Shown here piece by piece: positions 1 to 64,000 of a stretch of 64,000 nucleotides of DNA. A program made the position numbers and the translations under genes. Source of the stretch: Camelus ferus (taxonomy: Eukaryota); the NCBI RefSeq assembly GCF_009834535.1, contig NC_045696.1, forward strand, positions 50,346,001 through 50,410,000, read 5' to 3'. The notes under the pieces are model-generated. The model worked only from the letters and a program-made list of their open reading frames with translations, ran no database searches and was not told the DNA's origin. Position 1 is the stretch's first letter. The number at the start of each line of letters is the position of its first letter.

Positions 1-1134
1 CTGGGATTATCTGATTTTATGTGAATATTCTCTTGTCCTTGACAAGGCTATTTCACAACTCTGTAAACTGGAGAAACTAAGAGCAATGCAGATAATTCTT
101 CTCTATAGATACACAAATGAATTATATATAATAGATATAATTTATTTCTTCTCTATAGGAAAGATAATTTCAAACTATATTTTATTGCCATATAGATATT
201 AAATAGTTGTATAGTTTTACATATAACACATCAATTGCTGTATTATGTATATTTATATAAATATAAATACATCCATTGGTATTGCTGATTACCTAGATGT
301 GTGTCTGTTCTCCAGAGTTTCCTTTGAATCAGTTTTAACATCTTGCTGATTTCTTCATTAATTTAATTAAATTAAATCTTTGACATGTGTTCATTTTATA
401 TCTGCATGAGAGTGATGATTTTATCTTTCAAAAATTAAATTGCAACAGCTGTGAAATCACCTAATAGCTGAGAACTAACTGCCTAGAAAATGTACCAGAA
501 GCTGATACTCTTTAGACAGTATTTCTCAAAGTGTCCTCAACCTAACATAAGTTCTGCGAGTGTTAATAAATGTTCCCTGAAAAAAATGGTTTCATTTTAA
601 AATAATTTCAAGGAAGTTTTTTATTCACAGGCCCTCTCACAGGGATAGTATTTCATGTAAAACATTTTAGAAAATTCTATTCCAGATTATTGGATTTTGT
701 CACATTGTAAACTAACCAGGAGCCAAGACTCTCATAAAATTATAATGTTCATGTCAAAACAAAAACTCATGTTCTCCATTCCTTTGCCTCAATTTACCCA
801 AATTCAAAATGCTCTTGAATGTGTTTAAGTAAAACCTGCTTGCAGTCAGGAAGGCTGTAGGTATGTATGTGTATCTCAGAAGTGGGGCCATCTCTGATTT
901 TCACTTGATCTGATTTTCTTTTTTTTTTTTTAGAGATGCAAGAGATGGAGGTTGGACTTAGAGTGCCAAACCATTGATTTACAAGAGATCACCTGTGACG
1001 CAAAAACTCTTGTTTGTTATCCAAACTTCCACCATACCGGTAACAGAGGGCCTGTAGCTAGTAGGTAGATAACTCCTTGGTGACTACAAATCAGAGGAAG
1101 ATGAGGTATGCTGTCTTTCAGATCAAGTAAAATA

Positions 1135-1335
1135 ATAAACGTTATTGGATGATTACCATTTGCTAGGCTATGTGCTGAACATCGTGCATAACCTCATTTA
1201 TTATCTAAACTAGTACTATCTTTATCTTACTAAAAAAAAACCCAGATCGTGGCACCAGTGAATCACTTGTTCAAAGTCATGTGACATGTGAGTGGCTGAG
1301 CTGGGACTGAGGCCCACACAGATCAGGCATCATGA
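1135..1335 (-). mobile_element. MIR SINE, degenerate
   Basis: MIR-like segments (ttaccatttgctaggctatgtgctg...cacttgttcaaagtcatgtgacatgtgagtggctgagctgggact); recalled consensus similarity. Confidence 0.6.
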
Positions 1336-1339
1336 CACA

Positions 1340-1639
1340 CAGATCTCTAATCCCTTAGCTGATTGGGGCCAGATGTAGTTCGGATTTCACAATTTTTAAG
1401 ATTTTAGAGAAGTAAACAGTTCATTTACTGTATGTGACAACAGCCCTAGCGGGGTTGAGGAGTATCTCATGATCAAACACGTGAATGTATCTATAACACA
1501 ACATAAAAATATTCACACTGAGATAAAAGGAGGCTATAAATTGTTCAGGCCACGTTTTGTTGCCAAAGGAGTGGCAAAACATCTTCTGTTTCCAGAGATG
1601 TTTGGATTTTGGAACGGTTCCTGCAGGATTCTGGACCTG
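1340..1639. mobile_element. TcMar-Tigger-type non-autonomous DNA transposon (MER46C-like)
   Basis: Degenerate terminal inverted repeats (cagatctctaatccctta... / ...ggattctggacctg) and an internal gggccagatgtagttcggattt motif resembling MER46C; family named from memory. Confidence 0.5.
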
Positions 1640-3249
1640 ACTTCCCTTCAAGTGCCCAGCTCTGTTCACTAAATTTGGTATCTCTCACTTTCCTGGATAG
1701 TGCTGGCAGAATACTGCTGATTCTTACCCTTTTATTTTAGATTTTGCGAGCCACCAGGCTTCTAAAACCAGGTTCCTTTTTCAGTCATGGCAAAATGCAG
1801 TTCGCCTGGAAGGGGCGCTCCAGGCCTCTGGTTTCATTCCCCTACTCCTCACCACTTCCCCACACCCCACTGCAAACACATCAAGGCACATCAAAAAGGA
1901 CTTTTATTGAGCCACGATACTAAGGCTGTGGTCTCTTTTTCCCAGTATTTTCTTTCTTGGGATTCTGTCTTGTCTCTGCACACTCGGTACAATAGATGAC
2001 CAGGAGTGGCTCCTGCCTGTGTGCCTGCCTGGGAGAGGGTGGAATGTGGTGTTTAAATAGATCAGTGTCCCATAGCCCTTAAGGAGATGCAGACCCGCCC
2101 TCGCTTTTTCTTGGCAGGCTCTTGTACTGCCTTTCCTTGCCGTCAGTGTGGTATACTTGAGAAGACAGAGGAGCCTAGGAGAAAATGGGTAAAACCGGCC
2201 TTCACTAAACCAGCTTACCACACTGGAATTTGAGACAGAAGTTCACAGAAACAAGCGTATGTGTTCTGGTCTTATCCTTAATGCTTATTTCCCATATGAA
2301 CTTTAGAGGGAGGTGACCATAGTGAGACTGGTCAGCTAGGTCCCTGGACAAACTCTATCCCCTTCTCATTTAAACACAATTTCTGAATATATTTGTCTAG
2401 ATGTGGGCTTTCTTAGTTTCAGTCATATTCCAGGCCTGCTCCCTTCTGTTTACACCTTGAGTTTGGGTGCTTTTATATTGTCTCAGGCTCACATTTATAG
2501 GAATTTTTGGGATTATTTCTGAAGATAGCTCATTGCATCCATTTAAGTGTTATATTTCACCAGTTTAGCTCTCAAAGGGTGACTGTGCACCCAGACCTGA
2601 TATTCAAAACCCTGAACAACTAGAATGGCATAGGCACCAGCCAATCAGAATAGACAACTACAAACCACAATAAGTGCTGAGCTGATCCACTCTGGCTGAG
2701 CCTCAGCCTGGCTGGCCCATGTCTAAGAAACCAGCCTATGAGTTTAGTTCCTACCCTCTATTTGGTTCACTTGTAAACTATGTCTTCACGTAACAGCCTT
2801 CATCGAAGGGCACTCAGAAAATTTCTAAGGCAGTAAAACCATTCTAATACACGCTGCAGCGGGAAGAAACAAACAACAAACGAATGATAGTGCTAATTAT
2901 CCTTCCCGCCCACTCACGTATCCTAAGAAAACATCTCTATTCTACTGGAAGCTGACACCTTTATCTGAAAGGCAGTATGTGGCCTCTAAGAATCCGCTTT
3001 TACTTCTAGAAGGACAGCTCCCAAGAGACTGCATCAAGCCTTCAGCTCACAACGAATTGCTGCTTTCACCTTGTAAATTATTCACTCTACAAAGCTCCAA
3101 AAGTATACTTCCTAAACTTATTTCCTATCACCGTTACCGGCCCTCCCAAGTTGGTCCCCCAACAAGGGATGCAGAAGAAGCCCTGTGTCCTTCTCATCAA
3201 TAGGATGAGACTGAGTTTGGTTTAGAAGCAAAGAAAACCTCCATTTTTT

Positions 3250-3600
3250 AGACGGAGAATGGAGAGCCCTGAACTCCGGTTCTAGAGTCGAGGCTCTCCC
3301 CGTAGGCTGTGGGCGGGGCTGCTTTACCGGGATCTGGTGGGAGGGGTGGGGGGGAGGGGTGGGGGGGGCGGGGTGGGTGGAGCTCTTCGGGGGCGGGCGC
3401 AGGCGTGCTGCTCACGCTCCAGGTCGCCGCACCGCTGCGGACAGCGTCTCCGCCCACCACCCGCAGCAGCCATCTTGGGCTGAGCGTGGTCCACAACGCT
3501 GTGTACCTGGTCGCTGAGAGGCAGTGTCGGTGCAGCAGGTTTTGCATAAGGAGCTCTGGTCTGAAGCGTGGGGTGCGAGGCTTCTGCACGGGATACCCTA
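3250..3600. promoter_or_regulatory. Small CpG-island-like, promoter-like region overlapping the ERV 3' LTR and its flank
   Basis: About 26 CpG in 350 bp (hand count) in an otherwise CpG-poor window. It has GC boxes (GGGCGG), an NRF1-like GCGCAGGCG near 3397-3405 and a YY1-like GCCATCTT at 3469-3476. Confidence 0.6.
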
Positions 3601-3714
3601 TGAACAAGTGAAGCTAGACAAGCCAAGGATAAGGAACAAAAAGGTTAGACTTTATTTCATTACCTAGATTCTGTTTTTATTCCTCACGAATTGTAATGGG
3701 CTTTGCCCATGTCA
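3406..3714 (-). repeat. ERV 3' LTR
   Basis: Starts TGACATGGGCAAAGCCC right after the polypurine tract AGAGGAGGGG and ends ...GAGCAGCA. About 79% identical to the 5' LTR over an 80-bp block aligned by hand. Confidence 0.85.
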
Positions 3715-3726
3715 AACCCCTCCTCT

Positions 3727-4270
3727 GTCTTTTGTCCTGCTCCTCATTCTTGAGGGGTACTGGGAGGTCTGTCTCCCATAACTGATTTGTGCCGAGTCTG
3801 GGCTTCGTCATAACCCCGGGTGGAGGAGCAGAACTTCTCCCAGCTGCCTTTAGATGTGTTGGATTGTCACCAGGCCTCAGCCCTGACTGTTCTTATCCGT
3901 GAGTGACTGTCATCTGGAGTCTTATAGATATGCATAGGGGCAAGAGAATAATAGTTATTACGGAGCCCAGGAAAGGTAAAAACAAAGTGATTCTGGAAAG
4001 TCCAGTTTTACCTGCTCCAAATTTGTGCAGCCGAATTAAGCTGAATAGCTTCAAGTTGAGGACAGTGTCGCTGGCCACCATTGCTACATTGGCTGTTACT
4101 TTTCTATGATGACAGTATTACATATGGTTCCCCATCCAAGGTCACTAGCACCCGCGAGTGCAAGGATCCTGCAGTTATTAGTCCTTTCCTGTTTCAGGTT
4201 GAGTGTGATAAATCCAACAGTCAGTGAAGTTCCATCCTTCCTGAATATCCCTTGGCACACTTCTGTAGTT
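3727..4270 (-). pseudogene. env: ERV env remnant (mostly deleted; TM helix and cytoplasmic tail)
   Basis: ORF 3893-4081 contains LFLPFLGSVITIILL followed by IRLQM, resembling gamma-type TM anchors and the I(K/R)LQM tail motif. Only about 0.5 kb lies between the end of pol and the PPT. Confidence 0.6.
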
Positions 4271-7200
4271 TTTTGGAAGAGAAGTTTCAGGTCAGAGAGA
4301 GGTTCACACAGGTAGTCAAGGGGGTCCATTGCCCCAGGTTGTCTCTTGGAGATGGGGGCTTGGGGGTCCTATTCACTCAAGTGTGATGTGCCCACGGAGT
4401 GATCCCATGAAACTGGAGGCCAGAATAGGTAGTTAGGATCACCAAACGGTGTCATTTCACTTAGTTGGTTCTGTGGGCTGCCAGTTTTCCAAGTTTTTAG
4501 GTTCACCCAGTTTCCTGCCCAGAAGGGGTGCAGGGCCAGGTCAGTGCAAGCAGCACCTGGTTACCATATTCTGTGAGGGCTTTCATTGTTTCTCCTACCT
4601 GGAGGGCATACTTAAGTTGTTTCATTTCAAGGGGGTTAAGATGCCCCTTCTCTCGGGCTTGGGGAATGGGTCTACCATCCATGACTTCAAATGTACTTTA
4701 ATTTATCTGTTGGAGCTAACCACATTCAGAGCAGGGCAATTGGGAGTAACAATCCAATATTCTTGAGTCTCCTGGCATAGTTTGGCTAAGGTTTATTTTA
4801 AGGTCTGATTGGATCTCTTTACTTTCCCTGATGACTGGGGTCTCTAGGCTGAGTGCAAAGTCTACTTTATGCCCAGGACACTTTGTTATCCCTTTTGTCA
4901 CTTGAGACACAAATGCTGGGCCATTATCATTTTGTAGGGATCCTGGGAGCTCAAACCTGGGTATTATTTCTTTTAATAATACTTTAGCCCCTTCAGCTGC
5001 TATTTTCAGTTCTAGCAGAGAATGCTTTTACTCACCCTGAAAATGTGTCTAGTAGCATCAAGAGACACCTGAAATTGCCCAGTGCTCTCAGTATGATGGT
5101 GAAACCAATCTGCCAGCCTTGCCCAGGGTATGTCTTTTGGTCTGAATGGGCCTTATCTGGGAGCCTCTGTGGGGTCTGGTGTGTTGGGGTTGTTCACCGT
5201 GCAGATGGGGCATGTCTCAACTATCCCACTGATTATACTTTTCATTCCAGGAGTTACCATGACCTCAACTAACCAGTTACATAGGGCTTTCCCCCTATAG
5301 TGAGTTCTTTGATGTGCCTCTCTGATGGCTTGACAAGCTGCAGTTTGGGGAAAGAAGTATTGCCCACGTTCATCAGCTAGTCTCCCGTGTCCTCCTAGAT
5401 CTCTACTGAAGCCCTATTTCTGGGCTTTGTCTAATTTTTCCTTTGTGTAGACTGGGGAGTAATGGGATGGATCTGCCCTACTTAGGTATGAGGGGTAATT
5501 GCCAAGTTACTCATTCTAGGGCCTCCTTTTTTGGCCCCTACATTGAATCACTACCACTTTTTCTTTTTTTTTTGGAAGCTGCACTGCTTCTAGGAGTTTC
5601 TATGTTTAAGCCATGTTTCACCTGCTTATTCTCTGTAGTAAGCATATCCCTTTCTTTCCAAATAGCCTCCTGTGCATTAAGATGGCATATACATACTGGG
5701 ACTCTGTGTAAACATTTGAGATCCTCCCTATCCTGAGCTTTAAGGCTCAGGTTAGAGCTATCAGCTCAGCCTTCTGGGAAGGAGTCCCTGGGGGTGGGTT
5801 TTGTGTTTCTATGACTTGGGTCTGGGAAGTTACTGTAAAGCCTACCAGCGTTTTTCCCTGTCACAAAACTGATCCATCTGTGAAGCATTCCTCTTCGGTG
5901 TTTGGGAGAAGCTCACTTCCTTGGTCAGGGCAACTGGAATAAATCATGTCTATGGTTTCTGTACAGTTGTGCTCTAGGGGCCCTGTTTCTGTGGGTAGCA
6001 GGGTGGCAGGATTTAGCAAGTGACAGATTTTTATGATAACCACTGGGTTGTCTAAAAGCATTGCCTGGACTTGAGTCGACCTTCCAGGGATAGCCATTCT
6101 CTTCTGTTAGATCTGACTAAAGCCAGAACCTGGTGTGGAGTCCATATAGAGGTTATCTGACCAAAAGTTAACTTTTCAGCCTCTTTCAGCAGAGCTGTAG
6201 TAGTTGCTACTGCCCGTAGGCAAGGAGACCATCCCTTAGCAGTTTGATTTAATTGTTTAGAGAAATAAGCAATCACCAGAGTAAGGGATCCCACTTTTTA
6301 ACTAGTACTCTTAAGGGCAAGTTCCCTTCTCTCATGAATGAAAAGATCAAGGGGTTTAGCTAAATCTGGGAGGGCCGAGGCAGGGTCCTGAAATAACTGC
6401 TTTTTCAATTTTTGGAAGGCTCCTTCACATTCTGAATTCCATTCAAAAGGATCATCATCCTTTCCTCACAACTTTTCATATAGAGGGACCATAGTTAGCT
6501 ATTAGACCGTAGTTAGGGATCCAGATGTGGCAACCCAGCCACCCCCAGGAAACCTCTTAGCTGTCTTCTAGTTTTAGAAAGGGCGAGGCTGCAAATGCAA
6601 ATATATTGTTTCCTTTCCCGGTGAAGGCTTCTCTGACCTTCTGTGAGAATAAAGCCTAGGTAGGTCACCCTAGTTTGTGATATTTTAGCTTCTTCCTTGG
6701 GCACCTTGCATCCTTTATGGGCTAGGTGGTTCAGGGTGGTTACAGTATTTTTGACAGAGACCTCCTTAGTAAGGATGGTGATCAGAATATTGTCTACCTA
6801 CTGGAGGAAGGTTCCCTCCTCCAGGGAAATTTGAACCCTTGGGACAGGACTGTCCAGCAGTATTGTTTTTATTGTGTGTTTGGGTCCTGTCACTCAAAAA
6901 TTTCTTGTAACTCCGGGGCTAATGGAATACAGAAGAAGACATCTTTTAAATCTAATACAGATTACCCGGTCCTAGTAGACAGTAGAGTGCCAAGCAGGGT
7001 GCAGGGATTAGGAACTACTTGATGTATATCCCAGGTGACTTCACTGACTACCCTGAGGTCCTGTACCATCCAGTATTCCCTATTGGGTTTCTTTATGGAA
7101 AGAATGGGGATATTATAGGCTGGTTTATATGGTTTAATAAGACCCTGGTCAGTTAGGCATGTATAACAGGGGACAGGGAAGGTACTATTTTCTGCTGGTC

Positions 7201-7671
7201 TATGTATGTCCAGATTTTAGATGGACTATCACAGGACTGGCTCCTACACCTCATTCGACCCATCCCTAGATCCAGGGAGGTCAACTTGCTCTGTCCAGGG
7301 AGGTTTGTCCTCAGCTATTAACATTATGATCTTGTATCCTTTTTCTAAGGTGATTCCAATCTTCAATTTGTCTCGTATTAGGTGGATAGTAGCCCCCAGT
7401 TTATGTAAGATATCTCTTCCCAGCAGGGTATAGGGCATACAGGAATGTATAGGAAGGAATGGGTAAGATTATGTTCATCCAGTTTGCATTCTAATGACTC
7501 TTTGAATGCCCATTCTTGGGCCTTCCCTGATACCCCCATAATTTTACAACTCTTGTGACCTAGTTTGCCTGATCTGGTGTCCAGAACCGAGTAAGTGGCA
7601 CCATTGTTAACTAAGAATTTGACAGACTTTTCTCCTGTGTCCAGTGTCAGTGGGGGCTCCTCAGGGGTCAA
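4270..7671 (-). pseudogene. pol: ERV pro-pol pseudogene (protease, RT, RNase H, integrase) with many stops and frameshifts
   Basis: Protease FLVNNGATYSVL (decayed DTGA) and LLGRDIL. RT segments VTYLGFIL and RQLRGFLG. Connection region IAYFSKQL...GWSPCLRAVA and LNPATLLP. RNase H FTDGS. Pol C-terminus DYLCEPLSDLKLLFQK. Confidence 0.93.
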
Positions 7672-7689
7672 TTAGAGTGTCGGCTTAGG

Positions 7690-7900
7690 AGGGCCCCTGG
7701 CCTCATCATTCTTCATCTGTTTGGACCATCTGTCTTCAAGGGTAGTGAATGGGATCTGCCGTTTCCATCCCCCTTTGCAGGTGGCGAGGGCATTCTGTCT
7801 TCCAGTGTCCCTCTTATTTACATATGGCTCACAGATTGGCTCCTCGTTTCCTTGGCTTGCTATTCCTTGGTGGGGGTTGGAGGTCACTCACTGGAGTTGA
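7690..7900 (-). pseudogene. gag: ERV gag remnant (nucleocapsid CCHC zinc knuckle only)
   Basis: The minus strand at about 7843-7788 translates GANL*AICK*EGHWKTECP, a decayed CX2CX4HX4C knuckle. Confidence 0.8.
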
Positions 7901-7924
7901 GAGTCTCTGTGGGTGGTTAGTCCA

Positions 7925-7955
7925 GATTCCTGTGCTGACTGGAAGGTGACAGCCA
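7925..7955 (-). promoter_or_regulatory. Retroviral primer-binding site, degenerate (possibly tRNA-Ser)
   Basis: TGG begins 2 nt after the LTR terminal CA: TGGCTGTCAC-CTTCCA-GTCAGCACAGGAATC. This resembles a tRNA-Ser PBS (TGGCGTCACGAACAGGAT, recalled) with an internal insertion. Confidence 0.5.
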
Positions 7956-7957
7956 GT

Positions 7958-8220
7958 TGCTGCTCACGGCACTCCAGATAGAAGTGCTGGGTGCAGCATT
8001 TTTGCACATGGTACACTTGCAATCTTGAACTGATGTGTCGTGTACAGCCATTTTGCTCAAGGAACTCTGTTCTGAAGTGGCAAGTGCAAGGCTTCTGCAC
8101 GTGGTACCCTATGAGTAGGTGGAACTAGACTAAGCACAAAGGGAAAAAAGAGTTTAGACTTCATTTTATCCAGATTTTATTTTTATTCCCTGGGAATTGT
8201 TAATGGGCTTTGCCAGTGCC
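7958..8220 (-). repeat. ERV 5' LTR
   Basis: Homologous to 3406-3714 (shared tgctgctcacg, aggcttctgcacg, taccctatga, taatgggctttgcc) and followed by the PBS. Only about 3 CpG. Confidence 0.85.
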
Positions 8221-11200
8221 TTAATCTGCTCAGCAGCAAAGACTACCAGAAGCCACAAATACACATTTCATTTAAACAGCTTTGAACTTTCTGCATTGTT
8301 AACTACCAAGCTGTCCTTTGTACAGGACCTATAGTGTCTAACTTGGGGGTAGTTTCTACGCATATCAGTCTGTGGCACCTTTTGAGAAAGTATGACACTC
8401 CACTGTGGCTCTATGAGACAACCTAAATAGCAGGAAAAAGAACTAAGACATGGGAGATGTGGCAAAGAATAGTGAGTAATAGCAAGAGAACAGAACTGGG
8501 AGAGAGGCTCCTTGGCCAGGAAGATGCGCCCAGAATTTCCTACCAGAAAGAGTTATCTGGTTCATTACAGTATTCAGGCATGGGGTTGGCTTCCAAGTCA
8601 GAAGCACAAAATATTAACATTAGAACAAACATTAATATAACTTCCTACTCCACAGAGAGCACAAAATCTTGCGACTTCATCTCAGTTTCAGTTAAATCCA
8701 TTAGAGGAGTTTTCCAATGAATCTGCATAAAACCTACTTTATAAAAATTGGTTTTATGGTCTCCTTGATTGGGACATTTCCAATGCATAAAACATGGGAT
8801 ATATGCCATTGGAAAAAATATCCCATTTATATTTTTCTAGACTAGAGAGAATGGAGTAGATAGTATGAAAACATTTTCTCCTCTGCCATCCTCTTTCCTT
8901 CAGGTGCTCATTTTTGGCTCACATTATTAGGTTCAAGGACAGTTCTGTACAGAAATTTTAAAATTCTAACTGCTATCAATTCCAGATCCGTTAACCCAGC
9001 ACTATTGAAAGTGTGTTCACACACTGTTGCTGACTTTTCCTTATCAGTTTGTGATAGTATTACACAGCAATTGAGCATAGCATTTAGAATTTTTTCCAGC
9101 AGTTTGTCACAATATTTTTAAATCTCTTGAAGCTAATCATAAAAAGGGGAGGGGTTTATATTTTGAGTATTCATCAATTAAGAAGTGAGAATTTAAAAGA
9201 ACTGACTGGTTTTTAGCCCCAGATAGTTTAAGAAGCACTATCCTGACTTGTCTTCCAATAGCCTATGCCATGATCTTAATCCATAATTATGTTATGATTA
9301 ACTCTGACCTTCCAATTAGCAATGCCTAGAGTACAAAATCAGGTACAATGTCCAATAAAAATAATCTGTTACCTAATATCAGTATAACAGTTTTTACTGT
9401 GCTATTACTTATTAGATCATTTTAATTTTTACAATCATATGAGATGGGAAAGAAAATATTATCTACATTTTATATGTAATTCTACTGAACTCAGAGATAG
9501 TGTGTCCTGTCTGAGATAACAAGCTGGACAAGGCCAGGAGAGAGCAGAAAGGCTATTTACTGTGTTAGTGACCATGAAGAAATTGCTTAATCTCTCTGAG
9601 GTTTACTTTCCTTATCTGAAGCAAGCAGGTAGTAATACTGACCTTGCAAGTTGAAGGCTTGATGAAAAAAAAGAAATGAGAAAATACAGTAATCACTTTA
9701 AAAATTGTATTATTTGTCCTTGTTAAAGGTCTGTTCACTAGAACTACAGATAAAACAATGGTATTTCACAAAAGTAGGAGTTTTTCCAGGGCCTGGCACA
9801 TAATAAATTTTCAACAAATATTAGTTGGATGAATGACAATGAATGAGCACAAATTTTTCCTTCTATGCTGAATGCTTTCTAACGCACATAGAATTTACCC
9901 AAGAGGAACATAATCTCACTGATTCTGTTCCCTGTTACTGTATCACTAAGGATCTCTTGGATTGTGTCCAACTATACATAGATTTTCAGATACTCAGATT
10001 AGAGATCTTCAGACTCATTTTAATTAAAGAATTCCTTTCTTCAAACAAAGTTTTACACATAGTTCCATTGTTTAAAAAAAGGACAAACAAAACAAAATAT
10101 ATCTGGGTGATGGAAACAAGGTGGTCAGTCCCTGACTCACTCAGCCTCTCCTGGGCCTCACAGTAGCCTCTGAAACACCTTCTTAGATCCCTAGGACACA
10201 GTCTGAGAACCACTTTCTTTCTAATAGTGGATACTGTGAACACTTGGCAGTAGAAACAAGTTTAACCAAAGTGAACAGAACTGACAAGAATTTAGTGAGT
10301 TAGAAAAAATAAAAGGCAAGTGTGCATATAGACTCTTAGGAGCATAACTACCTCTCCTGAAAAATCTTCAAGAAGTGATGACCAAAAATCAATTATTACA
10401 TTTACCTTTGAAAGTTCAACCTGTAGTGAGTTACCCATAACCTTCCATTGTTCCACTCAGTTACATTTTTTTACATGCTTTGAGAGAAATGCAAAATTTC
10501 CTGTTGGGTACTGTGGTTTTAGTTGTTTGGTTGATTTTGTGATCATCCAGGGCTAGCTTTCCTCATGTTCAAAAACAGGAAAACACAAGAAACCAATGAA
10601 GAAGTTACAAACATCTTGATAATCTTTGGACCTTTCAAGGTACAGGGCAAGACATTGGAGCCCCCCAGGAAATTTTCCGTGGCTACAGTGGTTGGTACTG
10701 CTTCAGGAGCCAGGGCAAATGAAGACTGAAAAGGCAGAGGCTCAAGAGCCCATCGACAATTCAGAGTGGGTTCCTATTCCCCATGGGTCAACTGTCAAGA
10801 TGAGGAGTTTTAGCTTTAGCCTTGCTGAGTTCATAGAGAAGATGGAGCATGTAATTTGTTCAGCAAAGTGCCAAAAGGTTGAAAGAATCGCAGCTTTTTG
10901 TTCTGACCTTCCTGGTCCAGTTCTCTTGTCTACGTGGCAACCAGATGCCGCTTATGTGCTGGTAACTAGTATGGTTTGAACCGCTACACCAAGGTACTGT
11001 CATTTCACTTGTCCTCCTCCGTATATCCTCCTGCCTTTCTTTTTTTTTAATTGAGAAAGAGTTAATATATGAATTGGAAGATTTTAATCTCACTCTAGAC
11101 ACTTTTGGGGGGATCCTGGAGAGAATGGAGGAGGAGGGTAGAAGGACACAAAATACCGTAAAGAATCTGAGAGGACATCTCTTCAGTGTCTGAGGTAGCA

Positions 11201-13554
11201 GTTACATTTGATTTCATTTTTCCTGTGCTCCAAATGATCTTTTTCCTTCAATTCATGTGGACTTGTACATCTTAGAGCAAAGCTGTACGAAGTGACTTAT
11301 GAGATAGAGATAGATAATACAAGAGTTCATGATTGCCACATGATTTTCATCTAGAATGATCTCAGTGCAATTTGCAAGATCTGTATCACTTTCTACCCAT
11401 GGGTTATAAATTAAACAATAATACTTTTGCAATAGCAATTTAAAGAGAGATAACCTCAACATTTCACATAAGAACTTTAAAATCATATGTTTGAACATCA
11501 AGCTCTGATGTTGGTAAATAAACTTGGCAAATTTGTCCTTAATTTGAAGCCATAGGATATTTCATTAAGACTCTGATATGGGCTGGGAACTTTTTTTTTT
11601 TTTCCCATTTTATATTTAAGCAAAATTTTGGCCCAGAAATGTTAATGGCTTTTGTAAATTCTATGACTAGAGCCCTAATTTCCACATCACTGACTTTTGA
11701 CCTAGCCATTAAGCCAGGCCTTTATTCTTGTGGGATTCTTTGCAGAAGTAAGATTTTTCGTAGTCTTTCATAGCACTCAGTTTTGTGTGCCCACATACAG
11801 AATCAAAAAGCAAGTAAAATTGGACATGTTCTAGGACTAAGAAAATTGAACCAACTTTCAGTACTTGAGGATTTCCAAACCAGATCTATATGGTTCACTA
11901 ATTTTCTGCTATCCACAGTGTTAAGTTTTGAAGAGAAGAGCTTTTTAATTATTAGCTGTCGTTTTGGATTATTCTTCTTTCAACTAGAATACCTAGAAAC
12001 TACATGTGGACTTAAGGAAGACTCCAAATGCTGCTAGCCCTATAACTGGGTGTGTTAGAATCTTAGAATCATTTGATTTTCATTACCTCCCTGGGAAAGA
12101 TGTCATGGGGTAAGATAGAGAGGTGTATAGGTCATAGGATCATGATAAAATGTTCATTTCCTTATGGAGAGCCAGAACACTGGGAGGAAGTGGTGAATTG
12201 CTTGATGGAATATCTTTCATGGAAGCAAAGTGTCTGTTAGGCAGTTGGTAACCTGAGAAGAAGTATACCCAAGTGGAGCAGAGAAGAATTCATAAAGATG
12301 CCGTGAGATTTATTTCTACTCTCCCAGGCCAAGGGAAAGGAGCCAGGAAGGGAAGAAACAAACAGAAGTTTCCTCCCCTAGAATGAAGCAACTCATGTTA
12401 CAAATTATGTTACAGATTCTTACCATCATATAAAAAGATTTATATACTTTTGATGAAAGCAGAGGATGGGCTTGGGATCAAAGGGAAGTGAAAGCTCTGA
12501 GATTCCTATCCACCTTTATACTCATTTTGCCAAAAACTAACTCACCTTAAATGATAATGGGTATGGGTATGAAACCCCCAAATTATGGCTTTCTAGTGGC
12601 TTTCCACAGCCAGTATTAAAAATATGGTAGTTATACCACATAGGCCAACTAACCAGGGTTTATGCAGATTTCAGCAGATTATCTAGCAGATTTCAGTTTG
12701 TAGTATGAACATTTTGATCAGAAGCCTTTTCAGAAAAGACAATATTCTTCCTACTGAATCACGTTGAAAAGTATTCAGACATCACCATTGTCTGTGTCTA
12801 GTTACTTCAGTGTTTTAGGGTCCCAGATTAATTAGGGCAGGGTTAGAAGTTTGATCTCAGAAGGTCTTTCTCAATTCCATGTCATTGCCAGGATGAGTAA
12901 GAGCTGCTTGGCCCTGAAATATGTATAGTTTTTGCCTCTTTCTTATAGATCAACAGTCCCATAATCAATACCCATACTTCTAGCTGGAGGTTATGCAGTC
13001 AGCAAATATTATTGAGCAATATGCTCGGCACCATGCCCAATACTGGGGATTAGGAGATAAATCTTTTTAAACAAACAAACAAACATTGTGGCTGTCCCAG
13101 GCATTGTGCCAACCAATTTACATGTAAGAGGTCTTTTCAATTCTAAATGAACCACACAATGCACATGTCATTGTCCCATTGACTTTTTTTCTTTAAAAAT
13201 AAAATTCATTATTTTGAAAGTTATAAAAGCAGTATAGATCATTATAAAGAATATGGAAAATATAGAAAGGTGCAAAGAAGAAAATTACTATCATCTATAA
13301 TGGCAATCTCTAGGGATAATCATTATTATTAACTTGAGGAATCTTTTCTGCATGTGAATTAAGACTGTTCTGTGCTTGAAAAATCATAGTGTGTGTTGAG
13401 GAGATATATTTTCTGGCAGGGTTGCTGGAGAGGATTAAAAACTGAAGACTTAATGCTAACTTTGGTGTTTATATGAGACTTTGTGAGACTCATCCTCCTC
13501 CCCACTCTCATGCTCATCCCACTTCATCCTCAGCTGAACAATTGCTCACCTTCC

Positions 13555-13808
13555 TCTAAGTGTAAGAATATAGTTCTTCTGGGAGCTTTTCCCTGACACT
13601 CCTCCTACACATTCACCCACTAGTTAGGTTTTCCTTCCTCTGCTCTTGGGGCACCCTAACTTCTTCTATGTGGTACTATTATAATTGTAACAAAATAATC
13701 AGCTTCTATTCATCTAAGGTCCACTTTTCCCTTACTTACTATTACATCTTTACTACCTAGCAAAGTCTCAGGTGTACAAAGCATTCTTAGGATTAACTGA
13801 ATGAATGA
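13555..13808 (+). mobile_element. L2 LINE 3' fragment
   Basis: L2-like pyrimidine-rich body ending in a ...tgaatgaatgaa tail. Confidence 0.5.
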
Positions 13809-16800
13809 AAAGTTATGGTATAAAGACCAAATTTCTATAGGAATTCTGTCAGCACCAGAGGCTATGAAAGTGGCCCAAGAGCTACTGCTCCAAATTTGGG
13901 TGCATACATGGATGGGGCAGAGGGGTGAGGGAAGGGCATGGAAGGATGAGGAGCCATGTGACCCAGAAACTCTATGTGGAACCTTGGGGAAGAGACTAAA
14001 AAATATGCCAGTGAACTTAATTTATACAGTAGATTAATTCCTGAAATTTCTTTTTTTTTTTGGAAATTGATTCATTTTTCTGTTGATATACTCTATAAAT
14101 TCTAAGACACGGATACACACACACACATACATGCTCCTAAAATTAGCATTTAAAATTGTATTTAATAATGCATAGAGATTTTCAAATACAAGAGTATCTG
14201 AAAATAACTCTTAATAGTCATAATCTCTTATAATTAAGTCACTTTACCAAATATCCAGCAACATAAATTACCTAGAAACTTCCTGGAATCAGGATTTGTG
14301 GGAAAGAATAAATCTCTTATTTCTGGAGAAATACTTGGGACATATTTATAAAGGAATTCATTAAAAGGAACAGTTTTAAGTGTTCTCTTATGATATCTTT
14401 TGCTTTCTAGCTTCTTTCCAAACCAGATGAGATGTATCAATTGAGAAATCTAAAGTCAGCTCTTAGAATTTTCTTACATTTGCAGTGAGGAGATGTGGTT
14501 GCTTTATGAGTTCTGCCCTCCCTACTGTTATTTGCCTTAACATTCTCCACGCTTTATGGATTCAAGCAGTGTCAGAGCCAGCAGAGCCCGTAGCCATTAC
14601 CTAGTCCAGCTTCATCATTTTGCAGTTGAAGAAAACAGAGGGGTGATGAGACTTGCTAAGCACACATGCTAGTTGCTGGCAACTAGAACCCAGGCCTCTG
14701 GACTCCCTATCCCTCCAGCATCCTATGCCCGGATCATACAGTCTCCCAGGATAAGCTGTGGTTTGTACGTGTTTTGGGAAATGATGATGAGGCAGTGTCC
14801 AGGATTCAAGACTTGACTAATCACTTATATGATCATGGCCACCATTAGGCCAAAGGGACCCAGACTTTCATGCATTTTAAAGAGCCAAAAGAAATATAAT
14901 ATTCTAACACAGAAATAAGCATACTTGCAGTGCTGCCAGCTACCTGCAAAAGAGCTTCTTACAGCTTGATGGGCCTCAGATCTGGAATCACTATCCTAAA
15001 AGAAACAAGAAAGTTACAGGAAAGGAATTTGAAATGATATAACTCATTATTTAAGTTGAATTTACAGAATTGGATCTGCATCAAATCAACATTTAGAGAG
15101 TGTACTTTTTACCTGCTTTAGAGAGTACTTTGAGAATATCAGCAGTAACAGATAAAAATAATGTTAGACAAAAAAGGAAGATTTCCCTAGACCTCTCCAC
15201 ACATGCACCACTCCCATTAAATTAAAAAAAGAAGATACAGAAGCCACACTTTGAAAAGAAACAGTTGGGTCGTTTTACCACTCCATTGATGTCTTGTAGG
15301 GTGCTGAGTCACAGATGGAACTCTTGTAAAACATGCAAATGAATACAGGCTCACCACATACAACCTAATGAAGATGAAGACATTTGAAACCACCTAAATA
15401 AAGGTAACCTATAATGAATACCAGTGCACTGGACCAGGTTCTTCTGTGCTGAGGGATGTAGAGAGCAGACTTCATCTTTTTGTGAAGTAAAAGTAGAGTT
15501 GAGACTGAGCCACATGCCTGGCCAGGTCCCCCCTGGAGCTCAGCACATCTGGGCACTTGCTTTACAGAGAAAAGCAAGGAATAATATAACCCTCATAGTC
15601 TTCTGGCCACAAAGATCCTCAAACCCATTTTCAGTCTGTCAGGGTGCTAATCTATTTTGAACATTCAATCCTTCTTTCCAGAAAGTCTTCCCAGAGTAAG
15701 AGTAACCCAGCCTTTCTCCAGACCACCAACACAGCCTGCCTTTGTGTTCCTTCAGTGGGAATTCTACTGCACATATGTCTGGCTGGCTGGTTTGTTTGTT
15801 TCTCCACTAAATTAGAAGCTGCTTAACAAAAATCTGACCCATGATATGTATATTGGTGAGTGGTCTGCAGCACTTTGCTCTATGAGTGTTCTTAAAAAGT
15901 GTGGCTACATATGTGATATCTATAAGGCAAGCCAGCATCTACAGGGTAGGGGGTTATTGTACTCTCTCTAAGCTCTCCTAAAACTATGGCTGTAATACAG
16001 ACTTTGAGGTGGTGAGGGTTGTGGGGAACAAAGAGTAAGAGAAGATTATGATTTAAAGGTTCCTAAGAAACTAATTTACATGGTCTATATATAATCTCTC
16101 ATTTGACTGTTACCCATATAAAATGAGGCCTGGTTATTCTTGCTTTGAAACCAGGTGCACCCAAGACATTTAAACCACATCACTTTGACTCTGAAAGCTT
16201 TCAAGAATTTACTAGATTTTTGTCATAATTTCCTTAAAACTTTCTAAAAATCATCTCTAGGCATTTTTTTTCTCCCCAAGTTTCATATCACCAAAGGTAC
16301 CTCAAATTTTGATGAATAAAATTCTCCATCTTGTTACATACTGATAGATTGAAGAACAGGTTAAAGTTACAAAGAGAATCCATGTACATCTCACTGTTTA
16401 ACTCAGTGAACATTTATTGAACACCTGCTATATACCCGTAAGCTTTGTGGGTACAAAGATAAATACAACACAGTTCCTGCCTACTGACAATGAAACCAGC
16501 AGAGCAGGCAACGTAATTGTCTCCATTTTATAGAAAAGAATCTACAGAGATTAAGGGAGGTCATATAGCTGATAATGATGAAATCTGAATTAGACCCAGG
16601 ACTATCTAACTTTTGGATCATTACTTTCTAGTTTTCTAAGAGATTTTCAGATTGAAAAAAGTAAGCCATTTGGAACACAAAAACAAAACAAAATGACAAC
16701 AACAAAAATTCTTTTAGTTACAGTCAATTAGAATTCTTAAACTAGCATAAAAGTAAAAGTTACTGCCAATTGAAATTTTCTATATGGCATCTTAACTCAT

Positions 16801-16811
16801 TTGAGCCTCTA

Positions 16812-16975
16812 GCAGTGCTATCTAATAGAACTTTCTGAAAAGATGAAAGTATTTTGTGCTGTTCAATTCGGTATCACTAGCCACAGGCGACTACTGAGCC
16901 CTTGAGGAACTGAATTATTTATTTTAATTTAATTTATTTTATATTAATGAATTTAAATTTAAATAGCTACCTGAG
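16812..16975. mobile_element. MER3-like hAT-Charlie MITE
   Basis: cagtgctatctaatagaactttctg...cactagccaca...ggaactgaatt matches the recalled MER3 consensus. Confidence 0.7.
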
Positions 16976-18791
16976 GCTCTACAGTGTGGAGACCATGGTA
17001 ACACTGGGGATAACAAGGGAATTTTACATCTTCTACTGGAGGAGAATATTTCTGTTAACAGAAAAGATACCTAACCTGCTTTAATGTTTTGTGGAGTAGA
17101 GATAAAAGTGCAGTAGAAAGAGAAACAGACAGATAAGATGCTTACAGGCAGAGCCCAAAAGAATGCAGCCTTTCACAAAACAAAATAAGTAAATAAAAGA
17201 TGATGATGGCCATCCCACATGCTGATCACTGGTAGGAAAAAGATCTTCTCTCTGCAGAGACAGTTATACTTGTGCCAGCGGGGAAAATAAGCTTGTACTT
17301 ACAGAAATCATTTCTAAATGAAACCGCTTGGCTGTTTTTATCTATTCAAACCTAGACATACTACTGAATATTAATAAACTCTGTGGCCTTAAACGAACTG
17401 GTTGAATGTGGGAGGGAGAGAATTTACTCCTTTTTCCTCTTAAGGGACAAGTGAACTTGAAACCATAACTCTTTGCCCAGTGCACACCAAGTAAAGATTT
17501 CAGACCTTAAAGATTAAGGTGTCTGCTCAACAGGTGGCAAATTGTTCTTTTTCTATCACTAATTCTTATAATCCTCTGACTTGCACGTTGTAGTATCTAC
17601 AGATTTTTCTAGTGAGAACGTTTTTTTCTTACTTATTTTGTGCTTCCACACTATAAAATATCCAAGCTGCTCAGTGTGACAGTGTTCCACCATTAGCTGT
17701 GCTCCTGAGCTGAGGTTACCCAGGAGATTTGGTAACCAGAGTCTAGATAATTTAATAAAAAAGAGAAGTTTATAATGGAATCACTGACACTAGTTTCCAA
17801 TGACCCACATAGGTGCCATCAAGTGAAGTCATACAGAAGCCAAGACTCATGAAGCTCTCAAGGCACCATAATTTTCTCCATTAACTACAAGGAATTACTC
17901 TAGAGATACAAGACACAATATATAGTATTACAAAGGTAGCCAGATATGAATTTTATCCTGTTTTAATATCGAAATATCACCACTTATTTTCTGTTTTTCC
18001 TTCCTTCTCTGCATTGGAAGGAGTGATTCAGTCTATTCTAGGAGGGAGGGAATTTTCTCTGTCCTCCTCCCATTCCCATCACTCTCCACCCCCAGGAGGG
18101 AAAGCAAACATTTCTCCTTCCCACCAGGAAGTGTCTAATGACTAAGCCTTCCTACCCTGGAAAGAGAAACTAGTGTTTACTTGCTAATGATTTGGGCTCT
18201 GGATTTCATACCTACTGAAGACTATTTCATACAACTGAAGACTATTGCATGATAAAAAGTAAATAGTATAGGACTTTGGGCTTGATGGAGGGTCTAGGAC
18301 TGGAGCTCTGGAAAGTTCTAAAATTTGGGTGCAGAAGGCAAGAGAAAAGGGGAATCACTGGATGGGGAGAATTGTCTGGGAAAAGGATGGAAAGGGTGGG
18401 GAAAGGGGCACTGACCTGCAAATACAGGATGAGTAATTGGAAAAAAGTACTGAAAATGAGAAGAATCATAGTCCTCTATAGATCCAGTGCTCACATAAAT
18501 GAGAATCATCCCAAAATCTGTATCTTGGATCTCGGGGAATTTTTCTCCATTTGTACCTCACTAAGTTGGCTTCCCGGTGGAAACAACAACCATCTTTGCC
18601 ACAGAACTTTGCTTTGTTATTTGAAGTGACACTGTATGGACTCTTGCCACCATATATATCCCAGGACACCTTAAGCCCAAGGAACTCCTTGGATCCTTCT
18701 ATAAGGAGGAACTTTTCTAACTTTACTTGAGAGGGCTGAATTGTACAAACTTAAATCCCAAGCTAAACATTAACCTTTAAGTGGAAAGCTC

Positions 18792-19380
18792 TGTAAGGTA
18801 AGATAGTGGATCATTGATTGCCTCTCTAGTATCCATCCCCTCTCCCATCTTCTCCAAAAAGACTCCAAGTATTTATTAGATATCTACTATCCCTCTTCTT
18901 TTCAATCCATGTTACTTAGGGGAAGCTGACCCTACCTCCAGTTCAGGGGTTAGTTTTTATTGATTGACATGTGGTAATTCCATCCCCATTGTCAGGGATT
19001 AGTCCAGAACCCAGGCTTAAGCCAATTAATTCATGGTATTCCTCCTTGTGACAACTGTGGTCCAGGGCTGGAGTAAGTCTCCTGCCTTGACTCAATCAGA
19101 CAGAAGGAAAGGACTTTTATTTCATGATTGGAAGAAATACTGTCACTCTCTCCTACTGGACGTGAATAAAGAAGCATATCCCCTTTATTCCTAACAAGAG
19201 TCATCTTATAAACACAAGAGAAATCAGTCTTAAATTGATGTAAAAGCTGTGATACAGAAAGAGAAGGAAAATATTTTCTGTTTAAAGACATTGTTGAACA
19301 GCCATTCCTACCTACGGATTTATTCATTTCCTTGTTTAAATCAGTTTATGCAGAGTTGTCTATTATTTGCAGCTGAAAAT
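18792..19380 (+). mobile_element. MLT1-type (MaLR) solo LTR, old subfamily
   Basis: ggggaagctgaccctacctccag and the terminal ttatttgcagctgaaa motif resemble MLT1K/L. Confidence 0.55.
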
Positions 19381-20006
19381 TAGCTTTAAATCCTTATTAG
19401 AAGCACTCAGGAAGCTGATAAGGAAACCTACTCCTTTATTAAAAGAAAATCCAGAACGTTAAATTATTAGCCAGAAAGAAAAACCATTTAGTGTAAGAGA
19501 GATGGGTAGCTAATTAACACTTTCCCAAGGATCTCACCCTTCTGCATGGAGTTCTGTGAATTAAGTCACTGTAGTCACCACCATACTTGGCCGTAGAAAT
19601 ATGTAAATTCCGTCTTAAGGCAAGATGTAGACAAACGCAAGCTGCAGCTTTAAAGAAGGCTTTGTAATATGCCAAGGGAGAACAGTAGGGACAGGAGCAA
19701 AGAATATAGCAATAAATAAAATTCATTTGACTTTCAGAGTATATAATTGTGCCATAGCTAGCTGGTGCCTGAGTGTGCAGACCTTATCCTGTTTCTTGTC
19801 CTACTATCTGAGCTGTTTACCAAAAGCTGATCCAGCTTCACATGTAATCCTGCTCAGGTTTCTAGCTTCCTCCCAGTTGGCCTCAACATGGATAGCACCC
19901 TTGTAATCTCTGCCCAAACCCCCCAACCAAGTTCTTTCTTAGGCTTTCAGTAAACTTCAGCTTAGGAGTTCTATTCAAGTTCTGTTCAGGAGAGCCGATT
20001 TCTGGT

Positions 20007-20191
20007 TGTGTTTCTCAAAATTTGACATAAGAACCTTCCACATTAGAATCACCAAGGACGACTGTGGAAAACAGATCCTTGGTCCTCACTGAAAGAGATT
20101 ATGATTCAGTAAATCTGATGTGGCATCCAGGAATCTGTGTTTAAACCAATTTCCTAAGTAATTGTAATCAAGATAAAAATGGAAAACACTG
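20007..20191. mobile_element. MER5A-like hAT-Charlie MITE
   Basis: gtgtttctcaaa...cattagaatcacc...tgattcagtaaatctg...aggaatctgtgttt...aaaacactg. Confidence 0.7.
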
Positions 20192-20979
20192 TTCTAGGAA
20201 TACCTTTAACTTTTCCAAAGCTAACACTAATGATAGCCTATCAAGTATACCATCATGAAGCAAACATCATATAAATACAGTTCCTCACAAATGCATATAT
20301 AGTGGCTATTTTGGACTTTCAAATCTGGCTTTTAACTACAGTTCTACAAGTCATTTTCCATATCTTTTTTTCTTAACCATTCCCAACATACATTTTTCTT
20401 TTACCCAAAAGAATAGGTATAGTAGTACAGAATATTTGTTTTATTCTTGCCTTCAAAGAATTCTGGTTGAAGTCCAAATATACATTTCCTTATAAAAAGA
20501 GAATGTCATAAGAAGAAGCAAATGAAAACATATTTCTGAGGCCGAACATAGACTGTTAGTGAAAATAGTTATATTTTTCAATAAAGCCTAAAAATTGCTA
20601 AACACATTCAGAATCAGGATGCTAAGACACTGAAACTCAAAGATGACTAAAAATAAAAAAGAAGTATTTCAAGAAGTAACCTATCCACATGCCAAGGTTA
20701 CTCCTACCCAAAATAGTATAAGAAAGTCCCTCCTGTTCCAAGATATCTTCTCCACCCATTTAATCATCCATTCAGCCAACCACTGCCTTCCATTTCCACA
20801 TCACATTTCTTTAATTTATTATTATTAAAGAAATTTATTAGGGTTGCTGTAACTTTAAACCATTGTGTAGAAGTAGCAGCATATAAACCAATTGTTAATA
20901 CTTTTACTAGGATGTGTGTAACAGTTATTTAGAGAGGATAGCTGATGTAATGATACCCAGATTCAGTGGGCAGGAGGTT

Positions 20980-21840
20980 GTCTTAAGTTGGATTCTATTT
21001 ATTTGAGATCAGATGAAAGGAATCACAGGTAGGGGGATGGAGAAGTGAAACAGGGAAAAAGAGAAAAGCAATAGAGAGTGTGATAATGAGCAATTTACTA
21101 CTGTAACAAAGGTGTAAGGAGCTGGAGTATTTATTCACCAACTCCTATTCATCCCTCCTGGTTGAGGAGTGTTCTAGAGCATTATCTTTTCCAGGCACTT
21201 CCCGCATTCCACTTGGGTGGTGCTAAGTGACTTGAGTCTCAGGGGCTTGAAGAAGAAAGCCATTAATATGGAAGAAACTGATGAATGCTGAGGGGACATG
21301 AGTTGGGTTCTAACAGTGTCTGCCGCAGTCCACACTATACATCACTCAGGTCCCCTTGGGCACTATGTTAAATGGACTCAGTACTACCATTGATTCCTTA
21401 AGGATGTGATTCGTTAGAACTTCAAGAGAGAAAAGAAAAAAGAATAGTAAAGTTGATAAAGTCTTTACTGGTACAGTTGGTCCCAAAGTCATGTTGATAA
21501 TCATCATCTCCATCGTCCACCACTTGTTAAGCAGTTTGGCTTGTCTTGGTTGCTTGGTGTGAGAAGTTAGACCTTCATCTTTGAGGGGTCTGAGCCCTTG
21601 ATTACTATTCTTTTGTCAGACTAAGACTGCTTGAATTGTCTGTGAATCATACACAAAATCAACAAAAAATGCACCAGTGAACTTTCTAGGTTTCGGATAT
21701 TTTCTTCCCTGCTAGCATTATATAGTAGCAGTCCTATCTCCTGATGGTAATCAGAGCCAAATTACCCCTGCCACTATAGAACTTCTCCTTGCCTGTTAGC
21801 ACAAGAAGTCCAAAATGACTAGGTGGAAGTCATAACTTTA
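20980..21840 (-). mobile_element. ERVL (LTR16/LTR33-type) LTR plus adjacent internal fragment
   Basis: LTR16-like motifs (gctggagtatttattcaccaactcc, ggcacttcc), then gtccacactatacatcactcagg resembling the ERV3-16A3-type PPT/internal junction. Confidence 0.55.
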
Positions 21841-21849
21841 GGTTAGGGA

Positions 21850-22200
21850 ATCTCAAACAGAGGACTGAAGAGCCCTGGGAATTTCCAAGACTATTTCAGA
21901 GGATTCCTGAAGTTGACTTTTTCCAAGTACATATCTGTAAGAGACCAGATTTTCTTAATTTACTTCAACCGAAAGATCATCTCACAACAGACTGAATGCT
22001 GAAGCAGATTGAGAATCCACCTGTCTTCTATTAAACCAGAGATTTGCAAAGATATAAAATGACACCATTCTCCCATTAATTTTTTCTGTTTGAGAAGTAT
22101 TTGTTATTCATTAAAATGCTATTTACTTTAATATGTAATGGGTTTGTGATTGTTATGTTTAAATAAATTAATAAATAAATACTTTTAAAATTCTTTAGCT
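21850..22200. mobile_element. Charlie1-like hAT DNA transposon fragment
   Basis: acttcaaccgaaag...cacaacagactgaatgctgaagcagattgagaatccacctgtcttctattaa matches recalled Charlie1 sequence. Confidence 0.65.
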
Positions 22201-22201
22201 T

Positions 22202-22438
22202 AATGGACAGAGAACCTGAATAGACATTTTTCCAAAGAAGACAGACAGATGGCCAACAGATACATGGAAAGATGCTCAACATCACCAGGCATCAGAGAAA
22301 TGCAAATCAAAACCACAATGAGATATGCCCTCACACTTGTTAAAATAGCTATTATCAAAAACACAACAAATAACAAGTGTTGATGAGGTTGTGGAGAAAA
22401 GGAAACCCTCGTGCACTTTTGGTGGGAATATAAATTGG
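22202..22438 (+). mobile_element. L1 ORF2 3' fragment
   Basis: gaatagacatttttccaaagaagac...aaatgcaaatcaaaaccacaatgagata is canonical L1 ORF2 C-terminal sequence. Confidence 0.9.
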
Positions 22439-23042
22439 CCCTGCCAAGGAGATCATCTTGCTAGTCAACACTGGCATCAGAGTTCCCTAATAACATGCTC
22501 TAGCAACTGTGGACAGGGAATGTTGCCTTCCATTCCAGTTCTACAATGATCAAGTCATTAGTCACTGCAGTTGCTCATTGACATTGCAGAGGATAATTCA
22601 GGATAGAGAAAAACAAGAAGGATTCTGTGCTTTAGATACAGGCCCTCCATAGTTAAGATGTATATCTAAGGAATAATTTCAGTAAGCCCCAGAATCTTGC
22701 ATCTTCCCATACATAAAAAAGCACTAAAATCATTAGCTTGAAATGTTTTTTCTTTGTAAAAAAAAAAAGCACTAAAATCATTAACTTGAAATGTTTATTC
22801 TTTGTAAAAAAAAAAAAGCTCTAAAATCGTTAACTTGGAATGTTTATTCTTTGTGATAAGCAGTAATCTTTTAATGTTCTATTACATGTGTTCCCCTCCC
22901 CACTCCCCACCCCCCCGGCAAAAAACTCCTATATATCCTGGCTCCTCATTTATCCCTTTAGAACAGTTTCTCAGAGCTCTCCGAGAGGCTGTCTCCTGGG
23001 CTCTAGTCCTCAGTAAGATCCCTGAATAAAACTTAACTCACA

Positions 23043-26000
23043 GAGAGGGATCAGGATGGTGGGTAGGAGTACGTGGAGCTCATCTTCCCCTACAGACTCA
23101 TCAAAAAATACATCTACATGTGGAACAATTCTCATGGAAAACTAACTAGAAACTGGCAGAAAAACTCCTATACAACCAAAGCCATAGAAAGATCTCCATG
23201 TAACCAGGTAGGATGGGAAAAAAGGCATTGGGTTGGGACCTGCACCCCTGGGAGGAATCTGTAAGGAAAAGAAGGTCCACATGGGGGGACCCTTACTCTG
23301 GGAGGTGAGCAGGTCAATCCACAAACTGGGTGACCCAGACCTGGGGTCCTGAGTAAGGGAGACAGACTCTCTTGCTGGAAAATCTACTGAGACAGATAGA
23401 ATGGGTGGAAAATAGCCTAGACTCTGCTCATGAGGAGTGTGCACATGTCACCTTGCTAACAGTCAGGGCAGAGAGAGCCTTGCACTGGCAGCTTCTGCTT
23501 CACTACATTTCCTAGCCTGAAGAAGCAGTCACTCTGGCCTTACTCACTCCACACCACAGCCAAGCACAGGATATGGCAAATATTTGATCTAACTATGCAA
23601 AGTCAGACCAGGGTCCTGGGATGTGATCTGGACAGAGCTGAAGAGGCCATTGTCAGTGCATGCAGGGCACAGTGGGTCTAAAGAATGCACAGCTGCTTAG
23701 TGCTGGCTGAATCTCAGGCAGACAGGCCCCAGGAGATGGCTCAATATAGCTACAAAGAGACAGCCCAGTAGGCCTAGGGTGTGATCCAGATGGAGCCCTG
23801 GAGCCCATTGTCAGAGAGCACACCTGGGTGGCACCACAAGAGGGTGCAGCAGCTAAGCACTGAATCTGGACTAGACAGCCTTGGGATATGTCTGTCACAG
23901 AGGCAGCCCAGATTTCAGGCAGCAGCACAGCCAACTCAGTTTGTGTAGCCACAATGACCCAACCCCCCAACCCAAGCCTACAGCACACCACCGCCTTGCA
24001 CTAAATCTGGGACAACACAGAAAGGGGCGTGACCTTGGGCTGATTCTGAGGAGAACCACAGATGCATACACATGTGGCACATAGGCCCTCTGTGACACCA
24101 TGGGCCTCACTTGCTTCAGCAATCGTCTCCTTTGGGGTTGGGCTCACATTCAAGGACAACAGAGCCTGATCTAACCTGACCCTTAGGGATTCTACTTCAA
24201 CAGCTGTAGAGCAGAACTCACCCCTGACAATGCAGTGACAGCTACAGAGCAAAGAGTAAGCAGTACTTCATATTCAACACAGGCTTTAAATACCCCAACA
24301 CCAACCACATCTGTTATCAAGAGGATAGCTACCAGCATGCTGTACTCAGTGTCTAAACCAAAACCAGCCCTTGCATCAAAAACACGTCACACACACAATC
24401 TATAAAAGGATGCTCCCCCATAAAAATAGTCCTTCAAAACCACAGTATATATCTGTTTCTCCTAAATTCATAGTCAGAGAAATTAAAGTAAGATGAAAGG
24501 GCACAGCAACTACACTCAATTAAAAGAACAAGAGAAATCCCCTGAAAGAACAATTAATGAAACAGACCTCATCAGTTTACTAGACCCCAGGTTCAAAAAA
24601 GAGGTAATAAAAATGCTGAAAGAATTAAGAAAGATTATCAACAGAATTACAGTCACATAATGAGGAACTAAAAACTGTAAAGATGAACCAGTCAAAATAG
24701 ACAATTCACTTGCTGAGCTAAACACCAATCTAGAAGTAATGAATAGCAAACTAAATGACACAGAAGAACAAATAAGTGATCTGGAATTCCAGGTAGATCA
24801 ATGGGAATCACCCAATCAGAACAGCAGACAGACAATTTAAAAAAAAAAAAAGGCAACATATGACATCTTTGGCATAATACAAAGCATGCCAACCTACACA
24901 TAATAGGGGTTTCAGAAGCAGAAGAGAGATAAGAGGATCAAAAATATATTTGAAAAATTATGGCTGAAAACTTCTCAATTCTAAAGAAGAAAACATATTC
25001 ATTCAGGCACAAGAAGCACAGAGGATTTCAAATAAGATAAATCCAAATGGACCCACGTCAAGATATATCATAATTAAAATAGTAAAAGTTAAATATAAAG
25101 AGAGGATTCTAAAGACAGCAAGAGAAAAACAGAGTCACTTACAAGGCAACCCCCATAAGGCTATCAGTTGGTTTCTTTGCAGAAACTTTGTAGGCTAGAA
25201 GGGAGTGGCAAAATGTATTCAAAGTCCTGAAAGGAAAAAATCTGCAACCTAGAGGATACTCTGCCCAGCAAGATTATCATTTAAAATAGAAAAAAAGAGA
25301 AAGATTTCTTCAGATAAGTGAAAATGAAAAGAATTCAGCCACACTAAACCTAGCCTAAAAGAAGTATTGAGGGGTCTTCTCTAAGTAGAAAAGAAGCGTG
25401 AATCTATAGGAAAGGTAAAATCACAATAAAAAAGACAAGTATACAAAAGGATTGAAGATCATTTATATAAGCCAGTACATAGATTTAAAAACAATCAAAA
25501 ATTGTAAAAGTGATTATACCTGCAATAACAGTAAACGACGGAATGAAGATGTAAACTAAGACATCAAAATCACAAGCTGGGGGAGAGGAGTATGAAAATG
25601 TGGATCCTTTAGAATGTGTTTGAACTTGAATGAATGTCAGTTTAAAGCAAGTAGATATAGTAATAGGTCAACATAATGCACTCCATGGTAACCATAAATT
25701 AAAAACATACAATAGATTCACAAAAAACAAAAAGAAACTCAAGCATACTACAAAAGAAAATAAACTACTAATAGGGAAAACAAAAAAGAAATTAACAAAG
25801 AACTACAAAAACAGCTGGAAAATGATTAAAATGGCAATAAGTAAATGCCTATCAATAATTTTTATTTGTTTGTTTGTTTTTTGGGTGGTGGTAGGAGGTA
25901 ATTAGGTTTATTTATTTATTTACTTTATTTATTGTGGAGATACCGGGAATTGAACCCAGGACCTCTTGCAAGCTAGCACTTGACCACTAGAGCTAAATCA

Positions 26001-27132
26001 TTCCCTCCATCAATAATTACTTTAAATGTCAATGGACTAAATGCTCCAATTTAAAAAAAAAGAGTGGCAGATTGGATAAGAAAATAAGAGCCTACAATAT
26101 GCTGCCTATGAGAGACTCACTTCAGAGTGAAAAATACACACTGACTGAAAATGAAGGGATGGAAAAGATATTTCATGCAAATGGAAATGACAAGAAAGCA
26201 GGAGTAGTAACACGTATCAGACAAAATACACTTTAAAGCAATTGCCATAAATAAAGACAAAGAAAGGCAGCATATAATGATAAAATCATTGATAACAGAA
26301 GACAATGTTACACCTGTTCCTGCACCCAATATAGGAGCACCTAAATAGTGTAACCTACATATGTAAAAAGAATTAGCAAAAAAGAAAAAAAGAATAAGTA
26401 AAACCCCATATCAGCAGAAGGAAGGAAATAATAAAGATCAGGGAAGACATTAAATAAATGAGATAAAAATAATAGAACAGATCAATAAAACCAAGAGCTG
26501 GCTTTTTGAAAAGATAAACACAATTGACAAAATCCTACTCTTGGGTATATATATCCAGAAAAATGGAAAATTTCTATGAAAAAAGGTACCTGTACCCTAA
26601 TGTTCATTGCAGCATTGTTTACAATAACCAAGACATGAAAGCAACCCAGATGCCTATAAACAGATGACTAGCTTAAGAAGATATAGTGTATACTTGGATG
26701 AAATATTACTCAGCCATAAAATTAATGAAATATTGCCATTTGCAGCAACATGGATGGACCTATAGAATAATATACTTAGTGAAGTAAGTTAAAGACAAAT
26801 AGTATATGTATCACTTACATGTGTGATCTAAAAAATACTACAAATGAATCTATACACAAAACAGAAACAGACTCACAGACATAGAAAACAAACTGATTAC
26901 CAAAGGGGTGAGAGATGCAGGGAGGAACAAATTAGGAATATGGTATTAACAGATACAAACTACTATCCATAAAATGGATAAGTAACAAGGATTTACTGTA
27001 TAGCACAGGGAACTATATTCAATATTTTGTAATAGCCTACATTTGAATATAATCTGAAAAAATATATAATTGAACCACTTTGCTATATACCTGAAATTAA
27101 CACAATATTATAAATTGACTGTATTTCAATTA
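23043..27132 (+). mobile_element. 5'-complete but internally deleted L1 (5'UTR, decayed ORF1, ORF2 endonuclease start, 3' end)
   Basis: TSD AAAACTTAACTCA at 23028-23040 and 27133-27145. 5'UTR begins gagagggatcaggatgg. ORF1 runs from about 24494. ORF2 starts at 25831 (MAISKCLSIITLNVNGLNAPI after removing the SINE). Jumps at about 26347 and 26531. Confidence 0.9.
25861..26008 (-). mobile_element. tRNA-derived SINE (camelid Vic-1-like) inside L1 ORF2
   Basis: ggagataccgggaattgaacccaggacct (B-box region) with an A-rich tail on the minus strand. TSD ATCAATAATT at 25851-25860 and 26009-26018. Confidence 0.85.
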
Positions 27133-27181
27133 AAAACTTAACTCATAACTTTTAGGTTGTTCATTTTTCTTTAGTTGACAC

Positions 27182-27663
27182 TGTGAAGGAAAACCTGGCT
27201 GGGATAACAAGATAACTCACAAGTCTAAGAATGCTGTCTAACAAGATAACTCACAAGTCTAAGAATGTGGGCTAACAAGATAACTCACAAATCTAAGAAT
27301 CAGAATACTGATCTGAGTTCTGCTGGACTAACACGTAAATCTAAGTTAATTAGTGTTGGTTTGCTGTTCATGTTCTTTTTGCTAGCCAGCTGGATTTTCA
27401 AAGAGATATATCTGGCTTTTGAATGTTGGTTTGCTGCCTCCCTGCCTCCACTTTTGTGATACTGATGCTGCTAAAGCTGTTCCATGCCTATTGGCCGAAT
27501 ACCCCAAGCTTGTACTTTACCCTGTAAAACCTCATGCGCACGTCTTGGAGGTGCTCAGAGCTTCGGAACAGAAGCCCCTCTGAGCCTGCCGGCGTAATAC
27601 ATCTGAGTACTCCAACCCTCCAAGTGGTGCTTGTTTCTTGGTTGGCCTGTCGTTTCCGTAACA
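27182..27663 (+). mobile_element. ERV1-type solo LTR (B), relatively young
   Basis: TG...CA termini, 4-bp TSD ACAC (27178-27181 and 27664-27667), tandem repeats in U3, and several CpG retained in R/U5. Confidence 0.85.
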
Positions 27664-27989
27664 ACACAACCAGACACTTTGGCTTTTGCATGGGCAGCTG
27701 GACTTCAGCTCTTGGTCAGCTAAGCCATCTCTCCAGAGAACCAACTCATAGAAAGGTGCACCTCAACAAAATTAGGACTTTGTTCCTTTCAGCTCCCCCT
27801 TGCCTGGAAAAATAATGTGGTTAATCTGTTGTTGTTTTGGAGTATGTTATTTCTTTATTGACTGATAAAGAAACTTAGTCCTGTATGCTATTAGCTTGTT
27901 AAATTATTATAACTCCCACAGTGGACCTGTGTTAAAAAAAATATTGGCAAAAACAGTTTAAGTCTCTGAGCATAATTTGCCTCGAAACA

Positions 27990-28256
27990 AAATGGTGGGA
28001 ACTCCCAAGTTATAACCAGTTGGTCAGAAATACAGGTAGCAACCTGGGACTTGCAGTGACTAATGTCTGAAGTTAGGGCAGTCATGCAGGACTGAGCCCT
28101 TAAACTTGAGGAATCTGACACTAACTCTGGGTAGTTAGTGTCAGAATTGGATTGTAGGACACATAGTTGTATCTTGAAGAGTTGGAGACCTGGTTGTTGA
28201 TGTCGGAGGAAACCCACACATTTTGTGTCAGAAGTATTGTGAATAAAAATAGCTCA
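27990..28256 (+). mobile_element. MER21-like LTR 3' part
   Basis: ccagttggtcagaaatacaggtagcaacctgggacttgc...ggactgagcccttaa...tagtgtcagaattg...gtgtcagaagtattgtga matches the recalled MER21 consensus. Confidence 0.7.
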
Positions 28257-28289
28257 GGTTATATATTTTGGAAACAAGTCTTTTGTTAG

Positions 28290-28834
28290 TGTAGGGGTGA
28301 ATAAGTGGCCCCTTCTTTTCCAGGTTCTTTGGTTGATCTAATAATTAAATAAACATAAGACCGATTAATAGGTGAAAACAAACAAAAATTTAATAACATG
28401 TATGCCTCCTATATACATGGGAGAGACCCAGGAAAACTGAGTAACTCTCCAAGATGGTTGAAGCCATCACTGTGAGTATCATCTTCAGCTAAAGCAGAAG
28501 ATACTGGGGATGGGGAGTTTATCAGTTTTGGGAGGTTATCAGGGAAAGCACAGTAAACAAGAGTAAAGTTGTTATGCAGATTTCAATTCAAGCTTTCTCC
28601 ATTGATAACCGTTTTTTAGAGATTTAAATTTCTTCCTTTTCCTGGTAGTGTGAGAGGGAAACATCCTGACAAATAAAGGTTTCCCTTATAAATGTAAGTA
28701 TTTCTTAAGAAATGGTAATTTCTACTCAGTTTCAGAGCTTCACTTGTGTTTGCTCTACCTTAAAAAATAACCAGCTTAAAATAGTCAGTATGCCAAAAGG
28801 CAGATTTTGGAGTGGCAAAGGCTGCTCCCTTTCA
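28290..28834 (-). mobile_element. MER34-like ERV1 solo LTR
   Basis: The minus strand begins TGAAAGGGAGCAGCCTTTGCCACTCCAAAATCTGCCTTTTGGCATA. TSD TTAG at 28286-28289 and 28835-28838. Confidence 0.8.
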
Positions 28835-29280
28835 TTAGATGTATGTGTTGCAAACATTTTATCCAATTTGTGCTGCTTGCCTTTTTGCTTTGTTTTGAGG
28901 AACAGATATTTTTAATTTTGACAAATTCCAATTAAAATTTTTTTTTATTTTATGGTTTGTGCTCTTTGCAGTCTGTCTGAGAAATCTTTGCATACCCCAA
29001 GATAGTAAGAAATTTCTCCTGTCTTTTTTCTTGATGTTTTATAATTTAGATTTTATATTTTTTATGTATTTATAATTTTCTTGATGTTTTATAAATTTAG
29101 ATTTTGATCCATTTCAGGTTCATTTTTGTGTATGTTGTAAGGTAAAGATTGATGTTTATTAATTTTTCTCATGTTGCTATCCAGCACGAACTTTTTGAAA
29201 ATTTTCCTCATTAAATCACCTTGGTACCTTTGTAATAAGCAATTGACCATATATATGTATGTCTATTTCTAGACTCTGTT

Positions 29281-29329
29281 CTCTCTCTCTCCCTCTCTCT
29301 GTGTATGTGTATGTGTGTGTGTGTATATA

Positions 29330-29371
<42 letters not shown>
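29281..29371. repeat. Compound microsatellite (CT)n-(TG)n-(TA)n
   Basis: Directly visible. Confidence 0.95.
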
Positions 29372-29375
<4 letters not shown>

Positions 29376-30654
29376 CTTCTTGTCAGTGCCAAAGCATCTT
29401 AATTATTGCAGCTTTATAGTAAGTCTTGGAATCAAGTAGGGTGTCTCCCAACTTTGTGCTCTCTTTTTATAAATTGCTTATGTTATTTTAGTTCTTTTAC
29501 ACTTCCATGTATAATTTTTAATTAGGTCTCCAGTTTCTACAAAAAAAAAAGTTTACTAGAAGTTTTATTGGTATTTCATTGACAAATTTGGGAATATATG
29601 AAATCTTAATGATACTGAGTCTTCTAACCCATAATCATGGTATACCTCACCATTTATTTAGGTATTCTCAAATTTCTCTAAGTAATGTACCATGAATACT
29701 TGAAAATAACGTGTATTGCAGTTGTGTGTAGTACTTTATAAATGTCAATTAGGTCTAGTTGGTTTTTATTGTTTCTACAATCTTCCATGTCTTTTTTCTT
29801 ATTTTTGGTCTAGGGTCCTTAGTAGTTGTTGGTAAAGGAGAGTTGAAATTTTCCACTGGGCATTGAGTTTTCTACTTTTCTCTTTTATTCTCTCAATATT
29901 TGCTTCACACATTTTAAGGATGTTATTAAGTGCATGCAAGTTTACAATTGTTACATCTTTCTGATGAATTGTCCTTTTGATTATTATGAAAGTTTCCTCT
30001 TTATTACTGGTAATACTTCTTGGTTTGAAGTCTGTCTTATTGTCTGACACTAATATAACCAGTTCAGCTTTCTTATGCTTACTGTTTGCATTGTTTACCT
30101 TTTTCCAGTGATTTGCTTCCAACTGATCTCTGTTTTTAATACTTTAAATGCATCTCTTGTAGGAAACATGTAGTATGCTCTTGCCTTTTTAAATCTATTC
30201 TGTCCATCTCCACCTTTTAACTGGAACATTTAGACCATTGATGTTTTCCACTGTCTCCCATTGGCAGCCTAGAGCTGTTTCCAGGGTTATTACTACCTGA
30301 TACTCTTGGTCTGCCCCTCCTGACAGACAGAGCATGGTCTTACAGTAAGAAGATGTCAGCATGCAGAGGAAGGATGCGTATCAAAGAGATAAAGGGAATG
30401 CCTTAACAATGTCCCCTTCCAAGGAAGTGAAGGAAAAAAGGGAAGGGTATTTTATTTCTTTGTCTGAGGTTTGCAGTATTGTTAGCAGAAATAAGTCTGG
30501 GGATATCAGAAATGTGTGTGTTGAAGTTGAGGACAGTGAGCCCTGTAGGAAGACACTAAAAAGGGAAAGAAAAAAAAGGACACAGAAATCAAGCCTTTTT
30601 TTAAAGCTAACTTTTTTGGGTATTTACCATGCCTTCTGCCTTCATTTCCAGTGC

Positions 30655-30800
30655 TGACACTCATTTGTATTATTGGATTTAATATTTACAACAATACCAT
30701 GCTTTGGGTGGTATTATTTTATAAATGAGGAAACTGAAACAGAGAAAGTAATGTCCCAAAGTGAATAAAGGCAGAGCCAGGATTCTAACCCAGGCTGCCA
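30655..30800 (-). mobile_element. MIR SINE
   Basis: Core ttttataaatgaggaaactgaaacagaga...ggcagagccaggattctaacccagg. Confidence 0.75.
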
Positions 30801-31914
30801 GACATTGGATCCTGTGCTGGGAGGGAATGTGCGGGATGAGCTTTGCCTGCTTCACATACCTCTGTATGTTTGCCATGAATGCTCTGTGGAGCGTATCCTT
30901 CAGAAACCTAAATTCTGTTTACAGGCTATCCATAAACTGGGTGATCAAGGAAGTGCTGTTCAGTCCACTTTCACAACTCTCTGGAACCCAGACAAGGGCC
31001 AGAACAGTGTTCTTACGAGGACTCAGAATCACCTCCTGTTGTGGGCCCTGGAGGGCAGGCGTCTGCACCAGTCCTGGGTGCTCCTACTCCTCACCTGCTA
31101 GGATGAGTAAGGGTGGGCTCTACAGCACCCCTGTCACGTCACACAGCAGCTGCTTGGGCACAGGCTGGCTGTGGAACAACGAGGATGGCTTACTTCATGA
31201 GGCCCAAGAGAAAGCTCTAACCATCCCTGCGAAAGTTCAAGGCCCCAGGTGGCCTCTCTTGGGAGTGATGTTCTTTCAGAGTAGACCATTTTTCTGGCTC
31301 TCTGTAATCTTGGTTACAATTTGTATTGACTCAGCTGCAGGCAGTCTAGCTGACACAGCTGTGTCGCCAGCTGAAGACTGTTAGTTCTTCATATACGTGT
31401 AATGATATATAAGCTGTGGTCTGGGTCTGTATGGAAAATAAGTGAGCAAGTGCCCCCTCTTCAAAATTACATAGAAGCCATAAACCCACTGGTAGGAGGC
31501 CATTACTAAACCTAGATGTCTTCTGTTCAGTGCTTTACCAGCCAGACTTCAAATTGTGTCACTCAAGTTATTCTCTCTCATGTACACCTCTTCTACCAAC
31601 TCAAGCCCCTCCACTCTGCCTCACACACGTCTGTGAGGAACACAGGGTGCAACAAGAGCACCTCCATTTTGCAACAAAGAAATTGAAGTCCGGACACAAA
31701 GAGTAACTTGCCCAAGGTGAAGGCAGACTGGAACTCAGAAGCAGGAAGTCCTCGCTGAGTGAACTTTATGGTGGAGTATGGCACCAGGGATGAGACTCTG
31801 GCCTGCTCACATTTGGCCTGTCTCCTTATCTATGCTATGGAACAGTCAATTCCACAGAGAAGTTCAACGTTTGAAAAATAAATACTCTGCTTTCTCTGGA
31901 CTTTCTGTAGATCC

Positions 31915-32390
31915 TGTGTTCATTTCCTGTGGCTGCCACAAAACATTATCACAAACTTGGTGGCTTAAATAACAGACATTCATTCTCACAGTTCTGGAGG
32001 CTAGAAGTCCGAAATCAAAGTGTTAACAGTATTGGTTCCTTCTGGAGGCTCTGAGGGAAGAGTCAGTTCCAGGTCTCTCTTCTAGCTTCTGGTGGCTGCC
32101 AGCAATTACTGATGTTCTTGACTTGTAGATGCATCACTCCAACCTCTGCCTCTGTCTTCATGTCATCTTCTCTTCCCTCACTGTGCAAGTCTGTCCTCTG
32201 TGTTTCTCACAGGACACTTGTTACTGGATTTGGAGTCTATTTAGATAATCTAGGATGATATAATCTCAAAACCCTTAACTTAATTACATCTGCAAAGACC
32301 CTTTTTCCAAGTAAAGTCTAATTCACATGTTCCAGGGATTAAGACATGGACATGTCTTTTTTTGGGGGGAGGTACCTTCACCCTACTACA
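31915..32390 (-). mobile_element. MLT1 (MLT1B/C-like) MaLR solo LTR
   Basis: cacaaacttggtggcttaaa...ctcacagttctggaggctagaagtccgaaatcaa...taattacatctgcaaagaccct. 5-bp TSD GATCC at 31910-31914 and 32391-32395. Confidence 0.9.
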
Positions 32391-35300
32391 GATCCCCTGT
32401 GTCCTGTTCCTTTGGATCTGAGTCAGTTTGGGCTTACTACAGGCTGGAGTTGAGAAGAATACCAGCTTTAAGTAAAATGCTTATGGAGTGTCTACTGTGT
32501 GAAAAGAACTGAGCTAGGAGCTGGTGACATAAAAACAAGTAACATCCCTACTAACAGGAATACAAGTAACTGATCCAGGACACTGATGGCAACAGACGTT
32601 ATGCCATCATCCTCTTGGAGATATACTCAGCATATATAAGTAGGTTTCAGAACAACAGAAATATCTCTCCTAAAATCCCACTCACAGTCAAAGGAAATGC
32701 CATCATTTCCTTTGCCTTTGATGTGGACTCAACAGTAGTGCCACAGAGAGATTACATTACAGGAAGTTAACAGAATTAAGACTCATCAAACTTGACCCTT
32801 CAAAAAGATATTAGGTAGTAGATATCAGAACTTTGACCAGTTTCATCTCCCTTTGATTCCTGTGGCCACTCTTAAGGGAATGTAGAGCTGAAAAAAAAAC
32901 TTTCACTATATCAAGTAATCAACATCCTAAATAATTCCCAAAACGCATTATTTTTGAAGAATTTTAAAGAATCCAAAGATGGCATTAAATAAATGAGCCC
33001 TAAAGAAAAAGTACTACTTCCAATCATTTTTCTTATGAAGCTAACTAAGGAGCCCCTGAAAACAAGGACCAGTTCCCAAAGAGCTCTACGTTCTCTCCTA
33101 ATTAAGAGACTGCCCCATCTTGCCAACATTTTTGGCCAATATGGATTTCATGACTAATCCACTAAGCTAACACCCTAAACCACCAGAATTTACAAGAATC
33201 AAGGTCACTGAAAAAATTGTGTCTAAAAATAAGGGAGTGCTAAATGCTTTTAATTCCTCTCTATTTCATTCTGTTACCTCAGATATGGCATTCAGTGTAT
33301 TTTTTTCCTATTATTCTGAACCCTCAGCTCAGCAAGACCGTGCAGTTTTATAAGCAGATGCTGTTCAATATTTTCTTAATGTAACAACTTCTGAAAGACA
33401 ACGTTTGTGTGAACAGAAAAGAAGAAATAGCAGTTTATAGTTTTATGGATGCATACTTAATTTTTCTAGAAACATTAGAAAAGGTTTCACCTCCTATAAT
33501 TCTGGAAGAATAAAGCTTAAAAACAAGGCTTGAGCAAAGCATTGTGTTCTACCATTCCACTGGCATGGGCCACAACTGAAATCAGAGCCCAACTTCTTAG
33601 TTTGAGCTTCCTAACTGGAGAGAAAGAGAGAGAGCAAGTAAATATGAGTGAGAGAAACTTTTGAATTAAGTAAATACCTGGCCTGATTCAAGGTCCAACT
33701 TGCCAAAGCAGCCAGCTAGGACCAGGTATTTCAGAGAGAGGAATCAGGATGAATATGCCCATCAGAGAGATACTGATTCAGGTTCCAACTTAAAATTGTT
33801 TTTCCAGACATAAGAGGAGGATGCCCTCCTGGTTGATTGTCCCTGCTATTGTCATGACCAGAATTCTTCAGGCCCTCATGCATACTTAATTGGTTCATTG
33901 CATTTGGTCTAAGGACACGAATTCACTAGATGATTATACCCTTAAAATGTTGTCTGTGGAAACTCCAATCTGGCATTACACCAGATGAGAAGCTGTCTTG
34001 CAGTTTTTACTCCTTCTACAGCAATGTATTTCTCCCTGCCAAAGTCTCCTTATGTCCTTCCCAGTGTCCCTTATAATTCTTCTTTGGCCTTCTCTCATAC
34101 ATGCAGAAGGCTTCCAAGTATGAGAATTTATTTCACCTGAAGAACTGGAGAATTTATTTCACCTGAAGATTTCTGTACTTGGGATTGTTTATCCTCAAAG
34201 AAGATCACAAGAATATGGGAGACTTCAAACGCTGACCACTCTTCCCTTCTAGGGCATATTTGAGACATGCTCATTATACTTGAAGCTACAGCAACATTTC
34301 TTATGCATGTGGCACTGCAGCTTTGATATTTGCTGAGTAACATTTGGCCGTACATGTTTTCAAATGCTTAGGCTTCTTGCGATACTTACCAGATGCTTTG
34401 TGCCCAAAGGTTTGGTCATTCAGTCCACAAAAATCTGCTCTTAGATCTGCCTGAGGCCTTTGCTTTCAGTCTCTTTTGTCTTGGTCACAAGGAATGCTCA
34501 TCCCTTCATGACGCCAAAAGTTATCCAGCAAAAGATTGTAACAAGGCTATCACTCTCTCCCTATTGTGTCTTGAAGGCCATACAGAATAAAACTTTTAAA
34601 AAGCAAGCTATAAAATACAAATTACGTTGGAGGAGAAGTAGAGAGGGGTAGAAGGTGAGGGGTTCATTTGACAAAATTATGCTTATAGGTACCAGTTTGG
34701 TTAAAGCACATCTGCTTCCTTTTCCTCTTGTGTCTTCACATTAGTGAATTTGTCTCAAAGACAAGTATTAGAGCCCAGGTGAGTGTCTTCTTGGATGACT
34801 TTGGATCTAAGTAGCATGAAGACATGATTGCTCAATTCACATGTAAAGATGACAGCAATGAGAAGAATGGCCCAGAACTGAGGCCAATTAAAAATAAAAT
34901 TGTGAAGAAGGTAACTCTTCCTGAACTTACTTAGATCCACTTCATTATAGCACCCTTTTACTATAAAAGAAAAGCTGCCCTATGGACATAGGCTTTCAAA
35001 GACCAGAACCTTTCAGTCATTTCTATATTGATCACTCTTCACTCTCAGTAATAAGAGCCTTTCATTCTGGTCAGTTTCATTCATTGGAGAATTTATTTCA
35101 ATCAAAAAAAAAAAAAAAAAAGAGCTAGAAAGTTCAGCTGTGTTTTGCCTAGTGGAGAGAAGAAGGAAAATAGAATTGAACCTAAAAAGATGGTTCCAAT
35201 ATAACCAAATGAAGGTGGCGGTTAGAGTAAAGAACTTCTCAAATACAAAATGCATTCCAATCTAAAAAAAATATTTAGAGATGGAATAAACCATCACTGG

Positions 35301-37694
35301 CAAAATAGTTTGAGATAGTTGGAATGCTGTTTCCTTCTGCGACTGGAAATAGTTCCCTGGTGGGTACTGTTTTTAAAAAATAGAGTATATTGAGTTTACT
35401 TTTCTTTATAAAAGCAATTCATGATCATCAGAAAAAAATTTAAAAATACAGAAAAGGAAGGAGAGAAAAACCCCACAAAAGCCACCTGTCTGTAGTCCTA
35501 CTAGACTGGAAATAATTTTGGGAGTCAGTGGGATTTTGTGAAAAGGATATGGCTTTCAGGATCCAAAAGATCTGTATTTAATTCCGGTTCTAAACTGTGT
35601 GTCATCGGACAAATCTCTTCAATTTGAGCAGATGCTTACTAAATGGAAATTGAACAACAATAAAAACTCATCATTTTATGTATCAGAGTCACTAGAGAGG
35701 AGTACTCCCCTTTCTCTTTCATATATGGTTTAGGATCAGTGTTTAACTACCTATAATGTTCTTGCTTTGGCTTGTTTATTTTTCATTGTGAGGAGCTAAA
35801 CTCCACATCCCTGGCTTTCTCATTTCACACTTCCATTAAAGCCTTATTTTTGGCTGTTGCCATGACTCTTCTCCTTGTAGCTCTTGCCTTCCTTCTCCAG
35901 AAGCCCTTCTTTAACCCTTTCCAAGACACCTTCAGTCTTTACCTACCAACCTCAGCCATGCCAGTGATGTCTCATTCTCCATCTAGAAAGAGGGTGGGCA
36001 ACTATGAATTTGAGACAGCAAGCCCTTCTTCATAAAGCTAAATTTAAAGTGGCTACGATAAATCATATTGATGCTGTGTTTCAATGAACTACTGTAGTAG
36101 TATGTCCACATGCTAAAGTAATTCAGAATACAGTTGTTGGAAAGGCTATTGCCTCTTCATGTCCATTGTACCCTGCCTGACTGCTATGTAATTTGGAAGA
36201 GCACCAAACTACATGAAAGTCCGGCCACTCCTCCAAGTCCCTCTCATGCGGTGTGCAGGGCAGCCCCCAGGAGTCCTAGGTGGGAGAAGGCTGAGGGTCT
36301 GCATGGAACCTTTCTCCTTTACCCGGGCTGCTGAGAGAGGCTTATGAAGCTCAGGGGTAAAATTCAGAAATCTCAAGCAGCATTGAAACCTTAATGCATC
36401 TCAAAACCCAAAGCAAAGCAAAACAAAAATGTACCTTACTTATAAATAACTTTCCTGGAATGAGATGGAGTAATACTTCATGAAAAGCCATGGATTGTGA
36501 AAATTAGTTTGGTGGGTGGAGTTCAACATTTTTTAAAATGAAAAGATAGAATAAAATAGGAAATACCAAAATATAAAGTAGATGATACCGGTAGATAAAA
36601 AAGGTGCATCTGTGTCTATGTGTGTGCCTTTGTAAGGCAAATCAGTTTTTCCACGGTCACAATTAGAAACCCTTGAAATAGGAACCTGGCTCAGATGAGA
36701 GTAGGCTGATACTAGAGACCCGAAGAGGGCAGGTTGGGAAGAGTAGGGTAGGGAAAGTAGGGTAGGAGAAAGGAGGGTGCTTTCCAATAATCAAATTAGG
36801 TACCAAAAATCAGACTGGTCCTTCACAATTCTGCCAAACTTACACACACACGCCACACCATACCAGACCCTACTTCTGTCCCTAACATCACTCTCCTGAA
36901 CACCTAAAAACTCCCCAGTTGCTGATTCTGGTATAAATGCCATAGACTCCAGCCTTGATCTGAAGGAATCTTCTTGGAAAATGTCTACCCAGGTGGATGT
37001 CCTCAAGAAGATCAAAAACACCCAGAGACTTCTGCTTCTTTCCTGGGCTGGGTGTGAACAGTTAATAAAGGAGTGATCCACCCCCCTGTTCTTTACAACA
37101 CTTCCTATTTTAGAGTCTCTGCTTTGGAATATTTGGATGAATGACATCATACACAGAGCCCCCATCTAACCCATTAGGTTAGATGATAAGCAGTTATAAT
37201 TCAAACATGAGAATACCTGAGGTTTTGTGTTCTTTGTCACTTATATCACTTGTTCTACAAATGCTGCAACAGTCTTTCTTAGAAACTAGTGTCCAGTTAA
37301 ACCAGGTCCATTGCTCAGTTCTCTCTAAACTGTGGAGTGTGCGTGTGCAGCTTCTTCACCCAGTGTTTGATCTCAGACAGTACCTTAGAAAGGCTGCAGT
37401 CCAGGCGGCTGAGCTAAAGCCACAAGCATCTCTTCTAACTCTCCTCATTTGGGTACGCTTAACCATTTTCTCACCCTTCTTGCCAATGTGCAAACCCCAC
37501 ATAGAGAGTGTGAGAATGAGGTTGAGAGAGTTAGGGAGAGAGAAACTGAAAGGCACTCAGCCATGGGGATGCTGCCGCCTTGCCGGAGCAGCGTGGGTGG
37601 GAGGCTGCAGCGACTCTCTGGGTCCCCTCAGCTGCTGGGGCTGCCCAGCCCCTCCCCAGCCCCCTTCTTCCTTTGGGGCTAAAGAGGCAGCCTC

Positions 37695-37841
37695 CTTTGA
37701 GCTCCTCTCGTGCCATTGCTTTGAGTTCTTTGAGCATCTCTCAAAGAACTTCTTCGAGCTTCTTACTGGTTTCTTCTTTCCTGCCATTGTTTTGAGTTCT
37801 TTGAGGTTTGAGTTCTTTGAGCTCCTCTCCTGCCATTGCTT
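37695..37841. repeat. Local patchwork duplication with an 11-bp perfect inverted repeat
   Basis: 27-bp direct repeat ctttgagctcctctc(g/c)tgccattgctt at 37695-37721 and 37815-37841. Inverted repeat agttctttgag/ctcaaagaact at 37724-37750. Confidence 0.9.
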
Positions 37842-38024
37842 CCCCCATCCCCTACCCCAGGACACCTTCCTGTAAGCACTAGGCTGCTGTTCAGGGCACC
37901 TCACCTGGGAAACCTCCTTCAGTGACCTTTGCTTTTTCTGTTACCCTCTGAAAGTTTAATTTCTACAACTAGTTACCTTAATTTTGGTCTTCCTTGTAGC
38001 ATATGTAACTGTTAGTGCTCCAAT

Positions 38025-38180
38025 CCCAGGGACATGAAGAGGGCTGCTGGGGTGCCCACAGTTTTCTATTTCTCTAAGTGATGATTTCACAGGTGTGTTC
38101 ACTTTGTGATAGTTCATTGAGCTGAACACTTGTGATTTGTGTATGTCCTGTACATATGTTACATTTCAATAAAAGAGTTT
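38025..38180 (+). mobile_element. L1ME-type 3' end fragment
   Basis: cacaggtgtgttcactttgtgatagttcattgagctgaacactt...tatgttacatttcaataaaa. Confidence 0.7.
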
Positions 38181-39042
38181 AAATATTCCTTGTCCACTGG
38201 ACTATTCCCTGTCCCGTAGAAAAACACTGGTCCAGAAACATGGAGACTTGAATTCCAGTCTTAGGCCTGTTGTCATTGATCTGAACTGATTTAGGTAAGT
38301 TATTTGGCCTCTCCAAATGTCAGCTCATACAACTATAATATAGATCCTCTGTTTCTGCCTTCTTGACCTCACAAGGATCCTTCTAGAGATTAGATGAGGT
38401 TATGGCATAAAAGCATATAAAAGTGGAAAGAGCCAGACAGACGTGAGGTTGATTTTCTCAGGAGCCTCCTGCTTGCATCCGTGTCTCCTGGTCTGGACTG
38501 GGTGGCAGGCAGCCAGGGATGAGGCTTTTGCACCTTTTTGTGCAGTAGCAATAGAAATACTTTTATGCTATGAAGCATCATTTAAAAGAATGTCTCCTCA
38601 TTCCCCAGCCTGGCTTCACAAGTCACCTCAGAGAACCTTCCCCATGCCTTCTCTGAGCCCCTGTTTGCAGTTTCCCACATGGTTTGACTCATGAAGACTC
38701 CTGCCTTTCCCTTGGGGCCACATGTTAAGACTTGCTCATCCTGTGGCACGCAGAAAGTTGTAGCCTGGCAGGAAGCAGCTGCAGTGGACCTCACAGGTAG
38801 AAGGCAGTGGAGCAGGAGGAAGGAAAATGGGATGTTAGAAGTATGAAGATGCTGCAAATAGAAGGGCCTGATCACCTCCACCATGGGCAGAAGTGAAAAG
38901 GAGGGACTCCCCTTGGACAGGAGATGTTGAACTTCTTGCTCAGAAGTTTATGGTCAATCAAAAGGCAATTCTATATGGCCTTCTGTGCTGGACGAAGACC
39001 CCTACTAGAGCTACAAAGCTAATCTAAGGGCTAGGAGGGACA

Positions 39043-39272
39043 GTATGATGTGAAGGCTCAGGATACCAACTTTGGGGTCTGGTAGACCTCAGTTTGAATC
39101 TTGGCTCTGTGTCTTTCTAGAGAGAGACTTTGACCTTGCTAAATCTCACTTTATTCGTCTGAAACTATGCTGGTAGATACCTGATGAGTTTTTCATGAGA
39201 TTAAATGAAAGAATGTATGAAAAGCCCTTAGCATTGTGCCTGGTACATGGTTAGCTCTCAGTAAATATTAGT
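39043..39272 (+). mobile_element. MIR SINE
   Basis: agacctcagtttgaatcttggctctg...gagattaaatga...cttagcattgtgcctggtacatggttagctctcagtaaat. Confidence 0.8.
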
Positions 39273-39624
39273 AATTCTTGTTCCTATTAAATGCAAAGGA
39301 GAGCCTCATAAGTTTGAAATAGAACATAAAGGTAACCCTGGTGTGTATATGGGTACCAAAAGGATGGGAAATACAAATAAGGAACAATCACAGGGCAAGC
39401 TGTTTAAGTGTGAGGTTTGGGGGAGTGGAGAGCAGAGAATGTGACTTAAGGGACAGACCTTACAACATTTAGAAGGATAACACAAATGATTTAGTGTTTT
39501 TTAGTTTGTTAATATGGCAAGTTCTTAATAGTTTTTCATCTCCAGCACTGTGGTACGGGTTGAGGAAATTTGCTAACATTAAACTGGTTATATAAGGTAG
39601 CAAAGATGTCTTAAAAATATTATA

Positions 39625-40520
39625 AAAATAAATAACTCTTACAGGGAAAGATTGATTAGACTTCATTAAATTTAAGAACTGTTCACTAAAATACACCATT
39701 AAGAGCATGAACAGACAAGCCAGACTAGGAAAAGATATTTGCAACCCATATATCCAACAAAGGATTTAAAGTAGTTAAAGAAATCACATATGTCAATAAA
39801 AAAAAAAGACAGTCAACCCAAATAAATAAAAGTTTAAAGCGTAGAAAAAATGGCAATAGACTTGAACATCATAAAGAAGATATCCAAATGGCCAATAAGC
39901 ACATGAAAAGGAGCTTACTCATCAGGGAAATGCAAATGAAAACCACTCTTTGCCCTCCAAACTAGGGATTGGGGAGGTGTTGGCAAAGATACAGAACATC
40001 TAGTATTCTCATATGTTGCTGTTGGGAGTGGAAATTGGTACAGACACTTTGGAAATGGGTTTAGAAGTAGTTACTATAGCTATGGATATGCATATCCTAT
40101 ATCCCCCCAGTTCTACTCCTTACTGCACAAGAATGGTCATAGCAGCATTGTTCACAACAGCCCCAAACCAAAAACAGTTCAAATGTCCATTAACAATGAA
40201 TAAGCAAATTGTGATACATTTATAGAAATGGAATATTACTCAGCAATGATGATGAGCAGACAACTGCTAACATAAAAACATGGGTGAATCTCACAAATGT
40301 AATGTTGAGTGAAAGAAGTCCAACACAGGCATACAATTTCATTTACATAAACTTGAAATGGCAAAGCAATCTGTGATGATCCATGGCAAGGTGGTGGTTT
40401 TCTTTAGGGAAGGGAAGGTAACTGAGAAGGACACAGGGTGGAGAGACACTGGAATGATTTTTCTTTTTCTATTTCTAGATTTTATGAAAGTTACAAAAAT
40501 TTCAGTTTTAAAAACTTCAT
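39625..40520 (+). mobile_element. Old L1 (L1MC/ME-type) 3' fragment
   Basis: aaagaagatatccaaatggccaataagcacatgaaaag...tcagggaaatgcaaat...gaatctcacaaatgtaatgttgagtgaaagaag. Confidence 0.8.
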
Positions 40521-41138
40521 CGATTTGACTATTTATGAATTTTGTATTTTTCCAAATGTGTTATAGGTCAATAAAAAATAAGTGTACTTACAAACCAAGT
40601 AGAACCTGCTCCCACTCCCATGTAACCCCTGAAAGAGAAATGCATCACTGTGATTTGTGAGATGTGGCCCCGTGTGTGCAGGTGACTTTGCCAGATGACT
40701 TGGATATTCTGCAGTCCTTTCTGGGAGGGCCCACATAATCCCCTCAATGGTGCCTAGGAGTTGGCGGAAAGATCAGGCAGGCAATGAAGAGTTAATGAGA
40801 CGCAACTCTGAGAAACTCAGTGAATTTATGAAGCAACTTACACACCTTAAAAGAGAGTCAGGGCCATATGTCCTACTAGAAGGAGGACTCAGACAGCAAG
40901 GTACAAGGAAAGTCTTGAGGAGGCAGCAGACTGCATCTGGGCCTTGCACTTCCTGGTGAGTCAGGGACTGTTGTTAGAAGAAAACTGAGGCATGGAGAGA
41001 TTACGTTACCTCCTCTAGTCACCTGCTGTGAAGTGTCAGGATCTGAATCCAGGATCTGAACTTCAGCAGCCTGGCTCCACAGCTTGGAAACTTGTCCACT
41101 ATGCTGTGCAACCTCTCACAGGACGCATGAACTCTAGG

Positions 41139-41435
41139 ACAGTTCTGTCCAGTAGACATTCAATGCAAGCCACATAGGTGATTTAAAATTTCTGATAACC
41201 ACATATGAATATGTAAGAATAAAGAGGTGAATTCATTTTAAAGTTATACTTTATTTAAACTGATATATCCAAAATATTATCATTTATGCTTGTAATAATA
41301 AATATAAAAATAATTATTGATGAGAGAGTTCACTTTTTTTAATACTTGATTTTGTAATCCTGTGTGTATGTTACACTTACAGTTTGTCTCCATTTCAAGT
41401 GCACGTGTGGCTGGTGATCAGCATGTTGGACAGCC
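41139..41435. mobile_element. MER33-like hAT-Charlie MITE
   Basis: ctgtccagtagacattcaatgcaagccacata...atatatccaaaatattatcattt...ttggacagc, with terminal inverted repeats. Confidence 0.8.
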
Positions 41436-43376
41436 TGGGTCTGGAGAGCTGCAGAAGGAACGGGAGGACTACCCAGGTGAGAGGAATGGCTTGTGAGAAG
41501 GCTCAGGGGGAGGAGTGCTCTGAGCATTTGGGGCATCTTTCTGTGAACTGCCAGAATCTGAGCATCCCAACAGCTGCTCCTAGGGAAATTTGCTCTGCCA
41601 CACGGCAAACAGACCCCTTTCTTCCTCTAGAGATTAAAGAGAGCTGAGAGCGCACATCCAAAATGGCCTGTCCCCAGAATCCCATGGGCTCAGGCTTTCA
41701 GACCCATAGTCAATAGGCATTAAGATGAGACCCACTGTCAGCCATGCCCCTGTAAGTCTCAGAGTCTGAGGCCAAGCCCTCACCTCCTATGCTATGCTAT
41801 GCCTCCACTCCCCTTCAGGCACGCCCCTCTCAGGCTCTTTCTTCATCCTCTTCTCTGCACCCACTTTACCCTCCTCCTCCTTACTGACTTCACAACTTGG
41901 GGGCTGCTACTCAGCCTTCTTGCCTCCACCCCTCTGCCTCTCCAAACCTCCTGTACCCTTTGCTCAAGACCCTGGTACAGCCTCTTCACATAGTTTATGA
42001 AGAGCCTCACTCTAACGAGCAACCACAGCCTGGGCTGCACAGTCCTGTCTGTGTAACCCCACTCACCTTTGTCTGGTCAGTTTCACAGCCAGTTTGTTCC
42101 CTGATCATACATGTATCTTCTATCAGTGTCAGATAGACGGTGTGCAACTTATAAATAAGTATTGTGAGAATAAAACTGTCAACGGTTGAAAGAAGCTGCA
42201 TTCTCATGCCAGCCTGACTCTGAAAACAGGATGAATGAGGTAACTGCATTTTATAGTCATTGTGAGTTTGCCAAATAATGGCTGGTTGAATCATTCTCTG
42301 AAGTCTTTCTGATTACAACATTAACTATGAATTAATTCTCCATCTGTATAGGAAGTAATTATACACAGTAATGTGAGCTATGCCCATATTTACCTCATTT
42401 AGAAATGCTGGAATTCACATTTTGAGATGCTCTAGCAATAACGGACTGAGAGATGCTCGTTTGCAAACAATCCTGCCTTGGAGGCGTGAGCAGGTCGTAA
42501 CAATACCAAGTGTTAGGGTCAGCATGGACAGAGATACGTGAAATGCAAATAAATAATTTTCTCAAAAGGTTTGCAATCATGCCCTATTCCTGTGTAACCC
42601 TAGGGAAAATTTAATTAAAATAATTGCATTATCATCCCTCAATCTGTAGTTCTTACTTTGAGGTCATCATCAAACCATGGAAATTTCTCTGATTCTTGGA
42701 AACAATGGCTATTTCAGGAAACTGGTGGTTATCAGGACCATGTCAGTTGGTATGTTTTAAACCACAGGTGGAAACTCTATGCCAGGACCTGGGTAAAGTG
42801 CCAATTTTGCTAAACATGTAAAGTACTGAGCACACAAGAGCAAGTGCAAGTCTTTACCTCTCTGAACTGGTTCTCTTTTCATCTGTAAAATGGGTGGAAG
42901 TAAACTCACATCTTCAGGTGGAGTCAAACACCAGGCAGAATGCATGTCTATTTCAGGGCTCTGCTGCACCCAGCAGGGTAGCAGGGTCAGGGGGTACAGA
43001 GTACCCTAAGGAAAAGAATGAGAATGAACTTGCCTGCTCTGATTCTCCCAGAAGTGGATGGAGCTTTGCATCTAGTTTCATGAAGGGAATTATGGGGAAG
43101 AAATATGAGCCTCAGGAGAAGAAAGCAGAGTTAAGCCCCTCCTCAATCCATGGCACCCAATCATCACTATTCTGGGCAAGGATTTCTCTCATTTTGTTAG
43201 GCTTTGTCTTTTTTTTTTAATAAGTTTCCTCTGCATCCCTGGCACCCACCCCACATACTAATATGTACCTGGATGTGTGTGTATATTAATACATTTGAAA
43301 TTTCATGATGTTATATCATCTTTGTATATATTCTAAATATATATGTATGTAAACATATAAATAGATATGCAAATGT

Positions 43377-43402
43377 AGATAGATAGATAGATAGATAGAT
43401 AG
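43377..43402. repeat. (GATA)n microsatellite
   Basis: Directly visible. Confidence 0.9.
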
Positions 43403-43537
43403 CTGTAGACTATGGAACACATTCTTTTGCTTCTTTTTTCACTCAGGTCTATGCTTTTAAGACTTGCCCATGTGCTTGAGGAACTATCGTCCACATTCAC
43501 CTATTTATTCCCCAGTGATGGACATAGGTAGACAGAC

Positions 43538-43760
43538 CATAAAGCACAATGGTTAGGAGTGCACACCCAGGAGCCAGACTGCCTGGCATCGTTCACATTC
43601 GCTAGCTGTGTGAACTTGGCCCATATACTTCACCTCCCCATACCTCAGTGTTCTCATTTCCAAAACAGAGATGGTAATAGTGTCTACCTCATGTAGAGTA
43701 CTGAGAATGTGAAGTACTAAGCACACGTAAGCATTCAGCCAGTGTTAGCCATCATTATTA
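43538..43760 (+). mobile_element. MIR SINE within an old minus-strand L1 fragment (about 43230-43975)
   Basis: gcacaatggttaggag...ggagccagactgcctgg...gctgtgtgaacttgg...cctcagtgttctcatt. The flanks show L1ME-like ccaaattggtctccagaatgactgccccagtctacattcccacca. Confidence 0.7.
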
Positions 43761-45409
43761 TCATCATCATCATTATACTTCCCACACCCAGTGCTGCATC
43801 AAGCCCCCTCATACACATCCCTTAATGGACCTGTGCCTGAGTTTCTCTGGGCTGAAGACTCCAGAGAGGGATGGCTGGGTCATAGGGCGTAGGCTCACTT
43901 AATTTCACCAAGTACTGCCAAATTGGTCTCCAGAATGACTGCCCCAGTCTACATTCCCACCACCGGTCCCTGAAGGTTCCGGGAAAAGTTTTCTCAGCCA
44001 GTGAGAGTACAGATTTTAACAAGTCTCCTCTCGAGTTGCACTGACATCATCTGTCTGGGAGACTTCTGTCCAAGTTGGGTGGAGAAACAGCTCTCAGACA
44101 CGTGGCTGATTTAGAAGTCTGTGCTGTTCTGCTCTGCAGAGCCCTAAACTCTGCAGTAATTATTAAATAGTAGGCTCACAATCTTGGGGAGGCATCAGAA
44201 CAACCCCGAAGAGGGGAGGTTCAAAGTGCTTCTCCAGAGGATTCTGATCCCACACCATAGGAGAGCATGCACCTCCCACTCTTTAACCCCAAGTAAGAGT
44301 CCCTGCCTCTGAGAGCCACTGTCACTGATAGATGGATGTTGTCAGCACAGGACAAAAGGTGGAGAACCACCAGGGGAAGGATAGGCCTGCAGGGTCAGGG
44401 GCCTGGAGTTGCTAGAGGCCACCAAAGCAACCTGTTGGAGCAGGAAGGTCCCCTTCTGCAGAAGATTCTCCTACTGTCAGACATCTCTCTATAGTCTGGA
44501 TAATACCAGAAATGTCACTACTCAATCCAGTCTTTTGAATTAAGCTCATATTTTCTCTTGAAGACCATGCTCTGTCAACAAGTTACCTGGGCTCTATGTT
44601 ATTTGGGCTTTATTGCCTACAGCCCAATAACTGTTAGTACCAGAAGGTGTGAGTATCTAAGCAGCAGTCCTTGAGGGACTTGGATGTTTGGTAGGCAAAG
44701 TATGATCAGTGTTTGATAGACTTGAAAGATGTGTGTCTCAGGCTTCGCAATAGTGAGTACAGCTCTAGAGGAGATTCTGAGGCCCACTGGGAAGTGTCAT
44801 TTAAATCCAGCCTGATACCCATATCTTCATAAAGATGCTAAACACTACACTTAATAACTGTCAGATTGAAAGCTGATATTGGGGGCTAGGGTTTGGGCAA
44901 AGGGACAAGGGCAGGGACTAGGTGTGCAAGGGTAGGAGAGGTTGGGGTAAGTAAAATGGCAAGTAATACAAGATGTTAAGGCTTGAGAACTGGGTCCAGA
45001 TGCCAGAGAAAGAGGTTCTGTGCCAGTTTCCCCTTATCCGTGATTTCTCCCTTACAGTATGTTCCGTCCTCATCCCACTCCCACTCCCACATAGGGAAAG
45101 CAGGGCTATTGCATCCAGAATGCATCTTCTCAGGTTTTTTCTCCCCAGTTTGAAGCCGAATTGGTATTGATGAGTGTCTCTATCTCTTCCTTCTGGAACC
45201 AGGTCCTGATGGATCCAGCCTCCATAGCCCTACAAAGTAGGTTCCTCAGTCCCCATCCAAAAGTTTGCCCTGCCCCAGAAGAGACAGGCCCAAAAAGGAG
45301 AAATTCAAGCCAGTTTTTCCCAGTTATTTGAGTCCTGGCCCCAATTACTGTGGCCTCTAGTCTGTCCCTAATTTTGACTCTCCAATTCTGAAAACTGGGC
45401 CTCAGCCTT

Positions 45410-45760
45410 AGCTCAGAAATATTTATGGAACCCCTGCCATGAACCAGGCACTGTGATCCTTACTGGAGATATAATTGTGACTAAGGTACTGGCCCTTGCC
45501 TCATGGAGATTACAGGATAGGATCCAGTAAGTAGAAAGTTTGCAGTAAACTGTGATGAACACTAAGATGGGGAAATGGAAGCATGTAGGAGGGCAGCTAA
45601 CCCAAAAGGCAGGAAGGACTTCCTGATGAAGTGATAGCTAAGCCCTGATGCGAAAGACAAGTAGAAGTCAACCCAGCAAAGAAGAGTGCATGTGGGGGTG
45701 CAGCAGAGATGTTGGAGGAAGGAACAGCAAGTTCTATGGCCAAGAGATTAAAGAAAGCAG
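45410..45760 (-). mobile_element. L2 LINE 3' fragment
   Basis: cagaaatatttatggaacccctgccatgaaccaggcactgtg...cccttgcctcatggag...ggaaggacttcctgatgaagtga. Confidence 0.7.
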
Positions 45761-47263
45761 GACAGGTTCAAGGTTTTAAACATAATTCTGTAAATCTGAA
45801 GCCACAGAGGATCATGGAGGAAGAGCAAGATATGTGACTCATGGAGTAACTAGGAACCAGATGACCACTGGCCTTACAAGTAGAGAGAGCATATACATTT
45901 ATTGTCCAAATTGAGAACCCAACAATTATAAACTGGGACTGTTCTGGCAAACCAATCCATATCATCACTTTATTTATAAATTGAGTTTTATATTTGGCTC
46001 TAACCAAATCTGGCTCTATGTCTTCCTATACTGAACCTCACCCAGCAGCTTAAAACATATGTCCCTCCTGTACAGAGGCCTGACTTGCTCTTGCTGAACT
46101 TCTCCTAGGAGAAGACTTGTCTTTCCATGTATTTGGATTCACATATTGCCCTCATTTCTGGGTAAGCTATAAATATGCCCAGTCCCATAGTCAGAAGCAT
46201 CTGATCCTCCTTCTGCTAAACCAGTTGGCCTCCTTGCCAGAAGCCAAGACTATACTCCCATATGTGCTCTATGCATGTGTGTAAAAGTAATTGCATATTC
46301 TGTTTCTCCAGTTGATCTTATCCCAGGGCAGTTAACCAGGAACTTCCAGAAGAGATGACATCTACAGTATCCAAAAAGCTACTTATTTGTGTCATCTATC
46401 TCCTAATAAAACAAACCTATTTTTCACACCAAGATTGTTTCATTTTTTACCAGCACCTAAATATGCACTGAGTCAGCATCAGAAGGCTAGAGTTCACATC
46501 CTCACTATCACATCCTCACTATCCACCTGACAGTTCTATGAATTTAGACAAGCTACTTGACTTCTTTGAGACACATTCTCCCATTTACAAAATAAAGAAA
46601 ATAGTACCAGTTTCACACCATTGTCAGGAAAGAGCATAGTTGATAGAAAATAGCTTAGTGTCTGATTTGTGGCAAAGGCTTCATATAGCTTTCTTTCTTT
46701 TTAAAGAACCTAAATTTAGCAGCTGCTAATCCCCCTACCCCTGCTTTCAGTAACCATAGATCTGATATATTTTTCTATGTTTGTCTGTTTGTTTTTGAAG
46801 TATGATTGACCTACACCACTATGTTATTTCCTGTTATATGACATAGTAATTCAGTATTTCTATACGTTTCAAAATGATCATCACAATATGTCTAGTTACC
46901 TTCTGTCAACCATACAAAGATTACATAATTATTCCCTACACTGTATATTTCATACTCATGACTCATCTGTTTTGCAAATGGAAGTTTATACCTCTTAATT
47001 TCCCTCACCTATTTCTCTCCTCCCCTCACGCCTTCTCCTCTGGCAACTACCTGTTTGTTTTCTGTATTTATGACTCTGTTTCTGTTTTGTTATGCTTACT
47101 CATTTGTTTCATTTTATAGATTACACGTATAAGTGAAACCATAAAGCATTTGTCTTTCTCTGTTTGACTTATTTCACTTAGCATAATATCCTCTAGGTCC
47201 ATCCATGTTATCGCAAATGGGAAAGTTTTCATCATTCTTTTTTATGGATGAGTAATATTCCAA

Positions 47264-47272
<9 letters not shown>

Positions 47273-47310
<38 letters not shown>
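47273..47310. repeat. (TG)n microsatellite
   Basis: Directly visible. Confidence 0.95.
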
Positions 47311-47318
<8 letters not shown>

Positions 47319-47804
47319 CTATATATGTCATATATATATGTCTATCTTCTTTAACCATTCATCTATTGATGGGCACTTAGGTTGCTTTCAAACCTTGGTT
47401 ATTGTCAATAATGCTGCAGTGAACATAGGGGTGCATATTTCTTTTTGAATTGGTGTTTTATTTTTCTTCAAATAAATATTCAGGAGTAGAATAGCTGAAT
47501 CCTATAGTAGTTCTATTTAAAAATTTTAAAGAAACTTCATACTGTTTTCCATATTGGCTGGACCAATTTACATTCCCCCTAACAGCACATGAGGGTTCCC
47601 TTTTCCCTATGTCCTTGCCAGTACTTGTTATTTGTTATCTTTTTGATGATAGCCATTCTGTGAGGTGATATCTCATTGTAGTTTTGATTTGCATTTCCCT
47701 AATGATTATTGATATTAAGCATCTTGTCACGTGCTTTTGGCCATCTGTATGTCATCTTTGGAAAAATGTCTGTTCAGGTCTCTGCCCATTTAGTTGGGTT
47801 GTTT

Positions 47805-47959
47805 TTTTTTTAATTATTTCAAGTTTAAAAAAAAATTGGGGGCGAGTAATTAGATTGATTGATTGATTGATTGATTGATTAATGGAGGTACTGGGGATTT
47901 AACCCAGGAACTCCTGCATGCTAAGCATGCACTCTACCACTAAGCTATACCTGCTTCCT
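47805..47959 (-). mobile_element. tRNA-derived SINE (camelid Vic-1-like) inside the L1
   Basis: ggaggtactggggatttaacccagg...ctctaccactaagctatacc. TSD GGTTGTTT at 47797-47804 and 47960-47967. Confidence 0.85.
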
Positions 47960-50900
47960 GGTTGTTTGGTTTTTTTTTTGATACTGAGTTGTATGAATTC
48001 TTTCTATACTTTGGAAATTAACCCTTATTGGATATGTTATTTGCAAATATCATCTAATATTCAGAAGGCAGCCTTTTCATTTTGTTGATAGTTTCCATAA
48101 CTGTGCAAAAGTTTTTTAGTTTGATGTAGTCCCATTTGTATATTTTTGGTTTTGATTCCCTTGCCTGAGGAGACATATCCAAAAAAAAAATTACTGACAT
48201 TGACATCAAGGAGCATACTTCCTATGTTTTCTTCTAAAAGTTATGATTTCTGTTCTTCTAACTCTTTAATCCATTTTGAATTTATTTTTCTATATGGTGT
48301 GAGAAAGTAGTCCAGTTTGATTCTTTTGCATGTAACTATCCAGTTATCCTCACATCATTTATTGAAAAAGATGACTTTCTCCCCATTATATACTCTTGCC
48401 TCTTTTGAAATAGATTAATTGCCCATATAAGTGTAGGTTCATTTCTGGGCTTTCTATTCTGTTCCATTGACTTCTGTGTCTGTTTTGTGCTGGTACCATA
48501 CTGTTTTGACTACTGTAGCTTTGTAGTATAGTTTCAAATCAGGTCATGTCATACCTCCAGTTTTGTTCTTCTTTTTTGAGATTGTTGTGGCTATTCAGGG
48601 TCTTGTGTTTCCATACAAATTGTGAATTATTTGTTCTAGTTCTGTGAAAAATGCCATTGCTATTTTGACAGAAGTTGTATTGAATCCGTAGATTGCCTTG
48701 GGTAGTGTGGTCATTTTAACAATATTGATTTTTCCAACTCATGAACATGGTATATATTTCATCTGTTTGTGTCATCTTCAGTTTCTTTCATCAGTAACTT
48801 ATAGTTTTCCAAGTACTGCTATTTTTCATCCTTAGTTAAATTTATTCCTAGGTATTTCCTTCCTTTTTATGTGATTGTAACTGGGATTTTCTTAATTTCT
48901 GTTTCTGATTGTTGCTAGTGTATAGAAATGCAACAGATTTCTGTGTATTAATTTTGTATTCCAAAACTTTATCAAATTCATTGATGAGTTCTAGAAGCTT
49001 TTTATGCATCTTTAGGATTTTCTGTGTTTTCATCTGAAAACAGGGACAGTTTTACTTCTTTCAATTTGGATTCCTTTTATGTCTTTTTCTTATCTGATCG
49101 CTATGACTAGAACTTCCAGTGCTTTGTTGAATAAAAGTGGCAAGAGGGAACATCATTGTCTTGTTCTTGATCTTAAAGGAATTACTTTCAGCTTTTCACT
49201 GTTGAGTATAATGTTAGCTTTGGGATTGTCATATATAGCTGTTTTTATATTGAGGTATATTCCCTCAACCCACTTTGTTGAGAGTTGTTTTTTAATCATA
49301 AATGGATGTTGAATTTATCAAAAGTTTTTTCTGCACCTGTTGAGATAACCATATAGTTTTTATTCTTCAGTTGGTTAATGTGGTGTATCACCATTGATTG
49401 ATTTGTGGATAGTGAAACATCCATGCATCTCTAGGATAAATCCCACTTAATCATGGTGTATGATCCTTTTAATGTATTGTTGAATTCAGTTTGCTAATAT
49501 TTTATTGAGGATTTTTGCTTTTATGTTAATCAGGGATTTTGGTCTGCAATTTTCTTTTTTTGTGATATTTTTGTCTAGTTTTAGTGTCAGGGTAATGCTG
49601 ACTTTGTAGAATGAATTCAGAAGCATTCCTTCCTCTGTAATTTTTTGAAATAGTTTGAGAAGGATAGGTTCTAACTCTTCTCTAAATGTTTGATATTCAC
49701 CTGTGAAGTCATCTGGCCCTGGACTTTTGTTTGTTTGTGAGGTTTTATTTATTTATTTATTTTTCAATAATTGATTCAATTTCATTACTGCTAATTGGTC
49801 TGTTCATTTTCTGTTTCCTCTTGATTCTGTCTTGGGTGATTGTGCATTTCTAGAATTTGTCCATTTCTTCTAGGTTGTTCATTTTATTGGTAAATAATTG
49901 TTCATAGTAATTTTGTATGATCCTTGGTATTTCTGTGGTGTCAGTTGTAACTTCTTTTACATTTTTAGTTTTATTGAGTGAGCTTATTCTCTTTTTTTCT
50001 TGACGAATCTAGCTAAAGATTTACCAAATTTGCCTATCTTTTCATATAACCAGCTCTTGGTTTCATTGATCTTTTCTATTATTTTTTTAGCCTCAATTTA
50101 ATTTATTTTTGCTCTGATCTTTATGATTCCTTTCCTCTACTAATTTCATATTTGTTTGTTTTTCTTTTTCTAGTTCCTTTAGGTGTATGGTTAGATTGTT
50201 TACTTGAGATTTTTCTTGTTTCCTGAGGTAGGCTTGTATTGCTATAAACTTCCCTCTTAGAATTGCTTTTGCTGCATCTCAAAGATTTTGAATCATTGTA
50301 TTTTCATTTTCATTTGTCTCCATGTAGTTTTTGATTTCTCCTTTGATTTCTTCAATCGTTCATTGTTTATTTGGTAGCATATTGTTTAACCTCCACGTGT
50401 TTGTGTTTTTTGCAGTTTTTTTCTTGTAGTTGATTCTAATCTTATAGCATTGTGGTCAGAAAAAATGCTTGATATGATTTCAATCTTCTTAAATTTTCTG
50501 ACACTTCTTTTGTGGCTTGATGTGTGATCTGTCCTGGAGAATGTTCCGTACACACTTGAAAAGACTATATTCTGCTCCTTTTGGATGGAAAGTTCAATAT
50601 ATCTATTTATGGATATATAGATAGATATCTATTAAGTACATGCAGTCTAATGTGTCATTTAAGGCCAGTGTTTTTTTTTTTTAATTGATTTTCTGTCTGA
50701 ATGATCTGTCAATTCATGTAAGAAGGGTGTTAAAATCCCCTACTATTATTGTGTTACTGTCAATTTCCCCCTTTCTGTCTGTTAATATTTGCTTTATGTA
50801 TTTAGGTGTTCCTATGTTGAGTACATGCATATTTACAATTGTTATAAATTCTTCTTGGATTGTTTTCTTTATCATTATGTAATGTCCTTCTTTGCATCTT

Positions 50901-53900
50901 TTTATAGTCTTTGTTTTAAAGTCTATTTTTTCTGATATAAATATTCCTACCATAGCTTTTTAAAATTCCATTTATATGGAATATTTTCTTCCTTCCCCTC
51001 ACTTTCAGTTGGTGTGTGTTTTTATATCTGAAGTGCATCTCTCTTGTAGGCAGCTTATTTATATGGGTCTTGTTTTTATATCCATTTAACCAATCTATGT
51101 CTTTTGATTAGAATATTTAGTCCATTTACTTTTAAAGTAATTATTGATATATATGTACTTATTGCCATTTTAATAATTGTTTAGGGGTTGTTCTTATAGT
51201 TCTTTCCTATTCCTGTCTTCTTTTGCTCTCTTCCCTTGTGTTTTGATGACTATCTTTAGTGGTATGTTTGGATTGCTTTTTCTGTTTTGTGTTTGTATCT
51301 GTTACAGATTTTTGGTTTGTGGTTGCCATGAGATATATTTATGTTCATTCATATATATATATATGTACATATATATGATTATTTTAAGTTGCTGATCTCT
51401 TAAGTTTGAATTCATTTTAACAATACTGCCTTTTTACTCCCTCTTCCATTTACTGTTTTTGACATTTTGATATTTTATATCTTTTTGTTTTGTGTATCCC
51501 TTAACTACTTACTGTGGATATAGATGACCTTACTACTTTTGTCTTTTACCCTTCCTACTAGCTTTATGACTAATTTACTACCTTTGCTGTGTATTTGCCT
51601 TAATCAATGAAAATTTCCCTTTTGTAATTTTTGTATTTCTAGTTGTGGCCTTTTTATTTCCACTTAGAGAAACTCTTTTGATGTTGCTTATACAGTTGGT
51701 TTCATGGTGCTGAACTCTTTCAGCTTTTGCTTGTCTGTAAAACTTTTGATTTCTCCGTCACATCTGAGTGATAGCCTTGCTTGGTTGTAGATTTTTTCCT
51801 TTCATCACTTTATATATATTGTGCCACTGCCTTCTGGCCTTCAGAGTTTCTGCTGAAAATTCAGCTGATAGCTTTATGGGAGTTCCCTTGTATGTAACTT
51901 GTTGCTTTTCCTTTGCTGCTTTTAATATTCTCCTTTTATCTTTAATTTTTGCTACTTTCATTGTATTGTGTCTTGGTGTAGTCCTCTTTGGGTTGATCCT
52001 GTTTGGGACTTTCTGTGCTTCCTGGTCCTGGATTTCCATTTCCTATCCGAAGTTAGTGAAATTTTCAGCTATTTTATCTTCAAATATATTCTCTGCCTAT
52101 GTCTCTCTCTCTCTCTCTCTTCCCTTTCCTTCAGGACCCCTATAATGCAGATGTTACTATGCTTGATATTGTTTCAGGGGTCTCTTACTTAAACTGTCTT
52201 CATTTTAAAAAATTCTTTTTTCCTCTGTTTGGCTTGAGTGGTTTTCACTACTCTGTCTTCCAGTTCACTGATCCACTCCTCTGTATTATGTACTGTTGCT
52301 TCCTTCTAGTTTCTTTTTTACTTTATTTATTATAGTCTAGTCTGTTTGCTTCTTCTTTATATTTTCTAACTCTTTTAACTTCTCATTGTCTTCATCCATT
52401 CTTCAGATGAGTTCTTTGAACATGTTTATGATCTTTAATTTGAACTCTTTATTGGGTGGTATACTAATCTCCAGTTTACTTAGTTTTTCTTCTGGGGTTT
52501 TATCTTGGTTCTTTACTTGGAACATGTTCCTCTGTCACCCCATTTTTCCTAACCTGGTGTTTTTATTTCTATGCATTTGGTGAGTTGGTTACATCTCCCA
52601 ATCTCAGAGAACTGGCCTTATGTAGGAGGTATAACATGCATCCCAGCAACGCACTCACCTATGGTCAACCAGAGCTATGTGATCTAGTCCAGGGGGTAGT
52701 CCTTATATGGACTCTGTGGGTCCTTCTGTTGTGGTAGGCTGACTACAGTGGGTTCTCTGGTAGATGTATCTGGCCCCCAGGCCAGCTGGTTGCCAGGCTC
52801 TGCCTTGTGTGGAGGCTGCCCTGGGGAGTAGCAGGTACACAGAGGTCAAAAGAATATTGATGATAACCTGATCCTCTTCATATCTATTGCACTGACACAG
52901 ATACCTTCAGTTCTTCCCCCAGCCACCCCCAAAACACCATCATGTTGTCCTGAGCCACTGGGCTCTACATGTCCCCTCAGAAAATCTAGCCCCTAAGTGC
53001 AGAGCCCCGGGTCATAACCTAGATTCCCCCTTGCTTTGGATTGTCTTTGCCATAACACCACCACATTATGGCTGATTATCAATGCCTTCATTATTAGTTT
53101 AGAAGTGCTATATATGCTAGAGGGAACTTTCATTTCCATAGAACTCTCTAATATACCTCACAACAGGAAGCAATCCATGTTACAAGACCTTGCTTCCTCT
53201 CCTCTGGGGCCTGATAGCCTTTGATGCTGCTCCACACTTTGGGGCCAAAGGAATCCATGGTGGTGGTGAGAAGTATTGTTTATAATTAATCCTAACTACA
53301 TATCTGATCTGTCATTCTGATAGTCCTCTTCTTACCTTCAGATTAAGTCCCTAGGATTAAATTAAAAAGAATGATTTTGAAGGAGAACTATTAAAAAAGG
53401 AGCTGAACTGACAAGAGGGTATAAATTTTGAATGGTGCCAAAAAATCACTTATATCCATCCAAGGCATTCTATGCCCTCCAGTATTCTTTCTCTTGCCTG
53501 CCTGTCCCAGGGGCCAAATTCACTGCACTGAATAAAAGCAGTAGCAGTGACCCCAGGACACTTTCCTCACAAGAAATGCACACCAGTCCTTTACATTAAC
53601 TCATCTTGTCTTGATTTTCACAGAAAATAACATGGAAGTAAATAAGGTACATTTCCTGAGAAATAAGATTAGAATTAAATTAGAGGTTTCACGTAGGTGA
53701 AAAGCCTGTGCATATTCCATCTTTAGTACCTTGTATTTTCACATGTATGAATCTAGAAACACATAAACTTAAGTATATATTCATTATATATAATGCTTTT
53801 AGTTGATCTTTTTCAAATTTTATAATGTATTTTTTCCATAGAGCTGAACCACAAAAGATAATTGAAGTTTTACCTTGTTCTCCAGAAAAAAAAAAAAAAA

Positions 53901-54792
53901 TCTGTAACTCTTTCCTTAAGAGGCCTGGTTTGTGCTGAACACTGGAATTTGACACATTGTAAAATGATTATAAATCAATAAAAAATGTTAAAAAAAAAAA
54001 AAAAAAGAGGCCTGAGTTGTCACAAGTTAAATCCATTGTATTCAATGCCCCACTCTGTATCTGCCTACCTGCCTAGGAAACTTCCCTCCTGTTTCATTGA
54101 GGCGTACAGTGACTCTGTGGATCTTAAAATCAGTTTGGATCTACGACAATATTTGCAGCCTGAATTTACATTCAGACTCAAGAATCTGTAGGTGTGATCT
54201 TTCTAATGGCTTGGTCTTGTCTTGAACTTCCAACTTCCAAAACCCAGCCTTTGCTGCATCCTGGAAAGGAAATTGATTCACTGTTCTTCCCTGATCCTCT
54301 CAGCCTGAAGCCACAGTCAGGATAATCAAAGCTACAACTCTTTTAGGTTGTGGGACACAGACCCTGCACAATGATATAGTAGTGTGTAGGCACAGAGCTG
54401 GATCCCACTTCAGCAAGTCTGAGAACAGCATCCCTTGTGCCAGACTTTCTCCTAAAATCCACAGAATAAAGCCCCCAGGACAGAGTTCTAGATTTAAAGA
54501 CCAGGATGCTCATTCAGATAGGTAGAATAGCAGGTCCCTGAGGTGGGAAAGTTCTTTCTTAATCACTGCCATTTCCCAATGTCTAGTTCAGCGCTTGGAA
54601 CTTAGTATTTGTTCAGTAATACTTGCATGCATGAATAAAAAGAATATCTGGAAGACTTATAGATTTGAAAAAGAAAATCAGAAGCACAAAATATAACATA
54701 GAATTTATTTTCTTCTATTTCAAGAAAAGAAAAGTTTGAGAGAAATTTAACATTAAAACAGTTGAAGGACTTAATTAGAGAGCAAATATAAG

Positions 54793-55030
54793 GGCAGTGT
54801 TAAATAGTATAAACAATTTGATTCAGATTGCCTGGGCTCAGACCCTGGTTTTGATGTTTACCAGCCATGTTAATGTGGAAAGTTAGTCTAAGACTCAGTT
54901 TTCTTATCTGTAAAATGAAAATAATAGTACCTACCTAAAGGAACTGTTGTGGAAATTACATGAGTTAATACATGGAAGTGGCATAGGACCCTCGCTACAG
55001 AGTCAGCCTCCATCATCATTAGCCCTGATT
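54793..55030 (+). mobile_element. MIR SINE
   Basis: cagattgcctgggctcagaccctgg...ctcagttttcttatctgtaaaatgaaaataatagtacctacct. Confidence 0.8.
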
Positions 55031-56894
55031 ACTAGTAATACAGTACTAGTATAATCTTGCATGTCAACTTCAATTATTTGATAATGGCTTCCTAGAGGGC
55101 TGCGTGGAAGAATGTGTCAACTGAACACCTAAGAAAGACTTATGTCTGCCCTGGATGCTACAGGAAGGAGTAGTGGATCATATGCCATAAATTTGCAGTT
55201 CTTGGCCTGGACTGTAAATTTCTTCAAAAGAGGGACTATGCTTATTTATCTCCATATCCCTAATACCTGGCAAAGTATTTGACACATGTTAGTTCTGTCA
55301 GTAAACCTTTGTTCAAGTGTTCAACCTTTTCATTGTTTGGCTAATAGCTTTTCTCTGCTATAATTCCATATGATGGATCATTGCATTGATAGCATTATAG
55401 TCCCATAGTAAATATTGGAGCAAACTCTGGTCTCAGTTGGGTGGTGGTGGTGGTATATTATAAATGAATACTAAGGCTCCAACAAAAATGTTCCACATTC
55501 CTTAAATTCAGTACATTCCAAGAGGGATTAATACTATACCAGGATTTCCCTACATGGCACCACATTTGGACATTCTGTTGATCTATGTGTGTCTCTCTCT
55601 TTAGAAGTCCTTTTTTTGAACCCTATTTGAAATCTTACGTAAAAATTCTTTGGGAGTATTGCAGCCTTGTAGCAATAATTTGGCAATGAGTCACCTACAT
55701 TTCACAATTAAATACTGTAAAAAGCAACACCCAGAGCTTACCAATGAATTCCTCAACTGTCTTCTCTATGACCTATTGAAATAGCAATGGCTTTTTCTAT
55801 CATTAGCACATACATGATTGAAGACTCAGAGAGCAGTCCAATTTTTAAAGAATTATCCAGCACCAGAATAATAGAACAGAACTCGAATTACTTTGGTTTT
55901 CATCTCTAAATATGAATTCCAGGTTACTTCAAAACATAAAAGTATTCCTAACACACTACAAGGGTTACAGAAGGAAGAATATTTCTAACAAGAAGTTCCA
56001 GGAAAGAGAAACAGTGTATTTAGAATTGAAATGGTGTTCAGTTAATAGAGGACAAAGTGAATTGGGGTAACACTATGGCTTTGGATTTATGTGAGAATTG
56101 CTCTTAATCTTCTCAGAGAAGAATGGATTACCTACGAGTCTGGGCTACCCTGCTTAGGATTCAGCAGGGGCAGCTGGTTACTTACTCAGTAAAGTGCAGG
56201 TAAGGCAGGTCTAGGGACCTAACTCTAGAATTGTTGTGACTACTGGGAAGGATAGGAATGGGATGAAAGATGAGGGCTGGCCCAGTTGGAGCTGATGAAA
56301 GGAGGTGGAATATAACAGGTGAGGGATGATATCCATGCAAAAAGCCAGCAACACTGAGCCTTGCAACCAAGTAATCATCTTCACACAGCACCACCTTCCT
56401 GGGAAAAAATTATACTCAGAAGATCAGAAGTTTAGAACAGAGGATTTATGTGGTTAAGCATAAAATTAGCATGAAGTCAGTGGCTGAGAATTATTAAGGT
56501 ATATCTCTGTTTCACAGTATCATATCTATTTTTAAGAACTGTTGAATTCAGAAATGTTTAGATAAAGATTTGTTGATAGAAACTAATAAAGCTCTACAAC
56601 TGCTAGTGAAAGCAAATTTATTTTTTAAAATCCTGACTGATTTAGCTGCTTAACATGGTTTCTTCAACAATCTAGAACAAAGTGACACATAAATTCTAGC
56701 TTCAAAGAACTGAGAATTACCACTCTTTGAAAGATAGAGAAACTCTGAATCAAAAAACAAAACAAAACAAAAACTCTCACATTTATCTAGATCCAAGGGA
56801 AGTGTGAGGGTTCCTAACAATGAGAAAGACCAGTCTGACTTTTTCAAGAAAAAAGAGAACCATGCTAGTAAAAGTCAAATTAGGCTACAGTATT

Positions 56895-57170
56895 AAAGAG
56901 TGTTCCCCTGAACATCCTACTTAAAATTGCAAATACTCCTGCCTTGGAACTTCCAATCCTCTTCACTTTGCTCTGTTTGTTTTTTCCTATAGCACTGACC
57001 TCCTTCTAACAGGCTATGTTTACTGTTTATTGTTTGTCTCTCCTTATCAAAATGTAAGCTCTGTAATGGGTAAGGATTTTTTGCTAATTTTGTACATCAG
57101 TGTAGCTCAGCTTCCTAGAACAGTGCCTAGTACAGAGTAGATGCTGAATAAATATGTGTTGAATGTTTAT
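56895..57170 (+). mobile_element. L2a-like 3' end
   Basis: aatgtaagctc...cctagaacagtgcctagtacagagtagatgctgaataaatatgtgttgaatg. Confidence 0.8.
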
Positions 57171-57884
57171 TCAGTGAATCCTATGTAAACAGAACCGGAA
57201 TACAGAATACCAAGTAGGGGAGGTCAGTATGTTAAGGGTAAGTATTAGTGATCCAAACCAAGTTATGTGCAAATAGTGAAATATCTAACAGAGATGGACC
57301 AAGGGTTGAAATTCAGTGAGCCCCAGGGTTAAGAACTTCTCTAAAGCTTTGAAGCCAGAAGCAAGTCAGCATGAGTGGGTGTCCTTATGACCTGTGACCC
57401 TGGCAGATATTGCCAACTACTCACCTGGTTCCATTTCCCACTCTTAATTGCCATCTGAAACCCTGTTTTGTTTGTGATTATATTGTACACAACTTTATAT
57501 GGGGAACCATTAATTGGGTCTAAGCCAATTATGACCATTCTTTTCCAGTTTCTCAGCCTTTCCATCAAGGCCAGACTAAGCCTATTCTGAAAAATAAATA
57601 TTAGTTTTTTTCTGATAAAAAATACATAATGATTGTCATGGTTCTTCCCTCTTCCTCCTGTCTGGTACATAGGGTATGAGAAATGAAGCTGCATGGGCCA
57701 TCTCAGGTGTCTGAGGGACAGTGAAGAGAATTCAGGTCCATCAGCCTTTACCTCATAGACACTGAACCAACACTATCAAATGTCTACCTCAGGATCCTTC
57801 TATAAAATAGGAATAATAAACCTTTTTTAAAAATCCATTGTACTTGTCATTACCTTAAATTTATTTCACATCCTTCCCTGTAAG

Positions 57885-58310
57885 TGATATTGCTAAACTC
57901 TCTTGCCAGCTGATGTCCAACTAGGTATAGTCCACTGGCAGCACTGCAGGAGATTGGAGAATGAAAGGAAAGGAGGAGGTGGGGAATTTCTCCTCCTTTT
58001 CATCTGCTTCAGGCAGTATCTTCAGCATTGGCTGTGTCTCCTCCATAATCTCAGTTCCTGCCGATAATCTCTCTTCCATGGTACTATTTTCCACCAAGTA
58101 GTCATCTTGTAGATCCATCTCCAGGTGGCAGTGACTCTTATTCTATGGTAAACATCATCTCCTTCTTTTGTCCCTGCAGCCCTGTGACTGGTAGTATCTT
58201 CCAGCTGTGACTCATCTTTGAGTTGCCACTCTTTAAGACCTTATTTGGTTTCTCAGCTTTCCCATCCCCTATGTAACTAGTTCCCTGTATTAAATTAGTA
58301 ATACTGGACT
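57885..58310 (+). mobile_element. ERVL LTR (LTR33-like), degenerate
   Basis: ggcagcactgcaggagattggaga...tgtaactagttccctgtattaaatt resembles LTR33; family named from memory. Confidence 0.5.
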
Positions 58311-58888
58311 GCCTGCCATGGGCTGGGCTTTCCTGGCTGATATAGCAGTTTAGTTGGATTTTTCTTTACTTGACAAGTCACTTTCTGAATTGATCGAAAC
58401 CTTAAGAAATAATTAAAGCTTCTTTACCCCCTGTGGACTGGTAGATTTTAGTGAAGTTGGCTCTCCTTTTTAATATTTATAACTACACCAGGTTGTCTTT
58501 ACTCTTCTTGCCCACACTGAGGCCACAGTCACCTGTAAAAGCCATGGCTGCTTCTTGGGATCTGAAGATTACTCCAAAATTTGACTCTCCCATACTATAC
58601 TTGGAACATTCTTTTTTTATTTGATGTCCAACTTGCTCCATCCCAATGGCTGTATACCCTAATTCACCCTCTCTACAAAGTCTCTTAAGATAGATAACAT
58701 ACTTAGATTGTCTATCATGTCTTCACAAGATTTACCTCCCCATTTGCTTAGTTGGATATGCTTATCTTCAGCTGTAAAGTAAATTATGTACTTCTCTGCA
58801 TCCAGCCAGTGGTCCCTAGGAACCAAAAGCAGCCTGGGCCTAAGAACCTCTGGAAAGAGACCTGGCAAAGAAAGATCCAAACTCTGCA

Positions 58889-58898
58889 TGTGTGTGCG

Positions 58899-58943
<45 letters not shown>
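58889..58943. repeat. (TG)n microsatellite
   Basis: Directly visible. Confidence 0.95.
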
Positions 58944-58946
<3 letters not shown>

Positions 58947-59848
58947 CATGCATGTGCAAGCATATATATTGCAGGATGAATTTTAAAGTTCCTTCTAATG
59001 GGCAGAGAGAAGGATGGAAATTTTGAAAGATAAACAAATTCATTATTTCAACCAATACATATTGAGCTATACTTTGTACTTAGCCCTGTCCTATACACGA
59101 GGGATATGGCAGTTAACAAAGTAGGAAAAACCGTGTTCTCTGTCCTCCTAGAGCTGCTTCTAACCTTTCAGAATGACAGAAAGAGTCTACAGTTACCAGA
59201 TCACATTATTAAGGTTATTAAGATAATGTTTTCACAAGAGGCAGGGTCAAAATCTTGATATCAATAGGAATATTTATTCATCTTATGCAACTAGACTCTG
59301 TTGTCTCCTCCCAAAATGAATACTCATTTTGGCAAAGCTTCTAGGGCAAATCAGCAAGAAAATAAACCTTATCACTCAGGTGATAAGTAGACACAAATGA
59401 AATGGAGCCTCCACTTTTGCTTTCTCTCATTGAGTAGAATCCAAACCCTCCCCCTCTATAGTCAGCAAAACCTGAGTTGAAGAGCACCCAGTCCAGGACT
59501 GAGGCACCTAGAGAGTCCTGGACACTGTAAGGGTTTGAGTGGTGAAGAGGAGGGTGACAAAAATCTCTTTCTTATCTAGGGGAAGTAGAATCGTCAAAGG
59601 AGAGAGACACAGAGACACAGACAGACAAAGACAGAGATAGGTGGTAGCAGTAGCAAAAGAGTGTCTTCAAGGGATTCCTTCTTTTGAATGCTTGAGTATG
59701 TCAGACTTTCAGCAGCTACAACTGAAAATATGCTCTTTAAGTTTTCATTTAGCACTAACACTCTAATTCTAAGATCTAAAGCAAGATGGAAAAAAACTTA
59801 AATTCATTAACTGAATTATATTGTATTTGATAAGTCTCAACATTTCTT

Positions 59849-59996
59849 TTTTTAATTTTTATTTTTTTTATTTTATTTTTGAGAGAGGGAGATAATTGGG
59901 TTTATTTATTAATTTTAATAGAGGTACTGGAGATAGAACCCAGGACTTCTGCATTGCTAAGTACATACTCTGCCACTGAGCTATATCCTCCCCACC
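59849..59996 (-). mobile_element. tRNA-derived SINE (camelid Vic-1-like)
   Basis: gaggtactggagatagaacccaggac...ctctgccactgagctatatcc. Perfect 17-bp TSD AAGTCTCAACATTTCTT at 59832-59848 and 59997-60013. Confidence 0.9.
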
Positions 59997-61344
59997 AAGT
60001 CTCAACATTTCTTAAGGAAGATGCACTGTATTTTTATTAGTGCTCATAAAGAAACAAAAAATGCATTCTAATTTTCAAAAGCAGTTGTGAATTTCAGTGT
60101 CTTATACTTCTCAAGAAAGATCTGAGTTCAGTTACCACCACTAGGAACTTGTCTCTATCTATAATCAAGATTAAATTTCCATCTAAAAGCAAAAAGTAGT
60201 GTCTCTATTAAACTGAAGTGGGATCCTTGAAATATTCTGACAATACTAACTTTACTTTTGTGGTTTGGTTTAATCTTCACATCCATCTTATGAGGTAGAT
60301 AGAATTTGAAATCATATTGATAGATGTGGAGATTAGGACTTGGAAAACCTGAGTAGTAACCCATTCAAAATTACCTGGCCATTCAGTGACAAAGCCAGGA
60401 TTGGAACTTGCACATCTTGGAAGCTGGGTATTTATTTCACTATTTTGCAGTGCATCAGATAGACTAGAGAATGTCACAGTAACAAAGGAATAAGAACATT
60501 CTTGACCTTGGCTTGCTTTAATAATCTTGAAGGAAGCTACAAGTGTTCCAGGACCTAATGCAAAGGCAGTTGAAGGCAGCCCCACACATGTTCTGCTCAT
60601 TAGTCAGAGCTGATCAGTGGCCAGCCTCATGGAACAAGTCTGAGAGAATGCTGATGTGCTTTCAACTCTAAGGACCCTTGTTTTCCAAGTTCTTTATCTT
60701 TGAATTAGGAGGTAAGTAGCAACAAAACTATGTCTATCACTTCCTACAGAATCCTTGCTCTCTTTTTTCGCATCCCTTCATCCAGTTTCCAAAAGGAAAC
60801 ACAACAGACTTTTTACCACCCTTACTCAGTGGTGCCATCACAGGGAGAATTTGCAGTTCAGAAGCATAATTGTCCTTGATCAATTATTGGAACAGATCCA
60901 TTTTCCACATCTTTGTAAACACTGCTGCTGACTGCCTTATCAGAAGGGGCAAGAATTAGGCAGCACAACCCACAAGTTTATTTTCTTAGTTAAAAATCAG
61001 AACATAGCCAGACAGCAGTCTGGGGCAGGGTGGGGAGCAGAAGGAGGTAGAACACCACTAAAGAAAGGGAGGAGAGAGAGGATAGCCACACTCAACTCTC
61101 AGGGACATGGCTCTTTCCTTAATTTCTAATGCTTGTGAACTAATAGCTATTAATGGAATTTTGAGTTCAGCTGATTCCAGCTGTGTTGAATCTACAATAG
61201 AGAAGATCAATCTTATTCTAAATTCCCAAACTCTTACCTATGGTACATTTTCCCAAACCTTATTGGGGCCTCCAATAAAGTGCCACACACCACAGGTTAA
61301 ATCAACAATATTGGTTCACAAACATTAATGTGGAACTTTAGAAC

Positions 61345-61465
61345 AATGGTTCTCAACTTGAGTTGCATATAGGAATCCCTTGAGAGCTTTAAAAACTACT
61401 GATGCCTGAGCCCCTGTCCCCATAGTATTTCCACTTTAGTTGAGTTAGATAAGAATTTTAAAACT
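61345..61465. mobile_element. MER5-like hAT MITE fragment
   Basis: caatggttctcaacttgagttgcatataggaatcccttgagagctttaaaaactactgatgcctgagccc. Confidence 0.65.
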
Positions 61466-63171
61466 TCTCCCAGGTTTTTCTAGTTTTAGACAAGACTGAG
61501 CTCCCCCCTGCTGTAGAATGCCACATCTGAGGTCCAGCCCCTCTGTCTGGAGATCAGAGAATTCTGTTGGGCAGAATTAAACAAGGTGCCAGTGAATATA
61601 GTCTTGGCCATGTGGAGCCTTCTGTGGTTTTGCAAATCTACTTCTTTAAATGATGACAGGAGCTTGAAGATAGAAGTCCAGCCTAGCATACCCACAAGTT
61701 GCACTTTCCAGCAACACAAAACCTCACAGATTTGTGTCAAAACTATGAAGACTAATCAAATCTCTCCATTCTCCTACCAACCAATAGGTAGAATTAGTGG
61801 GCCAAGGAAGAAACCCTCTTGATCTGGTCTTTGCTTCCTGGATGTGATTTTCAGTTAAACTGAACTTAAACTCATAACCCAATCATGAGAGTACAGCTTT
61901 TGCCCCATATTTCAGGTTGACGTGGAAAATATACTACCTCTTCCCTTATTTTGTGCCAACCACATGCACCTGACTCTCAGAGGAACTGGAATAGAACAAG
62001 GACTTCAGATTTCTCAGAATTAGAGGTACAGCCAAGTCAACTTTAAAGATTTGCTAACATCATGCATTTAGCAAAAGGCCTAACATCTCTCCCTCTAGTG
62101 CCCTTAGGAATATGTGAGTAATAAATTTATTGCCAAGATTACATGAAAGTCCTTTGTGGACTTTTCCAGTCCTTTGTGACTTTTTCAAATCTAATCGTGG
62201 TTGAGCCAACAAAGGGATTACAGCCTTATCAGGAGTTTATTTTGCAAGACGGCCACATAGCTCTGCCAGTATCCTGTTTTTCCCACTACGCTTAGCTCAA
62301 AGATCCCATTAAATAAAGTTGAACTCTTCAGTTATGCAGAAATATAAACAGACTTTTCAGTGTGATTTCAAGTTATATTTTCATTTAGGAAAAGATAATG
62401 TTCAAATACTAAACAGTGTTGGCCTCCCATAACCCAGAAATCTGGATGTAATAGAAGAAGAAATTCTAAAATTTCTCCAGTGGAAAAAAGGCATTACATA
62501 CTCAAAACATACACACACACACACACACACACTTGATAATCCATGATACCCAAAGAGTTTCTCAGTGGATAAAACATTGAGGCAAATGTATACCTGTTCA
62601 TGCATGGGGCAAACATGGTAGAAAGCTTTGTAGAGTCAAGTCTGAACCATTGTTCTGATACGCAATTAGTTCAGCCTAATCTGGGCACACGGTATTTTAT
62701 AAGCTTGGTAACAGGATAGCTTGAGAAAGATAGTACAGATAGGGCTGGACATCTCTACTATGTAGGTTTCCACAGACTAAAGATCTAATACTTGATCGTG
62801 GTAGGCCAAACTAGTAGAATGGAATATCCATGTCCAGATACAGCTAGATCCAATCAACCACTTTAATCAAAACAAAATAATTCCCATTTCTACAAAAAAT
62901 TATGAACTTAAATGCCAAGGAAGAAATCTATTGTATATCTCAGAAGCCTGCACATTATCTTTCTGCTGACAGATAGGAATTCAAGCCATATCTCCTCAGG
63001 TGCATTTCTAACAGTGCAATGATGAGTGATTCAGAAGGAGATGGTAGCAATGGAAGAGGGCTGTGGAATTTAATCTTCTGAAAGGACACTGAAAACTCCA
63101 TTCCACATTGCATTTTTGTTTGCTCACATTATGGCTATGGAAGCAGCCTCTGGCTATGACTGCCACATAAC

Positions 63172-63778
63172 TGGAGAGATTGCATTTTCCAAACTGGCTG
63201 CAAAAATATCTCCCATCCTTCCTGCTCTTCTGCTATGTGATCTTGCCACTCCTCCCATGTAAGAGGGGAGCCCAGTTCCTTTTTCTTTGAATCTGGGCAG
63301 GCTTATGGCTGCTTCTACTAGGAAAGTATGGCAGAAGTGGTACTGTATGACTTCTAAGACTGGGTGAAAGCAATGTAGCATTTTCTGGTTCACTAGAATA
63401 CCTCCTCTTGGAGCCTGGAATTGCCAAGTAAGAAGTTCAACAACCATGAGGTCACTGTGCTGTCAGGAAGCCAAACCACATGGAAGCGTCACAAGAAGGT
63501 GCTGCATTCAGCAGCTCCAGTGGCATCCCCAGCAAAGAGTCAATACCAACTGTCAAACCTGTGAGTGCATCATCTTGAACATCCAGCCTAGTCTAGCCTT
63601 CAGATGACAGCAGCCCCAGTGACATCTGATTTCAACTGCTTGAAAAACCCCAATCCAGAATCAGCTAGCCACGCTCTTTCCAAATTTCCAATCCAAAAAA
63701 TAACGAGCAAAATAAAATGGCTGTTTTAAGGCACTAAGTTTGGGGGTAATTTGTTATGCAACAATAGTAGCCCAAACA
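63172..63778 (+). mobile_element. MLT1 (MLT1F/G-like) MaLR solo LTR
   Basis: gccttcagatgacagcagcccca...gttttaaggcactaagtttgggggtaatttgttatgcaacaatag...aaca. Confidence 0.85.
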
Positions 63779-64000
63779 GAATTATTTCAGAGTTACCCAT
63801 ACTTCCTATTATTCAGACTGCTTCAGAATCTAAGAAAATCAGAAGTTTCTGGTCACCTTCAGGAAAGGAGTGTCTTTTCTGAGACACTTGACCTTGACCT
63901 TTCCAACACCCTGGTGTTCCTAGAATTTGCTAACACCTAATGGACCTGACAAGCAATCAGACAGAGAAAATTATCTTCACCAGAACTTTCCAAGAGAGAC

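Follow-up and report, generated by a model that had tools for sequence, protein, structure and literature searches.

A CpG-island 3' LTR of a decayed ERV1-type provirus in the camel genome, a plausible leftward promoter

We analyzed a 64-kb stretch of the Camelus ferus genome (hereafter, the window). Near its left end, two direct long terminal repeats (LTRs), of which the right one is truncated, bracket a viral interior. The features of this locus are as follows.

1885–2174, minus strand: candidate last exon, a prediction (acceptor 2174, AATAAA 1908).
2755–2853, minus strand: candidate internal exon of 99 bp, a prediction from rough splice-site scores.
2781–3131, no strand: host flank with CpG excess (observed/expected ratio, o/e, 0.64 at GC 0.42); a weaker excess extends to about 1000.
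3132–3714, minus strand: 3' LTR in its revised full extent (about 583 bp, GC 0.57, 29 CpG, CpG o/e 0.62), the left LTR.
3132–3329, minus strand: R-U5-like part, so labelled from its position, lost from the right copy; candidate splice donor at 3138.
3330–3714, minus strand: putative U3-like part with degenerate internal repeats.
3476–3469, 3405–3397, 3396–3391 and 3371–3366, minus strand, within the U3-like part: YY1-type motif, NRF1-like motif and two GC boxes, respectively.
3182–3733, no strand: CpG island (Takai-Jones); all 27 of its CpGs lie within the revised LTR.
3715–3740, minus strand: polypurine-tract-like run, read by eye, two bases ahead of the LTR start.
4099–7830, minus strand: broken gag end, protease, reverse transcriptase (RT)/RNase H and integrase of a gamma-type endogenous retrovirus (Pfam and PDB matches).
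7950–8221, minus strand: 5' LTR, truncated and decayed (3 CpG, o/e 0.22), recognized by homology to the left copy; the right LTR.

The order gag-pro-pol with a gamma-type RT was found at 4099–7830, with the zinc knuckle of gag (about 7822–7787, minus strand) as a weak match (zf-CCHC, E 0.05). Pfam searches with the minus-strand pol pieces identified RVP (7e-5), RT_RNaseH (1.5e-6) and Integrase_H2C2 (5e-6). Further, the RT piece matched RT p80 / Gag-Pol in the PDB (3e-13), entries that we take to be murine leukaemia virus enzymes. The right LTR meets the end of gag about 135 bp ahead of the knuckle, indicating that the primer-binding site and most of gag are gone; a primer-binding site was absent after the 5' LTR and was judged by eye to be deleted. 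For env, none of the three frames of 3714–4120 had a Pfam match, and only about 400 bp are present there. At the revised LTR ends, three of five bases of a target-site duplication agreed. We found no related LTR or provirus DNA in viral, metagenome or prokaryote collections. Judged by its sequence organization, the element is a decayed ERV1-type (class I, gamma-type) provirus on the minus strand.

The left and right repeats were 76% identical over 188 columns (E 6e-28), and with the pol pieces between them this homology bears out the view of the first-pass annotation that they are the LTRs of one provirus type. The similarity ends at 3406/7958; its distal part (3406–3483 versus 7958–8033) scored above all 1000 of 1000 shuffles. 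There was no third copy of the repeat in the 64-kb window. Divergence of the LTR core (K2P 0.197, standard error 0.04) corresponds to 39–66 million years at 2.5–1.5e-9 per year, and to about 20 million years at the rate used in PMC8605555 (cited in part). Within the right LTR, 7925–8110 consists of degenerate units of 42, 51, 42 and 54 bp (self-match of 68% over 69 bp). Because all of these lengths are multiples of three and an acceptor-like site is present on the minus strand in both copies (3597 and 8108), we considered whether the two repeats could be host exons, duplicated within a small protein-coding gene and separated by an intron that contains the viral piece. We found no named protein relative, the three homologues being unnamed single-member clusters in unrelated contexts, and the purine tract and LTR-type ends suit an LTR. 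This alternative is thus largely refuted and, in our judgement, extremely improbable.

The start of the left LTR (3714) was placed by homology with the right copy and by the purine tract. To the other side, one translated frame of the left copy gave six matches. Three of these, P0003, P0004 and P0006, are translated homologous DNA (46, 45 and 49% identity), known as unnamed single-member clusters from ENA or Logan; P0001, P0002 and P0005 are long repetitive proteins and were set aside as chance matches. P0004 and P0006 also matched 3250–3404, with scores that were reached by 0 of 150 shuffles each, whereas that of P0003 was reached by 31 of 150. The P0006 match continued to 3137 (0/150 shuffles) and ended there at a GTAAC-type terminus; beyond 3137 there was no match (60/60 shuffles reached the score). 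These matches suggest that the left LTR spans approximately 3714–3132, where the end at 3132 is set by one outside copy, P0006, known only as protein. The segment 3250–3405, which the first-pass annotation had called non-viral flank, is therefore better read as LTR, matched by two of the three outside homologues, and belongs to the half that the right LTR lost. Two other placements were rejected: homology of 3250–3403 with the DNA past the right copy (480/1000 shuffles), and a 1.4-kb LTR ending at 2282, for which the target-site duplication was only one match of 4–5 bases, at chance level.

A similar terminus is found in a younger solo LTR elsewhere in the window (27182–27663, 482 bp), which has TG...CA ends, a perfect 4-bp duplication and short tandem repeats near its start. 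Of other repeats in the window, a 48-bp A-rich unit occurs three times in tandem at 22715–22866, at the end of an L1 piece. The sole Rfam match was a tRNA-like sequence at 47883–47954, with related short repeats at 25925–25966 and 59909–59950; these are, we assume, probably camelid tRNA-derived SINEs. Rfam gave no match at the left-LTR locus.

The outside copies shared 17 and 18 of 31 codons with the right LTR and 14 and 14 of 31 with the left. Being no nearer to the left than to the right LTR, they appear to be other family members, not orthologues. Further, about 40 bp shared by the left copy and the outside copies are missing from the right copy. The tail of P0003 (residues ~105–135) presumably resembles a translated ruminant Bov-A SINE, which would place the LTR family in ruminants too and favor the older age.

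Against the o/e of the whole window (0.125), that of pol was 0.11, that of the right LTR 0.22 and that of the left LTR 0.62. Our recount agreed with the earlier counts of 16 versus 3 CpGs between the LTRs (16 in 3405–3714, 310 bp; 3 in 7958–8220, 263 bp) and of about 11 more in 3250–3405 (10 in 3250–3404 and one spanning 3404/3405), and the GC boxes reported in the latter segment were located at 3311, 3366 and 3391. The comparison of 309 with 263 bp masks that the right copy provides an aligned partner for only 10 of the 16 left CpGs; in homologous parts, 17 of 311 left and 3 of 264 right positions were CpG (Fisher p 0.005). The left LTR had also been described as the only CpG island in 64 kb. 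This holds under the Takai-Jones definition (at least 500 bp, GC >0.55, o/e >0.65), which 3182–3733 satisfies, whereas a looser 200-bp definition adds 27465–27695; the latter island, borderline with 9 CpG and o/e 0.38, is in the solo LTR.

These counts could differ between the LTRs if the two were not an insertion pair, that is, if the left LTR were younger or of a different subfamily, through conversion replacement or a second insertion, and had had less time for CpG decay. The right copy indeed shares fewer codons with the left (15 of 31) than with the outside copies, the ~40 bp are missing from it, and the target-site duplication is imperfect. However, the left copy looks old, with a worn terminus, worn core signals and many private changes, and the solo LTR, which is clearly younger, has already fallen to o/e 0.38. 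Further, a young LTR would leave no CpG excess in the flanking host DNA, so the excess described below would go unexplained. We therefore consider a non-paired origin very unlikely.

The first-pass annotation left it open whether the island had been kept or gained. Opposite the 10 aligned left CpGs, the right copy has TpG/CpA at five, CpG at two and another dinucleotide at three. The outside copies, in which matches are biased toward GC-rich, stop-free copies, were GC-rich in the LTR body, distal part included, and had kept arginine in 9 of 17 cells opposite CpG codons (6 decay-type, 2 other). In the last unit of the right copy, all five private changes were from G/C to A/T. Since the distal part is GC-rich in the outside copies, most of the left/right difference appears to be decay of the right copy. 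We had polarized the changes by the internal repeats, which gave 8–9 versus 1–2 toward G/C, but GC gain as the main cause was rejected because the outside copies share the GC-rich state. Across 52 informative codon columns, the left copy had 14 private changes: 4 to G/C, 1 to A/T, 1 neutral and 8 unclassed. Thus, as far as these alignments go, the LTR family was rich in CpG, decay affected the right copy, and most CpGs of the left copy have been retained; of the two earlier options retention explains more, and the gain is small and non-significant. The arginines kept in the outside copies suggest that CpG retention may be commoner in this LTR family than assumed.

The small gain bears on another possibility, namely that GC-biased gene conversion at a recombination hotspot built most of the island after insertion, with or without transcription. 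In the distal part, G/C-for-A/T differences were 15 versus 1 (10 versus 1 outside CpGs, p 0.012), private changes in the left copy favor G/C by 4 to 1, and the CpG at 3452 is opposite a non-arginine codon in all three outside copies. Such conversion has been reported at unmethylated regions in many mammals (PMC11161765, in part). In contrast, the 165-column core was unbiased (14 versus 12), the 4 to 1 lean was not significant (p 0.38) with 8 of 14 changes unclassable, and the GC-rich outside copies undercut the internal-repeat test. Conversion as the main builder of the island is thus distinctly unlikely.

We then compared the host DNA on the two sides of the provirus. Immediately left of the LTR, 2781–3131 (351 bp) contained 9 CpG versus 1.5 expected, a value that 0 of 1107 background windows reached. 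Over 2 kb (1132–3131) there were 27 CpG, reached by 0 of 215 background windows, of which the maximum was 18. Outside the right LTR, 5 CpG versus 6.7 expected were found, which is the background level. The excess was patchy: 2000–2780 was at background (o/e 0.13) and separated the island from a second CpG-rich patch at 991–1999 (15 CpG versus 4.7 expected), which by its appearance we take to overlie old copies of MIR and DNA transposons. The excess spans about 2 kb to the left and about 0.5 kb to the right of the LTR, an asymmetry that would fit leftward transcription. CpG-rich host DNA left of the LTR probably means that the locus has long been unmethylated in the germline. Together with CpG retention, this excess supports the earlier proposal of long germline non-methylation of the 3' LTR and suggests a duration of tens of millions of years.

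Non-methylation could also be passive, if an older host promoter or enhancer to the left (about 1000–3100 or past the window) sheltered the LTR and the LTR itself drove nothing. The host CpG excess out to about 1000 and an LTR free of any sign of constraint would agree with this. Further, in mouse, for three full-length ERVs near start sites, the near 3' LTR was unmethylated and the far 5' LTR methylated (PMC3491417, in part). However, CpG and GC peak inside the LTR, 2000–2780 is at background, and the AT-rich host flank contains no separate island. We consider shelter of this kind rather unlikely, and return to the left LTR as an element that would itself be active.

The YY1-type and NRF1-like identities of the motifs in the left LTR are our assumption; the YY1-type stretch lies within four codons that were invariant in all four sequences. 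Around 3328 we saw no canonical TATA box, and 3132–3329 had no AATAAA or ATTAAA. Further, neither AATAAA nor ATTAAA was present on the minus strand from 3404 to 1908, so a transcript could leave the LTR. Because the expected position of a TATA box is empty and a poly(A) signal is absent, the left LTR resembles an island promoter of the TATA-less kind, with an RNA that would be able to enter host DNA, and it is a plausible leftward-firing promoter. Candidate splice donors were at 3328, 3138, 2918 and 2755 and candidate acceptors at 2853 and 2174 (rough splice-site scores). Among the window acceptors of comparable strength, 26 of 66 were also followed by a downstream AATAAA, and the exon model is accordingly weak.

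RNA-seq runs X16 and X17 (reproductive system, one study) contained 0.56 and 0.32 of the sequence words of 1750–3760, possibly as DNA. The expected word share was 0.20–0.31 for the candidate spliced forms and 0.70 for the unspliced form. Four of the 24 listed runs were recorded as RNA. We disregarded as evidence runs X19 and X20, with a share of 0.06, and two guessed-RNA runs, X15 (0.63) and X18 (0.29).

The first-pass annotation had further proposed that the left LTR was co-opted as a promoter firing leftward. Leftward is the native direction of the LTR, but the left copy was no better conserved than its relatives: private changes were 14 of 52 codon columns in the left copy and 8 of 28 in the right, and the left copy shared 14, 14 and 15 of 31 codons with its relatives, compared with 15–18 of 31 among the other copies. 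Host co-option is thus unproven. Near start sites, composition can be shaped by processes other than selection (PMC13712754 and PMC11161765, both in part).

No host gene dependent on the LTR was found in the window, which includes 3.1 kb to the left (downstream) of the LTR. To the right of 8300, 112 open reading frames gave only L1 domains and two sub-cut-off matches in Pfam. We also noted a GC-rich, internally repeated stretch at 37540–37870 with open frames of 124–230 codons nearby; it had no match in Pfam or, for one frame, in the PDB. At the locus itself, there was no protein homologue for 3251–3613 or 1907–2242, none among longer proteins for 3327–3644 and none in the Atlas for 7891–8115 (best 0.82), and three exact look-ups gave no hit (0/3).

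One frame bears on a bolder reading, in which the LTR family itself resists methylation through a YY1/NRF1/Sp1-type core and seeds CpG-island promoters in hoofed mammals, and this copy serves a newborn germline gene as its promoter. An ATG at 3473 in strong context, inside the YY1-type motif, would be joined through the donor at 3328 and the acceptor at 2174 into a frame of 138 codons that ends at the poly(A) signal. This was the longest of 153 combinations, and 2 of 66 comparable acceptors gave an equally long open frame; the frame had no homologue. The same reading would have the camel copy start as a viral promoter driven by a TATA box and become a TATA-less island promoter. Taken jointly, these proposals are highly doubtful.

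Our preferred reading is more restricted. From the observed anatomy, CpG retention and host-flank CpG excess, we infer the methylation state, promoter activity, direction and transcript in the following history, which we give about an even chance of being correct. A gamma-type (ERV1) provirus, whose LTRs were CpG-rich from the outset, would have inserted about 20–65 million years ago. Later, the 5' LTR would have lost its distal half to a deletion that also took the primer site and most of gag; what remained would have been methylated and then have decayed. The 3' LTR (3714–3132) would have escaped germline methylation throughout, and the likeliest reason is continued recruitment of transcription machinery by its own YY1-, NRF1- and Sp1-type sites. 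It would now be a TATA-less CpG-island promoter that fires left into host DNA, and its RNA would probably be non-coding.

It is not settled how new CpG islands originate, and they seldom contain old LTRs (PMC12582260, in part). According to the same source, young LTRs are able to satisfy island criteria, and LTRs contribute only 0.2% of the bases of human start-site islands, against 1.3% when all islands are counted; it would thus be uncommon for an old LTR to form a whole island. It has been proposed that elements next to island promoters are protected (PMC2777200, in part). Our literature search, which covered texts without supplements, found no study of this locus. A provirus with diverging ends offers a built-in control: both ends began as one sequence at one time, and they lie 4.5 kb from each other. 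A transcript start mapped to within the left LTR would make this a clean, dated case of an LTR-born island; as a single locus, it leaves the general picture unchanged.

The closest likeness is with mouse ETn/MusD and IAP elements, in which one provirus has opposite methylation at its two LTRs and the 3' LTR is unmethylated (Rebollo et al., 2012; PMC3491417, in part). In those elements the LTRs are 100% identical and the cause is the promoter of a neighboring gene. In contrast, at the camel locus the asymmetry is in the sequence itself (about 17% divergence), the island is the LTR, and no neighboring promoter was identified. A second likeness is with LTR-initiated transcription units in oocytes (PMC6102241, in part) and the MER21C-derived first exon of GPR1-AS (PMC12129452, in part), in which an old LTR starts RNA into host DNA, some such units using a splice donor within the LTR. 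In these cases transcripts have been mapped, methylation or imprinting is affected, and the promoters are stage-specific, whereas the camel LTR is a CpG island and its transcript start is a prediction.
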